Shown here piece by piece: positions 1-64,000 of a stretch of DNA of 64,000 nucleotides. Both the position numbers and the translations under genes were made by a program. Origin of the DNA: an uncultured Chloroflexia bacterium (GTDB taxonomy: Bacteria > Chloroflexota > Anaerolineae > JAAYZQ01); contig CAVOXA010000015.1 in NCBI GenBank assembly GCA_963700285.1, positions 64,001 through 128,000 of the forward strand, written 5' to 3'. The first letter of the stretch is position 1; each line of letters starts with the position of its first letter. Below the pieces are notes generated by a model. The model made no database searches, had not been told where the DNA came from, and saw only the letters and a list, made by a program, of their open reading frames with translations.

Positions 1-832
1 AGCCCGCCACGGCAGAGGAGCTGGCGCAGATCGCAGCCGCTGCTGGCCGCCGACTGGCTGGCCGGCGAGGGGCTGGAGGGCCAGGTGGTGGGCTATGCCA
101 TCGGAGAACCTGGTCCCGCGCCACCTGGACCGCGTGCGCGAGGCGCCGCGAGGAGCAGATCGACAAGACCCTGGCCGCCGTGCACGAGCGCCTGACCAAA
201 GAGATCAACTACTGGGACCGCCAGGCCGACCGATGCTGCGCGAGCAGGAGAAGGCCGGCAAGGCCAACGCCGCGCTCAACGCGCCCGGGCCCAGCAGCGC
301 GCCGACGAACTGGCCGCCCGCCTGGAGCGGCGCACCCGGGAGCTGGACCTGGAGCGGCAGATCTCGGCCACACCGCCGGTGGTGATCGGCGGAGCCGTCG
401 TGATCCCGATCGGGCTGCTGCTGGGTGAGCGCACGCCGCCGGAGCTGATCGACACGGCGCATCACCGAGGCCATCGCCATGCAGGCCGTGATGCAGGCCG
501 AGACCGACCTGGGCAACCACCCCCGCGATGTGAGCAAGGACAACCTGGGCTACGACATCGAGAGCCTCGACCCGCGGACCGGCCGGCTGCGCTTCATCGA
601 GGTCAAGGGCCGGCGCGCTGGGGCCGAGACGGTGACCGTCACCCGCAACGAGATCCTGACCGGTATCAACAGCCCGGAGCAGTACATCCTGGCCATCGTC
701 GAGGTGGAAGACGGACAAGCCCAAGAGCCGCGCTACGTGCAGCAACCTTTCGGCAAGGAACCGGATTTCGGGGTGACCAGTGTGAACTATGAGCTGGGCG
801 AGCTGCTGGCGCGGAGCACGGTGGCGACGTGA
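1..832 (+). CDS. C-terminal part of SNF2-family helicase with DUF3883 (NOV_C) nuclease-like domain; 5' end lies outside the window; frameshifted
   Basis: Fragments [11 protein letters not shown] and [11 protein letters not shown], then [25 protein letters not shown] (DUF3883 pattern). Lies upstream of DUF1156 and DUF499 genes. Confidence 0.8.
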
Positions 833-842
833 TTTCCTACCC

Positions 843-922
843 CGTCATCGCGAGGAGCGTCAGCGACGAAGCGATCCCCAGTTGCGCAATTGGAGACCAC
901 TTCGCTGGCACTCGCGATGACG
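843..922. repeat. Palindromic CGTC-type REP-like element, copy 1
   Basis: Perfect 12-bp terminal inverted repeat CGTCATCGCGAG...CTCGCGATGACG, with internal GAGCGTCAGCGACGAAGCGATCCCC shared with the copies at 4627 and 5146. Confidence 0.85.
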
Positions 923-959
923 ACTTTGCCATAGTGCTGAGCACCCCTACTTGATCCGC

Positions 960-988
960 TGGACAAGGCTCTAAAACTATAGTACAAT
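960..988 (+). promoter_or_regulatory. Putative sigma70 promoter of the toxin-antitoxin pair
   Basis: TGGACA-17 bp-TACAAT. Confidence 0.5.
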
Positions 989-1042
989 GCATGGTAGAAT
1001 ATGTATTACAGTTCATAGCGCATCTTTGTAAGCGAGGTGACC

Positions 1043-1324
1043 ATGCAGAAGATCATTGGCGTGACCGAACTACAGCGCCGCTTCCGCTCTATTTTCGACG
1101 AGGTGGCCAAGGAGCGCGTCCCCTACGTCCTGACCCGGGGCAGCCGGCCCGAAGCAGCGCTCATCCCCTACGACGAGTACTTGCGCTTCGAGGCACTGAG
1201 GGAGCAGGACCTGTTGGCCCGTTTTGACCAATTGGTGGCCCGGATGGCGGAACAAAGCGCGGCTATCAGCGAGGAAGAGGTGGCCGCCGACGTGGCCGCC
1301 GCCCGGGCTGAACTGGCGAACTGA
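1043..1324 (+). CDS. Type II antitoxin, Phd/YefM family
   Basis: IGVTELQRRFRSIFDEV...YVLTRGSRPEAALI; RBS GAGGTG; TGATG overlap with the toxin gene. Confidence 0.85.
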   Translation: MQKIIGVTELQRRFRSIFDEVAKERVPYVLTRGSRPEAALIPYDEYLRFEALREQDLLARFDQLVARMAEQSAAISEEEVAADVAAARAELAN

Positions 1325-1749
1325 TGCGGGCCGTCGTCGACACCAACGTCCTGGTGCGGTCCGTCATCCGGCCTCAGGGCACGGTGGGCCCGGTGCTGCT
1401 GCGCCTCCGCCATGGCGAGTACACCCTGCTCTATGCCCGCTCGCTCCTGGAAGAACTGATCGACGTCCTCAACCGGCCGCGTATTCGCCAAAAGTACGGC
1501 CTGTCCGGCCAGGATATCCAGACCATCCTCGGCCTTATACTCCTGCGCGGGGAGGAGGTCACACCAGTGGAGTGCATCACGGCTTGCCGTGACCCCAAGG
1601 ACGACAAGTTCCTGGAAGTGGCCGTGGCCGGCCGGGCCGACGCCATCGTCAGTGGAGACCAGGATCTGCTGGTGCTGCATCCCTATGAAGGCATCCCCAT
1701 CATCCCACCGCGCCTTTTCCTGCGGATGCTGGATCAGCAGGAGCAGTGA
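1324..1749 (+). CDS. PIN-domain toxin (VapC-like, PIN_3)
   Basis: VVDTNVLV...[12 protein letters not shown]...IVSGDQDLL. Confidence 0.9.
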
Positions 1750-1768
1750 TACAACAAAGGAAAACTGC

Positions 1769-4600
1769 ATGACCTACCGCAAAAAACTGATCGAAGTCGC
1801 CCTGCCCCTGGAAGCCATCAACGAGGCCAGCGCCCGCGAGAAATCCATCCGCCACGGCCACCCCAGCACGCTGCACCTGTGGTGGGCGCGCCGGCCCCTG
1901 GCCGCCTGCCGCGCCGTGATCTTCACCTCGCTGGTGGACGACCCCGACGACCCCGACGCCCCGCCCGAGTTCGTCGAGGCCTGCCGCAAGCTGCCGCGGG
2001 GCAAGAACGCCGCCGAGAACGACACGCCGCGCCAGCGCCTGTTCGACTTCATCGAGACGCCTGGTCCAGTGGGAGAGCACCACCGACGAGCAGGTGCTGG
2101 AGACCGCCCGCGAGCTGATCCGGCTGGCGACGGACGGCAACCCGCCGCCGCTGCTGGACCCCTTTGCCGGGGGCGGCAGCATCCCGCTGGAGGCGCAGCG
2201 CCTGGGGCTGGAGGCCCACGCCAGCGACCTGAACCCGGTGGCGGTGATGATCAACAAGGCGCTGATCGAGATCCCGCCCAAGTTTGCCGAACATGCCGCC
2301 GGTGAACCCCCGCGACCGGGAGAAGATGGGCAGCGGCACGCGGCTGGAAGGGCGCGGCAGGCCTGGCCGCCGACGTGCGCTACTACGGCGAGTGGATGCG
2401 CGACCGCGCCTGGGAGCGCATTGGGCACTCTGTACCCGAGACTGCAACGGCGAGACGGTGATCGCCTGGCTGTGGGCGCGCACGGTGAAGTGCCCCAACC
2501 CGGCCTGCGGCGCGCAGATGCCGCTGGTGCAGCTCCTTTGACTGAGCAAGAAGAAAGGGCAGACGGGCGTGGGTGGAACCGCATGATCGACCAGACCGCC
2601 AAGACCGTGCGTTTACGTGGTCAAGACAGGGCAAGGGCAAAGCGCCCAGAAGGCACCCAAAGTGGGCCGTGGTGCGAAGTTCCGCTGTCTGGTGTGCGGC
2701 GACCGGTGCCCTATGACCACATCGCGAGACGAGAGGCGAATAGCTGGAGCGCATGGGAGCGCCAGTTGATGGCGATTGTGACCGAGGGCAGCAAGTCGGA
2801 CGCAGCTACTACGCAGCCGACACCCGAACACGAGCAGATTGCCGCAAGCGCAATACCAGCATGGCACCCGGACCAAGCTGGCCAAGACGCCTGCGGATTT
2901 CGTGTCCAGATGTATGGCATGACCAGACATCGCTGACCTCTTCACCCCACGCCAGCTCGTCGCCCTGACCACCTTCAGCGATCTGGTGGCCGAGGCCCGC
3001 GAGCAAATCCACGCCGACGCCGTTGCAGCCGGCCTGCCCGATGACGACGTTCCCTTGCGCGAGGGCGGCGCCGGCGCCCGGGCCTACGCCGAGGCAGTGA
3101 GTGTGTATCTTGGCGTTTGCTGTGGATCAGCAGTGCAGACTACTGGTCAATGCTCTGGCCAGTTGGGGCAACGAGATTCATCGTGCAAGCACTTTTGCAC
3201 GACAGGCACTGCCAATGATTTGGGATTATGCTGAGGCAAATCCATTTAGCTGATTCGACGGGGAACTGGCTTGGCAGCCATCGACTGGATTGCAAGAGCG
3301 CTTGAGATGTCTGCATGCCACGGTCGACGGGATATGCAGTATCAAGCGTGATGCCACGCAACTCGAGTTCTGACAGGCAGTTCGTTATATCAACCGATCC
3401 ACCGTACTACGACAATATCGGCTATGCGGATCTATCTGACTTCTTCTATGTTTGGCTGCGTCGAAGTCTGCAGGATGTCTATCCAGACATCTTCAGCACT
3501 TGCTGGTTCCAAAAGAACCGGAACTGATTGCCTCTCCGTATCGCTTCGGCGGCGACAGAGACGCAGCAAATGAGCATTTCGAGACAGGGCTTGACGAAGC
3601 TTTTCGCAGATATGCGCAGATCATGCTCAGCCGAGACTATCCCTTGACGGTCTACTATGCATTCAAGCAGTCCGAAGATCGATACGCTGAAGGAAGGACA
3701 CGTGCAGCAGTACTGGCTGGGAAACGATGCTGAAGGGCTTAATTCGAGCCGGGTTTTCAATCATTGGTACTGGCCAATGCGCACCGAGAGACTCGGGCGC
3801 ATCATGGAGCATTGGCACAAATGCTCTCGCCTCCTCCATTGTCCTGGTCTGCCGCCCGCGCCCTGACGACGCGCCGATGACCTCCCGCCGCGAGTTCGTC
3901 AACGCCCTGCGCCGCGAACTGCCCGCTGCCCTGCGCGAGATGCAGTCGGGCAACATCGCCCCGGTCGACCTGGCCCAGGCCACCATCGGCCCCGGCATGG
4001 CCGTCTACAGCCGCTACAGCAAGGTGCTGGAGCCCAACGGCGACCGGCTCACCGTGCGCACCGCCCTGCAGCTCATCAACCACGAGCTGGACGCCTACCT
4101 GGCCGAGCAGGAGGGCGACATCGACGCGGACTCGCGCTTTGCCGTGGCCTGGTTCGAGCAGTTCGGCTTCCAGCGAAGGCCCCTTCGGCCAGGCCGACGT
4201 GCTGGCCCGGGCCAAGAACACCAGCGTCGACGGCCTGGCCCACGCCGGCGTGCTGCGACTCGGGGGCGGGCAAGGTGCAGCTTCTACCGCTGGTCGGAGC
4301 TGGACCCCGGCTGGGACCCAGCCACGGACAGGCGCCTCACCGTCTGGGAGGCCGTCCACCACCTGATCGAGCGGCTCAACGTCCACGGCGAGGAGGGCGC
4401 GGCCATGCTGCTGGCCAAGATGCCCTCCGACCTGGCGGCCGAGGCGCGGCAGCTCGCCTACCGGCTCTACAGCATCTGCGAGCGCAAGGGCTGGGCCGAG
4501 CACGCCCGGGACTACAACGCGCTGGTCATCTCCTGGGGCGCCAGCCAGGAGCAGGCGCGGGAGTTCAAGGAGCAGTACCAGCAGGGGAGGCTGTCTCTAA
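1769..4600 (+). CDS. DUF1156 adenine-specific DNA methyltransferase; multiple frameshifts, end approximate
   Basis: [10 protein letters not shown]...[14 protein letters not shown]; motif [16 protein letters not shown]; motif [27 protein letters not shown]; C-terminal [17 protein letters not shown]. Confidence 0.85.
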
Positions 4601-4775
4601 CGTCATTGCGAGCGGAGGCTTCCAGACGTCATTGCGAGGAGCGTCAGCGACGAAGCAATCCCCAACTACTCCAGTGGAGACTGCTTCGGCCCCAAAGCGG
4701 GCCTCGCAGTGACAGGATCGATGGGGACCCAGGACATGCTCGGGACAGGCTGTCACTGCGTTCCTCGCGATGACA
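4601..4775. repeat. Cluster of CGTC-type palindromic repeats: half copy at 4601, full copy 4627-4713, contracted copy 4751-4775
   Basis: CGTCATTGCGAG at 4601 and 4627; CTCGCAGTGAC at 4703; TGTCACTGCG-TTC-CTCGCGATGACA at 4751. Confidence 0.8.
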
Positions 4776-4792
4776 GGCGTGAGAGGGGGCTG

Positions 4793-5080
4793 GTGACCAA
4801 GCAGTATTTTGTGTACATCATGACCAACAAGCACAACCGGGTGCTGTATACCGGCGTGACCAATGATCTCAGGAGACGGGCATACGAGCATCGGACCGGG
4901 CGCGGGGGTGGGTTCACGAGCCGGTACAATGCGACGAAACTGGTGTACTACGAGGTCTGTGAGGATCCGCGATCTGCCATCGCCAGAGAGAAGCAGATCA
5001 AGGCGGGCTCCAGGCAGAAGAAGCTGGACCTGATCGAAGGGATGAATCCGGAGTGGGAAGATCTGTATCCCGGTCTGTAG
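4793..5080 (+). CDS. Small GIY-YIG nuclease (UPF0213-like)
   Basis: YFVYIMTN-VLYTGVTNDLRRRAYEH-FTSRY-AIAREKQIK-NPEWEDL; GTG start after GAGAGGGGG. Confidence 0.9.
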   Translation: MTKQYFVYIMTNKHNRVLYTGVTNDLRRRAYEHRTGRGGGFTSRYNATKLVYYEVCEDPRSAIAREKQIKAGSRQKKLDLIEGMNPEWEDLYPGL

Positions 5081-5145
5081 GGCAGGATCTCTTCGAGAAT
5101 CAGCAGCGGCAGTTCGCCCGAGCGAGCCTCGAAATCACAAGGCAC

Positions 5146-5227
5146 CTGTCACTGCGAGCGCTAGCGAAGCAGTCTCCAGCTACATAGTTGGGGATCGCTT
5201 CGTCGCTGGCGCTCCTCGCGATGACAG
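5146..5227. repeat. CGTC-type palindromic element, inverted relative to the 843 and 4627 copies
   Basis: Reverse complement reads CTGTCATCGCGAGGAGCGCCAGCGACGAAGCGATCCCC...GGAGACTGCTTCG...CTCGCAGTGACAG. Confidence 0.85.
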
Positions 5228-5243
5228 GCTGGGAGGGAGTTAG

Positions 5244-8200
5244 ATGGCACTCAGCAACAGAGAACGGGTCGGACGGATCCTGGAGGCACTGAAAGAGGGC
5301 CTGGGGCCTTTCATCATGCGCGAGTACCGCCAGCGCTATACCGCAAACGACTATACCAACGAGATGGACATGGTCCTAAGCACCGGAGCCTACCCGGGCC
5401 TTCCCGATGATGCCTGGTCCGACGATGCCGCCCTGCTGGCGGCGCTGGACACCCACGCCTGCCTGCACCTGATGTGGCGGCGCTGGAACGAGGTCTTCCA
5501 GGACAAGCTGGGCCACGTGGGCCGCTCCTACGTCAGCGAGATGATCGAGGCCCGCAACAACTGGGCGCACCAGAGCGCCTTCTCCAACGACGAGGCCTAT
5601 CGCGTCGCCGACACCGCCGCCCGCCTGCTCAAGATGGTCAGCGCCGCGCCGGAAGCGGCCCGCGTCGACGAGATCGGCCGCGAGCTGCTGCGCCAGCGCT
5701 TCGAGGCCGAGGCCGAGAAGGCAAGAAAGGAGACCGTCGTCCAGGCCGAGACGCAGATCACCACGCCTGGCCGGGCTCAAGCCCTGGCGCGAGGTGGTCC
5801 AGCCCCATCCCGACGTGGCCAGCGGGCGCTACATCCAGGCCGAGTTCGCCGCCGACCTCTCCCAGGTGCTGGCCGGCACCGCCGAGGCCGGAGTACCAGG
5901 ACCCGCTCGAGTTCTTCCGCCGCACCTACCTCACCGAGGGCCTGCTGGCCCTGCTGGTGACCGGCGTCAAGCGCCTCACCGCCCAGGGCGGCGACCCGGT
6001 GGTCCAGCTCCAGACCGCCTTTGGCGGCGGCAAGACCCACAGCATGCTGGCCCTCTACCACCTCTGCGGCGGCAAGATCCGGCTGGGCGATTTCCCCGGC
6101 GGCGAGCGGATGGCCGCAGAGATCGGCGACGTCGACCTGCCGGAGGCCAACATCGCCGTGCTGGTCGGCACGGCCCTCGACCCGTCCCGGCCGCGCGAGT
6201 ACCCCGACGCCACCGTCCACACCCTGTGGGGCGAGACTGGCCTACCAGCTCGGCGGGCGCGAAGGGCTACCAGATGGTCGAGCAGGCCGACCTCAAGGGC
6301 GTCAGCCCCGGCTCCAACACCCTGCAGCGAGCTGCTCTTCCAATTCGGCCCGTGCCTGATCATCATCGACGAACTGGTGGCCTACGCCCGCAACCTGTAC
6401 AGCGTGGAGCGGCTGCCGGCCGGCTCCTTCGAGTCGATCATGACCTTCATGCAGTCGCTCACCGAGGCGGTCAAGCGCTCGGACGAGTCGATGCTGCTCG
6501 ATCTCGCTGCCCGAGTCGGACATCGAGATCGGCGGCGAGGCGGGGCGCGCCGTGCTGGAGACCCTCTCCCACGTCGTCGGACGCATCGAGTCGGTCTGGA
6601 AGCCGGTCACCGCCACCGAGAGCTTTGAGATCGTGCGCCGCCGCCTGTTCGCCACCGAGGTCGACTATGCCGCCCGCGACGCCGTCGTCAACGCCTTTGG
6701 CGACATGTACCGCAACGCCGCCGGCGAGTTCCCCTCCGGCGTGGCCGAGCGGGACTATCTGGACCGGATGCAGCGCCGCCTATCCCATCCACCCCGAGCT
6801 GTTCGACCGGCTCTACCAGGACTGGTCCACCCTGGAGCGCTTCCAGCGCACCCGCGGCGTGCTGCGGCTGATGGCCGCCGTCATCCACCAGCTCTGGACG
6901 CGGGGCGATCCAGTCGCTGCTGATCATGCCCGGCACGCTGCCGCTGGACACCACGCCCGGTGCGCAACGAGCTGCTGCGCTACCTGCCCGATACCTGGGC
7001 TGCCGTCTTCGACACCGACATCGACGGGCCAGAATCGCGCCCCTTTGCCATCGACGGCCACGTGCCCGGCCCTGGGCAAGCTACAGCGCGGCCCGGCGCG
7101 TGGCGCGCACCATCTTCGTCGGCAGCGCGCCCTCGGTGGCCGAGCAGCGCGTCCGCGGCCTGGAAGAGATCCGCATCCGCCTGGGCTGCGCCCAACCCGG
7201 CGAGCCGGCCGCCGTCTTTGGCGATGCCCTGCGCCGCATGAGCGGCCAGCTCACCTACCTCTACACCGACGGCAGCCGCTACTGGTACGACACCCGGCCC
7301 ACCGTCAACAAGCTGGCCCGCGACCGCGCCCAGAGCTATCGCCAAGAAGAGGTGGACGCCGAGATCGTGGACCGGCTGCGAGCTGTGCCCAAGAACCGGG
7401 ACTTTGCCGCCTTTCACGTTGCCCCGCCCGAAACCTCCGACGTGGTGGACGAGGATCGGGCCAGGGTCGTCGTCCTGCATCCCGAATTCACCCACAAGCG
7501 CACGACCGGCGAGACAGAGGCGGTGCAAGCAGGCCCGGCGCTTCCTGGAGAGCCGCGGGAACGCGCAGCGCCTCTACAAGAACATGCTGATCTTCATCGC
7601 CGCCGACGAGAACGACGCCGAGGCCCTGCAACTCGGCTGTCCGCGATTTTCTGGCCTGGCGGTCCATCCACGATGAGCGCGACGAACTGAACCTGGACGC
7701 CCAGCAGCGCCGGCAGGTGACGACCAGCCTGGAAAAGGCCGATGAGACGGTGGATCTGCGGCTCCGGGCGGCCTATAGCTGGCTGCTGGTGCCGGTCCAG
7801 CCGGAGCCGCTGGGACCCATCGAGTTCCAGGCCAGCCGCATCAGCGGCGACGACAACTTTTACGACCGGGCCGCCCGCCGGCTGCGCAACGACGGCCTGC
7901 TGATCTACGAGTGGTCGCCCGACATCCTGCGCATGGAGCTGGACCGCTACATCTGGAGCGAGGAGCGCGGCTGGGAGGTCGGGCTGAAGCAGCTCTGGGA
8001 ATACCTGGCCCAGTACTGCTACCTGCCGCGCCTGTTCGACCAGCGAGGTGCTGGTCAACGCCGTCAGGGACGGCGTGGGCCGCCTGGACGCGCCCTTCGC
8101 CTACGCCACGGGCAAGAGCGAAGAGGGCTACCACACCGGGGTCGTACTCCGCAGCCTGGGTACCGTCTACTTTGACGACCGGAGCCTGCTGGTCCATCCG

Positions 8201-8553
8201 GATCACGTGGTCGAGCCACCCGAGGTCAAGCCTGTCGTCGGAGCCTGGCCAGGGTACGGACGGTCCCTGGCCCAGGCAGAACGCCACCAGTGCACGAACC
8301 CGAGCCCCGAGAGAAAGTGATGACCCGCTACTACGGCCGCGTCGCCATCGACCCCCAGCGCGCGAACCAGGACATGGGTCTCATCGTCGAGGAGGTGGTC
8401 GAGCGCCTTACCAGCCAGCTTGGCTGCGAGGTCGAGATCAGCGTCGAGATCGAGGCCAAGCGGCCGGACGGCTTTGAGGAGAGCACCATCCGCACCGTCA
8501 GCGAGAACAGCCGCACGCTCAAGTTTGAGGGTTTTGGCTTTGAGGAGCGGTAG
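5244..8553 (+). CDS. DUF499 AAA+ ATPase with N-terminal Swt1-like HEPN domain; frameshifted
   Basis: HEPN Rx4H (ARNNWAHQ); EFAADL; [11 protein letters not shown]; Walker [13 protein letters not shown]; Walker [11 protein letters not shown]; [12 protein letters not shown]; C-terminal [12 protein letters not shown]. Confidence 0.85.
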
Positions 8554-8625
8554 ACCAAGCTCCCCTACGCGCCAGCTATCAGCAAAGATCGTGCATTCCT
8601 CCAGTCAGCAAGGAGCGAGTGGTTC

Positions 8626-9681
8626 GTGATAAAGCAGTCTGTATGCCCTGAATGCGAAGCATTGAATCGATGGCAGAACCTGTACTGCACGCGTTGCGGT
8701 GCGTCCATGCACGGCGCGGTCATTGTCCAGGAAGCCTCCAAATCCACAGAGGAGGATACTCCCCGGATGCGCGTACCGGGCTGGTTAAAATGGCTGCTTC
8801 TGGGGCTGCTATTGCCAGTTGTGTTTATCGCAGGCTCCCGCTTGTTAGATCAGGGGGTACTCACCGGTTCCTCGGAACCACCCCGTCCCATGGCACTTGA
8901 TCCCACCCATTTACTCTGTGGCATCTCCATCGTTTTGGTCTTTGCCATCCCCCTACTTCTGATTGTCCTGCTTCTGCCTCCTTTGCTGCACAGAGATCGA
9001 CTCAATCAGCGCGCCCAGCGCGACTACCGCGAAGCAAGGGGTACTTACCACCTGAACCAGCTCCGGCAGTCGCTCACATCTCTGGACGCCAAGTTGGAAA
9101 AGCTTGGGCAGCAAGAATCGCAGTTGAATGCAAAAATCCACTCATTGCATCAGCAGCGTCAGCAAGAGCTTCTGCGCGCCCTGAATCGCCACGTTGCACA
9201 AGCTTACCTGACCGACATTGACGGGATCGGGCCCAAACTGCGCGACCGTATCCTGCAGGAGTGCTTTTCTGGAACGCTCGACAGTCTGTTGGTGGCCTAC
9301 TGTGTACAAGGCGTTGGAGAAAAGCGAGCGCTAGATATCCGCGTCTGGGTCCAAAAGTGGAAGCAGCAACTGCCAGAGCTTGCCATGACAGACTTCCCAG
9401 GCAAAAGGAGAATTGTGGCCAGCTACGAACAGAAGCTGCAGGCTAGCAGGGGTACACTGGAGTCTGTCCAGAAAAAGTCCCGCTCGCTGCAACGCCTCAG
9501 GAAACTGGCTGTGGCCGAGCAAGAGCGCCTGGCAGGTGTGACAGTGTCACATTTCAGGCAAGCCTACAACCGGAACTCGGATAGCTCCGAAGTCATTGAT
9601 CACTACTTGCAAGGCGTCTTTGCAGAGTGGGCGCCGATGCCCGCATGGTTCAAGCAACTGATTGGGGAGTTTGGAGGCTGA
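8626..9681 (+). CDS. Hypothetical membrane protein: zinc ribbon, 2 TM helices, coiled coil, tandem helix-hairpin-helix
   Basis: CPEC..YCTRCG; two hydrophobic stretches; DIDGIGPKLRDRI and VQGVGEKRALDI. Confidence 0.7.
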   Translation: MIKQSVCPECEALNRWQNLYCTRCGASMHGAVIVQEASKSTEEDTPRMRVPGWLKWLLLGLLLPVVFIAGSRLLDQGVLTGSSEPPRPMALDPTHLLCGISIVLVFAIPLLLIVLLLPPLLHRDRLNQRAQRDYREARGTYHLNQLRQSLTSLDAKLEKLGQQESQLNAKIHSLHQQRQQELLRALNRHVAQAYLTDIDGIGPKLRDRILQECFSGTLDSLLVAYCVQGVGEKRALDIRVWVQKWKQQLPELAMTDFPGKRRIVASYEQKLQASRGTLESVQKKSRSLQRLRKLAVAEQERLAGVTVSHFRQAYNRNSDSSEVIDHYLQGVFAEWAPMPAWFKQLIGEFGG

Positions 9682-9682
9682 T

Positions 9683-12181
9683 ATGCTGAGCGGTTTGCGC
9701 AACCGTTTCCGCAGGGTGCGGGTACAGGATCTACTGCTCGAATTCACCCTTGACCTCGACAAAGAAGACAAACATGTCGCAAAGGTCTACTCGATGGTAG
9801 ACGGACAACGGGAGCAGGTCACCGATATCCGTGGCTTGTGGAGCTACGGGTTCACGTTGGAGCATCCGACCGGACAGTACTCCATCAGCAGGGAGACCTG
9901 TGAGACGCTACTTGCCATGCGCTCCCTGAATCCCAACATCCAGCCGGATGGTAGCATGGTCTTTGATGTCTGTCCACCCGTGCTCCGCTACCTGAGGACT
10001 CGGGCCGCCATCGATGAAGCACTGACATCCAAAGAGTTAGAGATCGCAGAGAAACCACTGGAGCCAGCCTCTTTGGTAGACTTTGAACCCGGGAAGGGCC
10101 TCAAGGTCCGGTCCGGATTCCGCCAAGACGGAAAAGGTGACTTCATCGCCCGGGACAAGCTCGAGCTCACACCCGACAAAGGTTATGTACGAACTGGCAA
10201 ATGCTTCTATCCTGTGGACCAGAACCTCAATCCCAAGATCAAGGAATGGATAGACAGAGTAGTCACGAATGTACCGCTCGATCGTATCCCAGAGTTCTTC
10301 AAGAGGGATCTCGTCCTTCTCAAGACTCAAATGAGTGCGGTGCTGACAGAGAGAGCGAACAGCATCCAAATCATCGATTCCCAGTTCTCACCGCGCGTGC
10401 GTGTCGAGTCGGACGAGCCAGGCTGGCTGGACTTTCAGGTGGACTATGTTGTGGGTGACTACGAACTGCCTGCTGACCTGATTCGCAGGGCAAAGCAAGA
10501 ATACGTCCAGCCTGATGACCACACATGGGTCAGCTTGGACAGCCAAACCATTGCAGATACCGAGAAGCGCCTCCGCGAGTTGGGGGCACAACCGATCGCC
10601 GGAGGATTTCGTGTGCCGGTAACCCAGTTTGCATCCCTTGAGGAGTTTATTGAACAGATTGGGGGAATTCGCGAGGTCTCCGCAGACTATGCCCGTTTCC
10701 TCGAGCAAATCACGGACTTTCAGGCCGACGAGCACTTCCGGCTGCCAGCTGAGGTCGAGATCCGTTTGGTCTCCAGTGGCATTAACCTCCGCCCCTACCA
10801 GCGAGCCGGCATTCACTGGCTGAACTGGCTGGTCACGCATCATCTCCATGGTGTTCTTGCCGACGATATGGGCCTTGGAAAGACCATCCAGACCATCGCC
10901 ACTATGGCTCAGCGCTATCGGGACGAAGATGCTGCACAACATAGTCTTGTTGTCTGTCCCAAGTCGGTGGTGCACTTCTGGGCTCGCGAGATACAGCGCT
11001 GCATTCCCAACGCGCTGGTCTACGAATATGTGGGCCCGTCGCGGAGCCGTGACCTGTGGAAGGCTGCCAAACCTATCATCTTCATCAGTACCTATGAGAC
11101 TGTGGCCCGTGACATAGGGCTCATCCAGCCAGTCCCTTTCTTTTTCTTGGTCTTGGATGAAGCCACCAAAATCAAGAATCCGAATACGCAGCGGACGAAA
11201 GCTATCAAGCATCTAAATTCAGTACACAGGGTTGCCCTAAGTGGCACACCCATCGAGAATCGCCCCGCAGAGCTGTGGTCACTCTTTGATTTCCTCATGA
11301 AGGGGCATCTAGGAACCTATGGCAAGTTCATTCGCCTGTTTGAGAACCCCATCACGTCTGGTGACGATCGTGCGGCCCAACGACTCTCAAGGCGCATCCG
11401 GCCCTTTGTCCTCCGGCGACTGAAAGGACAGGTTGCAAAAGACCTCCCGGAAAAGATCGAGATGGACATCTGGTGCGAACTGACAAACGAGCAGAAATCC
11501 CTCTATGGCCAGATTCAGGATACCTACGCCGACCCCGTCCGCCAAGCGTTGGACGGAGGAGAGCAGGTGAGCTATGCTACCAGCATCCTTCCGGTGTTGA
11601 CCAAGCTGAAGCAGGTGTGTGACCATCCCGCTCTGATCACCGGGGAAGTGAACCCCGTCGATGGCCGATCGGAAAAGCTAGACAGGGTTGTCAGGAAGGT
11701 CGAAGAAGTGAAGGGGCAAGGCGAACACATTGTACTCTTTAGTCATTTTCTTGCCACCCTGGACCTTCTCGAGATCGCATTCAAGCAAAGAGGTATCACC
11801 TACATCCGCCTCGATGGATCGACTGGGAATCGGCAGCAGCTCATCGATCATTTCAACAGGTCTCGGGTCGATGCTGCGCTCTGCAGCATTCAGGCGGTTG
11901 GTCACGGCATCAGTTTAACGGCAGCCAACCACGTCATCCATATTGACCGGTGGTGGAACCCTGCCGTCGAAGACCAGGCCACAGACCGCGTTCACCGCAT
12001 CGGTCAAGATAGGACAGTCTACGTGTACAGGGTACTCGTCGCTGGAACACTGGAGGAAAAGATAGCGCTCCTCTTGGAAAAGAAGCGAAACATCTCGGAT
12101 AGGATTGTAGGCGCTGCGGTCGGACAGGAAATGCGCTGGACCAGGGACGAGCTATTGGAACTCCTGAAGCCCCTGGAATAG
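9683..12181 (+). CDS. SNF2-family helicase/ATPase with uncharacterised N-terminal region
   Basis: LRPYQ, LADDMGLGKT, DEATKIKN, LSGTPIEN, LKQVCDHP, WWNPAVEDQATDRVHRIGQ; RBS GGAGG. Confidence 0.9.
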   Translation: MLSGLRNRFRRVRVQDLLLEFTLDLDKEDKHVAKVYSMVDGQREQVTDIRGLWSYGFTLEHPTGQYSISRETCETLLAMRSLNPNIQPDGSMVFDVCPPVLRYLRTRAAIDEALTSKELEIAEKPLEPASLVDFEPGKGLKVRSGFRQDGKGDFIARDKLELTPDKGYVRTGKCFYPVDQNLNPKIKEWIDRVVTNVPLDRIPEFFKRDLVLLKTQMSAVLTERANSIQIIDSQFSPRVRVESDEPGWLDFQVDYVVGDYELPADLIRRAKQEYVQPDDHTWVSLDSQTIADTEKRLRELGAQPIAGGFRVPVTQFASLEEFIEQIGGIREVSADYARFLEQITDFQADEHFRLPAEVEIRLVSSGINLRPYQRAGIHWLNWLVTHHLHGVLADDMGLGKTIQTIATMAQRYRDEDAAQHSLVVCPKSVVHFWAREIQRCIPNALVYEYVGPSRSRDLWKAAKPIIFISTYETVARDIGLIQPVPFFFLVLDEATKIKNPNTQRTKAIKHLNSVHRVALSGTPIENRPAELWSLFDFLMKGHLGTYGKFIRLFENPITSGDDRAAQRLSRRIRPFVLRRLKGQVAKDLPEKIEMDIWCELTNEQKSLYGQIQDTYADPVRQALDGGEQVSYATSILPVLTKLKQVCDHPALITGEVNPVDGRSEKLDRVVRKVEEVKGQGEHIVLFSHFLATLDLLEIAFKQRGITYIRLDGSTGNRQQLIDHFNRSRVDAALCSIQAVGHGISLTAANHVIHIDRWWNPAVEDQATDRVHRIGQDRTVYVYRVLVAGTLEEKIALLLEKKRNISDRIVGAAVGQEMRWTRDELLELLKPLE

Positions 12182-12382
12182 GCTGGGTCCATGCAGCGCA
12201 GGCTGGCTTGAAGCAAACCTTCCTGAGAGCCCACAACGCTGCATCCGCGAGTCACCGCAGGTAGAACTGCCAGGGCAACCAGCGGCCAGCCCGCCTGCGC
12301 CCGAGATTCAGCCGATTGTCACCAGCTACCCGGCATCAATCGAGCCGCGCCTTCTATCCCCTCTCCATCCTCCATCTACCCC

Positions 12383-12430
12383 TTGCCAACCTCCCCCAAC
12401 TATGCTACAATGCAATTAGAACATTAGTTC
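12383..12430 (+). promoter_or_regulatory. Sigma70 promoter followed by a LexA (Cheo-type) SOS box
   Basis: TTGCCA-17-TACAAT with extended TG; GAAC-ATTA-GTTC at 12419-12430. Confidence 0.75.
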
Positions 12431-12457
12431 GATATACACCAAGAAAGGAGCCCGACC

Positions 12458-13636
12458 ATGCCCCTCGAGCCCTACAGACACATACCCTATCCCTCTCTCC
12501 ACGACCTCTCCGGCAAGTTCCCACCCGTCGACTGGCTCTGGCCCTCCTGGATCCCCCGCGGCATGCTCACCCTCTTCGGCGCCTCCCCCGGCGTGGGCAA
12601 ATCCTTCGTCGCCCTCGACCTCGCCCGCCGCATCATCCACGGCCAGCCCTTTCCCGATGGCGCTCCCGCGCCCAGCCCCGGCGCCGATGTGCTCATCGTC
12701 GATGCCGAGGGCGCACCCGCTCTCCTCAACCAGCGCGCCCAGGCCTGGGGCATCGACAGCAGCCGTCTCTACCTCATGTTGTCGCCCGATCGTACGGGCT
12801 TCATTGACCTCGTCCAGCCAGGACAAATTCGCCTGCTCACCCTCATGATCAACGAAATCCGTCCCGCTCTCATAGTCGTCGACTCCCTGGCCGCCGCCAC
12901 CAGCCGCGGCGAGACCAGCCTCCAGAGCGCTCGCGACATCCTCGGCGGCCTCTCCACGCTCGCCAGGGTGTTCAACACGGCCATCCTCGTCATCCACCAC
13001 CTGCGCAAGCGTACCCGCTCAGGAGCCGCCGCCCCATCTCCCCAGGTCTCCATCGACGACCTCCGCGGCTCCTCCCACCTAAGCGCCGCCGCCCGCTCCG
13101 TCCTAGCCCTAAGTCTATCCCGAGCCCCTGAGGGACCTGCCGAACGCTCTCCCTCTTTCCCAATCTCCCCCTCTCCCCATCACGAGTCCCCCTCTCTCCC
13201 CATCTCCCCCTCTCCCTCTCGCGGGTCCCCCCCTCTCCCCCTCTCTCCATCTCCCCCTCAGCCTGTCACTCGCCGCCTCGAAGTAGTAAAAACCAACCTC
13301 TGCCGCCACCCGCCTCCCCTCGCCCTGCGCTTCGAAGGTGAAGGCGTAGCCGTTCCCACGCTACACTATTCAGAATGGGTAGAACCGCCTCCTCCGCCCA
13401 CCCAGCTCGACCTTTGCGCCCGGTGGCTCATCGACTACCTCGCCGACGCCGATTCCCCCGTCAAGCCCGCCGACGTCGTCCGCGCCGCCGTGGAACAGGG
13501 CTTCTCCCGTCCAACCCTCTACCGCGCCCGCCAGGCCCTTGCCGGCAAGGTCATAGACCTCGGCAACAGCCCTCACGACCCCAACAAGCGCTGGACCCTC
13601 GTCCCTCCGTCTCCAGATCAGGATGCCCATAACTGA
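12458..13636 (+). CDS. AAA_25 (RecA/RepA-helicase-like) ATPase with C-terminal winged-helix-like region
   Basis: VDWLWPSWIPRGMLTLFGASPGVGKS, IVVDSL, LVIHHLRK, LRGSS, LEVVKTNL, GFSRPTLYRAR; RBS AAGGAG. Confidence 0.8.
   Translation: MPLEPYRHIPYPSLHDLSGKFPPVDWLWPSWIPRGMLTLFGASPGVGKSFVALDLARRIIHGQPFPDGAPAPSPGADVLIVDAEGAPALLNQRAQAWGIDSSRLYLMLSPDRTGFIDLVQPGQIRLLTLMINEIRPALIVVDSLAAATSRGETSLQSARDILGGLSTLARVFNTAILVIHHLRKRTRSGAAAPSPQVSIDDLRGSSHLSAAARSVLALSLSRAPEGPAERSPSFPISPSPHHESPSLPISPSPSRGSPPLPLSPSPPQPVTRRLEVVKTNLCRHPPPLALRFEGEGVAVPTLHYSEWVEPPPPPTQLDLCARWLIDYLADADSPVKPADVVRAAVEQGFSRPTLYRARQALAGKVIDLGNSPHDPNKRWTLVPPSPDQDAHN
13148..13264 (+). repeat. Three imperfect in-frame 39-bp pyrimidine-rich tandem repeats
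   Basis: Encode SPSFPISPSPHHE / SPSLPISPSPSRG / SPPLPLSPSPPQP. Confidence 0.75.
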
Positions 13637-13827
13637 GGAATGAAGCATCACAGCCGCTTTCAACCGCCTGAACGGAGGCACGCTGCCCTTCAAGCCCCAT
13701 TTCATTCGGCGCTGCTATGTAGTCAATTCATTGCCGGGCGGTCCGCCTACAGCACGATTCTCACTGAAAACGATACCCCTGCCACTGGTAACGCATCAAT
13801 TTTGCTGGAAAGGCCACCAAGCGTACC

Positions 13828-13920
13828 CGTCATTCCCGCATGCTTTTGGCGGGAATCCACGCCACCAGCAACCGCCACGTCCGCAGAGTGGATGCCCGCT
13901 AGAACCATGCGGGCATGACA
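13828..13920. repeat. Second family of CGTC-type palindromic element (GTCATTCCCGC type)
   Basis: CGTCATTCCCGC-ATGCTTTTG-GCGGGAATCCAC...GTGGATGCCCGC...GCGGGCATGACA: two hairpins in inverted arrangement. Confidence 0.75.
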
Positions 13921-14122
13921 GGATTTATGTTTTGAACCATAGTGCTTGAATCCCGAGGAATGGAGCTTCACAGCCGGTTTCAACCGGCGCCGCTCAGTAG
14001 CTCTGTGGCTTCAGTCCCGCGCCTTTGGCCGCGCGCGGTCTGCTTGCCAATGGAGGGAACGTTACAATAACAAGAGGGCACACACCGGGACAGTGAGACA
14101 CTGAGACAGTAGAAGGGCATAC

Positions 14123-14213
14123 CACCAGCTCTCAGCCCAGCACCGGCTCTTCCAGGCCGGTGCAAATCACCGGCTCTCAGCCCAGCACCGGCTCTTCCAG
14201 GCCGGTGCAAATC
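14123..14213. repeat. 45-bp tandem duplication including the tgt 3' end and stop codon
   Basis: CACC(A/G)GCTCTCAGCCCAGCACCGGCTCTTCCAGGCCGGTGCAAAT present twice. Confidence 0.85.
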
Positions 14214-15301
14214 CGTTCCATCAACTGCGTGTAGAACCGCAGGTTGTGCAGCGTCGCCAGCCGCAGCCCCAGCGGATCGCCCACGTCAAAGAGATGGTGC
14301 AGGTAGGCCAGCGAGTAGTCCTGGCAGCAGGGGCAGTCGCAGGCCGCCGAGATCGGCCCTCTCTGCCGCTTGTGCTTCTCGTCCCGCACGTAGACAAAGT
14401 GGTAGAAATCGGGGGCCGGCAGGTCCACCTCGTCCAGGCTCGCCGCATTGAAGGCGTACAGCCGCCCGTGGCGGGCGTCGCGGGTGGGCAGCACGCAGTC
14501 AAAGATGCGCCAGCCCATCTGGTAGCAGCGGACAATGTGCTCCGGCTTGCCCACCCCCAGGGCAAAGCGGGGCAGGTGATCGGGCACCAGGCTGGCCGTG
14601 TAGGCCAGGATCTCCTCGGCCAGCTCGCCCTCGGGCGTGAGGGGCCAGCCGCCAAAGCCAAAGCCGTCAAAGCCCAGGGGCAGCAGCTCCTCGGCACAGC
14701 GCTGCGCGCATCGCCTTGTCATAGCCGCCCTGGATGACGCCAAAGAGCAGGGGCCGCGGCCCCTCGCCCTGGCCCCGCGCCTTCAGCAGCCGGTCGAACT
14801 CCTCCCGGCAGCGCCGTGCCCAGTGGATCGTCCGCTCCACCGCCGTCTCGACCTCCTGCCGGTGACGGCGTCGGGGCTGGGGCAGTCGTCCAGGCAGATC
14901 ATCAGGTCGGTGCCCAGGTCGAACTGGAGCCGGATGCTGCGCTCCGGGGTGAACAGCACCTTCTCGCGCTTGCCGTCGATGTCGGCAAAGTGGATGCCCC
15001 GGTCGGAGATGGTGCCGTACCTGGGGTTCTCGCGGATCATGGACATGAGCTGGAAGCCGCCCGAGTCGGAGGCGATGGGCCGCCGCCAGCCCATGAAGTC
15101 GTGGATGCCCCCGGCGCGCTTGATCAGGCCCACGCCGGGCCGGGTGGAGAGGTGAAAGACGTTGACCACCAGACCCCGCACGCCGCAGGCCTCCAGGTCG
15201 CGGCTGTCCACGGTGCGCACCACGCCCCGCGTCGCGTCGGGAAAGTAGACGGGCAGGTGCAGCGGGCCATGGGCCGTCTCGAGCACGGTGGGGATGGTCA
15301 T
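14177..15301 (-). CDS. tgt: tRNA-guanine transglycosylase; frameshifted near 14700-14860
   Basis: DSGGFQ, GVIQGG, ALGVGKP, FDCVLPTRDARHG, CDCPCC, LATLHNL. Confidence 0.85.
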
Positions 15302-15349
15302 CGATCGCTGCCTCCTCAGCCCGCTGCCCGTCTGTCCCAGCAGGCGGCA

Positions 15350-16047
15350 TCAGGGCGGCGGTGCGATGACCAGGGTGAACTCGCCCCGGGGCTTGTGGTC
15401 GCGGTAGTGGGCCAGCAGCTCGGCCGCCGTGCCGCGCCGGATCTCTTCGTAGAGCTTGGTCAGCTCGCAGGCGACGGCCATCGGCCGCTCGCCGAAGAGG
15501 CTGCTCCAGATCGGCCAGCGTATCAAGCAGACGGTGGGGCGATTCGTAGGCGACCAGGGTGAAGGGGCTGTCGACCAGCGAGGCCAGCAGGTCGCGGCGG
15601 GCGCTGCGTGCCCGCGGCAGAAAACCAAGAAAGACGAAACGCTCGCCGGGCAGCCCCGCCACCGACAGCGCGGCCGCCAGGGCCGTCGGGCCGGGCACGG
15701 GCACGACGGGCACGCCCCGCTCCAGGACAGCCGTGATCAGCTCGTAGCCGGGATCGGCCAGGCCGGGCATGCCCGCCTCCGAGACCAGGGCCACGTCGCC
15801 CTCCTCCAGCGCCGCCAGGACCGCCTGCATCCGGCTGCTGTTTCTTGCGCTCGTAGGCGTCGGTGTAGCGCATCATGGGCGTGTGAATCTCGTAGCGGGC
15901 CAGCAGGCGCTGGGTACGCGCTGGATTCTCCGAGGCGATCAGGCTGACCTGGCGCAGAACGCGCAGCGCTCGGGCGCTGATGTCCTCCAGGTTGCCGATT
16001 GGTGTGCCGACGATGTACAGGGTGCCCATTCGCCTCGAACCGCTCAT
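15350..16047 (-). CDS. rsmI: 16S rRNA C1402 2'-O-methyltransferase; frameshifted; alternative start 16029
   Basis: LYIVGTPIGNLEDIS, VSEAGMPGLADPG, YESPHRL, ELTKLYEE, RGEFTLVI. Confidence 0.9.
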
Positions 16048-16858
16048 GCTTCGCTGACCACGATAAGACCAATTCGGTCTCAAAGACCAGCTCCTGGACC
16101 GACCAGTTCCGACTCTACGACCGAGTCCCAGGAACTGCTGGCCGGTAGTGATCCAGCATCCCCTTTTCCCGCCCGCCCAGGCTCTTGACGGCAAAGCTCA
16201 CCACGACAAGGGGCGCGTTGAGCTGCTCCAGCAGGCGCAGCGTGCTGCCCTGCCTCCTGGCGCTCCAGGGAGGGGCTCATCTTGAGCAGCAAGGCCAGGT
16301 CGGCCTCGTCGTCCGGCGGCTGGACCAGAACGTCCTGGCAGCGGGCCAGCGGCTCCAGCCCAGCCAGCGGCCAGGTAGCGGTTCAGAAAGGAGATGCGCT
16401 CGGCGTCAATGTCCAGGGCGATGTAGCGAGGCGCATCGGCCGGCAGGCCCATCCAGGGCAGGGCCAGCGGATTCAGGCCGCAGCCCAGGTCGAGGATCGA
16501 GTCGGGGCTCGGCCGGTGACTGCAAAGATAGCGCGGATAGAAGCTGTCGAGGATGGGCAGGCGCTCGCGGGTGGAGCTGTGCAGCACCAGGACCTGCTGG
16601 CAGGCGGCCTTGATCTCTGCATCTGATCCGATTCGGTAGGCCGCGTGCCAGCCGCTGGTAGGCGGCCTCATAGTCAACGTCTTCCTCAAAGGCGCCATAG
16701 ACCTGGTGAAGCCGCCGCTTGGTCGCCTTGATGGCGCCCTTGACGTTGCCACGATTTGCCAGTTCACGCTGCGGCAATGCGGCGGACCGTATCGCTACAG
16801 ACCGCACGATACTTTTTTGAGGAGCTACGGCAGAGACGACCCGCTCCAGATCCAGCAC
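16044..16858 (-). CDS. Rmt/ArmA/FmrO-family 16S rRNA m7G1405 methyltransferase homolog; frameshifted, ends approximate
   Basis: KRRLHQVYGAF, LHSSTRERLP, SILDLGCGLNPLALPWM, YIALDID, LLLK..P.LERQ, VSFAVKSLGGREKGM. Confidence 0.8.
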
Positions 16859-16953
16859 CGTGCTCTCTTCTCCCCTGCGCGTGGCTGTGGCCGCACCGTG
16901 AGCACGAATCTGGCCTTTGTAGGTATCCCGTCTGTTGCAGAGCCCGGCAATCA

Positions 16954-18437
<1,484 letters not shown>

Positions 18438-18582
18438 TTACCCCAGTTCAGTCTATTCCTGTCTGAAGGCCCGATTGGACCGTGATCTGGCATGCAACTA
18501 AACACACCAGTACCGGCACACATCCAGCGGTTGCTCGCCATCACTGGCTGCACGGCTCAGACATGGCGGCTCGAGGTCTGGC

Positions 18583-19765
18583 CTAGTACAGGAACATCGG
18601 CTTGCCCAGCATGTCGGCGATCTTGGGCCGGTACTGCTCTACGTCGTACATCTCGTCCACGTCCACCCGCTTGACGCCCGAGATGACGCGGTTGAGCGGC
18701 ACGTGGGTATACATGCCGTCGCGCAGGGCCACCATCCGCCCGGACCGCCCCTGAGACACCAGGTCCATGGCCAGCAGCCCGTAGCTGACGGCCACCATCC
18801 GGTCCAGCGAGTCGGGCGCGCCGCTGCGCATCAGGTAGCCCAGTTGCTGGTAGATGACGTTCTCGCCCGTGATCGCTTTCAGCTTCTCCCCGGTGAGCTT
18901 GCCGATGCCGCCCAGCTTCTTGTGGCCGTAGGCATCCTCATCGCCCTCATAGTGGATCAGATCGCCGCCAATCTCCCGCGCGCCCTCGGAGATGGTCATG
19001 ATGGCATAGTTGCTGGGATTGTTGTACTTGTCCTGGACCAGCAGCAGGGCCAGCTTCTGAACGTCAAAGGGTACCTCGGAGATGATGGCCCGGTCCACGT
19101 CAGCCAGGTAGGCGGAGATGAGAGACGTCTCGCCCGAGTTTCGTCCAAAGAGCTCGACGATGGCGATCCGCTCGTGAGAGCCGCTGGGCGTGCGCAGGTC
19201 GGTGATAAAGTCGACGCTGCGCGTCACGGCCGTCGAAAAGCCGATGCAATAGTCGGTGCCATAGACGTCGTTGTCCATCGTCTTGGGGATGGCTACCACC
19301 GGAAATCCCTCTTGGTGCAGGCGGGCTGCGTAGGACAGCGTATCGTCGCCGCCAATGGCGACCAGGGCATCTACCTCCAGGATGCTCCAGAACGCTGAGG
19401 ACATGGGGTGTAAAATCAAAGATTGCCTTCTCACCCTCACCCTCGACGGGTTCAGCCGTGCCTTCCAGAAAATCAGGAACATCTGCCGCCCTCACCCGCT
19501 GCGGATTGGTGCGTGACGTATGCAGAAAGGTACCTCCCGTGCGGTCAATGGTTCGCACGGTACTCTTGGTCAGGGGCATGAACAGGTTCTTCTGGGCCTG
19601 GGGGCTGTCCAGGTTGCAGTGCAAAAGCCCACCCCATCCCCGGCGGATGCCGAGCACATCCCAACCCCGATCGATCGCCGTTTCCACAACAGCCTTGATG
19701 GCCGGATTCAGGCCAGGGACATCACCCCCACCTGTCAGAATACCCAATTTCCTATTTCTGGCCAT
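18583..19765 (-). CDS. pfkA: 6-phosphofructokinase, possibly PPi-dependent; frameshift near 19400
   Basis: [42 protein letters not shown]. Confidence 0.85.
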
Positions 19766-19897
19766 CTTCTATCCTCCAGTGTTCGTGTGCTCCTTTGGCG
19801 CGGCCCTTGGGCGAAAGGGCCTGTGTCTGAGTATAGCACAGGTACGCGTGAACTGGCAACCACCATGGGCGATGCTGCGCCCCTGATTCCGATTTGT

Positions 19898-20869
19898 CTA
19901 GCTGCGCATCCCTCTCACTCCCTCGATGATGTAGAGGACGGCTCCGATCAGCCCCGCCAAAAGCAGCGTAGTGTCAAAGACCAGGGCCAGGGCCAGCCCC
20001 TGCTGGGCGGGTACACCTGCTTGGCCAAACAGAACCACATAGCCGGCCTCGCGCACGCCCAGGCCACCTATGGAGGGCACCATCAACAAAGCTGAAATGA
20101 TGGGGACAAAAAGAAAATAGTACCAGACCGACAGGTCAATGCCCACGGCCAGGCCCAGGAGGTAATTGATCAGGATGAGCATCAGGTTAAAGACCAGGGA
20201 TGCTGCTGTTGCCCGCAAGAGGGCGGCGGATCCATAGAGGTGGATAGACTCGTACAGCTCCCGCAGGATTTTGATCCGGCCCAGAAGCCGATTCACACCC
20301 AGTCGCCGGCCCCATGATTCGATCCAGGTGCGTTGCAGCAACAGAGCGACCCCAATCACGCAGGCTACAAATGCCGCACCGATGACGATGCGTACTTGCG
20401 ACGAGACCATTTCGTAGCCGCCAGCAGCCAGCGCCAGCAGAGCCATGGCAAAAAGGATAAAGAGACCCAGAAAGCGATCTACCAGGACCGAACTGATGGC
20501 GGCGGCTGTCTTGCGGCTGTCCTGCGACAGTTCAAATATCCGGACTACATCGCCCCCTACGCCGGTGGGTAGTACCAGGCTGAAAAACGATCCTACAAAG
20601 TAGAGGTCCACCAGTCGCCACCACGAAACCTGCACGCCCAAGCCCCAGACCAGCGAGCCCCAGCGGTAGGCGCGCACCAGCACACCACCCAGATACAATG
20701 CCTGGGCCAGCAAGAATGGGAGCCAGTTCATAGCAGCCAGGTACTGGAGGGATTGGCCGACATCCACCTGGGTGACCAATACGATGAGCAGACCCAGGCT
20801 GACGACAATCTTGAGCAAGTTTAGAATCTGTTGGCGCCGTTTCTTGTCCACGTCCAACTGCCACCTCAA
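19898..20869 (-). CDS. Flippase-like membrane protein (UPF0104 / LPG synthase TM family)
   Basis: RAYRW, LPTGVGGDVVR, VLVDRFLGL, PSIGGLGVREA. Confidence 0.85.
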   Translation of the reverse strand: MRWQLDVDKKRRQQILNLLKIVVSLGLLIVLVTQVDVGQSLQYLAAMNWLPFLLAQALYLGGVLVRAYRWGSLVWGLGVQVSWWRLVDLYFVGSFFSLVLPTGVGGDVVRIFELSQDSRKTAAAISSVLVDRFLGLFILFAMALLALAAGGYEMVSSQVRIVIGAAFVACVIGVALLLQRTWIESWGRRLGVNRLLGRIKILRELYESIHLYGSAALLRATAASLVFNLMLILINYLLGLAVGIDLSVWYYFLFVPIISALLMVPSIGGLGVREAGYVVLFGQAGVPAQQGLALALVFDTTLLLAGLIGAVLYIIEGVRGMRS

Positions 20870-20921
20870 GGCATGTGTAGCACATATGTATCGCGCCAGC
20901 AGAAGCGCATAGACGAATTTC

Positions 20922-23330
20922 CTATTGTCCCGTCGGAATAGACAGCGTGGTCACAATCACAGAGTCGCTCATCGGCTGGCCATCGGAGCCCAGTACGGGC
21001 AGCCGCTCACCTGTCTCCAACTGGTAGAGACCGACGAGCAATTGGTAATCACCCGGCGGAGCATCGGCTGCGATCTCCAATCGATGCGCATCTACCACGA
21101 TCTCGCCAGGTGCCCAACCTGAGGTAGGATAGGCACCTCCTTCTGGCTCGCCGTCGTGCTGGCCGGCGATGCGCCCATCTTCACCCACCAGGTGGACAAA
21201 GACCGTATAATCCGTGTCGAGGGGAGTTCCTGCCTGCCAGTAGAGCTGCAAGCTGCAGGTCGAGACTGGTGGCTCACAGGCCAGCGTGTAGCCCAAGATG
21301 CGGATCCCATCGTCAAATACTGCCCCTAGTGATGTCTCAGGGCTCGCGACCGCCGTATCCATGGTCGTGAGATAGTCAAGTACCACCCGGTCCTGGCCTT
21401 CCGCCGACGGCAAGATGTTCTCCTGGTCTTCAGGCGAGTAGAGCCCCATCTCTAGCCGGTAGCGGCCTGGAGCCAGGTCAGCCGGCAAAGCGAGCACATG
21501 GCGATCTATCACGGCCTGATCCTGGGGCCAGACCGTTGGCTGATAGTAACCTCCCAGTAACAGTTCATCGCGCTGGGCAACCCGTTCCTCATCCGGCCCG
21601 ATTAGATGCAGGAAGACAGTATAGGTGGTACGCGGAGCCTCCAGTGCCCGCCAAAGCAGGCTTACCTCCAGCTCACCATCAGGCTGCAGCACAGCGGAAG
21701 ATAGTTCGTATCCCTCAAGAGCAAGTTCCTGGCCAAACTCTACTTCCAGGGGCTGGCTCACTGCCGGGTCAGGTCGCTCAGCATAACCTTGCCCCACAAA
21801 GACCGCCATCCCCTGTTCGCCAAAGGCCAGATCCATCTGATCCAGAACAGTACGGATGAAGTCATCCTCGAACCTCGACTGCAAACGCCAACCGTCCACG
21901 ACCAGCCAAACGCGGGGCGCTGTAGCCAACACGCTGCGCAACTGCCCCACCTGGTCAAGAACTGGCGCGCCCACCCACCTGTCTACCAGTCTCCCCTCTG
22001 GACCAGGCATCACGTACTCTTCATAGCCAGACTGCATGGCATAATAGTCAGCTTGCCCCAGGTACAGGGCACTGGCCGGTGGATTGGTCGTCAACACGAC
22101 ATCACCTGGCCGTATGACTTCCCTTAGGAAGCGAAAGGCATGGTCGTAACCCCATTCTTGGGTGAACGCAGAGCGAAAGCCAATGACAGCCACAAAGGCT
22201 GCCAGTGCCAAGGCCGCCAACGCGCTCCACCACAGAGGCCTGGGCTTGAGCCACCCCGCCAAAACCGCGCCCACGATCAACCACAACAGCGGCAGCAACA
22301 TGAAAGCGTAGCGGGGCGTCCGCCAGGTCGGTCCAGCCAGGAAGAGTAATTCAGCCAGAGCAACTCCCAGGACCAGGTAGAGGTAAAACAGAGGCGAGCG
22401 CCGTTCCCTTTGCCGCACGATACAGATCAAACCAGCCAGTGCGATCACGGTGAAAGGCAGTCGCCACCAGTCAATAAAGGCCGGGGCAAAGCTCCGCAGT
22501 CCACTGAATAGACCGCTGGCAGGAAAGGTCAGATAGGGCCGGACTTTGTGGATTGCTTCCAGGTGACTGGCTTCGGCCAGACCAAGGCCAAATGCCCCGA
22601 CCAGGTCAACGCCAAAGATGACAACAGCAAAACCAGCCAGGCCCAAAAGAAAGGGTCCCACAACGCTCGGACGCAGCGACCAGCGTAGACCCCGCGCGGC
22701 CAGCACCGCCAGGGCCAGGGCAGGCAGCAGCAGCGCCGCCTCAGCGTGGGCGAACATGGCAGCGACCAGCAATCCCAGCGCCGTCCAACGCAGCCAGGGC
22801 CGGTCTCCTGCGCGATGAGCCACTGCCTCTTTCTGCTCAATGGCACCCAGATAGAAGACATAGACAGCCAGCAGCACCAGCAACTGCAGCAAAGCGTACA
22901 TGCGTACGCGCCCACCCCAGGCGATGGCCTCGGGATCCATGGCCACGGCTGCCGCTGCTATCAGCCCAGCGGCTTCGGCTGTACTCACGCCGAGCCCTGA
23001 GGAGAAGAGCCGCCGGCCGATGGCAAAGACTGCTAATACAGTAGCAATGCCAATGAACAGACTGGGCAGCCGAAGCAGCGTTTCCTCCAAGCCAAAGATC
23101 CACAGGAATGGCGCTTCCAGATAGGTAAAGAGGAGCCCGTGCGTGTAGAAGTTGCCTGACGAAAACAGGGGCAACCCCCGCTCCAGAACGGTCTTGGCGG
23201 CCCAGAGGGTGGTGAATTCGTCAAAGAAGAAGCTGATGCGCTGGATGTAGAGCCAGCGCAAAGCAATGGCGGCAATGATCAAGACCAGCAGAGTGGCCGC
23301 AATCAATAGCCGATGTCTGGCGTGGCTCAC
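20922..23330 (-). CDS. GT-C (GT39/ArnT-like) glycosyltransferase with two C-terminal extracellular repeat domains
   Basis: FFDEFTT after TM1, RLPSL, RMYAL; YTVFLHL/YTVFVHL repeats. Confidence 0.8.
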   Translation of the reverse strand: MSHARHRLLIAATLLVLIIAAIALRWLYIQRISFFFDEFTTLWAAKTVLERGLPLFSSGNFYTHGLLFTYLEAPFLWIFGLEETLLRLPSLFIGIATVLAVFAIGRRLFSSGLGVSTAEAAGLIAAAAVAMDPEAIAWGGRVRMYALLQLLVLLAVYVFYLGAIEQKEAVAHRAGDRPWLRWTALGLLVAAMFAHAEAALLLPALALAVLAARGLRWSLRPSVVGPFLLGLAGFAVVIFGVDLVGAFGLGLAEASHLEAIHKVRPYLTFPASGLFSGLRSFAPAFIDWWRLPFTVIALAGLICIVRQRERRSPLFYLYLVLGVALAELLFLAGPTWRTPRYAFMLLPLLWLIVGAVLAGWLKPRPLWWSALAALALAAFVAVIGFRSAFTQEWGYDHAFRFLREVIRPGDVVLTTNPPASALYLGQADYYAMQSGYEEYVMPGPEGRLVDRWVGAPVLDQVGQLRSVLATAPRVWLVVDGWRLQSRFEDDFIRTVLDQMDLAFGEQGMAVFVGQGYAERPDPAVSQPLEVEFGQELALEGYELSSAVLQPDGELEVSLLWRALEAPRTTYTVFLHLIGPDEERVAQRDELLLGGYYQPTVWPQDQAVIDRHVLALPADLAPGRYRLEMGLYSPEDQENILPSAEGQDRVVLDYLTTMDTAVASPETSLGAVFDDGIRILGYTLACEPPVSTCSLQLYWQAGTPLDTDYTVFVHLVGEDGRIAGQHDGEPEGGAYPTSGWAPGEIVVDAHRLEIAADAPPGDYQLLVGLYQLETGERLPVLGSDGQPMSDSVIVTTLSIPTGQ

Positions 23331-25762
23331 GGTACCACCTCAATCTGCTGTAGGGTTACTGGCTCGCCCAGTCGCTCCATCGTCTCCAATCGATACATGC
23401 CGGCCAGCAGTGTCGCAACCCCCGAGGCGCTTTCACTCACCACGAAGTCGTGACCATCGGCTACTAGCTCGCCCTGCCGCCAGTAGGACGTTGGGTAGAG
23501 ACCGTCTGCCGGTTGCCCATCGTGCTGGCTCCAGACCATCCCATCGGGTCCCTGCAGTTGCACGAAGGCCGTATAGTTCTGTTCCATCTCGGCCAGGGCG
23601 CGCCACACCAACCGTACCTTCACCCGGTCCCCGGGCGCCAACGGCTCGCCCTCGGCCAGCGCAACCCAATCGCCTCCAGCCTCTCGCCACAGATCGAATC
23701 CCACCAATTCGACCTGCCCCTCCAGATTGGCTTCTACCTGTGTCCCTGGACCATCAATCTCCACATGGCCCAGGGGGATGTAGGCCAGATCCAGGACATC
23801 ACTCCCATCCGTCAGTGGCAATCGATCCAAGTTCACAGGATCGTACCAACCCACCACCAGGTGATAGCGGCCGGGCTGGGCATCGGGGGGCAGGGTGAGC
23901 CGGCGGACATCGCGCAGGCGTTCGCCTGGCAACCAATGGTCGGTGGCGTGCAGTCCATTGAAAGGGGGGGCATCAGCCTGGGCTACCCGCCGGCCGCCAG
24001 GATCGATCAGGTGTACAAAAGTGGTGTAAGGCGCATCGACCCAGTCGTGGGCTTGCCAGTGCAGGGTCACGGTCAGCACATCCCCTGGCTCCAGGTTGGC
24101 AGGCTCCAATCCATAGCCAACCAGGTCTATACCCCCCTCAAAGCCAGCCTGTGCGTCCCGGTAGTATGCTGCCTCTTCCCCGGGCTTTTCGACAAAGGCC
24201 AGCGCATTGTGATGGCGAAAGACCGGTTCCATTCGATCCCAGATCGCCTGTGCGAACTCGGGAGTGTAGCGGGCGCGGAAGCGGAATTCATCGGTCACAA
24301 ACCAGAGGCGTCCGGGCCCGTCGAGGGCGCTTTCAAGTTGCTCCACGCTGTCCATGAGCGGCGCCCCAACCCAGCGATCCACCCAGGCCCCGTCCTTTTG
24401 CATGAGAAACTCTTCGTGACGAATCTGCATGGCAAAATGGTCTACCTGCCCCAGCTCGACGGCGATGGCTGGCACCGCCCAGCCGGCTACCTGGTCATCT
24501 GGCTGCCAGTGCTCGCGGACATAGGCCAGCGTCGGCCCATACCCCTCCTCCAGCTTGGTCAAGGTATCCAGCGCTTTGGGTATCGATGGAACCAGGACCA
24601 GCGCGATCAACAGCGCTGCTCCAGCGATGCCCAGCCACCTGACTACGTGGGGTCGATCCAGCACGACTATCAAGTCCGCGGCCACCGCCGAGGCCAGGAT
24701 AAAAAAAGTGGGCAACAGCATAAACAGATAGCGCGGATCCTTCCAACTCTGACCTACTATTGTCAGCATCAGCGCCAGGGTGACCAGGCAGAGCGGGTAA
24801 AGAAGAAAGTAGCCGCTTGACCTGTCCGAGCGTCGCCAGGCGCGCACGGCAAAGACCAAGCCCACCACAAAAAGCAGGCTAATCAGAAGGCGATGAGGCT
24901 CAGCAAAGTAGGGGGACAATGGCTTGAGGCCGGCCAGGAGATCCAGCGTCGGTTGGAGTGCTGGCCGGGAATCGATAGGCTGAAACTGCCCACCCCCCGT
25001 TGAGATCAGGCGGTGGATCGAAAACCGCGCCAGCACCGCTAGCCCGCCTATGCCAAAAGCCAGCCACACCTGGAACCGGCGCAAAACCGACCAGCCCTCC
25101 ATCAGCAGCAAGCCCAAGGCAAAACCGGGCAACAAGAGTGCCGCTTCTGCGTGGGCAAAGACCGCGCCCACGAAGGCCATGGTGAAGAACGCATAGCGCC
25201 GCTGGTAAAGCCACAGGATTGCCAGTAGTACCAAGACCTGCTGTAGCGTGTAGGCCCGCGCCCGGCCAGCCCAAAGGATGGCACTGGGGTCCAATGCCAG
25301 CAAGGCTGCAGCCAGCAAGCCAATGGCTTCAGCTCGCCAACGCTTGGCAAAGTTGCCCCCAGCCTCAGTGATTGACTGCTTGGCGCCGCTGCCCAGGCCA
25401 GTCTCTGGGGTGGGAAAAAGGCTGCGCCCTACCCAATAGGTAAGGGGAATGGCCACCACGCCAGCGATCAAGCTGGGTAGTTGGGCCACTTCCGGCGTCC
25501 AGCCCAGCAGCCCGAGAAAAAGAGCATCGAGATAGGAGAACAGCATCCCGTGGCCGTAGAAACTGCCCGATGGCAGGAAAGGCAATCCGCGCTCCCAGAT
25601 GCCCTGGGCTACCAGCATTGTGGCCCACTCGTCTACGAACGGGTCGCCGTTCAGGAAATAGCCCAGCCGCAACGCCACTCCCACGGCGATGATCAGGGCC
25701 AGGGCCAGCCATGGACCCCAAGCTCGCCAGCGGGACCTTGTGCGCGGTTCTGGTTCTGCCAT
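23327..25762 (-). CDS. GT-C (GT39/ArnT-like) glycosyltransferase with two C-terminal repeat domains
   Basis: FVDEWAT, ARAYTL; paralogous to the neighbouring gene; 4-bp overlap. Confidence 0.8.
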   Translation of the reverse strand: MAEPEPRTRSRWRAWGPWLALALIIAVGVALRLGYFLNGDPFVDEWATMLVAQGIWERGLPFLPSGSFYGHGMLFSYLDALFLGLLGWTPEVAQLPSLIAGVVAIPLTYWVGRSLFPTPETGLGSGAKQSITEAGGNFAKRWRAEAIGLLAAALLALDPSAILWAGRARAYTLQQVLVLLAILWLYQRRYAFFTMAFVGAVFAHAEAALLLPGFALGLLLMEGWSVLRRFQVWLAFGIGGLAVLARFSIHRLISTGGGQFQPIDSRPALQPTLDLLAGLKPLSPYFAEPHRLLISLLFVVGLVFAVRAWRRSDRSSGYFLLYPLCLVTLALMLTIVGQSWKDPRYLFMLLPTFFILASAVAADLIVVLDRPHVVRWLGIAGAALLIALVLVPSIPKALDTLTKLEEGYGPTLAYVREHWQPDDQVAGWAVPAIAVELGQVDHFAMQIRHEEFLMQKDGAWVDRWVGAPLMDSVEQLESALDGPGRLWFVTDEFRFRARYTPEFAQAIWDRMEPVFRHHNALAFVEKPGEEAAYYRDAQAGFEGGIDLVGYGLEPANLEPGDVLTVTLHWQAHDWVDAPYTTFVHLIDPGGRRVAQADAPPFNGLHATDHWLPGERLRDVRRLTLPPDAQPGRYHLVVGWYDPVNLDRLPLTDGSDVLDLAYIPLGHVEIDGPGTQVEANLEGQVELVGFDLWREAGGDWVALAEGEPLAPGDRVKVRLVWRALAEMEQNYTAFVQLQGPDGMVWSQHDGQPADGLYPTSYWRQGELVADGHDFVVSESASGVATLLAGMYRLETMERLGEPVTLQQIEVVP

Positions 25763-25773
25763 CGTCCCCGATC

Positions 25774-26730
25774 TCAGCTTCCCAGCTCCTCTCGCACTGT
25801 ATAGATCGGCTTGCCCTGTGCCTCAAAGTAGGTACGGGTTACCAGCTCGGCCAGCAACCCGCTGGTGATGAGTTGCACGCCCAACATGGTCAGCAAGATC
25901 GCCAGCAATACCAGGGGTCGACCTCCGATATCCTCACCCACGACCAGCCTTACGACCGCCAGATAAACCAAAAGTGCGCCGCCAATCATGAGAGCGAGCA
26001 AACCGCCCAGCCCAAAGATGTGGATCGGGCGCGTGGAATAGCTGAGCATGAACTTGACGACCAACAGGTCCAGCAAAACCCTGAAGGTACGGGAGATGCC
26101 GTATTTGGACTGGCCGAATCGCCGGGGATAGTGCGCGACCTCTATCTCGGTCACCTGTCCACCTTGCCCATAGGCCAGGGCTGGGAGAAAACGGTGCATC
26201 TCGCCGTAGAGCCGCACATCGGCAAGCACGTCACGGCCATAGGCCTTGAGTGAGCAACCATAGTCGTGCAGGTGGACGCCAGTTCCCCAGGAGATCAGGC
26301 GGTTGGCCATGATGGAAGGCAATCGACGATCAAGAAAGCGATCCTGCCGGTCCTTGCGCCAGCCACTGACTACGTCATAGCCCTCCTCGAACTTGGACAG
26401 CAGGCGAGGGATGTCGGCCGGATCGTTCTGCAAGTCAGCGTCTATCGTAACGATCACCTCGCCCCGCGCCCGATCGAAACCGGCGCTAAAGCCGGCGGTC
26501 TGCCCATAGTTTCGTCTCAGGCGAACCACGCGAATATGCTCATCGCCAGCCAGCAACTCTCGCAGCACCGACAAGCTGCTGTCGGTGCTGCCATCGTCGA
26601 CAAAAATCAGTTCGTAGTTTCGGTCCATTTCTGCCAGCGCCTCGGTCAGGCTCTGATGCAAGGCAACCAACGATTCCTCTTCGTTGTACACGGGGATGAC
26701 GACTGAGAGATAAATATCCGATTTGCTCAT
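25774..26730 (-). CDS. GT2 polyprenyl-phosphate glycosyltransferase (ArnC/GtrB-like)
   Basis: SVVIPVYNEE, FVDDGSTD, DADLQNDPADIP, LYGEMHRF; two C-terminal TM helices. Confidence 0.9.
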   Translation of the reverse strand: MSKSDIYLSVVIPVYNEEESLVALHQSLTEALAEMDRNYELIFVDDGSTDSSLSVLRELLAGDEHIRVVRLRRNYGQTAGFSAGFDRARGEVIVTIDADLQNDPADIPRLLSKFEEGYDVVSGWRKDRQDRFLDRRLPSIMANRLISWGTGVHLHDYGCSLKAYGRDVLADVRLYGEMHRFLPALAYGQGGQVTEIEVAHYPRRFGQSKYGISRTFRVLLDLLVVKFMLSYSTRPIHIFGLGGLLALMIGGALLVYLAVVRLVVGEDIGGRPLVLLAILLTMLGVQLITSGLLAELVTRTYFEAQGKPIYTVREELGS

Positions 26731-26752
26731 AGTGAATCCTTCCTCACAACCT

Positions 26753-29444
26753 CTATTTCACCTGGATCGTACCCAGTTCTATGCTATCGCCCCCTGCTGG
26801 CAGAGGGGCTGCAACAGCCATGCCTTCAGCCACCACGGGCAGACGTTCTCCTGTATCTGGGTCGTACATGCCCACTACGATTTGGTATTCGCCGCTGGGT
26901 GTTCCAGCCGGGATAAGGATCCCGACGGGATCCTGGATTACCTCGCCCGCCGCCCACTCAGTCGTCGGCAGAGAGCCACCCCCTGGCTGGCTGTCCTGCT
27001 GAGCCACCAACCGCCCTTCTGCATCCAAGATATGAGCAAAGACAGCGAGCTGCCCGGCCAATGGTTCACTTGCCTCCCAAAACAGGATCAGCCGTACCAT
27101 CCGGCCGGGTTCGATCCACTCCTCAGCCAGGTTATAGCCCAGTAGCTTGACCTGATCCCCCAGCCGGCTATCCAGCGGGTGCTCTATCTCCTCACTCTCC
27201 CCGGGTCCGGCACCTGCCTTGGCAAGCGGCGCACCGAAAGGTGACCAAACGCACGCTGCCATGCCATTCGGTCTGCCCGCGGTAGGCGTGCTCGTTCAGC
27301 CATCCTTCGATATAGCGATCCGGATCGACACTCTGTTCCTCTCGAAAGACAACAAAGACAACGGGATGGTTGGCAACGATCTCTTCCAACACCTCGGCCG
27401 CCGCTTCGGGTTCCATAGACGGCCCCTGGGGCAGCAGGTACGGCGTCAGGGGCCCTTCGTAGGTGCGCCCCACGGCCTCGGCCTGGTCGGGCGGCACGAC
27501 CAGGATGGCATCAGTCTTTTGCCCCATTGCCGCGAGAGTCTGGGCCACAGCCTGGTAGTCAGCGATGTCGTACCCTTCCATAGGGCGCTGCGCCTTGTGG
27601 TAGAGCAGCACAGTGTCGCCGTCAGGCAGCGGAAACTGCCTGTCCAGCTCAAACGTCGCGTCAAATAGACCCGGGGCTGCTTCCAGATGGCGCAGCGCTT
27701 CCTGAGCTGCGTCGTCGATCCACTTGTAGTTCTCCTCGATCATGACCAAATAATCATACTCGAAGAGGTGAGAGGCGATGGAATCGGGAATGCCAGAGCG
27801 GGCAAGGTTCTGCACCTGGATGGCAGGATAGCCCTGAAGCGCCAGCATGCCGAACAGGTCAGGGTTCACGTGCTCGTTGTTGACCAGCACCCCCAGCTTG
27901 GTGCTCTCGGCGCCAGAAGCCTGCCGGTCCGCCTCAACTAGCTGCAGAATGTCCGGTATCACCCAGTAGCCGCGGTCTGTCTCGCCGTCATCTGGCAGCA
28001 GGTGCGCTCCGCCCCGGGCAAAAAGGCCCGTATCACCCAACACCGGCAAGGTCAAGGACATCTTGTCCGCTATCTGGTGGGGAGCCTCAAAGGAAAGGAC
28101 AAAGAATTGCAGCAGTCCCCACCCAACAAGCAGGACGACCAGTATCGTAACCGCTTTTTTCCACGGCAGCCGGAAGAGTCCTGCGGCTAATAGCAGGGCC
28201 AGGGCGGGCAACACAGGCGTGATCCCCCGCGATTTGCGATAGATAGAGAGGGTGAGCAGCAGGTAGGATCCGGCCACCCAGAGGGCCGTTACCCACCAGG
28301 CGTCGCTGGCTCGCCGCAACGTGGTCCATACATCACCTTTGCGCCACAGGTACAGGAACAGAGCCAGCACAGCAATAGCCAGAAAGATGAAATGAACAGG
28401 GGACAGGTGCTCATTGACCATCTGGGCTAGAAAATAGCCATAGGTATCCAATCTATCCAGATTGGCGGACCGTTCCCAAGGATCATTCACACCAAAGCCA
28501 AAGCGCAGCAAGCGTTCAATGAAGGTAATGCGGGGGAGGTACCAGAGCGAACCCAACGTACCACCCAGAAAGATGGCGGATAGGAAGTTGGTATCAGGGC
28601 CCGGTTTCAGGCGCAGCAAATAGATCGTTGCCGCAATCAGGACAGCCCACAAGGGCACGAGCCAGCCTCCCAACGGCAACTGGTTGGCAATCTCGCGGGC
28701 CGGCAGATACCAGGCAGCCGCCAGGACCAACCCGAGGCCCAAGGCCAAAAGTATTTCCCTGACCTCAAGGTGCAAACCAGGCCGCAGACGCCGCCTCAAA
28801 CTGCCCAGCGCTTCGGAGCGTATGACAACCACACACAGTGGGGCAAAGACAAAGACCAGATAGGTACGTTTTGTCAGCAAGCCTAGCCCAAAAGAGAGCC
28901 CGAACAGCAATGACGCTACCCGGTTTTCAAAGCCATCACTGGCCAGCAACAGGTAGATACTGAGAGCCACGATGGCCGTCAGCGCCAGTTCCAGGTAAAA
29001 GTAGCGGGAGATAGCATAGATCATTGGTAGGGTAGCAACGATAAAAGCTGCCAAAAGACCCACACGCCGTCCACCAAGTCGCCGCCCGATGCCGAATACC
29101 GAGCCAAACAGCACTGCCAGGTAGAGGACATTGACCATCGTCCCTACGTCTCCGGAAAGGCCAAAGAACCGGTAGAGGGGGACTGCCGACAAGAAATACA
29201 GGGGCGGCCGGTTAGGGTGCCAGGTAACCGCGGCAAAGAGCGTCTTGGGACCAAAGGGGCGCAGGATTGTATCGTATATGAAACTGGTTCCCAGATGCGA
29301 GGGCACGTCCCAACCCAGGACTGTCACATTGGTCGAAAGCCACAGCCAATTGTTGACGGCGTGGAACACAACCAGGGCAACAAGCACACCCAAGGTCACG
29401 ATGCGAATCAGTTTCTCGTTCTCAAACCAACTCTGCATGGTCAT
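26753..29444 (-). CDS. GT-C glycosyltransferase with C-terminal repeat domain; frameshift near 27240
   Basis: WDVPSH, RPPLYF, LGLLTK; ORF 26753-27262 supplies the AVFAHIL...YDPDTGERLP domain. Confidence 0.75.
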
Positions 29445-29484
29445 AGTAGAAAACAGGGCCAGGGCGCCAAGGTACTTGGGTGGC

Positions 29485-32088
29485 CTATGGTCCTTTTAGC
29501 TGTACCTGGCCCAAAGTTGTACTGTCGCCCAAAGTCTTGCCAGCACTGTTCAAAGCGGGCAAACGCTGGCCCGTACCGGGGTGATACATGCCCACCACTA
29601 GGTCATATTCGCCGGCAGGCGCCTCGTCTGAGATAGGAAGGTCAATCTGATCGCGCACAAACTCGCCTGGCAGCCAAAGGCTCGTCGGGTAGAAACCTGT
29701 CACTGGCTGGCTGTCTCGCTGGCCCCAGATTTTGCCATCTGCGCCGACCAGGTGTACAAAGACCGTATAATCTTCTGCCATTGATGCGAGACTTTCCCAG
29801 AACAGTGTCAGTTGCAGGGTAGCACCTGGTTCACCTTGCCCCTCCAGGTCGTAGCCGAACAGGCGTACCTTGTTGTTGAAACTAACCTCCTGAGCCACTT
29901 GCGGGGAAGGAGGCGGGCTCACTGCGCCCCGCACGACCTCTACAGAGCCCAACAGAAGGTCGCCGTCCATGTGCACAGGTTCCAGAGGAACCATGGCCGT
30001 TGGATCGTGCATGCCCATTTCGATCTGGTAGACGCCTGGCGGGGTGCCCGGCAGGACCTGGATCCGCCTTCTGTCAACCACCACCATCTCCTCCCCCCAA
30101 AGACTGGTGGGCATGGCGCCCCACAGTGGGCTGCCATCCTGTCCCCCCCAAACGTCATACGCACCGTTGATCAGGTGCAGATATACGCTATAGTCGGTCT
30201 CCAGGGGCTCCCTGCGCTGCCAATAAAGCGTGACTTCTACCTCGCCTCCGGGCTCTACCTGCTGCGTCTCCAGATCGTAACCTAGGAATGTCACCTTATC
30301 GCCTAGGTTGACCGCAGCCGGATGGGTGATGGCGGGAGCCTCGTCTAGAACAAGGGGGGGTACCTTGTACACCCGAGCGTAGTCGATGCCGTCGATTCGG
30401 GCCACATACTCGGGCTCCCATGTCTCAAGGGTTTCGACCACCTCAGGTGAAGGGATATCGCGCTGCGCATAGCTCAAGTAAGAGATAACATAGTCAGACA
30501 GGAGCCACAGTCCAGTCCAGTTGCCCTGCCTCAGTGGCTGGGCGCTTCCCTCGAAATGATGGCGAAAGACATGATTGGGATAGGCGGTGGAGACCTTGAG
30601 GTTTTCAGCATCCTGTTTCTGGTTCAGGTATTGGGCCGCCAGGTCGAGCCCTTCCCCGCCGCCAAAGACAAATAGGCGAGAGGCCATTCCTGCGCCGCCC
30701 AACAGTGGGTTGAAATAGGCTGAATAGTAGGGCCTCAGGCGCAACCAGAGGAACATAGACCCGATGATACCGATAATTGCCAGGCCGTAGAGAAGCCAGG
30801 CAGCATTCTGTGCACTACTCTTCTGTCGCTGCTGCCACTTGTCCACCAGCCAGTTGAGAGATGCCGACAGGCCAAGGGCAGCTACGACGTCGATCATAGG
30901 GAAGACGGGAAGAACGTAGCCTTCCAGCTTTTTCGCGGCCAGTGAGATCATGACTATGAAGAAAAAGATGTAGGCTACTCCCAGCCATGCAGCCAAGCGT
31001 TGTTCCCCCGGCCAGTTTTTCCGCCACTGAGCCACCGCAATCGCAGCGAGACCCATCAGGAAGAAGGCAAAAACAACAGGAGATAGTCTAAAGGCTGAGA
31101 TTAGAGGATAGTATCCAGGGCCGGGATCAACCACGACCTTGCCCATGAAAAACTGCATGGGGGCAGCATCAGCAATCAGGGCAGAGGTATGGGTAGCCTC
31201 CAACCCCCAGGAGAAGGTGTGGCCAAGTTGGGCCAGTACCTCACCAGGCTGGACCCACATCGATGGCCAAAGCATGAAAAAGACCAGGCAGGCCACCGCA
31301 ATCCACAGCCCAAAGGACTTTAGCTCGCGCCAGAGCAACGATGTATTGATGCGCTGCCCCGAGGTCAGGTAGATGAGGCGACCGGCGAGCGCCAGCAGAG
31401 AGAAAGGGATCAGGTACAGAGCCGGCAGCTTGGTTAACCAGGCCAAGCCGGCAAAAACGCCGGACAGCACCAGGTAGCGTCGCTGTGAAGTCGCTCTGGG
31501 CTGGGCGACGTACACCAGGAGCGCCAGCGCGGAGAGAAACATGGTGCTGGCCAGGATTGCGTCCACGTGGACCCGGCGAGAATGGGCGAGATAGTTGGGA
31601 TCGATGGCGATCAGAAGAGCAGCAAGGAACGCGGGTTTCCCCCCAAACAGCTTCCTGAGCAGCCAGTAGCCGATCACCACCGTGACCGAGGTCACCAATA
31701 CGGTAAACATGCCCGCTACCGGCAGCAGCGCGAGCAGATCATAATCGCCATCGGCTCGCATCTGATATAGGGTGGATACATCCCCACGCAGAAGAAACCA
31801 GAGCAGGAGAAACCCGCCAAACCCCCACGTTGCGGTAACGCCGGGATGGACAGAGGCAATGGTCACCAGGTCGCCGTGAGTTAGATTGTAGACAAAGTCT
31901 ATGGACCGCTCGATCCAGCGCTGCTCGTCAACAGTGGCATAGCTCCCGATGGCCAGGGAGCGAGGAACGACCGCAATGACAAAGAGCGCGACAGCCGCCA
32001 CCCAGGGGCCGTAGCGCTCAATCGTCCCTGTTGTTCGCCCTGTTGGGTGCTGAGGAACCCGTTGCAGAGATGTCAAGACGGACTCCAA
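29485..32088 (-). CDS. GT-C glycosyltransferase with two C-terminal repeat domains
   Basis: TVDEQRW, HPGV, LAWLTK, AYFNPLLGG; YSVYLHL/YTVFVHL repeats. Confidence 0.8.
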   Translation of the reverse strand: MESVLTSLQRVPQHPTGRTTGTIERYGPWVAAVALFVIAVVPRSLAIGSYATVDEQRWIERSIDFVYNLTHGDLVTIASVHPGVTATWGFGGFLLLWFLLRGDVSTLYQMRADGDYDLLALLPVAGMFTVLVTSVTVVIGYWLLRKLFGGKPAFLAALLIAIDPNYLAHSRRVHVDAILASTMFLSALALLVYVAQPRATSQRRYLVLSGVFAGLAWLTKLPALYLIPFSLLALAGRLIYLTSGQRINTSLLWRELKSFGLWIAVACLVFFMLWPSMWVQPGEVLAQLGHTFSWGLEATHTSALIADAAPMQFFMGKVVVDPGPGYYPLISAFRLSPVVFAFFLMGLAAIAVAQWRKNWPGEQRLAAWLGVAYIFFFIVMISLAAKKLEGYVLPVFPMIDVVAALGLSASLNWLVDKWQQRQKSSAQNAAWLLYGLAIIGIIGSMFLWLRLRPYYSAYFNPLLGGAGMASRLFVFGGGEGLDLAAQYLNQKQDAENLKVSTAYPNHVFRHHFEGSAQPLRQGNWTGLWLLSDYVISYLSYAQRDIPSPEVVETLETWEPEYVARIDGIDYARVYKVPPLVLDEAPAITHPAAVNLGDKVTFLGYDLETQQVEPGGEVEVTLYWQRREPLETDYSVYLHLINGAYDVWGGQDGSPLWGAMPTSLWGEEMVVVDRRRIQVLPGTPPGVYQIEMGMHDPTAMVPLEPVHMDGDLLLGSVEVVRGAVSPPPSPQVAQEVSFNNKVRLFGYDLEGQGEPGATLQLTLFWESLASMAEDYTVFVHLVGADGKIWGQRDSQPVTGFYPTSLWLPGEFVRDQIDLPISDEAPAGEYDLVVGMYHPGTGQRLPALNSAGKTLGDSTTLGQVQLKGP

Positions 32089-32209
32089 TCCGAGAGTACA
32101 CCTTCCATACCACTAGCAGAGCGGCACGAACACGATCATCCCATGCGTCCATTCAACGAGAGCCCCCCACCATATTCGACGGGGGGCTCTCGGTGCTAGT
32201 GTGTCACGG

Positions 32210-33895
32210 TCAATCCAGTGGCTCGACCTTCACATCATCGAAATTGACGACCGCATACACGGGCTCGCTTCCGTAGGCGTACAGCCCAATGGTACCCGTT
32301 CGAAAGACCGAGCCCACGGTATCTGTAAAGTCGATGGCCAACTCGCCGTCAACATAGCCTTTGATATTATTGCCCCTGACCTCCACAGTGAGCTCGGCCC
32401 ATGTCCCTTTTTCCACATTGGCGGTTTCCAAGTGAAACTCCTCGAGCAAAAAGGGATTCTGATAGTGGTACCAATAGTAGTCGTGGATTTCATCCCCATG
32501 CTCTTCCACCGTACGCAACTGCCAGAGCCTGGCCGTATCTCGCTCATCGTCACGAACCTTGACGGTGAAATAGTATCCGGTCAGCCACTGTCCATCCTGC
32601 TCGGAATCCCGGTACGTCCCTCGGAGCCAGATGCCGGCCTGCCGGCCACCAAGCATATTAAACCATACCGAGTAGCGGTAGTCGGTCCATTCCTCCGAGC
32701 CCTCGCCCAGGTACATGCTCAGGGCGTCGTGAGCGAACCACTTTTCCAAGTCTGCCCTCATCGCGTTGAGGGTGTAAGCGTCGCTCCCATGGCGGCCGGC
32801 TCCCCGGTCCCAAAACCACATGTCCTCGTTCGCTCGCTTTGCGTTCGTGTACGCCGTCCACTCGCCAATGCCATCTTCAAAGCCATCCTCGAAGGCGCTG
32901 GGCTGTTTGACCTGGACCGTGGCCTCGGCAGGCTTTTCCGGCGGGAATCCAACCAAGGTTGTGGCTGTCACGCTGTTGGTAAAAGCCCCACCGTCGGCGC
33001 CAGCCTTTGCCTTGTAGATCAGTTTCACCTCAGCCTTGGGCGCTACGTCCCTGTCTGCGTTCCAGACGATAGTGCCGGTGGTCCCAGCCGGTGCCGTCAT
33101 GATGTCGCTGCCGGTAACCATGGAATCAAAGGTGAAACCCTCCGGCAGCGCGTCCGAGATTCTGTCCAACTTGCCGGGTAGATCGCCTTCATTGCGCAGC
33201 AGAACTGTATAGGTAACCATCTCGTCTACGTTCAATTGCGTGGGTGAGGCGCTCTTGGCAATGGAGAAATTTGCGTAACTAAAGCTCCGGCGTATCATCG
33301 GCAGAAAAAAATAGCGCTTGTCCACCTGCACGGTGGCTGAAGCCGGGCCTACAGTTTGGCCATCTACGACCGCTATCACCGTATTGGCAGCGTTTGGCGC
33401 ACTGCCACCCGCATTCACCCTGTAGATCAGCGTCAGGCTGTCCTTGGCCGGCACCTCAAAGGGTCCATCCCAGACGATGTTACCGGTAGTTCCAGTCGGA
33501 GCCTGCTGAATGTCGCTGCCGTCATCAATGGCAACGAACGAGAAGCCAGCGGGCAGCGTATCCTGTATCTCCTCCAGCATGCCATCATCCCGGCCCTTGT
33601 TTGCAAACGTCACAGTGTAAACCACAGAGTCGCCCGCTGAGATCCGTGCTGGTTGGACATCCTTGTCTACCTCAATGTCAGTTGCAGCAGCCGCCACATC
33701 GACCGAATTCAGGCCGCTAGCAACGCTATCATACTCCGGTCCCTGTCCAGCAGCGCCTTGGGCAACACCCCCACCCGTCGCCACAGTTAGCACCAACATC
33801 ATGATGGAGATCGCCAATCCTCTTCGCTTGAACGCTTTCAACAAAATCCTCCCCAGACCTATATTTGCCTCCACAGAGTAGAACGCACTATCCAC
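32210..33895 (-). CDS. Secreted protein with two DUF11-type repeats and a C-terminal concanavalin/DUF1080-like domain
   Basis: Signal-like N-terminus; VDK..GDSVVYTVTFAN..DTLPAGFSF twice; GTIGL..FDDVKV. Confidence 0.7.
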   Translation of the reverse strand: MDSAFYSVEANIGLGRILLKAFKRRGLAISIMMLVLTVATGGGVAQGAAGQGPEYDSVASGLNSVDVAAAATDIEVDKDVQPARISAGDSVVYTVTFANKGRDDGMLEEIQDTLPAGFSFVAIDDGSDIQQAPTGTTGNIVWDGPFEVPAKDSLTLIYRVNAGGSAPNAANTVIAVVDGQTVGPASATVQVDKRYFFLPMIRRSFSYANFSIAKSASPTQLNVDEMVTYTVLLRNEGDLPGKLDRISDALPEGFTFDSMVTGSDIMTAPAGTTGTIVWNADRDVAPKAEVKLIYKAKAGADGGAFTNSVTATTLVGFPPEKPAEATVQVKQPSAFEDGFEDGIGEWTAYTNAKRANEDMWFWDRGAGRHGSDAYTLNAMRADLEKWFAHDALSMYLGEGSEEWTDYRYSVWFNMLGGRQAGIWLRGTYRDSEQDGQWLTGYYFTVKVRDDERDTARLWQLRTVEEHGDEIHDYYWYHYQNPFLLEEFHLETANVEKGTWAELTVEVRGNNIKGYVDGELAIDFTDTVGSVFRTGTIGLYAYGSEPVYAVVNFDDVKVEPLD

Positions 33896-33914
33896 AATCT
33901 CCTGTAACGCCAGA

Positions 33915-34745
33915 CTACTGGCTGCTGGACGTTACCTGGGTGACTGTAATATTGTCGTAAACCGCCCTCGACCTGTAGGCCGACAAGCCAACAGTACCTT
34001 GCATATACATTGCCTGTGGGTCGGTCCAGTTGAGCACCAACCTATAAGCACTTGCCGGCTCGTCTCGTTCCTTGAGCCAGGCCTGGATATTGGCCCCCTG
34101 TACTCTCACCCTAAGGGAGTACCACCCCGTCCCAATACCAGGTGCGTATGTGACCGCTCGAACCAACTGTGCATTGTCGAGATTTGTAGCACCCGGATTG
34201 AGACGCCACAGGTTTATCTCATTAGTTCTGCGCTTGAGGTGTACATAGTAGCCACCGACGCGACCAGTTTCCTCGTAACTGCCGCGAAGCCATAGGCCAT
34301 TCAGTCCCCCCTTCTTACTTCCGGCTTGTGCTGACTTGACAATGGCCACGACCTCGTAGTCAGCCCATAGCTCAGATCCTGGACCCAGGTACATGGACAG
34401 TCCCCACCAATCATCGGCGTCCGTTTCTTCACTATCGTAATTGTACCAATAGATTCCCAAACCTTCATCCTGCCTCCAGTCTTCGCCATGATACGGGTAG
34501 ACCGTCCAATGGGGGGACATGTTCGAACCAAAGCCATCGGCGAACGGTAAGGTTGTGGCAGGCTTCATGCTTGCCACAAGAGGAAGGAAGGCGGTCTCGC
34601 CCTTATCCAAGGCGTGCAAGGGCTGGCCATCGCCTTGTGCAGCGCCAATGACCACAGAGAACCCGAGCGTAATGAACACAGACAACGTCACCAACCACAC
34701 TTTTACAGCCTGTTTGCCAAATCCCATTGCATCCTCCATACCCAT
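33915..34745 (-). CDS. Secreted concanavalin/DUF1080-like domain protein
   Basis: Signal peptide; WADYEV, GLWLRGSY, WYSLRVRVQG, GTVGL..YDNITV; paralogous to the C-terminal domain of the downstream gene. Confidence 0.7.
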   Translation of the reverse strand: MGMEDAMGFGKQAVKVWLVTLSVFITLGFSVVIGAAQGDGQPLHALDKGETAFLPLVASMKPATTLPFADGFGSNMSPHWTVYPYHGEDWRQDEGLGIYWYNYDSEETDADDWWGLSMYLGPGSELWADYEVVAIVKSAQAGSKKGGLNGLWLRGSYEETGRVGGYYVHLKRRTNEINLWRLNPGATNLDNAQLVRAVTYAPGIGTGWYSLRVRVQGANIQAWLKERDEPASAYRLVLNWTDPQAMYMQGTVGLSAYRSRAVYDNITVTQVTSSSQ

Positions 34746-34990
34746 TCTAACAGATTCTCCTGCACATCCCCACTTCCTGCTAGCATCTCGACCCGTTTGA
34801 GCACGACAGATCCGGCAATGCTGCGCAATTCAGGGCGTCACAGACCAATTTCAGCACGCGCCGCACTTTATCCCAGGAAAAGATGAGGCCAAGAGCGCTA
34901 GGAGAGGAAATTGCCACCTACTCGAAGATGCCGGACAAGTGCTAGCGGTAACAAGCGCTGCAACTCGCTGTCTGATCTGAAACGCGGGAA

Positions 34991-35019
34991 ATTATACCAT
35001 ACAAGAAAGTGGTGGTCAA
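34991..35019 (-). promoter_or_regulatory. Sigma70 promoter upstream of the surface-protein/glycosylation cluster
   Basis: Minus strand TTGACC-17-TATAAT with extended TG. Confidence 0.65.
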
Positions 35020-35100
35020 TGTTCTCCTTCAGCATCACTTTGCCGTGGCCCTGTCCAAGCACATCCCAAGAGCAAAGCACACTGCTAGGAAGGGACATGG

Positions 35101-35409
35101 CTATGATAGTGCTTGCCGGATCATCTCCTCCGAGGGTAAGGGCGAAAAGCGGCCATCCTCCAGGCGATAGATGCGGCAGGTAAGGGCTGTGCCCATTTGT
35201 TCCGCACCAGACGGGTCCACGTCGTCACCACCGATGCGAATAGTGGGCGACCCAGGAAAGCTCAGGACTTTGGCATCCTCATTGGTTAGCACTTCGATCA
35301 GCTCGATGGGCGACTGGACTCCCATCTCCGCCATCACCTTTCGCAGGCGTTCCAATGCCTCAGGATGCGAAGGGCAGTCCTGCCAAAAAAGAAACTCTAT
35401 GAGAGGCAT
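35101..35409 (-). CDS. Small thioredoxin-fold protein (DUF2703-like)
   Basis: DCPSH, FPGSPTIRIGG.DV, CRIY. Confidence 0.75.
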   Translation of the reverse strand: MPLIEFLFWQDCPSHPEALERLRKVMAEMGVQSPIELIEVLTNEDAKVLSFPGSPTIRIGGDDVDPSGAEQMGTALTCRIYRLEDGRFSPLPSEEMIRQALS

Positions 35410-35637
35410 GTATATGCCCCTACTACACTTGAACTCTCTGGCATAAGATTCATAGAGATAAATCCTCCCATAAGTTCAAAGATCTGTTGGCCTGGACGAC
35501 ATGGAGAGAGCCTTTTTTGGTGACTTGGCCCATGCTTCAGTTGTCAGTATAGCACAAAGCCGCCTTTCCCTCAACCTATAATAGCTATCAGACCTGAGGC
35601 GCGCGCGTGGGTTTCCGGGTGCAATCTGAGAACGAAC

Positions 35638-35666
35638 TTGACATTTGGATGTAGTCCAGGTATAGT
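35638..35666 (+). promoter_or_regulatory. Sigma70 promoter of rodZ
   Basis: TTGACA-17-TATAGT. Confidence 0.65.
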
Positions 35667-35673
35667 TGAGAGC

Positions 35674-36756
35674 GTGACTGAGGACAATGTGCGCCCCCTG
35701 GGCGAATGGCTGCGGGATCGCAGAGAGGAACTAGACATCAGCCTGGAGCAGGCTGATGCGGAAACGCGTATCCGCGCCCGGTATCTGGAGGCCCTGGAAG
35801 CCGAGGACCTGGAGGCGCTGCCGAACAAGGTAGTCGCGCGCGGGTTTTTACGCAACTATGCCATCTACCTCGAACTGGATCCCCAGCAAGCGCTTGACCG
35901 CTACGCGACAGTCGCCGGACCCTCCGAGACTGAATCACTGGCCGTCTCCGAGTCATCTCCGTTCGACTCTGAGACATTCCAGCCCGTCCCTCTCCACGAG
36001 ATGCCCGGCCAAGGCTCAAGATGGTGGCTGCCTGTCGGTCTGCTGGTGATCTTGGTCGTAGTCCTTGCCCTGCTGGTCTGGCAGGGATATCCCTACATCA
36101 GCGACTGGCTACCCAGCATACAAGTCAACGAGGTGCCTCCTCCCACCGAGCGCGTGGTAAATGCGGTTCTGCCAAGCGTGACCCATACATCCACGGCGAC
36201 GATTGCCATGGCAACGGCTGCAACGACAGTCGTAGCAACCGCACCGGGGGCCACAACGCCCGAGCAGTCGACGCCCACCCAAGAACTGACTCCGGCGCCA
36301 ACCTTGACGCTCACGCCGACGCCACCACCGTCGCCTTCACCCACGCCCACCGACCCAGTCTACACTGGCGTTTTTCTTGAACTGCTCTTTAATGACATTT
36401 CTTGGATCCAGATCACTGTGGATGAGATACGCCAGTTCCAGGGCGAACTCGAAGCCGGCACATACCGATCATGGTATGGAGAAGAACGCATCGAGTTGCG
36501 CGTTGGTAACGCGGGGGTGGTCGATGTCACGGTGAATGGTCAAAAGATGGGTCCTCTGGGAGAACCTGGTGATGTCGTCGACCGTATCTTTGAGGTGGTG
36601 GATGATCAGGTGATCGAGGCTACCCCTACTCGCGCACCAACGCTGGCAGCCCCTGAGCTTGCCGCCACGGCCGCGGCTCCCGGCCCGGCGCCGACGGAAC
36701 CTCCCATCGTGACCATCGCGCCCACGGCAACAATTACAGCCACCGCTCGTCCCTAG
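35674..36756 (+). CDS. rodZ: RodZ-like HTH / TM / DUF4115 protein
   Basis: LGEWLRDRRE..TRIRARYLEALE..RGFLRNYA; TM helix; Thr/Pro linker; GNAGVVDVTVNG. Confidence 0.85.
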   Translation: MTEDNVRPLGEWLRDRREELDISLEQADAETRIRARYLEALEAEDLEALPNKVVARGFLRNYAIYLELDPQQALDRYATVAGPSETESLAVSESSPFDSETFQPVPLHEMPGQGSRWWLPVGLLVILVVVLALLVWQGYPYISDWLPSIQVNEVPPPTERVVNAVLPSVTHTSTATIAMATAATTVVATAPGATTPEQSTPTQELTPAPTLTLTPTPPPSPSPTPTDPVYTGVFLELLFNDISWIQITVDEIRQFQGELEAGTYRSWYGEERIELRVGNAGVVDVTVNGQKMGPLGEPGDVVDRIFEVVDDQVIEATPTRAPTLAAPELAATAAAPGPAPTEPPIVTIAPTATITATARP

Positions 36757-36803
36757 ACCTCAAGGGGCTTGGTGGTTGACTCTGACCTACGGAGGCTCCT
36801 CAC

Positions 36804-37556
36804 ATGGCCAGCAAGCAACAGCCTATCGTCGGCATAACCTGCGATGGGATTCAACCGACACATAGCCACCATCCCCCCCGTGTGGGACAGAACCAAACCT
36901 ACGTCAATGCCCTGATCAGGGCTGGCGCGGCCCCTATGTTACTGCCTAACGTGGTAGACAAAGAGCTACTACGAGTTCTCTACGAGAGCCTGGATGGCCT
37001 GTTATTGTCAGGAGGAGGAGACATCGATCCCGCCCGCTACGACGAATCCATCCATGAGAAGTGTGGCCGCATCGATGCCGAGCGCGACGAAGCGGAACTG
37101 ACGCTGGCACGGTGGGCCATCGAGGATGGTAAGCCACTGCTGGCCATCTGCCGGGGCATCCAGATCATGAATGTTGCTTTGGGCGGCAGCCTCTACCAGG
37201 ATATCCACGCCCAGGTGCCGGACTCTTTGGAGCACACTTGGTACCCTGAACATCCGCGTCAGCATCGATCTCACACGGTCGCAGTTTCCTCAGGAACACG
37301 TCTGGCCCAGATACTTGGGGAGGCATCTGTACCAGTCAATAGCCTGCATCACCAGGCTCTCAAGGATCTGGCCCCTCTGCTGACTGTTTCGGCTCGCGCC
37401 TCAGACCAGGTAGTGGAAGCAGTCGAACTAGGCAACCTTTCTCATGACGGCTATCCTTTTGCCCTGGGCGTCCAGTGGCACCCGGAGGAGCTGGCTCCCG
37501 ATGACCTGCGGCAGCAAGGGCTCTTTGACTCCTTGGTCGAGTCGTGCAAGCACTGA
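36804..37556 (+). CDS. Gamma-glutamyl-GABA hydrolase family (peptidase C26, PuuD-like)
   Basis: LSGGGDIDP, AICRGIQ, VNSLHHQA, GVQWHPE. Confidence 0.9.
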   Translation: MASKQQPIVGITCDGIQPTHSHHPPRVGQNQTYVNALIRAGAAPMLLPNVVDKELLRVLYESLDGLLLSGGGDIDPARYDESIHEKCGRIDAERDEAELTLARWAIEDGKPLLAICRGIQIMNVALGGSLYQDIHAQVPDSLEHTWYPEHPRQHRSHTVAVSSGTRLAQILGEASVPVNSLHHQALKDLAPLLTVSARASDQVVEAVELGNLSHDGYPFALGVQWHPEELAPDDLRQQGLFDSLVESCKH

Positions 37557-37867
37557 TCGACACCATCCTCCGGGTTCTATGTCCACGTCAAAAACCGAGG
37601 ACAACGTTTCGCGCATCACACATGGGCCATACTATTTCCAGCTCGGGTGATCACCACCCCGTGCGTAGCCCTGTAGGCTGGCTTGTGGGTAGGGCTCGAT
37701 AGTGCGCATCCTTTCCGCCTGTTCTGCGATATATTGGTGAATGGTCCATGCTCAGCAGCATGGGCCGACCCAATACCTCCTGGCAGTCTGCCAGGCCAGC
37801 CCGCCGTAATTGGGAAACCAAGAATCTGACCTCATGCGATTGGGGGCAACATGGAGAGCAGCAGCCT

Positions 37868-40800
37868 ATGAACCCACCAGACCGGATTCAGGAGCGCATT
37901 GCTGAGCTTGAGGCCGTCAACATGCAGCTTCAAAAGGAAAACGCCCGATACGCGCAGGTGGAGGCCAAGGTTCAGCGCCGGTTGCAGGAAGCAACGCTCA
38001 TCAACCAGATCTCAACCCATATCGCCCTAGCTGAGGATATGGTCGCGGCTCTGCAAAGCGTGTGTACGGAGATGGCGCGCTTTCTGGGGGTTCCCCAGGC
38101 AGGGTTTGCCCTGCTCAGCCCAGATGGCTCGACGGCCAAGGTAGTCGCAGATTTTCATCCCTCCGGCAGCCCGAGCGCAATGGGAGCAGAGATTCCAGTG
38201 GCGGGCAACCCATCCATGGCCTATGTGCTGGACCACAAAGCCCCGGTCACGGCCAGCGATGCCCAAGCAGACCTCAGACTGGCGCCAGTACATGAGATCA
38301 TGCGTCGGCGCAAGGTCGCGTCGATCCTCATCGTTCCGATTATTGCAGACCGTGATGTCATTGGTACGCTTGGCTTCGACAGCTTCGAAAGACGGGTATT
38401 CAGCCAATCGGATATTGAGCTTGTCCAGCATGTTGCCAATCAGGTCAGTCAGGTACTTCTCCGCAAGCGGGCTGAGGAGGCGCTACAGGCCAGCGAGGAA
38501 GCTGCCAAAGCGCTCCTGAATGCGACCACCGACGTGCTCATGCTGACAGACCTGGACGGTATCATCCTTGAAGCCAATGAGACAGCCGCTCGCAGGTTTG
38601 ACCTGAGCCTGGATGAGTTTGTGGGGTCCTGCATCTGGGATCTGATGCCGCCAGATATCGCCATGCAGAGAATTGCACACGCGAACAAGATCCTTCAGTC
38701 GGGGAAGCTGGTTCGCTTTGAGGATGCGCGATCTGGTCTATGGTTTGACAATGTTGTTCACCCTGTGGTCGATGCCCAAGGTACCATCACCCGGTTTGCG
38801 GTTTTTGCCCGCGACATGACCGAACGCAAACTGATGGAGGAAGCGCTCAGAAATTCGGAGGGCAGACTGAGTAGCCTGCTCTCCACCATGGTAGACTTTG
38901 TTTTTGCGCTGGACAAGGAAGGCATCTTTACTTTCTACCACGCTCCCCGTACAGACGATCTATATCTTCCACCGCACGAGTTCTTGGGCAAGTCTTTCAC
39001 AGAGGTGCTTCCCCCTCACATGCACGAGTCGCTCGTGGAGGCGCGAAGCAAGAACCGAAGCGGTCAAGTGGCCGAGTACGAGTACCAGATCGAGTTGGGC
39101 AGCGGGCTCAGATGGTTCTCGGCAAAACTGTCCCCGGTATTGGTGGATGGTGAGTACCATGGCTCCGTTGCCGTGGCCAGAGAGATCACCGAGCACAAAA
39201 AGATGGAGGAATTGCTGCGCCACTCTTTGGAAGAGACGGCTCGCGGTCAGCAGATGTTGCTCGCGCTGAGCAATGCGGCCCAGGACGTACAACGCGCCAG
39301 GACGCCCGACGAGATCTATCGCGCCATCGGAGAGGGAATCGTCAGTCTTGGCTACGATGTTGCAGTCTTTACCTTCACCTCCGACCGGACGTACCTGATC
39401 CCTGTTCACATGACCTATGATCCAGGCGCCCTCCAAGCGGCTGCAGAGATCACGGGCTTTATGCCCCAAGAGCACCAATTGCCGGTGGTACCTGGGGGGC
39501 TTGTCGAGCAAGTGATTGCGGCAAAAAAGGCAGTTTTTAGTCCAGAGCCCGACCGGTACATTTCTCAGGTACTGGCAGCTTCGGTGGATCCGTCCCTCAA
39601 AAAGTTGACATCTTCCATGGGAGTCGAGCGGGTCATCCATGCCCCACTGGTGATCGGTGATGAGATCCACGGTCTGCTTGTCGTCACGGGTCCTGATCTG
39701 AGGGAGGCAGACACACAGGCCGTGAACGTATTTGCCGGCCAGGCAGCCATCGCCCTGGTGAATGCGCAGCAGTTCCAAGAGACCCGGAGCTGGACGGCTG
39801 AATTGGAGCGACGTGTCGCCGAGCGAACCGGAGAACTCGGAGCTGCCAATATGGAGCTTGAAACCGCACTGGCTGAGCGCAAACAGGTGGAGGAAGCAGT
39901 ACTTCGCTCCAGAGCGGAAGCGCTTCGAAGTCACCGGTTACTATTGGCCCTTAGCCAGGCCGCCGAGCGGGTGCAGCGCGCCCGCACACCCGAGGAGGTG
40001 TACCAGACAGTTGGCGACGAGGTAGCCAGGTTGGGATACCGGGTCATCTTTTTGGCATTGACTGACGACCAGACTCATCTGTTCCTATCCTATCTGACCA
40101 TCCAATTGCCAACCCTTGAGGAAGCCGAAGGATTGTCTGCCAGCCTGCCGGCGCAAGGTCTCCAGATCCCGTTCTCGCAGGATGATCCCTTCCAGAAGAT
40201 CATCACCAAGAATGAGAGCGTCTATTTTGAACGAACCGCTGAACGCCTCACCAGGGATTTTCCCAAGCTGCCGCGCAGGTCGCTGGACCAAATGGTGGCT
40301 GTTTTGGGTACCGATAGGTCCATCTTTGCTCCGCTGAGCATAGATGGCAAACCGCACGGTCTGCTGGCCGTCACCGGCCCAGATCTGACGGAGGTAGACC
40401 TGCCCACCATCACCCTCTTTGCCAACCGGGCAGCCATCGCTATCGAGAATGCCCGGTTGGTGGGGCAACTGACCACCGGCCGCCAGCAGCTGCAGCAACT
40501 CGCTCGCCAGGTAGTTTCCGCTCAGGAGGATGAGCGTCAGAGGCTGTCTCGCGCACTCCACGACGAGGCAGGTCAAGCGCTGACTGCTCTCAAAATCAGC
40601 CTCAACTTGATCGGAGAAGACTTGCCCGACAATGATGCTACGCTTCACCGACGGATCAAAGACGCCATAGCCGTGACCGATACCACCATGGAACGGATCC
40701 GGATGCTGGCTCAAGGCCTGCGCCCTCCAGCTCTTGACGCCGTGGGTTTGAACCATACCCTGGAAAGCCTGTGCCAAGATTTTGGCGAACGCATACAGCT

Positions 40801-41185
40801 TCCCATTTATTACCGCGGCATGGAATTGCCCTGGCCGTCCGGGTCGATAAATATCGTTCTATACCGGTTCGTTCAGGAAGCACTGACAAACGTAGCCAAA
40901 CATGCCAGAGCAGAACGGGTCTCAGTCGTATTGCATCACAATACCCAAACGATCTGGCTGTCAGTAGAGGATGATGGGCAAGGATTTGACCCTCGGTCCC
41001 AAGCAGCCCGCCCAGGCTGTTCGACGGGCATTGGCCTTTTGGGCATGCAGGAGCGGATCGAATCGTTGGGCGGTCGATTAGAAATCGAGTCCCAACCTGG
41101 CCAGGGCAGCCGTTTGGTCGCTCATGTTCCACTGCAGGAGGCAGAAATTGACACTGGAACCATGCATACGCCTAGTCCTCGCTGA
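37868..41185 (+). CDS. Soluble GAF-PAS-PAS-GAF-GAF sensor histidine kinase (HisKA_3)
   Basis: ERQRLSRALHDEAGQ, QEALTNVAKHA, DDGQGF, GIGLLGMQER. Confidence 0.9.
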   Translation: MNPPDRIQERIAELEAVNMQLQKENARYAQVEAKVQRRLQEATLINQISTHIALAEDMVAALQSVCTEMARFLGVPQAGFALLSPDGSTAKVVADFHPSGSPSAMGAEIPVAGNPSMAYVLDHKAPVTASDAQADLRLAPVHEIMRRRKVASILIVPIIADRDVIGTLGFDSFERRVFSQSDIELVQHVANQVSQVLLRKRAEEALQASEEAAKALLNATTDVLMLTDLDGIILEANETAARRFDLSLDEFVGSCIWDLMPPDIAMQRIAHANKILQSGKLVRFEDARSGLWFDNVVHPVVDAQGTITRFAVFARDMTERKLMEEALRNSEGRLSSLLSTMVDFVFALDKEGIFTFYHAPRTDDLYLPPHEFLGKSFTEVLPPHMHESLVEARSKNRSGQVAEYEYQIELGSGLRWFSAKLSPVLVDGEYHGSVAVAREITEHKKMEELLRHSLEETARGQQMLLALSNAAQDVQRARTPDEIYRAIGEGIVSLGYDVAVFTFTSDRTYLIPVHMTYDPGALQAAAEITGFMPQEHQLPVVPGGLVEQVIAAKKAVFSPEPDRYISQVLAASVDPSLKKLTSSMGVERVIHAPLVIGDEIHGLLVVTGPDLREADTQAVNVFAGQAAIALVNAQQFQETRSWTAELERRVAERTGELGAANMELETALAERKQVEEAVLRSRAEALRSHRLLLALSQAAERVQRARTPEEVYQTVGDEVARLGYRVIFLALTDDQTHLFLSYLTIQLPTLEEAEGLSASLPAQGLQIPFSQDDPFQKIITKNESVYFERTAERLTRDFPKLPRRSLDQMVAVLGTDRSIFAPLSIDGKPHGLLAVTGPDLTEVDLPTITLFANRAAIAIENARLVGQLTTGRQQLQQLARQVVSAQEDERQRLSRALHDEAGQALTALKISLNLIGEDLPDNDATLHRRIKDAIAVTDTTMERIRMLAQGLRPPALDAVGLNHTLESLCQDFGERIQLPIYYRGMELPWPSGSINIVLYRFVQEALTNVAKHARAERVSVVLHHNTQTIWLSVEDDGQGFDPRSQAARPGCSTGIGLLGMQERIESLGGRLEIESQPGQGSRLVAHVPLQEAEIDTGTMHTPSPR

Positions 41186-41816
41186 CGATCACCATCTGGT
41201 GCGTCAAGGCATCCGCGCACTGCTTGAAAAGTCGGAGGACATCCAGGTCGTCGGCGAAGCATCCAATGGTCGCGAAGCCGTCGAGTTGGTAGAGCAATTG
41301 ACCCCGGACGTTTTGGTCATGGACATAGCCATGCCTCGCCTGGACGGCATCCAGGCGATCGAGCAAGTTCTGGCCGCGAACGCGGATACCCAGATCGTCG
41401 TTCTATCGATGTACTCTGACAAGGCGCTGGTACGGCAGGCGCTGAAGAATGGTGCGAGCGGCTATTTGCTCAAGGCCTCAGTTGTAGAGGAACTCTTGCT
41501 GGCTGTGCGCGCGGCCAGCAAAGGAGAGATTTACCTGAGCCCGGCTGTTTCGCGTTCCATCCTGGCCGATTTGATCGCAGCTCCCACCAGCACCGGAGTA
41601 CCCGATCCTTTTGAGCAGTTGACGCCGCGGGAACGTGAGGTATTGCAGCTCATCGCCGAAGGTCATACAAACTCAGCGATTGCCCAGCAACTAAAAGTCA
41701 GCGCAAAAACGGTCGAGAAGCACCGGACAGGCCTGATGGCCAAGCTCAATGTGCACAACCTGTCCGAACTGATACGCGCTGCAATCAAGCAGAGGCTCGT
41801 ATTCTTTGACGAATGA
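41148..41816 (+). CDS. NarL/LuxR-family response regulator
   Basis: LADDHHLVRQG, MDIAMP, LTPREREVL; TTG start after AGGAGG. Confidence 0.9.
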   Translation: MTLEPCIRLVLADDHHLVRQGIRALLEKSEDIQVVGEASNGREAVELVEQLTPDVLVMDIAMPRLDGIQAIEQVLAANADTQIVVLSMYSDKALVRQALKNGASGYLLKASVVEELLLAVRAASKGEIYLSPAVSRSILADLIAAPTSTGVPDPFEQLTPREREVLQLIAEGHTNSAIAQQLKVSAKTVEKHRTGLMAKLNVHNLSELIRAAIKQRLVFFDE

Positions 41817-41935
41817 TCGGCCTGGGGCGCAAGGCTGCCGCGACTCTGCTCCTGGGCTATTTCTCGTTCAGCTTCTACGCACGCCAATGGTCTCTGGGGA
41901 GGGAACTTGGCTTGAATTGTAGAATAGATGGCGTT

Positions 41936-43693
41936 CTAGAGCCAATCGAGCAGCTCACCAGTACAATCGAGAATCAGATCGGCGCCAGCGCGTTCCAGCT
42001 CTTCCCTGGATCCAAAACCACATAGCACACCTACTGAGCGCGCCCCCGCTGCCCGGGCGGCCTCAATGTCGACCGTCGAGTCACCCACTAGCAAGCAGCG
42101 CTCCACGGGTACAGCGAGCTGTTCAGCCGTGTGGCGGATAGGACTGGGGTGTGGCTTGATGCGCCACGTATCATCCCGACCAGTGACAACCTGGATCAGA
42201 CCGGTCAGCTCCTGCTGGGCCAGAAAGACCCGTACATCGTGATGCTTCCGAGTGGTGACGATAGCCAAATAGTAGCGCCGACTCAGTTCATGAAGCATCT
42301 CGCCAGCACCATCGATGGGACGGAAACGAAGCGGAGCATTAACGCCACGCATTCGGCGCAGATGCTCCCCCATGCCTAATACATTATCATCCAAGCCGAT
42401 GCGGTCCAGCAAGGCCAATGCTCGAGTGGTTGGCCCCTCCCAGACCATGAGGAGGTGCCGCGCCATCCGTTCAGGATCCTTTCCTGGCACCAGTCTGCTC
42501 ACCGGCTTCAAACGGCGAGCCAGAGTCTCAACGGCCTGGTCGTCCGTCTCGACGAGCGTACCATCCAGGTCGAAAAGGATAGCGTCAATCTCACCCGGGT
42601 AGACATCCCCTTTCTCATCGATCTCGGGTGGGAATGGATCCTGGTCGACGAGCTTGGCATACACGTATGCTAGCAGCACGCGAGCCGTGCCGATAACCGG
42701 CGCGGCCAAAAAGATGCCCAACACTCCGGCTAGCATTCCACCGATCAACACGCCGACAAAGACGACGACCGGGTGAAGCTGTAGCCTCCGCCCCATGATG
42801 CGCGGCACCAGGTAAGCGCTCTCCAACTGCTGGATGATGAGATAGATACCCAATACCAGGACGGCAAACCAGAAATTACTCAAGGGAAGGTAGGTCGATC
42901 CACGGATAAGGGCAATGAGCAGTGCTGGGATGGTAGCAATGATAGGACCGAAGGTGGGAATTACCTCCAACACACCCGCCAGTAGCCCCACGAGCCCAGC
43001 TTGGGGCAAGCCGACCAGGGTCATGGTGATCCATACTGCCAGGCCAACAACCAGGGCCAGCACCACCTGTCCCCGGAAGAACGCCTTCCACACCAGGTTG
43101 ATTTCCTCACGGAGGCGGCGCAGTTCTTCGGCATATCCGGGAGGGGCCATTCGGTCCAAGTATGCCCGGAGGCGCCCTGCGTCTCGGATCAGATAGAAAG
43201 AGATCACAAAGATAGCCACCACCCAGACAACGCTGGAGGCAACGCCAACAAGCAACGTGACCGTCTGTGTTGCAAAGGGCTGGAACAGATCTTGGAGCGT
43301 CCCACGTACGTCGCCTACAAGATCTTGAGGGTTGAAGGTGAAGGTTAGAACCGTGACAGGTTGGGATAGGAAACCTACCACGTCATCCGTCAGCTGCTGC
43401 ACATCCAGATTCAATCGAGTTATCCAGCCCACGATATTGGGTACGACGATGACAGGGATCGCAGCGATGGCCAGTATCAGAGCGATGAACACGAGGATCA
43501 CAGACAACGTTCGTGGCAGCTTGCCTCGACGCTCTACATAGTCGACCACGGGTTTGAGCAGGTAGGCCAGAACAACGGCAATGGCCACAGGGGGAATAAT
43601 GGCCCGAAACAGATAGAAAGTGAGCAGCAGGACAATGATCAGGCCAATGACAACCAGACGTTTAGTTGTACGGCTCCATTCAGTCGAAACCAT
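41936..43693 (-). CDS. AI-2E family transporter fused to a HAD phosphatase
   Basis: FFRGQ, IPTFGP, QQLES..PRIMG..LHP; then FDLDGTL, KPHP, VGDSTVD. Confidence 0.85.
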   Translation of the reverse strand: MVSTEWSRTTKRLVVIGLIIVLLLTFYLFRAIIPPVAIAVVLAYLLKPVVDYVERRGKLPRTLSVILVFIALILAIAAIPVIVVPNIVGWITRLNLDVQQLTDDVVGFLSQPVTVLTFTFNPQDLVGDVRGTLQDLFQPFATQTVTLLVGVASSVVWVVAIFVISFYLIRDAGRLRAYLDRMAPPGYAEELRRLREEINLVWKAFFRGQVVLALVVGLAVWITMTLVGLPQAGLVGLLAGVLEVIPTFGPIIATIPALLIALIRGSTYLPLSNFWFAVLVLGIYLIIQQLESAYLVPRIMGRRLQLHPVVVFVGVLIGGMLAGVLGIFLAAPVIGTARVLLAYVYAKLVDQDPFPPEIDEKGDVYPGEIDAILFDLDGTLVETDDQAVETLARRLKPVSRLVPGKDPERMARHLLMVWEGPTTRALALLDRIGLDDNVLGMGEHLRRMRGVNAPLRFRPIDGAGEMLHELSRRYYLAIVTTRKHHDVRVFLAQQELTGLIQVVTGRDDTWRIKPHPSPIRHTAEQLAVPVERCLLVGDSTVDIEAARAAGARSVGVLCGFGSREELERAGADLILDCTGELLDWL

Positions 43694-43745
43694 GAACAGG
43701 TCCCCAGGATTAGGAAGCGAGTTCAGGTGATTCTGGTTCTAGCCT

Positions 43746-44327
43746 CTAGTAGACAACCCCAATGTTCTCTGGAGGCCAGTACGACACCCAGGCCCGTCCT
43801 ACAAGGTTCTCAATAGGCACCGGCCCAAAACTCCTCGAATCGTTGGAGTGATTGCGGTTGTCGCCCAGGACATAAACGTGGAGCGGCGGCACAGTGACCT
43901 GGCCGTTTCGACCTGGCTGTGTCTCCTCATCCACAAAGGGCTCATCTAATAGCTGGCCGTTGATGAATACCTGTCCGTCGCGGATTTCAACCGTCTCGCC
44001 TGGCAGGCCGATCACCCGTTTGATCAGCAGTTCGTCGCCCTGGCTGGGCAGTTTGAGGACCACAATGTCATACCGTTGTGGGCCATGAAAGCGATAGCTC
44101 ACTTTTTCGACGACTAGGCGTTGATCAGTGTGCAGGTTGGGCTCCATGCTCTGCCCTTCGACCCGCGTAGCTTGGCCGACAAAGACATTGATCAGCAGCG
44201 CAATGAGAATCGCTGGCAGGACAGTCTCCAATACCTCGCGAATCAGGCGCAAAAGCCGCCGCCCTACGCCGGGACTGCGCGGTTGTGGATCCTCAACCTC
44301 TTCAAAGCCGTTCAGTTCGTCGCCCAT
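43746..44327 (-). CDS. lepB: Signal peptidase I
   Basis: GQSMEPNL, IKRVIGLPGE, GDNRNHSNDSR. Confidence 0.95.
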   Translation of the reverse strand: MGDELNGFEEVEDPQPRSPGVGRRLLRLIREVLETVLPAILIALLINVFVGQATRVEGQSMEPNLHTDQRLVVEKVSYRFHGPQRYDIVVLKLPSQGDELLIKRVIGLPGETVEIRDGQVFINGQLLDEPFVDEETQPGRNGQVTVPPLHVYVLGDNRNHSNDSRSFGPVPIENLVGRAWVSYWPPENIGVVY

Positions 44328-44403
44328 GGGATTCTTTTCTCTTCCCAACCCAATCAAACTAAACGGGGTGCAGGGCTTTGTCGGGCCCCACACCCCAACG
44401 ATG

Positions 44404-46617
44404 CTATCTGTGATCGCGGCGTGGAGGACGGCCGCCCTGTGGCCGGCTACCTCCGCGTCCCCTATCTCGGGAACCACCAGAAGAACCGCCCTTGCGATCC
44501 CGATCACGAGCCTCTTCGGCAGTCCAGCCTGCCAACACAGCCTGGCGTGAGAGCCGGATTTTGCCCGAGTCGGGCTCCACGTCAATGACCATGACCATGA
44601 TCTCGTCGCCCACACGGACCACATCTTCGACGGAGGGCGCACGGTAATCTGCCAGTTGAGAGATGTGACACATGCCATCAACGCCAGGCATGATCTCAAC
44701 AAAGGCGCCGTAGCTTTCGGTGCGGACCACCTTGCCCACATAAACCTTGCCGATCTCGGCCTCCTCGGTCAAGGCTTCAATCATGGCAATGGCCTTCTCA
44801 GCGGCAGGGCCCTCAACGGCAGCAATGTAGACGGTGCCATCGTCCTCAATGTTCACATCCACTCCACAGTCCTCCTGGATCTTGCGGATCATCTTGCCAC
44901 CGGGGCCGATGATCTTGCCGATTTTATCCGGATCCACGTGGATAGTGATGATACGTGGTGCGAACGGTGAGAGTTCCGGCCGGGGCTCGTCCAGGGCTTC
45001 CCTCATCCTGTCGAGAATGTGAAGCCTGCCGTCACGCGCCTGGGCTACGGCCTTGGCCAGGATCTCGTAGCTCAAGCCCTTGATCTTGATATCCATCTGC
45101 AGGGCTGTGATCCCCTCACGGGTACCCGCCACCTTAAAGTCCATGTCGCCCAGATTGTCTTCCATGCCCTGAATATCGCTCAGGACGGCGTACTGGTCAT
45201 CTTGCAGGATCAGGCCCATGGCAATACCCGCCACAGGGTTCTTGATCGGTACGCCGGCATCCATGAGAGCCAGGGTACTGCCGCACACGGAAGCCATCGA
45301 TGTGGAACCATTGGATGACAGCACTTCGGAAACCACACGCAGGGTATAAGGGAACTCTTCTTCCGGGGGCAGCATCGGGCGCAGCGCTGCTTCGGCCAGT
45401 GCCCCATGGCCGATCTCCCGCCGCTTGGGGCCACGCATTGGCCAGGTTTCCCCTGTGCTGAAGGGCGGAAAGTTGTAGTGATGCATGTAGCGCTTGACAT
45501 CTTCGGGCCGCAACGTGTCCAGCCTTTGCTCCTCGCGAGGCGTACCCAGGGTCGCAATGCTGAGGACCTGCGTCTCACCTCGTGTGAAAAGACCCGACCC
45601 ATGTGCCCGAGGCAAAAGGCTCACCTTGCTCCAGATGGACCGGATCTCATCGGTCACCCGTCCATCAGCCCGCTGGCCCTTGTCCAGGATCAGCTTCCGC
45701 GTTTCAGCCTTGAGCACGTCACGATAGACCTTCTTGACATCGCCCAGGTCAATGGTGTCATCCTCGGCAAAGGAGCCCAGAATCTCGTTTTCTAGGATGT
45801 CCTGCGCCTGACCCCGTTCCTGCTTGCTCATCGGCTGGGCAACCAAGTCGGCCACACGATTGCCGATGCGATGCAGGATTCGCTCACGATCCCCCTCCTC
45901 TATGGTGATGACTGGGTAGTCAAGGCTCTTGGGTTTTCCAACTTCTTCCCGCATCTGCTTCTGCAGAGCTATCACGGGCTGCATGGCCTCGTGCCCCACC
46001 TTGAGGGCCTGAAGGACGATCTCCTCGTGGATCTCGCTTGCGCCAGCCTCAACCATTAGGATGGCGTCCTCGGTACCGGCCATGCGCAGGTCTAGCGTGC
46101 TTTTTTCCATCTGCTCGGCCGTGGGGTTGATGACAAATTCGTCATCGACTAACCCAACGCGGGAAGCACCGATTGGGCCTTCAAAGGGGACGTCAGAGAT
46201 GGTCAGCGCCGCCGAAGCACCAATGATGGCTGGGATATCCAAATAGTTCTCGGAATCGGATGACAGAGCAGTAGCAATGATCTGCACGTCATTGCGGTAG
46301 TCCTTGGGGAAGAGGGGTCGCAATGGGCGATCAATCAGCCTCATTGTTAGGATCCCCGATTCGCTCGGACGGCCCTCCCGCCGAAAAAAGCTGCCTGGGA
46401 TTCGACCTGCAGCGTAGAGCCGCTCCTCAAAGTCCACTGTCAGTGGGAAAAAATCGGTACCTTCGCGGGGCTTTTTCGAAGCTGTCGCTGTAACGAGCAC
46501 GACCGAGTCGCCCAACCGGACAGTCACGGCCCCGCCTGCCTGCATCGCCAGCAGACCGGTCTCGATGGTGAGGGGTTTGTCGCCGACCTGGACGACATAC
46601 GTTTTGCCGTTATTCAC
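44404..46617 (-). CDS. pnp: Polyribonucleotide nucleotidyltransferase
   Basis: [32 protein letters not shown]; KH and S1 domains; GTG start with RBS GGAGGT. Confidence 0.97.
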
Positions 46618-46645
46618 TTTTTTACCTCCAGATTTTACGGTGAGG

Positions 46646-46726
46646 AGGCAGGGTCCAGGGACTGGGGAGTAGGTCCCGGCCATCTCAATGAGCCAAGGCG
46701 CACTCCCCAATTCCTGACACCTGCCT
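46646..46726 (-). promoter_or_regulatory. Long imperfect hairpin in the pnp leader
   Basis: AGGCAGGGTCCAGGGACTGGGGAGT pairs with ACTCCCCAATTCCTGACACCTGCCT. Confidence 0.6.
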
Positions 46727-46835
46727 TTCCCGTATTGGATCTTCTTTCGTCAGATATGACAAGACCTACGGCGCCGGCAGCCACCTACGATGCTGGGCCA
46801 TAGGCCATCAGAGTCCATCTTTGAGCTCAGGATTG

Positions 46836-47105
46836 CTACCTGCGCAGCCCCAATCGTTCGACAATTTTGCGATAGCGCTCTGAGTCTGTCTGCTTCAAAT
46901 ATACCAAGTGTCTGCGCCGCTGTCCTACCAGCTTGTACAAGCCCCGTCGCGAATGCTCGTCGTGCTTGTGCACTTTCAAGTGCTCGGTCAACTGGCTAAT
47001 CCGCGTTGTCAACAAGGCAATCTGCACTTCCGGCGACCCAGTATCGCTTGGGTGCACATTATACTGCTGGATGATCTCTGTCTTTTCTGCTTTTGTCAAA
47101 GACAC
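46836..47105 (-). CDS. rpsO: 30S ribosomal protein S15
   Basis: [29 protein letters not shown]. Confidence 0.98.
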
Positions 47106-47149
47106 CGCCTGTTCCTTTCTCGGTACCCGAACTCAGGCTAGCATAGATG

Positions 47150-47216
47150 AGCGCGGGGCTCTTCCCCGCGCTTTCCAACCAACGACCATTATATCACAGT
47201 ATAGGCTGTGATGCAA
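47150..47216 (-). promoter_or_regulatory. rpsO promoter and leader hairpin
   Basis: TTGCAT-17-TATAAT (47216-47188); hairpin AGCGCGGGG-CTCTT-CCCCGCGCT. Confidence 0.65.
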
Positions 47217-47363
47217 ATATGCTCAGGGTAATCGCAGAAAAGACATTTCGAGAATTATGTACAGTAAAGCTGGGCAGCACCCTCTGCGGAGAATCACCTG
47301 CACATCGGACATGGTCCGGCCAATTCATGCCAGCCACAAACTTGTAGAGCCACGCTGTCGAGA

Positions 47364-47813
47364 TCAGAGCCACTTACTCATCAAGTAAAAACGATCCCTA
47401 TCGTCAAAGCCATTGGACCTGTAGAATCGCTGAGCACCATGATTCCCGCGTTCCACTTCGAGATGGAGCGCTCCAATGCCCATCGATCTGGCTTCCAGTT
47501 CTACCAGCCCAAGGGTTCTTGCACCAATGCCGCGCCCCCTGTAACCAGCCTGAATGTAAAACTCGTCTATGAAAGCGTCTCGTCCTCCGAACTCGAGGCT
47601 GTAGCCGAATGTCAACACAATGTAGCCTATGGCCAGATTGTTCCGGCCGATCAGCCAAATGTACCCGAGAGCCTGGTCATTTAGGAGATCCCTCAGGGCA
47701 GCAGAAGCGCTAGACTGGTCAAACATGAGTCCATCGTGGGCATAGTATTCCTGCATCAGGGCTAGCAGATCAGGTAGGTCATCAACTCCCGCTGGCATGA
47801 TCCTAACCTGCAC
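47364..47813 (-). CDS. GNAT acetyltransferase
   Basis: YSLEFGGRDAFIDEFYI, YRGRGIG, AQRFY; RBS AGGAGG. Confidence 0.85.
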   Translation of the reverse strand: MQVRIMPAGVDDLPDLLALMQEYYAHDGLMFDQSSASAALRDLLNDQALGYIWLIGRNNLAIGYIVLTFGYSLEFGGRDAFIDEFYIQAGYRGRGIGARTLGLVELEARSMGIGALHLEVERGNHGAQRFYRSNGFDDRDRFYLMSKWL

Positions 47814-47881
47814 CTCGACACCTCCTTGGGTAAGCTGAGCGGCGAGCAGGCAATACCTCGAATTGCAGCCAAAGCTCCCGG

Positions 47882-49051
47882 CTACTGAGCCCACAGATGC
47901 GCGTACTTGAGCCCGCTCCCGGTGTTGAACAGTGCCACTCGCTCATCATCGTTGATCCAGCCTTGCTGGCGCAAGTGCTGGAAGGCGACGAGTGTGGCAG
48001 CGCCTTCAGGGCAGACAAAGATGCCCTGCGTGCGGCCGATGAGTTTGGCGGCTTCCAGCATCTCCTGGTCGGACACGGCGATAGCCGCGCCGTCGCTCTC
48101 GCGCAGGGTACGGAGAATGAGAAAGTCGGCGACAGCTGCTGGCACACGCAGGCCGTCGGCAACGGTATGCGCGTTTTGCCAAGGGGCGGCGAATTCCTGG
48201 CCTTCCTGGAAAGCGCGGACGATGGGTGCGCAGCCCTCTGACTGGACGGTGACCATCCGCGGTCGATGGGAGCCGATCCAGCGCAGTTTCTCCATCTCAT
48301 CAAAGGCTTTCCACATACCGATCAGCCCCGTCCCACCACCCGTGGGATAGATGATGACGTCGGGCAGTGCCCAGCTCATCTGCTCGGCCAATTCGTAGCC
48401 CATGGTCTTTTTGCCTTCCAGGCGGTAGGGTTCCTTCAGGGTGGAGATATCAAAGCGGTCGAAGCAGCGCACGCCTTCAGCAGCGGCTCGGCCACAATCG
48501 GTGATCAGCCCGTCGACCAGGGTCACCTCGGCGCCCAGGACGCGGCACTCGGCCACGAACAGGGGGGGCACGTCCTGGGGCATGAACACGTGAGCCTCCA
48601 TGCCAGCCAGGGCAGCATAGGCGCTCAATGCTCCGGCGGCGTTACCCGCCGACGGGATCGAAATTGCCTTGACCCCCAATTCGTGGGCACGGGAGACGGC
48701 TACTCCCAGGCCCCGTGCTTTGAACGAAGCAGTGGGGTTCAGGCCCTCGTCCTTGATGTATAATTTCTCAAAGCCGATGGCTTTGCCCAGCTTCGTTGCG
48801 TGGATCAATGGTGTCCAGCCCTCACCAAGGCACAAGGTGTAGCGTGGATCGCGTACAGGGAGCAGTTCACGATAGCGCCACAGTGTTGTCTCGCGCTCGG
48901 CAATCTCCTCGCGACTGAGACGTTGGCGCGCGGTTTCAAGATCGTAGCGGGCCAGCAGTGGCTTGTCGCACTTTGGGCAGAGATTCCAAAGCCGGTCAGC
49001 CTCAAATTCCCTTCCACAAAGGGCACATTCCAGGTAGGACAGATAGCTCAT
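47882..49051 (-). CDS. thrC: Threonine synthase family PLP enzyme
   Basis: LGEGWTPL, NPTASFKARG, SAGNAA, EGKKTMGYE, PTGGGTG, NTGSGLKY. Confidence 0.75.
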   Translation of the reverse strand: MSYLSYLECALCGREFEADRLWNLCPKCDKPLLARYDLETARQRLSREEIAERETTLWRYRELLPVRDPRYTLCLGEGWTPLIHATKLGKAIGFEKLYIKDEGLNPTASFKARGLGVAVSRAHELGVKAISIPSAGNAAGALSAYAALAGMEAHVFMPQDVPPLFVAECRVLGAEVTLVDGLITDCGRAAAEGVRCFDRFDISTLKEPYRLEGKKTMGYELAEQMSWALPDVIIYPTGGGTGLIGMWKAFDEMEKLRWIGSHRPRMVTVQSEGCAPIVRAFQEGQEFAAPWQNAHTVADGLRVPAAVADFLILRTLRESDGAAIAVSDQEMLEAAKLIGRTQGIFVCPEGAATLVAFQHLRQQGWINDDERVALFNTGSGLKYAHLWAQ

Positions 49052-49167
49052 CTATTGTTTCCTTTTTGACATCTTTTGTCATGAGAAAGGCTTAATGCGG
49101 CAGATCTGGATCATCGAGAGAACAGCAGATTGTGACGGGCTGAGCGAAATCCAGTCTGCATCAGCGA

Positions 49168-50346
49168 TTAGAACGTCACCAAACTTCCCATCAGGGTGAT
49201 GGTGATGGCGCTCACGACACCAACGATCAGCGCTGCAGCCAGTCCGACAAAGAAAGGTTTGATACCCAGCCCCTTGAACGATCGAAAATTAGTGCTCAGC
49301 CCCACAGCGGCCAGGGCAACCACCAGCAGATAGCCAGCCCAGGTGTTGAGGGTTGTATAGATGGCCTGCCACGTCTCGGCATCCCACAATCCAAAAGCTT
49401 CACCGCCAGCCTTGATCGTGGCATCGCCAATGGACCGGAGCATAGCCATGGCCAGGAAGCCCAGGACAAAGAGCGGTAGCAACTTCAGGGGATTGGTCCG
49501 CTTTCCAGCGAAATCGTCCTGATCCTGTACCTTACGGGCATAGTAGTAGGCCATGAAAGGGATCACAGCCGCCATGAATACGTTGCGTACCAGCTTGGTG
49601 ACGGTAGCCACGTCGAGGCTCAATGGCGCGGAAAAGACGTCCGCATATACTTTGGCTGCTCCGACCACCTGGGATGTGTCGTGGATCGAAGTACCCAGGA
49701 AGAGGCCTACCTTGATCGCATTTCCGGCAAAGATTACATTGGCAAGGTAAGGGTAGACGATGGTTGCCAACAAGCCGAATATGGTAATGACCGCCACGGC
49801 ATAGGCTACTTCTTCCTCTTCGGCATCGATAGCTGGACCAGTGGCAACAATGGCCGACACTCCGCAGATAGAAGTGCCTACAGCGATCAGGGCGCCCAAC
49901 CGCTCGGGCAGGTTCAACCACTTGTTGATGCGCGTGGTGAAAAACAGCGCACCAATGATGCAGGTAACGACGATCGGGATACCATACACCCCCAGCCGGA
50001 ACACATCAAAGATGGTCAGCCGGATGCCCAGGAGGATGATGCCCAAACGCAGGATCTTTTTAACAGAGAAAGAGAGTCCGGGCTTGAGCACCTTGGGCAT
50101 GGGAATGAGCGCGCTAACAATGAGGCCCAGGAGAATGGCCAGCATCACCGACGAAACCGGGGTCTTGTCGAAACCCATCAAGGTGATGCCGATGAATTTG
50201 CTCAGCCAGACACTGAACCAGGCCAATACGATGGCCACGATAAGGCCGGGCAGCAAGGATGGCACCTTGTTAACCGTCACCCCCAACAGATTCTTTTCCA
50301 AGGCGCTAATCTTGCGCTTGAGGGTTGCCTCCTCTGTGCTAGTCAT
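49168..50346 (-). CDS. YeiH / putative sulfate exporter family membrane protein
   Basis: LRLGIILLG, GTSICGVSA, GTSIHDTSQV, TKLVRN, ALAAVGL. Confidence 0.9.
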   Translation of the reverse strand: MTSTEEATLKRKISALEKNLLGVTVNKVPSLLPGLIVAIVLAWFSVWLSKFIGITLMGFDKTPVSSVMLAILLGLIVSALIPMPKVLKPGLSFSVKKILRLGIILLGIRLTIFDVFRLGVYGIPIVVTCIIGALFFTTRINKWLNLPERLGALIAVGTSICGVSAIVATGPAIDAEEEEVAYAVAVITIFGLLATIVYPYLANVIFAGNAIKVGLFLGTSIHDTSQVVGAAKVYADVFSAPLSLDVATVTKLVRNVFMAAVIPFMAYYYARKVQDQDDFAGKRTNPLKLLPLFVLGFLAMAMLRSIGDATIKAGGEAFGLWDAETWQAIYTTLNTWAGYLLVVALAAVGLSTNFRSFKGLGIKPFFVGLAAALIVGVVSAITITLMGSLVTF

Positions 50347-50923
50347 GTCCCGATTCCTCCAGTGTGACAGTCTCTTTGCTAAAAAATGCTACAGCAAGTT
50401 CATGATTACGACCATAACACCTTAAAAAAGCAAGGCAATCATCTGTGACTTGGCAGGTACCAGGCTCTTTCCAAGGCACAACCCGTGGCCTATCAGCGCC
50501 GCTCCGGATCCCGTCGGTTATCCTCAGAGGCAACATACGCGGGGCACCAGGACCAGCCCATAATCTCAGGTACCACCCCACAACACCTCTTGCTCTCATA
50601 GACATCCTTCATCTTTGGCCTTGGTGGCTTGGGCACATCCAACCCGTGCTCCATTATCTGGGGACAGGTTGGAAGATATTACCACAACAGCATTCTGGTG
50701 TCTACCTTACAGAGGCGTGAAGCACCTCCTACTGTTGAGTCTGGCGATAGCACCGATGTCCTGTTGCGGGCATCTCAGGGCTTCGTCCAGAGGAAACTGG
50801 TTGTCAATCTGATTTTGTGTTGCCCCAAAACATGGTATAATCCGAAAAGTCGTCATGTTCACAGGAATTTGCTGCAGGGATATGCTGGGCCCAATACCAG
50901 CGTCAGGGAGAGGGAAAATCCCG

Positions 50924-51892
50924 ATGTGCTACCAAGAATGTGCCCTTTACGGTGAATTGGTTCTCTGGCTGCGTGACAAGGCCGCAGAACTGCTGGCCAA
51001 TGGCGACGGAAAGATCGAGGTAGAGCAGGGGCAGTTGGATGCTCTCATCCGCGGCTGGTTCTTCACGCCTCGGGATGACCTCCACGGCTGCGCGCCGCGC
51101 GACCTGATCTGGGCCGAGCAATTGGGCCAACCCAATCCCGTCCATCCCGAACACACGGATGAATTCTTTCCAGACGACTGCCCGATCTGTGAGTACGAAC
51201 GGGCGCATCTAAAAGCGGCCCTGGAATCGGGAGAAGAACATGGCTTCCACTGGCATTATGACGATGGGGGCTACCCACTCATTGCCCACTACGATCCTGA
51301 AGGCTGGGACGAGCGCTGGGCTGCCGACGTCGCCTTGTCTGAAGCTATGCACCAGAACGAACTGGAGAACCAGAGTCCACTGGCTGCACCTTCCTATGAA
51401 CCCCCGCCCACCGATCCCAAAGAAATGGATCCCCAGGCATTTCTTGAGGCTCTGCGCCAGCCATGGGTCGATCCCGCCCTGCACCGTGCGGCCGAAAAAC
51501 TTACCGAGTACTGCGACGTCCCCGTTCCCGATCCTGTGACCGGCTTGCGCTACCGGCGCGTGACCCGGAGCGAAGCGCTTTCCCTGCTGGCCGGCCTCGA
51601 TGGGCAGGGCGTGGACATCAATGCCCTGCTGACGCAAATAGACGCCTGGCCCTATCAGAACATCGCCCTGGACTGGCTTAGCGATCCCCTACAGAATGTG
51701 GCTATGTTCTGCCTGGTCCTGGAGCAGGATGCGGCTTCTGGAGACCAAGATGGCCAAACACGCGTTCGCCAGCACCGAGATTTTGTCTTTGCTCTGGGCA
51801 GAGTAGTCCCTCCGAGTGCCCGCATCTGGCTGCGGGGCTGGCTTGAAGCCGTAGGCATTGGAGCTTTTGCCCCGACCGACCTACCGTTCTGA
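50924..51892 (+). CDS. Hypothetical protein
   Basis: Long ORF with WFFTPRDDLHGCAP and DDCPICE motifs; first of three co-oriented unknown genes. Confidence 0.65.
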   Translation: MCYQECALYGELVLWLRDKAAELLANGDGKIEVEQGQLDALIRGWFFTPRDDLHGCAPRDLIWAEQLGQPNPVHPEHTDEFFPDDCPICEYERAHLKAALESGEEHGFHWHYDDGGYPLIAHYDPEGWDERWAADVALSEAMHQNELENQSPLAAPSYEPPPTDPKEMDPQAFLEALRQPWVDPALHRAAEKLTEYCDVPVPDPVTGLRYRRVTRSEALSLLAGLDGQGVDINALLTQIDAWPYQNIALDWLSDPLQNVAMFCLVLEQDAASGDQDGQTRVRQHRDFVFALGRVVPPSARIWLRGWLEAVGIGAFAPTDLPF

Positions 51893-51944
51893 ACAAGCCT
51901 GCAACGGCAGGATTCTCCGAGCAGGCAGCGCAGAGGAGTCTGGA

Positions 51945-52961
51945 ATGGAGCTACCTAGCCCAACCATAGAAGAGTACCGTCGCCTCTATGAGGCGGCCAA
52001 CGCCTTCAAACAGGAAGCCCCCTGGACGTGGATGACCGAAGATCAGCTCTTTGCCATCCGCAACCCCGAGACAGGGCAGATTGGCTACGCCAGTGTCATG
52101 GGCATGCTGGGAGAACATCTGGCCTTGGCCCTATACCTGGGTTCGGTGGCGCTGGACGGTTTCTGGCGCATGCAGTACGGCGCATTCAGAGAAAACCCCA
52201 TTCTGCCCCTGGAGATTCCTCAATTGCAGGCATCCTTTGAGGATCGAAATACCCTGAATCCCAAGGACCGGGAGGTGATCAAGAGCCTGGGACTCAGCTT
52301 CCGTGGAAAACTGGAATGGCCCATGTTCCGTAGCTATGTCCCAGGCTGCGCGCCCTGGTTCGTCACACCGGAGGAAACCCGCTTCCTAACCGTGGCGCTC
52401 GAGCAGGCGTTGAACGTATCTCTCCGGCTCAGGGAGGATCCTGAATTGCTGGAAGCGCCTGACGAGGAGGAGTACCTGGTACGTCTGCAGACAAAGCAGG
52501 GCTGGGCAGATGCATGGTTGCTCCCAGAACCGATCCCAGCACGTCCACCACAATCCGTAGATTCCCAGCGACTGGCAGCCATGCGCCGGGATTTCCCCCG
52601 CCGGAGGTTCACGTTGCAGGCGGACCTGTTCGCCCTACGCAGCCAGATCAAGGAGAAGGAGGATCCCCGACCCTACCTGCCCTACATTCTGCTCGTCGTA
52701 GAAGCTAACTCGGGCATGGTCCTGGGAACCGATCTCATGATTGCCAAGCCATCCCTTGATGCGGTGTGGGCCCAGACGCAGTCAGGCTTCCTGGAGACGG
52801 TCGCCCGCCTGGAGAACATACCCAGCCGGATTGCCGTACGTGACCAACGCCTCTACAATCTCTTGACGCCCATCGCGCGCGGCCTGGGAATCCGGCTACG
52901 TGTGTCCCGGCGCCTGCCTGCCTTGGACGAGGCCCGGGCCGCCATCGAAGTCAGAGTGTAG
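51945..52961 (+). CDS. Conserved hypothetical protein (DUF7309/DUF6930-like)
   Basis: APWTWM, GYASVMGMLGEHLALALY, WPMFRSY.PG..PW; RBS GAGGAG. Confidence 0.7.
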   Translation: MELPSPTIEEYRRLYEAANAFKQEAPWTWMTEDQLFAIRNPETGQIGYASVMGMLGEHLALALYLGSVALDGFWRMQYGAFRENPILPLEIPQLQASFEDRNTLNPKDREVIKSLGLSFRGKLEWPMFRSYVPGCAPWFVTPEETRFLTVALEQALNVSLRLREDPELLEAPDEEEYLVRLQTKQGWADAWLLPEPIPARPPQSVDSQRLAAMRRDFPRRRFTLQADLFALRSQIKEKEDPRPYLPYILLVVEANSGMVLGTDLMIAKPSLDAVWAQTQSGFLETVARLENIPSRIAVRDQRLYNLLTPIARGLGIRLRVSRRLPALDEARAAIEVRV

Positions 52962-52986
52962 CAGGGGTTTATTCAGAGGATCTACG

Positions 52987-53649
52987 ATGGCCAAGAAATC
53001 GATGAAAAAACGTCTGAAAGCGCGCCAACGCAAGCTTGAACAGCGCAGGCGCAAGCGAGCCCAGGCCCATTCGCGGGAGGCAAGCCCCACTGCTCGGCCG
53101 ACCAGACTCCGCGCCCAACTCCAGGAGGCCGGCCAATGGCCCCTTGAAGACTGTTTGCTGACCCAGGGCTGGCAACAGCCGGGGGAGATCATCCAGATCC
53201 TGATTGCCCGCCGCTCGCCTTGGGGCCAGATTGCTGCAGGAGTGTTTCTGGTGGATCTGGGTTGTTTGGGGGTTAAAAACGCCTTCGCAAGCATGTTCGA
53301 CTCACGCAGCGGATACAGAAAACTGCGCAACCACATACGTCGAGATCAAACCCTGGTCACAGCTGACCCGGATCTGGTGGCCAAGATCGTCCGCGAAGGG
53401 CTGGTCTATGCACGAAGGCTTGGCTTTGAACCAAATCCTGATTACCGGGAGGCAATGTTGGTGCTGGGCGACGCCAATGCCGACGCCTGCGATCTGCCCA
53501 TTCCGCTGGGCAAAGACGGCAAGCCTTTCTTCATCTCTGGGCCTTATGACAACATCCCACTGATCATGTCCAAACTCGAGAAGGCGGTGGGATCTGGAGG
53601 CTTCTACTACATGCTGGGGTTTGAAGAGCAGGATGGAGTATTCGGCTAA
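52987..53649 (+). CDS. Conserved hypothetical protein with basic N-terminus
   Basis: FLVDLGCLGVKNAF, YARRLGFEPNPDY, GKDGKPFFISGPYD. Confidence 0.7.
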   Translation: MAKKSMKKRLKARQRKLEQRRRKRAQAHSREASPTARPTRLRAQLQEAGQWPLEDCLLTQGWQQPGEIIQILIARRSPWGQIAAGVFLVDLGCLGVKNAFASMFDSRSGYRKLRNHIRRDQTLVTADPDLVAKIVREGLVYARRLGFEPNPDYREAMLVLGDANADACDLPIPLGKDGKPFFISGPYDNIPLIMSKLEKAVGSGGFYYMLGFEEQDGVFG

Positions 53650-53784
53650 ACAGTAGTCCCTCAAAGATCCCGAACACTAGGTCCGCTCAGGAGCAAAGCT
53701 AGGCGATTAGGGTCAGCAAGGCACATCCCCCTCCAAACCTCGAGTTTGAAGAAGGCTTGATCTGCGTTCCAGCCAGGTAGCCTA

Positions 53785-54987
53785 TCAGGGCAACTGCAGT
53801 ACTTCCTCCAGTTGCTCCAGTGCCCAGTCGATCTCCTCCTTGGTAATGACCAGCGGAGGAGCCAAGCGGATTACGTTCCAGTGGGTCTCTTTGCACAGCA
53901 GGCCCCGCTCCATCAGGGCAATGCAGAAGCGCCGCGCCCCGCCAGCCTCTGGATTGAGCACAATGCCGACCCACAGCCCTTTGCCCCGGATCTGCTTGAT
54001 GTGCGGACTCTCGATCTCGCACAGCCTGCCCAACATGTACGATCCCAGTTCGGCCGAGCGCCCGATGAGGTCTTCCTCCACCAGAACCTTGAGCGCCTCT
54101 CGGGCCACGGCGCAGGCCAGAGGATTACCGCCATAGGTTGAACCGTGGTCGCCCGGTTGGAAGACGCACATTACTTCTCTGCTGGCCAGTACAGCCGAAA
54201 CGGGGTACATGCCCCCCGACAGCGCCTTGCCAATGGTGACCATGTCGGCGCGAACGCCTTCGTGATCGGCAGCGAACAGCTTGCCGGTACGGCCCAAACC
54301 GCTCTGGATTTCGTCGGTGACAAGCAGGACCTCGTGCCGGTCGCAGATCTCCCGAACTTGCCGAAGATAGCCCTCCGGCGGAACGACGACACCACCCTCG
54401 CCCTGGATCGGCTCTACCAAGAAAGCCGCGGTGTTGGGGGTGATCGCGGCCTCCAGTGCAGCCGCGTCACCAAAGGGGATCAGTTCAAAGCCCGGGGTGA
54501 AGGGCCCAAAGCCGTCGCGGTACTGTTCTTCCGGCGAAAAGCTGATGATCGTGATGGTCCGCCCGTGAAAGTTGCCGTGACAGGTGAGGATGTGCGCTCG
54601 ATCGTCCTTGACACCCTTGACCTCGTAGCCCCACTTGCGGGCCGCCTTGATGGCCGTCTCGACCGCCTCCGCTCCCGAGTTCATGGGCAGCATCATCTCG
54701 TAGCCGGTCAGCTCGCAGAGTTCCCTGGCCAGGAGCGGCAACTGGTCGTTGCGAAAGGCACGGCTGGTGAGCGTCAGGCGAGCGGCTTGCTCCACCATCG
54801 CCTTGACCAGGCGCGGGTGGCAGTGGCCCTGATTTACAGCCGAGTAGGCGGCCAAGAAATCCAGGTAGCGCTTGCCTTCGACATCTTCGACCCACACCCC
54901 GCTGCCACGGGTCAGCACCACATCCAGGGGCTGGTAGTTTTGCGCGTTGTACTGTTCCTCGATGGCGATGTACTCTCGTGTATCCAT
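53785..54987 (-). CDS. rocD: Ornithine--oxo-acid aminotransferase
   Basis: [54 protein letters not shown]. Confidence 0.92.
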
Positions 54988-55092
54988 GGCCCGCCCCAAA
55001 CAGCGTTGCGTGAAAGGCAATGCGTGAGGGCAAATTCCACACCTCACGCATTGCCCTCCACATTCAGGATTCGTATCTCAACCGTTGCCGCT

Positions 55093-56425
55093 CTACGACT
55101 CGATGACCTCTACCTTCTCGGTCAGGCCGATGCCCAGCCTGGCCAGTTCAGCCAGCACCGGTTCATAGATCTCGGGGATCACGGGTACGTGTACACCGGT
55201 CAAGTCCCGGGAACTCGCCGTGCAGGATCATTCGGACGGCGATGGCCGCCGGCAGGCCCACGGTGCGCGCCATCGAAGTGTCGCCGTTGGGGATGCCATA
55301 GTCGATCATGGTGGCCGTGATGGCCTCTTTGCGATCCGGATACTCGGCCACGAACTCGTGCTGCATGACGATCAGTCACGCTCGCCCGGCTTGTAGGCCA
55401 GTCTTGGCCTCCATCCGCGCCGCCAGGACGTCGAGACGGGTATTCTTGCCCTCCGGCAGCGGCTCATCGGAGAAGAGGCCCAGCCAGTCCAGGTCGGTGA
55501 TCGGTTTGGAATCGTCGCACATGCCCCACTGCTCGGCCAGGTACTGGGGGAAATCGGTGTCAGGGCTGACATCCAGCAGGCGGGCCGTGAGTTCGCGGAA
55601 GGTCGCCGGTGGCTCAGCAAAAGGGCTATCGTCCAGGAAACCCATCTCGGCAATCTTTTTCAGTGTGGCGCACCAGCCCACGTTGCGCAGCGTGCCCCGG
55701 AACATCCAGTCGGTGGGCTGGATGCCGTAGATCTCCGGCATAGGGCATGCTGTCGCGGTTGGGATAACCCTCAAACTCGCCCAGGCCTTCAATGTACACT
55801 GGCCAGTAGTGGTCGAACAGTTCCTCGCCGGGTATCTCGACGACTTGGCCATTCCTTTGGAAGCGGGCCGGATTCTTGCCCGCCAGCAGCACACCCTCGC
55901 GGGCTCCAGGAGAACTTGTAGCCAAAGGGATTGTCGCTGGCTTCTGGGGCCGGGCAGACCTCCAGTCCAGGACACAAAGCTGACGATCTTGCCGCCCTTG
56001 CCCTCCACTTCGTGGATGACCTTCATGGCCGACATGTGGTCGATGCCGGGATCCACGCCGATCTCGTTCAGCAGGATGACGCCCGCCTCCTTGGCCGGGC
56101 CATCCAGGGCAAGCATCTCATCCTTGACGTAGGAGGTGGTCACCATGTGTTTCCCGTGCTTCACACACAGGGCGGCGACCTTGGGATGGTAGACGTAGGG
56201 CAGCATGCTGACCGCCAGGTCGCTTTGGCGGATCAGGTCTTCCATCGCTGCCTCGTCTGTCACGTCGAGGGCAATGGCCCTACCCCGGGGATGGCCATCG
56301 ATCAGCGCTTCCGCCTTGCTCACCGTGCGGCTGGCCACGGTCACTTCAAAGTCCGGCACGTCCAACAGGTAGCGGACGTGTGGCCTGGTCACCAGGCCGG
56401 CTCCGAGTACGAGAACTTTTTTCAT
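55093..56425 (-). CDS. Saccharopine dehydrogenase (Lys9/SDH type); frameshifted
   Basis: VLGAGLV, EIGVDPGIDHM, PEASDNPFGYKFSWSPRG, YPNRDS, RGTLR, MARTVGLP. Confidence 0.85.
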
Positions 56426-56518
56426 TGGTCTAGTCCCTCCACAGTCTCAGATCTGCTCTTTGTCCATTGGCAACACGCAACATGAATCACAAGTACGCAG
56501 TCACTATTGCGCTGTCAG

Positions 56519-57835
56519 CTAGTCCAGAAACTCCTGGATGTACTGGTAGTCCGGCGTCAATTGGCCTCGGTAGGCAATGACCGCCCGCTTGATCTCCGGC
56601 GGCAGGTCGCAGTCCTCAAAGGATGCAGAAAAGTCACATCTGGGCCATGGCCGGGATAAAGGGCGCAAGAACGTGGCTAAAGTCGGCGGATGCTTCGCGG
56701 GGCAGTTCGCTGGGCAGGATCTCCACGGCCATGATGACGACGCCCGGTCCCTCGTGACCGTCAGTCACCGCGCCGGTCAGCGGGTTCGTAGACGTAGATC
56801 GGGTCGCCCGGCTCGGTCGCTTTGACCGTACATTCGATGGCCCCCTCCACGTCACAACTGATGTCGCCGATGACGCGCAGACCGGGGCTTGGCCTCGGCC
56901 GCCAAACAGCGTCTTGAGATAGGCTTTGGTCACCAGGCGCGGATAGGCATCGGTCCAAAAGATGGCGTTGACCAGCACGGTCAGGTGTGGCACGTACTGC
57001 TCAAAGACTCCTCTGTACTTCTCCGGGTGATCATAGTAGTCCTGCAGCTCAAAGACGCCATCCGGCGACGCTGGCTCTACCATGTGCCATTCTTTGAACA
57101 CCGCCTTGTAGAGGTGATGCCGGGAATAGTCGGTACTCGCTGCGACGGTGGCCACTTCCTCTGGCTCGATCTCGATGACGGGCAGCAGATCGAGCATTTC
57201 TTGGGCGCCTCGCGAGACGTTGCCATAGCCAGCCACGCCGACGATGAGTGGCGTGACCTGTTCGGGCAGGCCCTCGGTCTCGATCCTGGCTCGCACCTGC
57301 GCCAGGGCCTGCTTTGGCCTCGGCCAGGTCGTGGTAGGTGTGGGTCTGGCGCAGTTCGACGAAGGGGTTGGCGATGCCTTCCCAGGCCAGTCGCTGGCCC
57401 AATGCCCACAGGGTGTCGATCATGCCCGCCACGCCGGCGTGCCAGCCAAAGAAGATGAGCCGGCGGTTCTTCTCGTCAACCACCCGCTCATAGTCGATCA
57501 ACGTACAGCCCAGGTCGAGCATCCGCCGCAGCATGGGCATGTTGTAGGGCTGTCCCTTGATGACGTGGGCGAAAAAGACATAGGTCTTGTCTGGCTCAAA
57601 GGACCCCTTCGGGATCTCTTTGATGCCAAGGATGATGGGGCAGGAGACAGATCCTCTTGGACGGGGATGCCCGCTTCGGCGAACTCGGCTCGGTAAAGGC
57701 CCGCATGGGTGACGTCTGGGCTATCACCTGAATGCCGTGCTCCCGTTGAAGCTTGACGGCATCCTGGGGGGTAATGGGCACCCGCCGCTCCCATTCACTC
57801 TTGTCTTCGCGACGAAGTCCGATCATTGCGGTCAT
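56519..57835 (-). CDS. Lysine-ketoglutarate reductase (LKR; AlaDh/PNT fold); frameshifted
   Basis: GLRREDKSEWERRVP, HVIKGQPYNMPML, LIDYE, GYGNVSRGAQE, IGDISCD, ILPSELPREAS. Confidence 0.85.
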
Positions 57836-57915
57836 GGTGCTACCCTCCTATACGCGTGTTCATGCTAGTACCGAAGGTCAGGGCAGGGGCTTTGGTGAAC
57901 TCTGGTAGAGACCAG

Positions 57916-57940
57916 AAAAGCCGGTGCCTCAGGCACCGGC
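57916..57940 (-). terminator. Terminator-like hairpin inside the LKR operon leader
   Basis: GCCGGTGCC-TGA-GGCACCGGC-TTTT on the minus strand. Confidence 0.6.
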
Positions 57941-58001
57941 CAAAGTCAGCCGCTCGGGGTTTGCGCCCAGAGTTGCACCCGGCCACCTTGCCGATGCCCC
58001 C

Positions 58002-58030
58002 AGTATACGCACAAGGCGATGCTTTGTCAA
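58002..58030 (-). promoter_or_regulatory. Sigma70 promoter of the LKR-SDH-rocD operon
   Basis: TTGACA-17-TATACT. Confidence 0.7.
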
Positions 58031-58117
58031 GTACAGGCACAGATGGTGTGAGCCTGTAGGAGCGTTGTCATCGATTGGCGTGTCCCTGCTGTTCCGCCTT
58101 CAGCGTGCAGGCTCAAT

Positions 58118-58172
58118 TTGACAGGGTTGAGCCGTAGTGCTATAATCGCTCTCGATGTACCCCTGGGGGGTA
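58118..58172 (+). promoter_or_regulatory. Consensus sigma70 promoter followed by a CsoR/RcnR-type operator
   Basis: TTGACA-17-TATAAT with extended TG; TACCCCTGGGGGGTA at 58158-58172. Confidence 0.75.
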
Positions 58173-58201
58173 TGAGCGTCTTCTGATCAGGAGGAGATCA
58201 C

Positions 58202-58609
58202 GTGGATAGAAGTGAACAGGAAAGGCTCATTTCCGATTTCGTCGACCGCCGTGTGTGGGCCATAGTGGGCGCCAGCCAAGACCAGCGCAAGTATGGAAAC
58301 CGTGTCTATCGCTCGATGCGCGATGCAGGGTACACGGTCTATCCGGTGAATCCCAGGGGCGGCGAACTGGAAGGAGCCAGAGTCTATCCTTCTCTGGCCG
58401 ACTTGCCCCAAGCGCCGGAAGTAATCGATCTGGTCGTACCCCCATCCGTCACCGAAAAGGTGGTCAAGGAAGCGCACGAACTGGGGCTCACCCGCATTTG
58501 GATGCAGCCAGGCGCCGAATCGGAGACGGCTATAGCGTATTGCCGGGAACATGCAATGGAAGTGATCTATGACGCCTGCGCCATGGTTCACAAACGACAG
58601 TGGAACTAG
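58202..58609 (+). CDS. CoA-binding protein (YccU-like)
   Basis: AIVGAS, YPVNP, YPSLADLP, IWMQPG, DAC. Confidence 0.9.
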   Translation: MDRSEQERLISDFVDRRVWAIVGASQDQRKYGNRVYRSMRDAGYTVYPVNPRGGELEGARVYPSLADLPQAPEVIDLVVPPSVTEKVVKEAHELGLTRIWMQPGAESETAIAYCREHAMEVIYDACAMVHKRQWN

Positions 58610-58632
58610 ACACTCGGTACGAGGAGAATACC

Positions 58633-58965
58633 ATGGAAGAAAAGACGGTGGCACAAGTCCAGGTAACAGTATTTGGCAACCGGCTCCTGGAGAGCTGCGC
58701 GCCAGGTGGTTGAGGGCCGATCAGGTCTTCGGCGGAGACCACGTACATCACTGAGTACTATTTGCAGATGCGGCATGGACAGGCCGTTCAGGTGGAATAT
58801 GTGGACCTGGCGGATCCAGAAAGCCAGGCAGAATACTCTGATCTGCTTGACCTGGTCAAGGATCAAAGCCTGCCCTATCCCCTGGTTGCCATCAATGGGG
58901 AGCTAAGGCTGGCTGGATCGGCTCACTATTTTCGGGTGCTACCGCTCGTGGAAGAAGCTCCTTGA
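58633..58965 (+). CDS. Putative selenoprotein with thioredoxin-like (YuzD/DUF1462-like) fold; Sec codon at 58711; true end may be 58993
   Basis: RBS GAGGAG + ATG; MEEKTVAQVQVTVFGNRLLESCAPGG-TGA-GPIRSS continues in frame into VEYVDL...PYPLVAING; SECIS-like hairpin follows. Confidence 0.75.
58724..58740 (+). promoter_or_regulatory. Candidate bacterial SECIS element
   Basis: GGTCTTC-GGC-GGAGACC stem-loop starting 10 nt after the UGA; loop begins with G. Confidence 0.7.
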
Positions 58966-59074
58966 GGTACAGGCCGAGGGGGCCGTGGGGTGATCCCTGG
59001 ATTCCGTGCTTGTCGTTCGCACTGATATGCCGACACTCCTGAGCGACCGTTGTCGCCAAACAGTAGTCTCACTG

Positions 59075-59113
59075 AAGGGGGAGATTGACAAGTCTCCCCC
59101 TTTTTGTTACACT
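59075..59113 (+). terminator. Terminator hairpin overlapping a sigma70 promoter
   Basis: AAGGGGGAGA-TTGACAAG-TCTCCCCCTTTTT; TTGACA(59085)-17-TACACT. Confidence 0.6.
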
Positions 59114-59142
59114 CCTACCGTGCCGGGTGCCTGCGACCTGAC

Positions 59143-59170
59143 GAAACCTTTTGACCTACACCGCATCTAA
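59143..59170 (+). promoter_or_regulatory. Putative ECF-sigma promoter (autoregulatory)
   Basis: GAAAC-16-CATCTAA, matching the site at 60187. Confidence 0.6.
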
Positions 59171-59183
59171 AGGAGAAAGCACC

Positions 59184-59802
59184 GTGTTGGGTGTCGCATT
59201 TGCTAGCGAGGCCGAACTGCTGGAGGGCCTGCGGGCCGGTGAGCCCGCAGCCTACCGGCAGTTGGTGGAATCCAACTCAGCCAACGTCTACAACGTGGCC
59301 CTCAAGCTCCTGGGCGACGAGCAGGAAGCTGAGGATGTGCTGCAAGAGACCTTTTTGAACGCCTTTCGAGGCCATCGACCGTTTTGAGGGCCGGTCTCAG
59401 CTCTCCACCTGGCTGTATCGAATTGCCTACAACGCCAGTCTGATGCGCCTGCGAAAACGGGAGGGAATGACGGCCTTTTCCCTGGACGAGCCTCTGGGGG
59501 ATACTGGCGAGGAGCGAGTCTCGCGCCCTCTGGTAGACTGGTCCACGATGCCGGACGACCAACTGCTATCCACCGAAGCCCGCCAGATGATGGATCAGGC
59601 CATTGCTGAACTGCCGGAGACGCTGCGCTCTACCTTTGTCCTGCGTGACATCCAGGGCCTGTCGGGCGCAGAGACCGCCGAGGTTTTGGGTATCAGCGTC
59701 CAGGCGGTCAAGAACCGGCTGCATCGGGCGCGACTGCGACTTCGCGAGAGGTTGTCAGACTATTTTGCCGAGCGCGTCAAGGGTCTGCGGGCCACAACGT
59801 AG
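59184..59802 (+). CDS. ECF RNA polymerase sigma factor; frameshift near 59370
   Basis: AEDVLQETFL, STWLYRIAYN, FVLRDIQGLS, VKNRLHRAR. Confidence 0.9.
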
Positions 59803-59815
59803 GGAGGAGACATCT

Positions 59816-60061
59816 GTGCCAATTGAACATGACCACACCAGCTGTCGTGAGTTGTTGGGCCAGTTCTCCGACTATATCGACGGCGATCTGGAAGTTGCGC
59901 TGTGCGCCGAGATAGAGGCCCATCTAACCGGATGTCCCGACTGCCAGGTGATGATAGACACCATGCGCAAAACCATTACGTTGTACCATAGCCAAGCCGA
60001 AGCCGAACTGCCGTCCGACGTAGAAGAACGCCTATACAAGGTCCTCAACCTCGAGAAATAG
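59816..60061 (+). CDS. Soluble zinc anti-sigma factor (zf-HC2)
   Basis: SCRE..SDYIDG, HLTGCPDC; RBS GGAGGAG. Confidence 0.88.
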   Translation: MPIEHDHTSCRELLGQFSDYIDGDLEVALCAEIEAHLTGCPDCQVMIDTMRKTITLYHSQAEAELPSDVEERLYKVLNLEK

Positions 60062-60186
60062 CGCCCATCGCCCTACCTGCCTCATCTCACAACAGGCATT
60101 CACTGCGCCACCGAAAGCTCAACAGTAACTGTCCTGGCCATCAGATCAGGGCAACGTTTTGATGGTAGGAATCTGTGTCAATTCCT

Positions 60187-60214
60187 GAAACTTTTGGCTA
60201 CTTTCTGCATCCAA
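60187..60214 (+). promoter_or_regulatory. Putative ECF-sigma promoter
   Basis: GAAAC-16-CATCCAA. Confidence 0.6.
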
Positions 60215-60271
60215 ACAGACAACAAGGGAAAAAAGTCTCCCACTAGTTTTCAAGACACAGGAGGTTAGAAA

Positions 60272-60934
60272 ATGGCATTGATTTCCCCGCAGGATGCTGA
60301 GCACTTGCGAAACGAGTTTGAGGCTCAATTGGTTAACCCGGTAAAGCTGGTCATGTTTACCCAGACCATCGAATGCCAGTTCTGCGCCGAGACGCGCCAG
60401 ATTGCCGAAGAGATTGCCGACTTGTCCGACAATATTACGCTCGAGGTCTACAATTTCGTCACGGACAAGGCCACGGCCGATCTGTACGAGATAGACAAGA
60501 TCCCGGCCATTGCCATTCTCCGTTCAGAGGATGGACAGGACAGAGACTATGGGGTCCGGTTCTATGGCATCCCCTCAGGTTACGAGTTCACTAGCATCAT
60601 TGAGGGTATTGTTGACGTCTCCAAGGGCGAGTCGGGTCTCCAGCCCAGGACCAAAGAGGTTTTGGCCGCGCTGACCCAGCCCGTGCATTTTCAGGTTTTC
60701 ATCACGCCTACCTGCCCCTACTGCACCCAGGCAGTCCGGCTGGCGCACAAGTTTGCCATCGAGAGCGACCTGATCCGGGGGGACATGGTCGAAGCCATCG
60801 AGTTCCCACACCTATCCAACAAGTACGGCGTCTATGGCGTACCACGCACGGTGATCAACGAGACGATCCACCAGGAGGGGGCAGTACCTGAACCGATGAT
60901 CTTGGCCAAGATGCTGGAGGCGGTTCAGAATTAG
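60272..60934 (+). CDS. Protein-disulfide oxidoreductase (PDO / AhpF N-terminal-like, two thioredoxin units)
   Basis: CQFC and CPYC; GIPSGYEF; GVP. Confidence 0.9.
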   Translation: MALISPQDAEHLRNEFEAQLVNPVKLVMFTQTIECQFCAETRQIAEEIADLSDNITLEVYNFVTDKATADLYEIDKIPAIAILRSEDGQDRDYGVRFYGIPSGYEFTSIIEGIVDVSKGESGLQPRTKEVLAALTQPVHFQVFITPTCPYCTQAVRLAHKFAIESDLIRGDMVEAIEFPHLSNKYGVYGVPRTVINETIHQEGAVPEPMILAKMLEAVQN

Positions 60935-60967
60935 CAGTCGCACCGAGGGCCTCGCTGGCAGGTAAGT

Positions 60968-61144
60968 GTGAGCGACACAAAGGTTACCTGGGCAGATGGA
61001 ATGCAGTTCATGGCTGAATCAGCCGGCCATTCTATTGTCGTGGATGGGCCGCCAGGCCTTGGCCGCGATACTGGTATGCCGCCCATGAGCCTTCTTCTTC
61101 AAGGAGCAGCAGGCAGTTCGGCAATGGACCCCGAAGGCACATAG
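60968..61144 (+). pseudogene. Truncated OsmC/YhfA-like remnant
   Basis: VTWADGMQFMAE..GHSIVVDG..GMPPMSLLL.GAAGSSAMD then stop; Ser at the usual Cys position. Confidence 0.55.
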
Positions 61145-61366
61145 ATCCAGGAAGGCCAGGCTCAGACCGTCGCAGCCGGGCAAGACGAGAGAGCAGACCT
61201 CAGCGGTCAGGTGACCCACCTGACCGCTGTCTATTGGACTGTCACGTCTCGCCGCATAGAGATGCACCTACCGAGCAAGCTGCTCCGACGAGCCTAGCCT
61301 TGCAAGTACCTTGGCTGCCAATTGACGCTTTCGGCTTTCTGTTGTATCCTTGATGGCGAGGGGAGC

Positions 61367-62641
61367 ATGAGACGTCGTTTTTCCTCAATCGCCTTTTTGA
61401 TCATACTGGTGCTGACCTCGACGAGAGCTCCTTCGTCGTCCAGTCTGGCGGTGGGTGGAAGACCAATCGTAGGCGTTCATACCATCCGTGCCGATGACGG
61501 CCTGCTGCAAGTAGCTGACAGTGGCGGATTCACCTGGCTGATCCAATTGCTTGAATGGCGAGAGGTCGAGCCGGTACGGGGCGAGTTTTTCTGGGAGTAT
61601 CCTGACTGGTTGGTACGGGCTGCTAAATACTACCACCTGGACTTGGTACTGCGCCTAGATCATCCGCCGGATTGGGCACTCAGCGGTGAAAGCGGACTGC
61701 CCGTTGACGTGGCAGCCTATGCGCACTTTGTGGAGCGCGTGGCTGCCCGCTATCGCGGGCGAGTCTTGGCCTATGTCATTTGGAACGAACCTAATCTGGC
61801 CGCTGAGTGGGGTGGCAAGCCGCCCGATCCGGAAGGCTATGTCCGATTGTTATGTGCTGCCCATGCAGCCATCCAGCAGACCGATCCCAGCGCGGCGGTA
61901 GTCAGTGCTGGCCTGGCCCCCACCAACCACACCGATGCCTCAGCTCAGGACGACCGGATCTATCTGCTAGCAATGTACACCGCTGGGGCTGCTACCTGCT
62001 TCGATGTATTGGGAGCTCATCCCTATGGCTTTGCTTACCCGCCAGACGATCCCTATCGAGACCACGACGGCCTAAACTACGCTCGACTGGCTGGCCAGCG
62101 CGCCATCATGGTCGAGGCAGGCGATGGCAGCAAGGTAGTCTGGGCGACCGAGGTGGGCTGGACAACCTCGCCTGTCGGGCGAAGAGAGCAGTGGCTTCGC
62201 GTCAGCGAAGAAGAGCAATGGAGCTATCTGGTCGGGGCTCTCCAAAAAGCCGGTAGGGATTGGCCCTGGCTGGAGCGCATCGCCATCTGGAATCTCAGCA
62301 CTGGACTCCCGGCCGATGATGAGAAGCGCGGCTACAGCCTCCTGGCCGATACCGGCAGGCCCAAACCTGCCTTTGAGGTACTCGCGGCGATGGCAAGGGA
62401 ACGCGGGAATGGAAGAGCAAAAGACCAGGAGGGCGAGGAAGCAGAAAGTCAGACTGCGGAGATCCTTGCTCCAGACGTGGTCGTGCGGCTGAGCGACGTA
62501 GACACCTTTTACCCCCATTGGGCTCGCCCGTACTGCAAGTCGGTACCCTGTCGCCACTGGAGAAGCGAGTTCTACATCCGAGATCCGGGGATTGTCCCAT
62601 TGAAGCGGCACGCGCCTGGGCGCACGGCGAGCTATCAGTGA
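61367..62641 (+). CDS. Secreted clan GH-A glycoside hydrolase (GH5/GH39-like); C-terminus probably truncated
   Basis: Signal peptide; WNEPN, FDVLGAHPY, WATEVGW, PKPAF. Confidence 0.8.
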   Translation: MRRRFSSIAFLIILVLTSTRAPSSSSLAVGGRPIVGVHTIRADDGLLQVADSGGFTWLIQLLEWREVEPVRGEFFWEYPDWLVRAAKYYHLDLVLRLDHPPDWALSGESGLPVDVAAYAHFVERVAARYRGRVLAYVIWNEPNLAAEWGGKPPDPEGYVRLLCAAHAAIQQTDPSAAVVSAGLAPTNHTDASAQDDRIYLLAMYTAGAATCFDVLGAHPYGFAYPPDDPYRDHDGLNYARLAGQRAIMVEAGDGSKVVWATEVGWTTSPVGRREQWLRVSEEEQWSYLVGALQKAGRDWPWLERIAIWNLSTGLPADDEKRGYSLLADTGRPKPAFEVLAAMARERGNGRAKDQEGEEAESQTAEILAPDVVVRLSDVDTFYPHWARPYCKSVPCRHWRSEFYIRDPGIVPLKRHAPGRTASYQ

Positions 62642-62943
62642 CCAAGGCACGGGCAGCGGCGTTTGCTGCCCACGCCGCTGCCCGCAACACCAGCATCAAA
62701 CCGGCTAAACTCGCCGCGCGCGCCGCCGGTCACGCTGCCGCAACCGCCCACGTTGCCGATCACGCACGCCATGCTGCCAACTACGCCCTCAAGGCTGTAT
62801 CCGCAGGTCCAATTCCGAACCATGAGGGCGATGCGGTTTCTGAAGAAGTCGATTGGCAGTGCACACGCCTCCCGGAACACCTTCTCGGTATGGCCGGGCG
62901 AAACGGAGTCTATCCGAAAGGAATCGAAAAGAATCGTGTGTGA
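62590..62943 (+). pseudogene. 5'-truncated Imm-5-like putative immunity protein
   Basis: IEAARAW..GE...ARAAAFAAHAAAR, ARAAGHAAATAHV..HA..AANYA, E.DWQ..RLPE; no proper start. Confidence 0.6.
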
Positions 62944-63352
62944 AGAGTATGACATCGCTTACGCGGATGAGCCAGCATGGGAGATCATTGGACCCGGCAT
63001 CAATAACTACAACAGAAAACATGCAGGTGACAACAGTTATCAAAGCCTGTGCTTCGTTCTTCGCGCGCCTGACCAGCAAGTTGTCGGTGGTGTGATCGGC
63101 GCAACCTATTGGGATTGGTTCTATCTGGATCTGTTGTGGGTAAAAGAGGAGCTTCGTGGGCGCGGACATGGTCATCGCCTGCTGACGATTGCTGAACAGG
63201 AAGCGCGGCAGCGTGGGGCAAAGAATGCCTATTTGGACACCTTTAGCTTTCAGGCGCCCGACTTCTATGAGCGGCATGGCTATCGAGTCTTTGGCGAGCT
63301 GCAAGATTTCCCTCCTGGGCATCAACGCTTCTTTCTCACCAAACAGCTTTAG
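62936..63352 (+). CDS. GNAT acetyltransferase
   Basis: LDLLWV..RGRGHG, LDTFSFQAPDFYERHGY. Confidence 0.88.
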   Translation: MCEEYDIAYADEPAWEIIGPGINNYNRKHAGDNSYQSLCFVLRAPDQQVVGGVIGATYWDWFYLDLLWVKEELRGRGHGHRLLTIAEQEARQRGAKNAYLDTFSFQAPDFYERHGYRVFGELQDFPPGHQRFFLTKQL

Positions 63353-63430
63353 AAACAGCGCGGCGTCAAGGGCACACGTGCAACGAGGCCCTTGCATGCG
63401 AACCGTTCGGTCTGATTGCAGGAGGTTGAC

Positions 63431-64000
63431 ATGATAGCTGAAGAAATCATGATCCGTATGCGCGATGGTGTGCGCCTGCAGAACTACCTCTACCTCCCTC
63501 CGGGCGAGGGACCCTTCCCCGCCCTTCTGGCGCGGTGCATGTATGGCGCCGACAGAGTGGAAGACAGAGCGAGATTCTGGGCCGACCAAGGATATGCGGT
63601 TCTGCTGCAGAATGTCCGCGGCCGTCATGGATCTGAAGGCGGACCGGTCGGCCGGAATGACTATGCCGAGGATGGCTACGATGCGATGGACTGGATGGTG
63701 GCTCAAGCTTGGTGCAACGAGCGTATCGGTACCTTCGGCCGTTCCGCTTTGGCCCGGGTTCAGGTGGCAACCGCATTCCTTGCTCATCCGGCGCATCTGG
63801 CCATGGCTCCGGTGGTACTTCCCTACAAGATGATGAGCCGCCTGGGAGGGGCCATCATGTTCAGCCAGATACCTCAGTGGATGTATATGGCCCAGAGCGG
63901 CCGCGAACTGAATCCGGTTGAGACGGTAGAGTGGATGCCCCACCTGTACAGGCTGCCTGTCACAAGTGTGCTGGATGACCTGGGCGGGCCCCTGGACCAG
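63431..64000 (+). CDS. CocE/NonD family hydrolase, partial (runs off the window; absent from the ORF track)
   Basis: RBS AGGAGG; MIRMRDGVRL, PFPALL, QNVRGRHGSEG, DGYDAMDW, WCNERIGTFGRS. Confidence 0.85.
   Translation, partial: MIAEEIMIRMRDGVRLQNYLYLPPGEGPFPALLARCMYGADRVEDRARFWADQGYAVLLQNVRGRHGSEGGPVGRNDYAEDGYDAMDWMVAQAWCNERIGTFGRSALARVQVATAFLAHPAHLAMAPVVLPYKMMSRLGGAIMFSQIPQWMYMAQSGRELNPVETVEWMPHLYRLPVTSVLDDLGGPLDQ

Follow-up and report, generated by a model that had tools for sequence, protein, structure and literature searches.

A single gene for a 95-residue GIY-YIG protein lies between inverted copies of a palindromic repeat, and the whole unit sits at the junction of two genes of a bacterial operon. 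This arrangement raises the question of whether the nuclease and the repeat belong together and, if they do, whether the enzyme acts on the repeat, spreads it, or both. The first-pass annotation of this stretch of DNA (64,000 nucleotides, hereafter the window) had put the unit forward as a candidate for an uncharacterised system. That view does not hold, because sequence comparison places the window nuclease in a branch of the Ssn family, which was published in 2025 (Chenal et al., 2025; PMC11893778), and the analogy with REP elements had already been drawn in the same paper. The Ssn family and the repeat-gene-repeat layout are therefore already known; what appears to be new is the repeat found here, termed type B, and its pairing with the nuclease. 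The reading that we favor, with a probability of about 0.7, is that an Ssn-type nuclease binds its own hairpin in single-stranded DNA and cuts beside it, and that the cassette is REP/RAYT-like, having undergone rare relocation followed by vertical inheritance.

Organization of the Cassette and Its Host Operon

PADLOC matches to HmaA, HmaB and HmaC identify the host operon as Hma, which has been filed as type-1 BREX-related (PMC12839542). The helicase-nuclease HmaA is represented by its C-terminus with a NOV_C domain (479–832, + strand; Pfam and PADLOC). The DUF1156 adenine methylase HmaB (1769–4600, +; PF06634, PADLOC matches at three segments) is the gene upstream of the cassette, and the HEPN_Swt1-fused, DUF499-type ATPase HmaC (5244–8553, +; PF18731, PADLOC matches at two segments, and ORFs) is the gene downstream. 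HmaB has many frameshifts in this assembly, with 4270–4597 matching the C-terminus of the model, and HmaC is also frameshifted, its 3′ end being taken from the ORF list; the frameshifts that break the Hma genes in window 1–8553 are most likely assembly indel errors. The cassette had been described as starting right after the inferred methylase stop. As assembled, the TAA at 4598–4600 is one base out of the methylase frame, which continues to 4773, but the two closest homologues end in Leu-Phe-stop at this point. The inferred stop is therefore probably correct, and the surplus base is probably an assembly indel. A Phd/YefM antitoxin and PIN toxin pair (1043–1749) is inserted between hmaA and hmaB, directly behind the repeat dimer at 843–922, and genes for an SNF2 helicase (9662–12181) and an AAA_25 ATPase (12458–13636) lie downstream of the operon.

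Each repeat copy of about 80 nt is an inverted pair of 27–36-nt monomers with the YGTC tags outermost. The outer left end of the cassette is a truncated monomer (4601–4626, +) reduced to its tag and 5′ arm, and full-length monomers of its sub-family occur elsewhere in the genome. The left dimer (4627–4714; supported by pattern, fold and stem analysis) is composed of a monomer at 4628–4661 (+), with the stem ATTGC/GCAAT and a GCGNNAGC inner hairpin, and a monomer at 4678–4713 (−), with the stem ACTGC/GCAGT. A fragment of a second, different dispersed repeat (4725–4750), for which blastn gives 15 further genome matches at E ≤ 0.01, adjoins a collapsed dimer (4750–4776; fold z −3.0), whose sequence consists of two tags and 5′ arms without the middle; its ends are like those of the right dimer, and it stops 16 nt upstream of the nuclease start codon. 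The outer right end is formed by the right dimer (5146–5227; pattern, fold and alignment), with monomers at 5148–5175 (+; ACTGC/GCAGT) and 5192–5225 (−; ATCGC/GCGAT). Its last base lies 16 nt before the ATPase ATG at 5244.

Most of this layout had been recognized in the first-pass annotation and is borne out here: the lone gene between the copy at 4627–4713 and the inverted copy at 5146–5227 by Pfam and alignments, the partial copies at 4601 and 4751 by the sequence itself, and the right-hand boundary by the positions just given. The dispersed copy reported at 843–922 is likewise real; it is a gene-less dimer directly after the HmaA stop (alignment, pattern and fold), with a monomer at 844–876 (+; ATCGC/GCGAT) and a degenerate partner. 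Positions 843–904 and 4627–4688 are direct copies with 84% identity, 4628–4688 is 85% complementary to 5165–5225, and 835–921 is 80% complementary to 5148–5234. The three units of about 80 nt, folded as DNA, have z scores of −3.2 to −4.5.

No target duplication is evident in the sequence at the cassette ends, and the cassette does not combine a target-site duplication with a transposase in the unit, as a DDE insertion sequence or MITE would. The published SRM pattern has no match in window 1–9000, Rfam gives no match at E ≤ 1 in 700–5400, and neither a sigma-70 promoter nor an intrinsic terminator was found in 4500–5300. Farther along the window, an inverted pair of SRM-matching (type A) hairpins is present at 13828–13920 (contig C15 of the host assembly, 77828–77920).

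Affiliation of the Nuclease

The gene (4793–5080, +) is a 95-aa ORF with a GTG start, and GIY-YIG (PF01541, E 4e-19) is its only Pfam match. It therefore has the size and architecture of Ssn proteins, which are single-domain GIY-YIG proteins of less than 150 aa. In a blastp comparison in which the N. gonorrhoeae orthologue stood in for N. meningitidis SsnA, 44 of 86 residues were identical (51%; E 2e-24 for a database of 2 Mb), which is within the homology cut of the Ssn paper (E < 1e-10 and at least 75% cover); the same is true of all 80 of the closest homologues. The SsnA catalytic residues Y6, Y17 and E64, which had been mutated in the Ssn study, correspond to Y8, Y19 and E66, which are invariant across an alignment of 80 sequences, and the AlphaFold2 model of the protein has a pLDDT of 95. 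No PADLOC or NCBIfam family scores above its cut-off for this protein.

The host assembly, which is 89% complete, contains three GIY-YIG matches in total and one copy of the branch to which the window nuclease belongs. A second Ssn paralogue (contig C9, 72100–72650, with the gene at 72274–72552) is 47% identical and has the Neisseria-type motif; a canonical NTS-like hairpin is located downstream of it and two degenerate hairpins upstream, and the SRM pattern does match there.

Structure and Copy Number of the Type B Repeat

The type B consensus is GTC-ATTGC-GA…GAA-GCAAT-C, that is, a GTC, the first arm of a 5-bp stem whose sequence is ATTGC/GCAAT or varies from it, a GA bulge, an inner hairpin, a GAA (or GTG or GCG) bulge, the other arm and a C. 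The inner hairpin is often GCGN(N)AGC. All complete monomers keep the oriented grammar of Ssn repeats, with GTC before the stem and C after it. The pattern matches 103 times in the 7.05-Mb host genome, as compared with 4 and 2 matches in two 3.5-Mb order-2 Markov simulations. Together with the fold scores of the dimers, this count, which had been proposed as a check, indicates that the repeat is not due to chance.

Among 92 monomer matches in the genome, 75 have a complementary stem, which occurs in four versions (ATT/AAT, 53; ACT/AGT, 12; ATC/GAT, 8; GTT/AAC, 2). Because eight of the ten complete dimers join two different stems, selection appears to act on the monomer, and the long dimer hairpin is disfavored as the selected structure. 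When folded alone with standard parameters, the monomer is no better than its shuffles (z 0.04), so that the case for the bulged structure is built on covariation and on what is known of mini-hairpins: GCGNAGC or GCGNNAGC folds into a DNA mini-hairpin of very high stability that contains a sheared G-A pair (PMC13037366). Of 201 monomers, 69 contain GCGN(1–2)AGC, whereas shuffled sequences give 3.9 and the reverse complement gives 1; this strand bias fits a single-stranded DNA target.

A scan of 300 genomes of the host's class detected the strict type B pattern in 113 of them, in up to 507 copies each, whereas the control gave 0. A classified type B gene was recognized in 17 genomes, and each of these has 6 or more repeat copies. 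Against the favored reading, the repeats are more numerous than the genes: of the 30 genomes with at least 50 copies, which are drafts and may miss the gene, only 9 have a classified type B gene and 15 have any nuclease match. The host genome also contains 29 monomers of a third type, type C, and no type C nuclease is found among the three GIY-YIG matches of its 89%-complete assembly.

Pairing of Nuclease Branch and Repeat Type

The hairpin accompanies the close relatives of the nuclease across many bacterial phyla. In the best 80 of 581 confirmed genome loci, type B occurs within 500 bp of the gene in 61, on both sides in 43, and the SRM pattern in none. Enrichment decreases with distance, with 179 type B matches in 77 kb near the gene and 11 in 132 kb farther out. 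For the relatives of the paralogue, the best 80 of 586 metagenome loci give the opposite result, with SRM at 69 and type B at none. These two sets stem from two queries and two collections; like the samples described next, they are query-biased, and kin among them are not independent.

A further comparison is provided by the protein motifs of 187 loci, which include 13 proteins without any of three motifs. Type B is present in 60 of the 68 loci with K[AGS]G[SPF]R (abbreviated xGSR), the motif whose K[AGS]GSR form marks the branch of the window nuclease, in 59 alone and in 1 with type A, the other 8 having no repeat. Type C, which has the stem AT[CT]CT, is found in 9 of 10 loci with IKGWxR (GWxR). 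Of the 96 loci with KWxRxWK, 80 have type A, the fully paired repeat, and the remaining 16 have none. In a second sample, the best 29 of 64 matches in the 300 genomes of the host's class, type B goes with xGSR in 17 of 17 and type C with GWxR in 6 of 8. A quick tree of 147 rows and 97 columns, from which 40 type A metagenome rows were left out and in which little else is resolved, separates an 84-row B/C clade from the Neisseria type (SH-aLRT 96). A further stem variant (ATTTC/GAAAT) occurs in two loci (L245 and L246) beside proteins with yet another motif.

Judged from these associations, the nuclease and its repeat are a real cognate pair; both the flanking enrichment (61 of 80) and the co-variation of repeat type with the protein are strong, as the earlier claim of a nuclease-hairpin system would lead one to expect. 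The stretch at about residues 69–77 tracks the repeat type and is likely to be the specificity region. It may be asked whether the protein is instead a structure-specific repair nuclease of the Slx1/UPF0213 kind that lies next to the repeats by coincidence. The solved structures nearest to it are in fact UPF0213 BH0048 (1zg2), Slx1 and UvrC, but these matches are weak (sequence E 1e-5, 30% identity) in comparison with the 51% identity to SsnA. Since the repeat type follows the protein branch in two samples and the enrichment falls off with distance, coincidence is contradicted, and we consider this explanation extremely improbable.

Type B and type C repeats explain why many homologues look repeat-less under the published SRM pattern. 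Planktothrix paucivesiculata PCC 9631 is listed in Supplementary Data 4 of the Ssn paper as positive for homology and for cd10448 with an SRM enrichment of 0.79, i.e., without enrichment (PMC11893778), and its protein falls in the B/C clade and is accompanied by type C repeats. No description of the type B/C pairing was found in a text search of the openly accessible literature. GTCATTGCG and GAAGCAATC were likewise not found in a text search that covered 13 of the 14 supplementary files of the Ssn paper (PMC11893778), and a text search for GTCATTGCGAG returned only unrelated papers. Queries for cd10448 or for SsnA with GIY-YIG led to the Ssn paper alone, and SsnB with Neisseria terms to none. 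The peer-review file of that paper does mention an earlier SsnA/B/C split, which a reviewer doubted and which does not appear in the abstract, introduction, results or discussion of the final paper (PMC11893778).

Movement and Inheritance of the Cassette

At 69 repeat-flanked loci the cassette has diverse neighbors. Among the 127 neighboring proteins, 7 (at 6 of the 69 loci) belong to defense or toxin-antitoxin Pfam families and 2 are transposases. Cassettes split several conserved gene pairs, among them cas4-cas1 and DUF58-BatA; for the other pairs, the names are those that we take their Pfam families to denote. Both the nuclease gene and the repeat are missing from all 28 homologous ATPase loci, including the 14 that cover the entire junction, and in homologues the hmaB-hmaC junction holds different cargo. 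The diverse neighbors, the split pairs and the 28 loci without the cassette together indicate that the cassette has moved. Individual loci include related cassettes between cas4 and cas1 (L021) and between sufB and sufC (L213, NC_016623.1).

The earlier suggestion that empty sites might be found proved fruitless for the window's own locus, for which no empty site at the nucleotide level exists among the 28 ATPase loci or 4 family-level methylase loci; the closest homologues have other cargo there. Nor do four sediment runs contain a joint that skips the cassette, although with low-depth contigs and small word shares they carry no weight either way. It was more productive at a site between Peptidase_M24 and FAD_binding_3 genes in relatives of Sulfuricella. 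Both flanks were recovered in 15 of 30 loci there, of which 6 (including the reference) are filled and 9 empty, and each of the two well-supported host clades contains alleles of both kinds. In two empty alleles (L283 and L284, from genomes G349 and G351), about 10 bases from the end of the right repeat are retained and provide the stop codon of one host gene and the start codon of the other, which overlap; these remnants are likely to be deletion scars. Across clades, protein changes amount to 5–7 of 94 residues in the nuclease, against 54–66 of 400 and 65–75 of about 320 in the flanks. The overall identity of the nuclease gene, which is higher than that of its flanks, gave a hint of homing or recent horizontal spread, but this was rejected because four-fold synonymous divergence, measured at about 33 sites of one locus, is equal (0.36–0.47 for the nuclease and 0.31–0.48 for the flanks). 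The pattern is that expected of a cassette which has long been resident, kept by purifying selection and subject to losses, in the manner described for RAYTs, rather than of recent homing. A viral origin was also discarded: only 7 loci per query occur in viral contigs, and type B lies at 1 of 7 for the window protein.

These results bear on the possibility that the cassette is an autonomous minimal transposon, which would be actively spreading through excision or copying, by the nuclease, of whole cassettes as well as of gene-less dimers. Such an element would agree with the outermost tags pointing inward in 30 of the 52 loci that have repeats on both sides, with two Anabaena cassettes that are 90% identical at different loci, with 19 of 19 close relatives in which no repeat head follows the same tRNA-synthetase gene, with the 17 of 17 genomes mentioned above, and with the report of CGTC repeats without a dedicated transposase (PMC3733652). 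The Anabaena tRNA-synthetase locus was rejected as a clean empty site, because its downstream region is too variable. Against active transposition stand the one branch copy in the host genome, a synonymous divergence of the nuclease not below that of its flanks, which argues against recent transfer or homing, and cassette ends without an evident target duplication. GIY-YIG chemistry is, moreover, hydrolytic, and is not known to include a strand-transfer step.

The repeat also has a second route of spread in the host genome. Of 90 strict monomers, 22 are near the termini of an unrelated DDE-transposase insertion sequence, a 1.3-kb element with DDE_Tnp_1 and DDE_Tnp_1_assoc domains in three near-identical copies (one at contig C1, 1208259–1209558), and 68 are elsewhere. 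MITEs of 141–186 bp that carry a type B dimer have the same termini, several with target duplications of about 10 bp (C1:565375, 887455, 944476, 1369450 and 1767038; C4:114134; C22:277917). At C5:163814–165077, an ORF with Cys clusters like those of an Fe-S protein lies between two such MITE ends, which are in turn bracketed by an 11-bp duplication; the whole is possibly a composite transposon. In view of the single gene copy, the apparently vertical inheritance at one site and the 22 of 90 repeats beside the ends of DDE elements, we regard self-mobilisation as unlikely. The evidence points instead to a RAYT-like, mostly sedentary enzyme with hitch-hiking of its repeats in DDE MITEs. Of the earlier proposal, the cognate pairing and the occurrence at unrelated loci thus stand, but spreading by the nuclease is weakened by the single copy, the neighbor-like synonymous divergence and the repeats in MITEs.

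A different account of why the gene is kept would make it a domesticated single-stranded DNA restriction enzyme, like N. meningitidis SsnA, that cuts hairpin-bearing incoming or exposed single strands and limits recombination; the nuclease may then occupy an accessory slot of the Hma/BREX-related operon, with repeats spreading mainly by other means. This account is compatible with the enzymology that we favor and differs in the reason for retention. It is consistent with the 5-fold increase in transformation on SsnA knockout (PMC11893778), a protein that is strongly conserved at a fixed site, the variable cargo at the hmaB-hmaC junction, the 22 monomers near DDE_Tnp_1 termini, several of them in MITEs, and a related cassette between an MmeI-type gene and the DISARM gene drmA (L208, NZ_LR882964.1). 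However, defense or toxin-antitoxin families make up only 7 of the 127 neighbors, the 28 ATPase loci have neither the gene nor the repeat, PADLOC has no match for the nuclease, and 68 of the 90 monomers are away from insertion-sequence termini. Restriction as the main function is accordingly a conceivable but somewhat doubtful explanation.

A Proposed Model for Nuclease Action

In the reading that we prefer, a cognate Ssn-type enzyme acting on its own hairpin, the nuclease would probably bind a flanking monomer in single-stranded DNA, the substrate presumably being GTC-[5-bp stem]-GA-[inner hairpin]-GAA-[stem]-C and not the long dimer hairpin. Cleavage of single-stranded DNA by the window nuclease is probable in view of the hairpin-directed cleavage that four Ssn homologues carry out (PMC11893778). 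The cut is predicted to precede the GTC tag, on its 5′ side, by a few bases: on NTS75, SsnA gives a 20-nt product, which corresponds to 5 nt before the G (PMC11893778). Extrapolated from this product, the top strand would be cut near 4622/4623 and the bottom strand near 5230/5231, in each case immediately beyond the cassette. The gene and its hairpins would form a cassette that relocates rarely to unrelated sites and is then inherited vertically. Most repeat copies may have spread by nicking and host repair, and some in the host genome by DDE-driven movement of MITEs.

Site-specific endonucleases for single-stranded DNA have been described only among Ssn proteins, and the four of these that were tested all have fully paired targets; a large branch with a bulged target would therefore widen the available set of single-strand cutters. 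Because the host genome has both hairpin types, it offers a ready-made comparison of orthogonality. The branch also bears on the question, raised in 2013 and 2025, of what spreads CGTC-tagged repeats. More tentatively, the motif near residues 69–77 could be a readable code for a fully paired (type A) versus a G/A-bulged mini-hairpin target (types B and C), and the B/C branch the missing driver of a very abundant repeat class to which the SRM pattern is blind. If this were true, orthogonal single-strand cutters of fewer than 100 aa would coexist in one cell, and repeats would spread by a transposase-free route.

Comparison with Known Systems

The Hma system, with its helicase-nuclease, DUF1156 methylase and HEPN-fused ATPase, is the host operon, and the cassette is not part of its core; the term GIY-YIG does not occur in the main text of the Hma paper (PMC12839542). 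The closer likenesses are to repeat-associated enzymes. As in REP/REPIN-RAYT systems (PMC5581495; PMC3733652), a gene that is single-copy in the host genome lies between inverted dimers and many dimers are gene-less. Some of the 300 genomes of the host's class have up to 5 nuclease matches. Vertical inheritance with losses, seen at one tested site, is also reported for RAYTs (PMC5581495). The window enzyme differs from RAYTs in being a GIY-YIG protein, by its sole Pfam match, and not an HUH/Y1 enzyme, with no strand-transfer activity known, and the tag is YGTC (CGTC or TGTC) rather than GTAG. CGTC REP families 1–4 (Di Nocera et al., 2013; PMC3733652) share with type B the CGTC/TGTC tag, the inverted dimers, the AT at stem positions 1–2 and the CC-type tail; their stems are described in that text as 8–9 bp with 4–5-nt loops, whereas the type B stem is 5 bp and bulged. 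Variant loops are noted there as well, and type B may overlap with one of the listed variants.

The closest relationship is to Ssn, whose members are single-domain GIY-YIG proteins flanked by hairpins and cutting single-stranded DNA 5′ of the hairpin; the Ssn paper reports repeat-gene-repeat layouts, notes the likeness to IS200/IS605-type transposases and REPs, and proposes an origin from mobile elements (PMC11893778). Like SsnA (CDD cd10448), the window protein is a single domain of about 95 aa with the three catalytic residues and the family-level similarity, and like the NTS and SRM repeats, YGTC-tagged hairpins ending in C flank the gene and are dispersed in the genome. The SRM pattern flanks 71% of Ssn homologues, and all substrates in the oligonucleotide table have a fully paired stem (PMC11893778). 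In contrast, the window nuclease is in a branch separate from the Neisseria type, and its repeat combines a 5-bp stem with GA and GAA bulges. Because it does not match the published SRM pattern, type B is best filed as a variant of the Ssn system rather than as a plain member.

Follow-up and report, generated by a model that had tools for sequence, protein, structure and literature searches.

Do the two adjoining genes at positions 8626 to 12181 of the stretch analysed in the current study (the window; 64,000 nucleotides from an uncultured Chloroflexia bacterium) form a defence system, and is it one that already has a name? A preliminary description, made from the sequence alone, had proposed a new system in which a membrane protein is coupled to an SNF2 ATPase.

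Gene organisation and base composition

Two intact, tightly coupled ORFs were indeed found, gene 1 ending with a TGA at 9681 and gene 2 starting with an ATG at 9683, which leaves a spacer of one base. The ribosome-binding site of gene 2 is GGAGG at 9673-9677.

5244-8553, + strand: HEPN-DUF499 (HmaC) gene of the Hma/type-1 BR operon, in several frameshifted pieces; context, outside the pair
8610-8615, + strand: ribosome-binding site of gene 1 (AAGGAG), 10 nt 5' of the GTG, assigned by sequence
8626-9681, + strand: gene 1, GTG start, 351 aa; membrane anchor and stalk protein
9683-12181, + strand: gene 2, ATG start, 832 aa; SNF2-family ATPase of the SSO1653/ZorD type

The DUF499 operon abuts the pair in the window, as had been described: its last DUF499/HmaC segment stops (TAG, 8551-8553) 72 nt upstream of gene 1, and its own HmaA is present upstream. 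Between HmaC and gene 1, a scan with the sigma-70 consensus revealed neither a promoter nor a terminator, and a search of sequencing runs returned no RNA run among those listed (all shares <0.1). The pair was also said to lie in a lower-GC block. Its GC content is 55.3%, compared with 66.4% in the 4-kb flanks, but this dip is modest, because the large contigs of the genome have about 60-63% and positions 20-64 kb of the window 53-63%. No convincing mobile-element ends or target repeats flank the pair.

Conservation and distribution of the pair

When genomes were searched with gene 1 first, an SNF2 gene lay directly 3' of it in 14 of 14 evaluable genomes (a 15th, with gene 1 at a contig edge, was excluded). 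The search that began with the SNF2 N-terminus placed gene 1 directly 5' in 22 of 30 loci. There are 30 distinct pair loci, distributed patchily across bacteria and archaea, and gene 1 is always ahead of the SNF2 gene. The pairing is far beyond chance, and the pair, conserved well outside the window, is a real two-gene module; it is the only conserved unit across loci.

The pair was found in 6 of 400 genomes of the class and in none of 400 drawn from the phylum, and gave no match in a genome of the same genus (90% complete). Its insertion sites are unrelated between loci, and its GC content is more than 2 points below that of the flanks in 13 of 18 loci. Owing to this rarity, the absence from the same-genus genome, the unrelated sites and the lower GC, the pair was taken to be mobile. 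Weak negatives were obtained for plasmids (one query, the gene 1 protein of the window), viral contigs (one peptide pattern for gene 1) and PHROGs (the proteins of the window), and the one locus from a metagenome scan breaks off before gene 1.

Orphan SNF2 genes lacking gene 1 persist. Seven of them, from Bathyarchaeia, form one clade in a quick tree and show that an SNF2 motor can function at a fixed locus in the absence of gene 1. The mirror correlation between gene 1 and SNF2 was 0.74 over 16 pairs, which fits joint inheritance and is no demonstration of co-evolution.

Gene 1, a predicted membrane-anchored stalk

The gene 1 family was defined by 255 representatives at E<=1e-30, and features were counted on 154 relatives. 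Its core consists of a membrane anchor, a coiled-coil hairpin of fixed length and an (HhH)2 tip.

8644-8697, + strand: C4 zinc ribbon, CxxC..CxxC (aa 7-24), private to the window copy
8779-8847, + strand: first TM helix (aa 52-74), not general in the family
8911-8979, + strand: TM helix ahead of the core (aa 96-118), with basic residues on its far side
9013-9051, + strand: base motif AxxDYxxARGTxH (aa 130-142), part of the predicted SNF2 dock
9052-9216, + strand: outgoing coiled-coil helix, from predicted structure and alignment
9217-9360, + strand: tandem helix-hairpin-helix tip (GIG 200-202, GVG 229-231), locally XPF-like
9403-9534, + strand: returning coiled-coil helix, from predicted structure and alignment
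9604-9651, + strand: C-terminal motif YxxGxFxEWxxxPxWF, centre of the predicted SNF2 dock

The earlier layout of a zinc ribbon, two TM helices, two coils and two HhH motifs holds for the window copy, but the ribbon and the two-TM arrangement are quirks of that copy. The ribbon (E 0.016 to Pfam DZR, below cut-off) occurs in 1 of 154 family members and was therefore ruled out as a feature of the system. Similar zinc ribbons are found at the start of two further ORFs of the genome. About 26 of the 154 relatives have no predicted TM helix, and in 10 a TM helix follows the core. Lysine and arginine are richer after than before the pre-core TM helix in 93 of 101 proteins; because the basic residues come after the helix, the core is probably cytoplasmic.

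At the base, R138 and G139 are present in 100% of the 154 relatives, and G330, W335, P339 and W341 in 99-100%; at the tip, both HhH motifs are retained in 141 of 154. The lengths between them hardly vary, with 62 residues from R138 to G200 in 145 of 154 and 69 from W241 to F310 in 150 of 154. The two GhG motifs match Pfam HHH below cut-off (E 0.006), the tip resembles 2bhn (probability 0.97, rmsd 2.4 over 57 columns, E 0.76), and its median net charge of +2 is weakly basic.

The structural model is all helical with two long helices, and fold searches with it retrieved nothing beyond generic coiled coils (best Z 8.6, rmsd 2.9, 126 aligned). Matches of gene 1 to coiled coils in the PDB, such as amphiphysin (E 0.001), were taken as compositional, and a match to NCBIfam TIGR-Tas (21 bits, cut-off 100) as a coiled-coil match. 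The Atlas returned only unnamed clusters below 0.9, and a weak search for gene 1 fused to a longer protein such as SNF2 found none.

Gene 2, an SNF2 motor

9683-9718, + strand: N-terminal cationic amphipathic helix, a likely membrane-targeting segment judging from its sequence
9722-10045, + strand: first N-terminal domain (aa 14-121; Y55, G56, Y103), predicted docking face for gene 1
10061-10717, + strand: second and third N-terminal alpha/beta domains, with an invariant PEFFxRD motif
10781-12112, + strand: two-lobed SNF2 ATPase (Walker A GLGKT, 10871-10885; Walker B DEAT, 11156-11167)

Gene 2 encodes a full SNF2 motor (Pfam SNF2-rel_dom, E 1e-64; Helicase_C, E 4e-18) with intact Walker A and B motifs, to which, according to Pfam, neither a nuclease domain nor a SWIM finger is added. 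This part of the preliminary description stands, but the N-terminus is not wholly unassigned as it had stated, aa 200-350 matching SNF2_assoc (PF08455) above cut-off. Searches with the N-terminus gave no solved relative by sequence and nothing from the Atlas. The hydrophobic moment of the N-terminal helix was in the top tenth for 34 of 36 scored relatives, a figure inflated by the choice of the best window, with 11 of 47 relatives skipped.

By sequence, the motor scores equally well or better against housekeeping-type SNF2 models than against ZorD. It gave 410 bits with the SCO1167 model of NCBIfam (cut-off 1200) and E 4e-135 with the SSO1653 structure, compared with 387 bits for ZorD in PADLOC, 266 bits for the ZorD family NF041790 (cut-off 1500) and E 3e-99 to 8qy7. 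By structure, apo ZorD was the top Foldseek match of the gene 2 model (E 9e-37). As to a ZorD-type fold of the N-terminal region, the whole-length rmsd in Foldseek was 40, and VIA-align of the full-length model gave Z 26.5 and rmsd 25.9 with 536 aligned (range 122-810).

A predicted complex of the two proteins

The coupling proposed in the preliminary description is predicted to be direct. In the modelled complex the first domain of SNF2 sits on the invariant base of gene 1 with an ipSAE of 0.63 (best control 0.01), a mark that solved complexes attained in 116 of 157 cases and mismatched pairs in 2 of 215. At least 94% of the contacts agree between runs, and the pLDDT of the partner is 88. The interface on gene 1 is predicted to comprise D133, R138, F310, E334 and W335.

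On the SNF2 side, Y55 and G56 are retained in 20 of 20 paired proteins, and position 103 is aromatic or His in 20 of 20. None of the 7 Bathyarchaeia orphans retains Y55 or Y103, and 2 of them retain G56, while the adjacent P98, L104 and R105 are still present; as these orphans are one clade, the loss of the interface counts as one event.

Genomic neighbourhood

HmaC is the next gene in three loci (the window, L037 and L128), one of them archaeal. Type I RM genes adjoin the pair or are one gene off in three (L051, L060 and L061), and GmrSD adjoins it in one (L064). With strict definitions, 8 of 26 loci had defence neighbours within 4 kb, compared with 2 of 20 random windows (one-sided Fisher p 0.09); with the window locus left out, the count was 7 of 25 (p 0.13), and p values of 0.03-0.045 were reached only when PADLOC 'PDC' candidates were included. 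Among immediate neighbours, 6 of 45 slots were of defence type compared with 4 of 132 control ORFs (p 0.018), the loci being related and not independent. PADLOC matches to DprA (ShosA), Pol I, ABC transporters, an AAA ATPase (IetA models) and a cysteine desulfurase were dropped as housekeeping false positives from test and control alike. On the whole, the enrichment over a small control was borderline (p 0.02-0.13), and about two thirds of pair copies sit among housekeeping genes.

A general tie to the DUF499 operon is not supported: HmaC adjoins the pair in 3 of the 26 flank-scanned loci, which rules out an obligate link. That the pair is an accessory arm of Hma/type-1 BR or RM, dependent on their methylase or nuclease, is improbable despite the three loci with HmaC, the three with type I RM and the lack of a nuclease of its own, because in most loci neither is encoded within 4 kb, the relative orientation is not constant (the neighbour shares the strand of the pair in the window and L037 and is divergent in L128 and L051) and the composition matches none of HEC-01 to HEC-09 as outlined in 10.1101/2024.01.29.577857.

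Proposed function and alternatives

Overall, the pair is judged to be a real but unnamed membrane-docked SNF2 module, for which, on indirect evidence, a defensive role is likely (about 0.6). Its relatives were counted for the defence reading, as both are defence proteins: a TerY-linked kinase, through its tail, for gene 1, and ZorD, which ranked first in Foldseek, for gene 2. The best explanation, given slightly less than an even chance, is a mobile two-gene anti-phage or anti-plasmid module whose membrane stalk would dock an SNF2 motor that acts on entering foreign DNA.

Following the models, gene 1 would form an antiparallel coiled-coil hairpin of about 60 residues (about 9 nm at 1.5 Å per residue) with the (HhH)2 at its tip and the invariant residues at its membrane-proximal base, where the first SNF2 domain would bind at the inner membrane. 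The cationic amphipathic helix of gene 2 is predicted to be a second membrane contact. The tip may catch dsDNA near the membrane without sequence specificity and pass it to the motor; by analogy with what has been proposed for ZorD, this hand-over might relieve N-terminal autoinhibition, and the ATPase would then translocate on, jam or cut the DNA. Self could be told from non-self by place, as DNA crossing the envelope, and the outside SH3b or TPR domains of some copies could sense the envelope and so aid discrimination. More tentative, and rather doubtful, is a 'minimal Zorya' of bacteria and archaea, in which a fixed-length stalk derived from a kinase tail would catch entering DNA by means of its HhH tip and switch on a docked SNF2 that destroys or stalls it without a separate nuclease or rotary motor, interchangeable SH3b and TPR domains on the outside tuning the sensing.

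Abortive infection is an unlikely alternative, in which gene 1 would act as an antitoxin holding a toxic SNF2 at the membrane until envelope disturbance frees it onto host DNA or transcription. The pairing, the complex and the defence neighbours apply here as well, as does the constant position of gene 1 ahead of SNF2. Five of the 30 pair loci (L036, L054, L060, L061 and L126) have a broken SNF2 gene, as expected if it is costly, although these breaks may be MAG assembly errors. Strongly conserved HhH motifs and stalk length would be needless for a mere inhibitor, SNF2 orphans persist without gene 1, and Zorya is described as direct defence without cell death (PMC11946911).

Just as unlikely is a helper of DNA repair, uptake or chromosome tethering, whose stalk would hold host or transforming DNA at the membrane while SNF2 remodels it. 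The HhH tips resemble those of XPF, ComEA and UvrC (all E >= 0.067), the nearest relatives of the motor are SSO1653/Rad54-like proteins, L046 and L052 are near dprA and ruvC-like genes, and L126 adjoins radC. However, these repair-gene neighbours represent two insertion sites of about 26, and the rare, patchy, lower-GC insertions missing from the same-genus genome speak against a helper function. Moreover, the HhH domain of ComEA faces outward, whereas that of gene 1 is probably cytoplasmic.

Somewhat less probable still is an envelope-coupled regulator, with gene 1 as a single-pass receptor (outside SH3b, TPR or low-complexity parts) controlling an SNF2 remodeller at host promoters or RNA polymerase. 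A subset of gene 1 proteins has signal-peptide-like starts and outside TPR domains, or a C-terminal TM helix and SH3b; the kinase with the homologous tail is a two-pass signalling protein, and a pilus-regulating Snf2 is the second-best NCBIfam match of gene 2 (355 bits, cut-off 1100). Most family members, however, have nearly nothing outside the membrane, and no regulated genes travel with the pair.

The defensive, membrane-docked module would bear on how Zorya activates ZorD, as a version made of two components whose interface is predicted and can be probed with clear point mutants, and on whether an SNF2 ATPase by itself suffices to destroy DNA. The Bathyarchaeia clade, which has lost both the partner and the docking residues, is a natural control. 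Two defence families would be linked, a TerY-P kinase-type tail being reused as the predicted dock of a DNA motor. If not defensive, the pair is still unusual in linking a prokaryotic SNF2 remodeller to a membrane receptor.

Comparison with known systems

In line with the preliminary description, the pair is apparently not a named system: no PADLOC (version 2.0.0 of 2023), Pfam or NCBIfam model names it, nor does the literature found; no PADLOC 2.0 system model fits it, and no NCBIfam family (June 2026) was matched above its cut-off. The helicases of Dpd, DISARM and BREX (DpdE, DrmD, BrxH) share no conserved partner genes with it (gene 2 gave 37 bits with DpdE, cut-off 500, and 67 bits with DrmD, cut-off 950). 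None of HEC-01 to HEC-09 has its composition, and no HEC model was among the matches listed (for gene 2, the best 25 of 41). Hma/type-1 BR is described as also including a Swi2/Snf2 helicase (PMC12839542). This helicase, HmaA/BR, is RapA-like and carries TUDOR and REase domains; the match of gene 2 to HmaA is weak (50 bits) and, by sequence, gene 2 is not HmaA.

The SNF2s of the SSO1653, SCO1167 and SWIM-associated types are the closest motors by sequence and share the SNF2_assoc region, and gene 2 differs from them in its distinct first domain and membrane partner. ShdA of Shield is described as a TM helix and long coiled coil, which gene 1 shares, with a DNA-acting domain, often within type I RM loci (PMC11090510). 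In contrast to gene 1, ShdA has an RmuC-like nuclease and no SNF2 partner; Pfam, PADLOC and NCBIfam gave no RmuC or nuclease match for gene 1, whose sole PADLOC match was PbeC (E 0.095).

The likeness of gene 1 to a TerY-P kinase tail, noticed earlier, was supported by hhalign (97.5%, E 8e-12, 107 columns) between its coil-HhH2-coil region and the tail, behind the TM helices, of a kinase encoded 3' of terY. In that kinase, the tail, to which the tip region of gene 1 is homologous, is preceded by two TM helices, and E. coli YegI is described as two-pass with both ends inside (10.1101/819920). The pair has no kinase, vWA or PP2C gene, and the base motifs RGTxH and GxFxEWxxxPxW, the predicted SNF2 dock, are absent from the compared kinase. 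Models for TerY, PP2C and STK_OB matched nothing in the pair or the scanned neighbours, whereas they do match true TerY-P loci.

In type I Zorya, as described in PMC11946911, an SNF2 effector reaches the membrane through a long cytoplasmic stalk that extends from a membrane anchor, and the pair shares this anchor-stalk-SNF2 logic. ZorD ends just after its ATPase, as gene 2 does (residues 575-1064 of 1080 matched), and the SNF2 domain of E. coli ZorD is reported there to degrade DNA, so the missing nuclease is a weaker objection. The N-terminal region is 502 aa in ZorD and about 350 aa in gene 2. Neither gene 1 nor the scanned neighbours gave PADLOC matches to ZorA, ZorB or ZorC. Zorya has four genes, with ZorA/B as membrane motor, ZorC as DNA binder and ZorD as SNF2; the pair has two, lacks the rotary motor, the OmpA-type domain and ZorC, and unites the HhH part, of DNA-binding type, and the anchor in the single chain of gene 1.

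Organization of the locus

The preliminary description had proposed two intact, tightly coupled ORFs, and this was confirmed by their coordinates, by the single base that separates them and by a ribosome-binding site for each.

8626-9681, + strand: gene 1, membrane-anchored coiled-coil/HhH protein, 351 aa, ribosome-binding site present
9683-12181, + strand: gene 2, SNF2 ATPase, 832 aa, ribosome-binding site present

The lower GC content reported for this block holds against the flanks (55.3% vs 66.4%), but against the bulk of the genome the pair is only about 5 points lower. To judge from relatives of the same class, the genome probably belongs to Anaerolineae. The operon 5' of the pair (479-8553) is of the Hma/type-1 BR kind (PADLOC: HmaA at 479-829, HmaB with an E value of 2e-85, and pieces of HmaC), and a Phd/PIN toxin-antitoxin pair and a GIY-YIG gene are embedded in it. 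HmaB and HmaC are present as many frameshifted pieces, reflecting either decay or assembly error; the adjoining pair is intact. An AAA_25 ATPase gene at 12458-13636 has its own promoter-like site (12383-12411) and contains pyrimidine-rich 39-nt repeats (13148-13272). A copy of this gene, 78% identical, is found on contig G000:C19 (13809-14997).

Conservation and distribution

A scan for the SNF2 N-terminus in one genome per species (185,579 species), made with exact peptide patterns and not a census, yielded 30 loci. Gene 1 lies directly upstream of SNF2 in 21 of these and also in one further locus at a contig edge, 22 in all; the remaining eight are seven Bathyarchaeia proteins and one planctomycete protein. 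The search starting from gene 1 found 15 genomes besides the window and three seed genomes, and SNF2 directly follows gene 1 in all 14 that could be assessed. The joint conservation on which the preliminary description depended is therefore supported from both genes.

De-duplication left 30 pair loci. The labels of their records are Chloroflexota, Bipolaricaulota, Thermotogota, Alphaproteobacteria, Bathyarchaeota and uncultured archaeon. The pair occurs at low prevalence: 6/400 genomes of the class, 0/400 in a draw from the phylum, and 7/151, 4/301 and 2/35 in three further sets, which contain seed genomes. A genome of the same genus (90% complete) showed no match. The insertion sites are mutually unrelated, and in 13 of 18 loci the GC content of the pair is more than 2 points under that of the flanks. 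A stop or frameshift breaks the SNF2 gene in five of the 30 loci (L036, L054, L060, L061 and L126), which may represent decay or assembly error.

The gene 1 family

No Pfam, PADLOC or NCBIfam model matched gene 1 above its cut-off. A profile search gave 255 representatives (E<=1e-30), the best 150 of which were listed, and 154 sequences were analysed. These share a core of about 255 aa. A TM helix directly precedes this core in 99, follows it in 10 and lies farther upstream in about 15 (read by eye from the list); about 26 have no TM helix, and four others are truncated. Basic residues come after the helix in 93/101 relatives, so the core is predicted to be cytoplasmic.

The AlphaFold2 model (pLDDT 87, core >90) places a two-HhH unit between two long helices, and fold searches matched antiparallel coiled coils and, locally, the XPF HhH domain. 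Stalk spacing is near-constant (62 residues in 145/154, 69 residues in 150/154) in this set of best-scoring matches, a choice that favours few indels. Both GhG motifs are retained in 141/154, and conservation peaks outside the HhH at RGTxH (138-142) and GxFxEWxxxPxW (330-341). Among the relatives analysed, only the window copy has the zinc ribbon.

Among 50 of the longer members, a scan matched SH3b in eight and TPR in four (one weak), domains that sit across the TM helix from the core. Six variants (L045:128-1444, L051:8718-9992, L054:8702-9988, P0012, P0070 and P0099) have their membrane helix C-terminal to the core, together with a lengthened tail, and SH3b was confirmed in the last three; here the anchor has swapped ends and the core would remain cytoplasmic. 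Long N-terminal regions precede the helix in P0094, P0107, P0140, P0192, P0074 and P0153, with TPR repeats in several and Thr/Pro-rich linkers in others.

As proposed earlier, the coil-HhH-coil region resembles a TerY-linked kinase tail: it aligns (hhalign 97.5%) with that of a kinase that has two TM helices, is encoded 3' of terY and lacks the two base motifs, RGTxH and GxFxEWxxxPxW. A distant coil/HhH relative near a contig end (L038:7110-8150; hhalign 96.5%) may be a TerY-P kinase tail or a stand-alone form.

The SNF2 motor

The SNF2 ATPase encoded by gene 2 is complete: Walker A, Walker B and motif VI are invariant over 42 relatives. It begins with a cationic amphipathic helix. Its N-terminal 345 aa mark out a subfamily (48 matches) and are modelled as three alpha/beta units. 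The preliminary description left about 350 aa of this N-terminus unassigned, which no longer applies to residues 200-350, since these match SNF2_assoc.

Every score against curated families was far under cut-off; the nearest solved motors are SSO1653 by sequence and ZorD by Foldseek. The Snf2 domain of ZorD is reported to degrade DNA once released from its N-terminal domain (PMC11946911), and E. coli ZorD ends 16 residues past the core matched to gene 2. By this analogy, the missing nuclease domain would be compatible with DNA degradation by gene 2.

A predicted complex and partner-free relatives

A complex modelled from aa 1-365 of SNF2 and aa 118-351 of gene 1 reached a score of 0.63 (ipSAE; best control 0.01), with contacts agreeing at least 94% between runs and a partner pLDDT of 88. 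The score mark was reached by 116/157 solved complexes and 2/215 mismatched pairs, a calibration that is only rough here because our own alignments were used. The model supports binding of gene 1 to SNF2, with a predicted interface between the gene 1 base (D133, R138, F310, E334 and W335) and SNF2 residues 54-56, 70-81 and 99-104.

SNF2 conservation, which is evidence from outside the model, agrees with this interface. Y55 and G56 occur in 20/20 paired SNF2s, archaeal ones included, whereas the Bathyarchaeia orphans (SNF2s without gene 1) have lost Y55 and Y103 in 7/7 and G56 in 5/7, with structural neighbours retained. At the interface, the orphans agree with the paired consensus at 0.35 of the level seen in paired SNF2s, vs 0.65-0.73 elsewhere. 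Since these orphans form one clade in a quick tree, the loss counts as one event. Gene 1 was not found in the five orphan genomes tested (completeness not given), and the clade is apparently a domesticated form without the partner. In the planctomycete orphan, Y55 and Y103 are retained and G56 is changed. The Bathyarchaeia clade (L063, L065-L070) carries an extra N-terminal C4 zinc finger in 7/7, and the same genes lie upstream in 6/7 loci.

Neighbourhood and possible function

Neighbouring ORFs were scanned in two sets, 98 (for the most part chosen by eye out of 155 candidates, with many dropped as distant or evidently housekeeping) and 35. The control used all 132 ORFs passing the same filter in 8-kb windows placed at random, 20 in number, of which 10 lay in the window's genome. 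Genes for RM, Hma or GmrSD lay within 4 kb in 8/26 pair loci vs 2/20 controls (one-sided Fisher, p 0.09), or 7/25 without the window (p 0.13), and in 10/26 when PADLOC candidate systems were counted (p 0.03). As immediate neighbours they filled 6/45 slots vs 4/132 control ORFs (p 0.018). These statistics, resting on related loci, many short flanks and a small control, are suggestive but not decisive.

In L051 a 1892-aa CHAT/EAD7/NTPase/TCAD9/SIR2-like protein (12610-18285) lies directly 3' of the pair and a type I RM 5'. In the archaeal island L128, HmaC-HmaB-HmaA is divergent from the pair, followed by an exonuclease-like gene, DUF6884 (PDC-M57A) and a NucS-like gene (PDC-S11).

In the proposed mechanism, the membrane-docked SNF2 motor would act on DNA entering the cell (probability roughly 0.45), with DNA capture, activation and target envisaged by analogy with Zorya. 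Defence of some kind, abortive and accessory variants included, is probable. About two thirds of pair copies are located among housekeeping genes. A DNA repair or uptake function is unlikely. Envelope-coupled regulation through the membrane-anchored protein is less likely again.

Comparison with known systems

The literature search, with most subscription papers outside its scope, found no description of the pair, nor do the parts consulted of PMC11946911, PMC12839542, 10.1101/2024.01.29.577857, 10.1101/819920, PMC11090510, PMC7699616 and PMC13069673 describe it; it may be listed among the BR auxiliaries in the supplement of PMC12839542. Together with the curated scores under cut-off, this agrees with the earlier view that the pair is not a named system. 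It is a real, conserved, unnamed module.

The pair falls outside both Hma and the HEC systems. With TerY-P, gene 1 has one domain in common, and all three TerY-P enzymes are missing. The pair does not belong to Zorya, as ZorA, ZorB and ZorC are absent and the ZorD score of gene 2 is far under cut-off; the likeness suggests that it may work as a cut-down version of that system.

Follow-up and report, generated by a model that had tools for sequence, protein, structure and literature searches.

The window (the whole 64,000-nt stretch of DNA that was analyzed) contains on its forward strand a predicted operon headed by a sigma70-type consensus promoter with an extended TG (TTGACA-17-TATAAT, 58118..58146; 12/12 match). 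Directly behind it is a palindrome, TACCC-N5-GGGTA (58158..58172, either strand), which is the predicted operator of a CsoR-family (CstR-like) repressor, as judged from its occurrence upstream of related genes and of CsoR-family genes. The first gene of the predicted operon (58202..58609) encodes a stand-alone CoA-binding-domain protein (CoA_binding_2; Pfam PF13380, E 7e-38), and directly downstream, at 58633..58993, lies the gene of main concern here, which encodes a predicted selenoprotein with a thioredoxin fold of the DUF1462/YuzD type. Further along the same strand there are two conserved neighbors, an ECF sigma factor and a zf-HC2 anti-sigma factor with a weak RsrA-like match, which have a promoter of their own (59085..60061 in all), and then a protein disulfide oxidoreductase (PDO; 60272..60934; TIGR02187, 280.9 bits, above the cut-off), which is a candidate reductant. 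In the assembly the ECF sigma gene is split near 59364-59369, where contigs of runs X2 and X6 are one base short. On the opposite strand, an operon at 53785-58030 has a divergent promoter (58030-58002; 11/12) and contains AlaDh/PNT-like pieces, a saccharopine dehydrogenase and a class III aminotransferase, with several frameshifts; it probably serves lysine or ornithine catabolism.

The selenoprotein gene has a ribosome-binding site (GAGGAG, 58621..58626) ahead of an ATG at 58633. From there 26 codons, ending in ESCAPGG, lead to an in-frame TGA (58711..58713), the predicted codon of Sec27, and the codon of Cys22, its predicted partner, is at 58696..58698. Past the TGA the same frame stays open for 83 codons, which cover VEYVDL and YPLVAING, before it ends at another TGA (58963-58965). 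This agrees with the initial annotation, which had described the ribosome-binding site, the start, the 26 codons, the TGA and about 83 further codons, and had placed the end of the gene at 58993. That end is the stop of a shifted frame, whereas the in-frame end as assembled is 58965 (110 aa), but it is likely the true one. A single surplus assembly base within 58950..58956 would clip the C-terminus: short-read contigs of two runs (X2 and X16) are each one base short at 58952/58955, among the differences listed, and in a same-genus relative (G001) the gene continues ELLEVQAEGAQG, reaching 119 aa. Because of these contigs and this read-on, the true product is likely of 119 aa, with its stop at TGA 58991-58993. 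Shared words among the sequencing runs amount to at most 0.24. The TGA at 58963 was considered as a second Sec codon and rejected, since no significant hairpin goes with it (z -0.28), it is unconserved, and the surplus base explains it. The table-11 ORF list has a 67-aa downstream piece as its sole entry for the selenoprotein gene. RNA-library contigs span 58497-58647 and 58809-59031, a coverage that does not amount to evidence of transcription; read support at the level of single bases is incomplete for the TGA at 58711.

The TGA at 58711 is conserved among relatives. Within the order, 19 of 23 genomes have a match, and all 19 best matches carry one TGA at this column. In the class sample 46 of 301 genomes match, with the TGA inside the match in 35 and just upstream of it in 2, and the remaining matches are seven Cys codons (two C-x4-C, five CxxC), one broken copy and one distant single-Cys protein. 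Searched with the profile, the phylum sample has matches in 24 of 301 genomes and adds 20 TGA-bearing genes, several of them from other classes. All of these counts come from kin genomes, which are not independent samples. When the single protein was used in a pattern scan of species genomes, only 2 loci came up. Homologues with a Cys codon at the TGA column (L070, L072, L074, L076-L078 and L081), together with the TGA kept in 19/19 matches of the order, bear out the proposed Sec position. In an unfinished quick tree (113 rows by 118 columns, nine near-duplicate or broken loci omitted) the Cys and Sec forms are interleaved, and no direction of change is inferred from it. One family copy (L073, in G054) has its frame broken just before the Sec motif.

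Database records give a different picture of the gene. All 78 close database proteins, from a search limited to 60-193 aa, are pieces of 60-91 aa that lack the motif, and many of them bear the name 'disulfide oxidoreductase YuzD'. Trp stands at the TGA column in six full-length representatives (P0083, P0084, P0090, P0092, P0114 and P0134); the five that were looked up come from contigs of 546-1046 nt, and the Trp forms likely stem from a code guessed by gene callers on short contigs.

The genome (7.05 Mb, 89% complete) encodes the Sec machinery on which the Sec reading depends, namely selA (579 bits), selB, selD and one tRNA-Sec, with selB and selD matched in pieces in this indel-prone assembly, and with selD carrying an in-frame TGA of its own. 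The only tRNA with a UCA anticodon is the tRNA-Sec. Long ORFs end in TGA more often than in any other stop (765/1651), which argues against a code in which TGA is Trp. The gene selA is present in 57 of 60 chosen genomes versus 263 of 301 class genomes, and with a class base rate of 87% this co-occurrence has little discriminating power. No selA match turned up in G167, a distant genome (90% complete) that carries the TGA.

Behind the TGA there is a hairpin of the bacterial SECIS type (58724..58740), with a 7-bp stem and a 3-nt loop that begins with G (GGUCUUC-GGC-GGAGACC). It starts 10 nt past the UGA, so that the loop is 17 nt past it. The initial annotation had judged this geometry to fit bacterial SECIS elements, and the hairpin agrees with all clauses of the bSECIS model in the Figure 2 legend of PMC13188914 (loop of 3-9 nt, here 3 nt; stem of 4-16 bp, here 7 bp; G in loop position 1 or 2, here first; spacing of 16-37 nt, here 17 nt; MFE <= -7.5, here -8.9 kcal/mol); to this is added covariation across relatives. 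Folded alone, the 26-nt hairpin has a z of -2.27, with 6 of 200 shuffles equally good, and in windows of 50-80 nt the MFE structure is a rival pairing (z -0.7 to -0.9, not significant). Single-sequence folding is therefore weak evidence, and conservation is the strong evidence.

This conservation is seen at several levels. A complete stem (7/7) with the loop G in this register stands behind 58 of the 196,017 TGA triplets of the genome, versus 45 of the 46 main-clade relatives, window included, where the main clade is the 49 TGA loci minus 3 from a distant branch. The codons that make up the hairpin are essentially frozen: Ser+5 is TCT in 46/46 main-clade genes (TCT is 9.3% of the genome's Ser codons), Ser+6 is TCG in 43/43, Glu+8 is GAG in 46/46 and Thr+9 is ACC in 44/45, with variable codons on either side. 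In an ungapped alignment of 60 Chloroflexota genes, from which five genes whose hairpin is displaced by 2 nt and four whose hairpin is longer are excluded, 97.6% of stem cells are paired and five of the seven pairs show two-sided change; 0 of 500 shuffles match this pairing, and slid partners pair in 42-57%. RNAalifold recovers the identical stem unaided. The Cys-coded homologues retain 0-3 of the 7 pairs (7/7 tested). The stem is kept even where the encoded peptide varies (RSSxET, SQxEIT, PSLKV), so it is likely the RNA that dictates the apparent RSSxET motif. By these alignments the hairpin is under selection. A search behind other TGAs of the genome for the same SECIS type found the selenoprotein gene alone. 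Given the conserved TGA, the covarying hairpin and the Sec machinery of the genome, we regard it as nearly certain that the TGA at 58711 encodes Sec and that the gene is a selenoprotein gene, as initially proposed.

With Sec scored as Cys, the protein matches Pfam DUF1462 (PF07315) at 28.4 bits (gathering cut-off 25), and 83 of the 96 aligned members match this model at E <= 0.1. The best match of the family profile is S. aureus SA0798 (1xg8; E 1.6e-10), which places Sec27 on the second Cys of the CxxC motif, as does an hhalign alignment with a CxxC homologue. A PDB sequence search with the single protein gave nothing useful, and profiles were required. The AlphaFold2 model (Sec as Cys; pLDDT 88.8) is a compact thioredoxin fold in which residues 21-30 form a low-confidence loop (pLDDT ~59). 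Cys22 and Sec27 are predicted to lie in this flexible loop, which links strand 1 to helix 1, and at that pLDDT any contact between them is hypothetical. In a VIA structure search 1xg8 is again best (Z 9.2, rmsd 3.1, 100 aligned), although the next row (Z 8.5) ties with it within 1. The YuzD-like fold of the initial annotation is thus upheld, with DUF1462 over the cut-off and 1xg8 nearest. Shared with DUF1462/YuzD are the profile and structure matches, the position of Sec at the second CxxC Cys and an invariant proline, Pro83, within the PLV strand. The protein differs in having Sec for Cys, a longer and variable loop (CU to C-x5-U), a structural identity of 14% and a Chloroflexota host. The CxxC of SA0798 is absent from the window's protein, which has C-x4-U, and is confined to a Cys-coded side branch.

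A Cys occurs no more than six residues before the TGA in all 69 TGA-bearing genes, with the spacings C-x4-U (29 genes), C-x3-U (26), CxU alone (5), CU (4), C-x5-U (3) and CxxU (2). The C-x4-U motif emphasized in the initial annotation is present in the window and is the commonest of these, but it does not define the family, since it accounts for 29/69 in a range from CU to C-x5-U. A partner Cys that is always near yet at a free distance fits a flexible loop. Two branches outside the main clade were noted. In the distant members L101-L105, from near-complete genomes of 1.7-1.8 Mb, the motif is CU or C-x3-U and the SECIS is displaced by 2 nt; their genes sit between those for SBF/ACR3-type and ArsP permeases, and they are the best candidates for a selenium-based ArsD-like chaperone. 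In the second branch (L043, L044, L079, L080 and L107) further cysteines come after a CGU or CAU motif, and the hairpin is longer; this branch is co-resident with a main-clade gene in two genomes, and some of its members adjoin SBF or ArsP genes.

The gene order around the selenoprotein is largely kept within the same family: a CoA-binding protein, the selenoprotein, often the ECF sigma factor and zf-HC2 anti-sigma factor, and then PDO. The CoA-binding gene immediately precedes the selenoprotein gene in 17 of the 19 loci of the family, and also occurs in loci of other families (L075, L087, L089); the PDO gene is in the fetched flank of 15/19. In another family, CxxC-type homologues likewise have an ECF sigma/anti-sigma pair behind them. 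Neighbors in other families include TrxB, TrxA, a UxxC thioredoxin-like selenoprotein, DUF302 and a zinc-ribbon protein, and several loci have unrelated neighbors; the 33 loci gave 107 candidate ORFs, of which 88 were scanned.

The upstream promoter matches at least 10 of 12 consensus positions in 19/19 same-family loci, and all 12 in 8 of them. The palindromic operator stands upstream of 38 of the 46 main-clade genes (~0.2 expected), always with a spacer of 5 nt, and in several families directly before the selenoprotein gene; it is missing from the fetched flank in the other 8. No operator was found in the downstream flanks of 79 loci or at the loci scored non-TGA (0/10).

The genome contains three CsoR-family genes (G000:C10:762008, C10:234783 and C1:1101654). 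One has C-H-C and lies ahead of copZ and copA with a different palindrome, which resembles the T. thermophilus CsoR site quoted in PMC10318464. Another (C10:762008) has C-F-C, the window's palindrome just upstream and trxA as the next gene, and the remaining one lacks the second Cys and is inside an operator-led trxA operon. Across 33 CsoR-family loci the operator is upstream in 18, all of them C-(F/Y/Q)-C without the Cu-ligand His and 17 of them beside trxA, and it accompanies 0/7 of the C-H-C genes. In the scheme of 10.1101/2021.07.25.453692, x-C-H-C proteins are copper sensors and x-C-x-C proteins are persulfide sensors, and the S. mitis cst operator given there has the same arms and 5-nt spacer as the window's site. 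Two-Cys repressors without the Cu-ligand His are common to this system, the CstR regulons of S. aureus, E. faecalis and S. mitis, and T. thermophilus TTHA1953. Judging from these patterns, the operator is very probably bound by a CsoR-family repressor, and the His-less paralogue (C-F-C) is a good candidate for that repressor. A site before a copZ-like HMA gene with the same promoter and palindrome (L147, in G169, where another site precedes trxB), and a His at the Y position in the repressor orthologue of G008, are compatible with a role for copper.

Four of eight strict N5 sites in the genome are beside a promoter of at least 10/12, versus 37 of 20,000 random positions, and these four precede trxA, the repressor-trxA pair, a ferredoxin and the selenoprotein operon. 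The selenoprotein gene is therefore likely, by its shared promoter and operator, a member of a thioredoxin stress regulon. Rhodanese, TauE and CoA-persulfide reductase are typical of classical cst operons. The genes predicted to be regulated here are not those for rhodanese/CoA-persulfide reductase or sox but trxA, the genes for a ferredoxin and a UxxC thioredoxin-like selenoprotein, the selenoprotein gene at 58633 and, in some genomes, trxB. No rhodanese, TauE, SQR or CoA-persulfide reductase was seen behind the strict sites of this genome, where one metallo-beta-lactamase-like gene is unclassified, and no site was found upstream of its trxB. In a literature search on CsoR-thioredoxin and on Anaerolineae, no title or opening of an abstract pointed to this family.

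Other sites and genes were noted in passing. Strong promoters also accompany the palindromes at G000:C3:58122 and C10:1632499, which precede a metallo-beta-lactamase-like gene and a gene for a small 4Fe-4S ferredoxin. A palindrome at C5:106496 was discounted as an operator, as it is inside a peroxiredoxin coding region; at G000:C5:106300-107066 a peroxiredoxin-like gene has an in-frame TGA in TxxU and is shortened by standard ORF calling. In an operator-led operon, L112 (G000:C1:1100340-1102754), trxA is joined by a thioredoxin-like gene whose UxxC motif includes an in-frame TGA, and by genes of the CsoR family and of MerR-like type; a small protein and a methyltransferase are encoded divergently. 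Upstream at L046, an operator-led operon has a UxxC thioredoxin-like gene and a zinc-ribbon gene that ends at a TGA; this TGA may also encode Sec, so that up to three selenoproteins may occur in a row.

Taken together, we put at roughly 60% the probability that the gene encodes a Sec-containing thioredoxin-fold redox protein behind the operator of a CstR-like repressor of a thioredoxin stress regulon, and a thiol-redox function is, by itself, the probable one. This role had been suggested in the initial annotation, and we infer it here with the added support of the thioredoxin-type regulon. In the proposed mechanism, persulfides or disulfide stress would oxidize the two cysteines of the repressor, releasing the operator and derepressing the operon. 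SelB with Sec-tRNA would bind the hairpin and insert Sec27, as in known Sec decoding. The Sec27 selenolate would then attack an S-S or S-S-H substrate, Cys22 would resolve the product as a selenenyl-sulfide, and co-regulated or neighboring thioredoxins, PDO and TrxB would recycle the selenoprotein.

An alternative, which we consider unlikely, is that the selenoprotein is a metal or metalloid carrier, either ArsD-like or a copper chaperone, in which Cys22 and Sec27 bind and pass on As(III), Sb(III) or Cu(I). ArsD (PF06953, NF033727; PDB 3kgk, 3mwh, 3ktb) has a similar fold with its reactive residues in the loop after strand 1; 3kgk is in the top row of a Foldseek search (E 3.7e-4), tied with 1xg8, and ArsD appears in the VIA search (Z 7.4, rmsd 3.6, 86 aligned) among many thioredoxins. 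What is shared is the common thioredoxin arrangement and hence weakly specific. ArsD binds As(III) through Cys12, Cys13 and Cys18 (PMC12415280), of which Cys13-x4-Cys18 has the same spacing as C-x4-U here, but the window's protein offers two chalcogen ligands, one Cys and Sec, in place of three. Pfam ArsD is matched weakly by 11 of the 96 members, whereas the NCBIfam ArsD score is far below the cut-off (19.6 vs 90 bits for L087); the window's protein has no match to ArsD models, and the best family E is 4.9e-5. Distant CU/CGU members (L101, L103, L104, L043, L079) do occur in operons with SBF/ACR3-type and ArsP permeases, but those ars-operon members are without the operator, and no ars genes are found beside any same-family locus or the sampled main-clade loci. 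In this genome (89% complete) the ArsD family has no match, and the sole clear ArsA-like gene is on another contig. CsoR-family operators often signal copper, and one site lies before copZ in G169, but the csoR-copZ-copA locus of the window's genome uses a different palindrome. Likely membership in a thioredoxin stress regulon favors the redox role over arsenic chaperoning.

Rather less probable again is a sulfur carrier that is not a reductase, in which the selenol/thiol would hold a persulfide (or aid Fe-S repair) and exchange it with CoA on the upstream CoA-binding protein. The pairing with that protein in 17/19 family loci and in other families, and the CstR-type operator, are consistent with such a carrier, as are a rhodanese that adjoins the Cys homologue L072, an OsmC near L075 and the 4Fe-4S ferredoxin under the same operator in this genome. 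Firmicutes yuzD may be linked to nfu genes, which would also count in its favor. Nevertheless, the CoA-binding gene is absent beside most main-clade genes outside the family, a resolving Cys is there in every case, as would suit redox cycling, and no cysteine desulfurase or Fe-S assembly gene is among the scanned neighbors. It is very improbable that the TGA is not Sec at all but a true stop between a leader peptide and a downstream protein of 65-76 aa, an error of sequencing, or a Trp codon in an alternative code: the short database pieces, the six Trp representatives and the many indels of the assembly would allow it, but the TGA is conserved across families and classes, one domain's conserved residues flank it on both sides with Cys at its column in homologues, TGA is the commonest stop, the sole UCA-anticodon tRNA is tRNA-Sec, and the Trp forms looked up are on very short contigs.

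The DUF1462-type selenoprotein family is apparently uncatalogued, in line with the suggestion in the initial annotation that it was unlisted. Table 1 of PMC13188914 (2026, 119 families) has no DUF1462, YuzD or ArsD entry. In NCBIfam of June 2026 the window's protein has no model match at E <= 1, and the 96 + 14 members have weak matches only. The examined text of BSepDB (PMC13326102), its family table lying outside the comparison, has no term of the DUF1462/YuzD/ArsD type, and a term search of the deep-Sep text and supplement (PMC12013277) does not return the family. Our literature search found no report of DUF1462 or ArsD as a selenoprotein, and none on YuzD function. The catalogued thioredoxin-fold selenoproteins, SelW-like CxxU (PF10262), HUIPC (NF047660), SaoT (NF040730) and Sec.1 (PF13192), have the fold and a single Sec in common with the present family. 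Of these, HUIPC has a UxxC motif, and its model is weakly matched by 13 of the 96 members (best E 4e-4); Rdx (PF10262) and SaoT do not appear among the matches listed for the 96. Sec.1 has the local G-U-G-P motif in common with the window's protein, but judged by eye from the deep-Sep supplement its architecture differs, in that the Sec belongs to an N-terminal CxU tail and the Thioredoxin_3 domain behind it has a separate CxxC; Thioredoxin_3 is matched by 6 of the 96 members.

Thioredoxin-fold selenoproteins are the commonest kind, so the finding extends a known theme and opens no new one. It adds to the bacterial selenoproteome a widespread family that gene callers have cut short in all the close database records examined. 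New here, from sequence comparison, is also the conserved promoter and TACCC-N5-GGGTA operator, which the family appears to have in common with a His-less CsoR-family repressor paired with trxA, and an operator with a named candidate repressor makes the regulation directly testable in vitro. More tentatively, the Chloroflexota thioredoxin system might be under a copper-blind CstR-like sensor whose regulon includes an undescribed selenoprotein family; its Cys-Sec loop would have drifted, from CU to C-x5-U, beside an unchanging SECIS, with one branch serving reactive-sulfur redox defense and the ars-operon branch being a selenium-armed metalloid chaperone of the ArsD type, the first of its kind. 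Because the Cys-Sec spacing is free on a single scaffold, the family constitutes a natural series on the geometry needs of a selenenyl-sulfide center. For the uncharacterized DUF1462/YuzD proteins, the Sec at the position of the second Cys, together with the predicted inducer, is a first functional clue.
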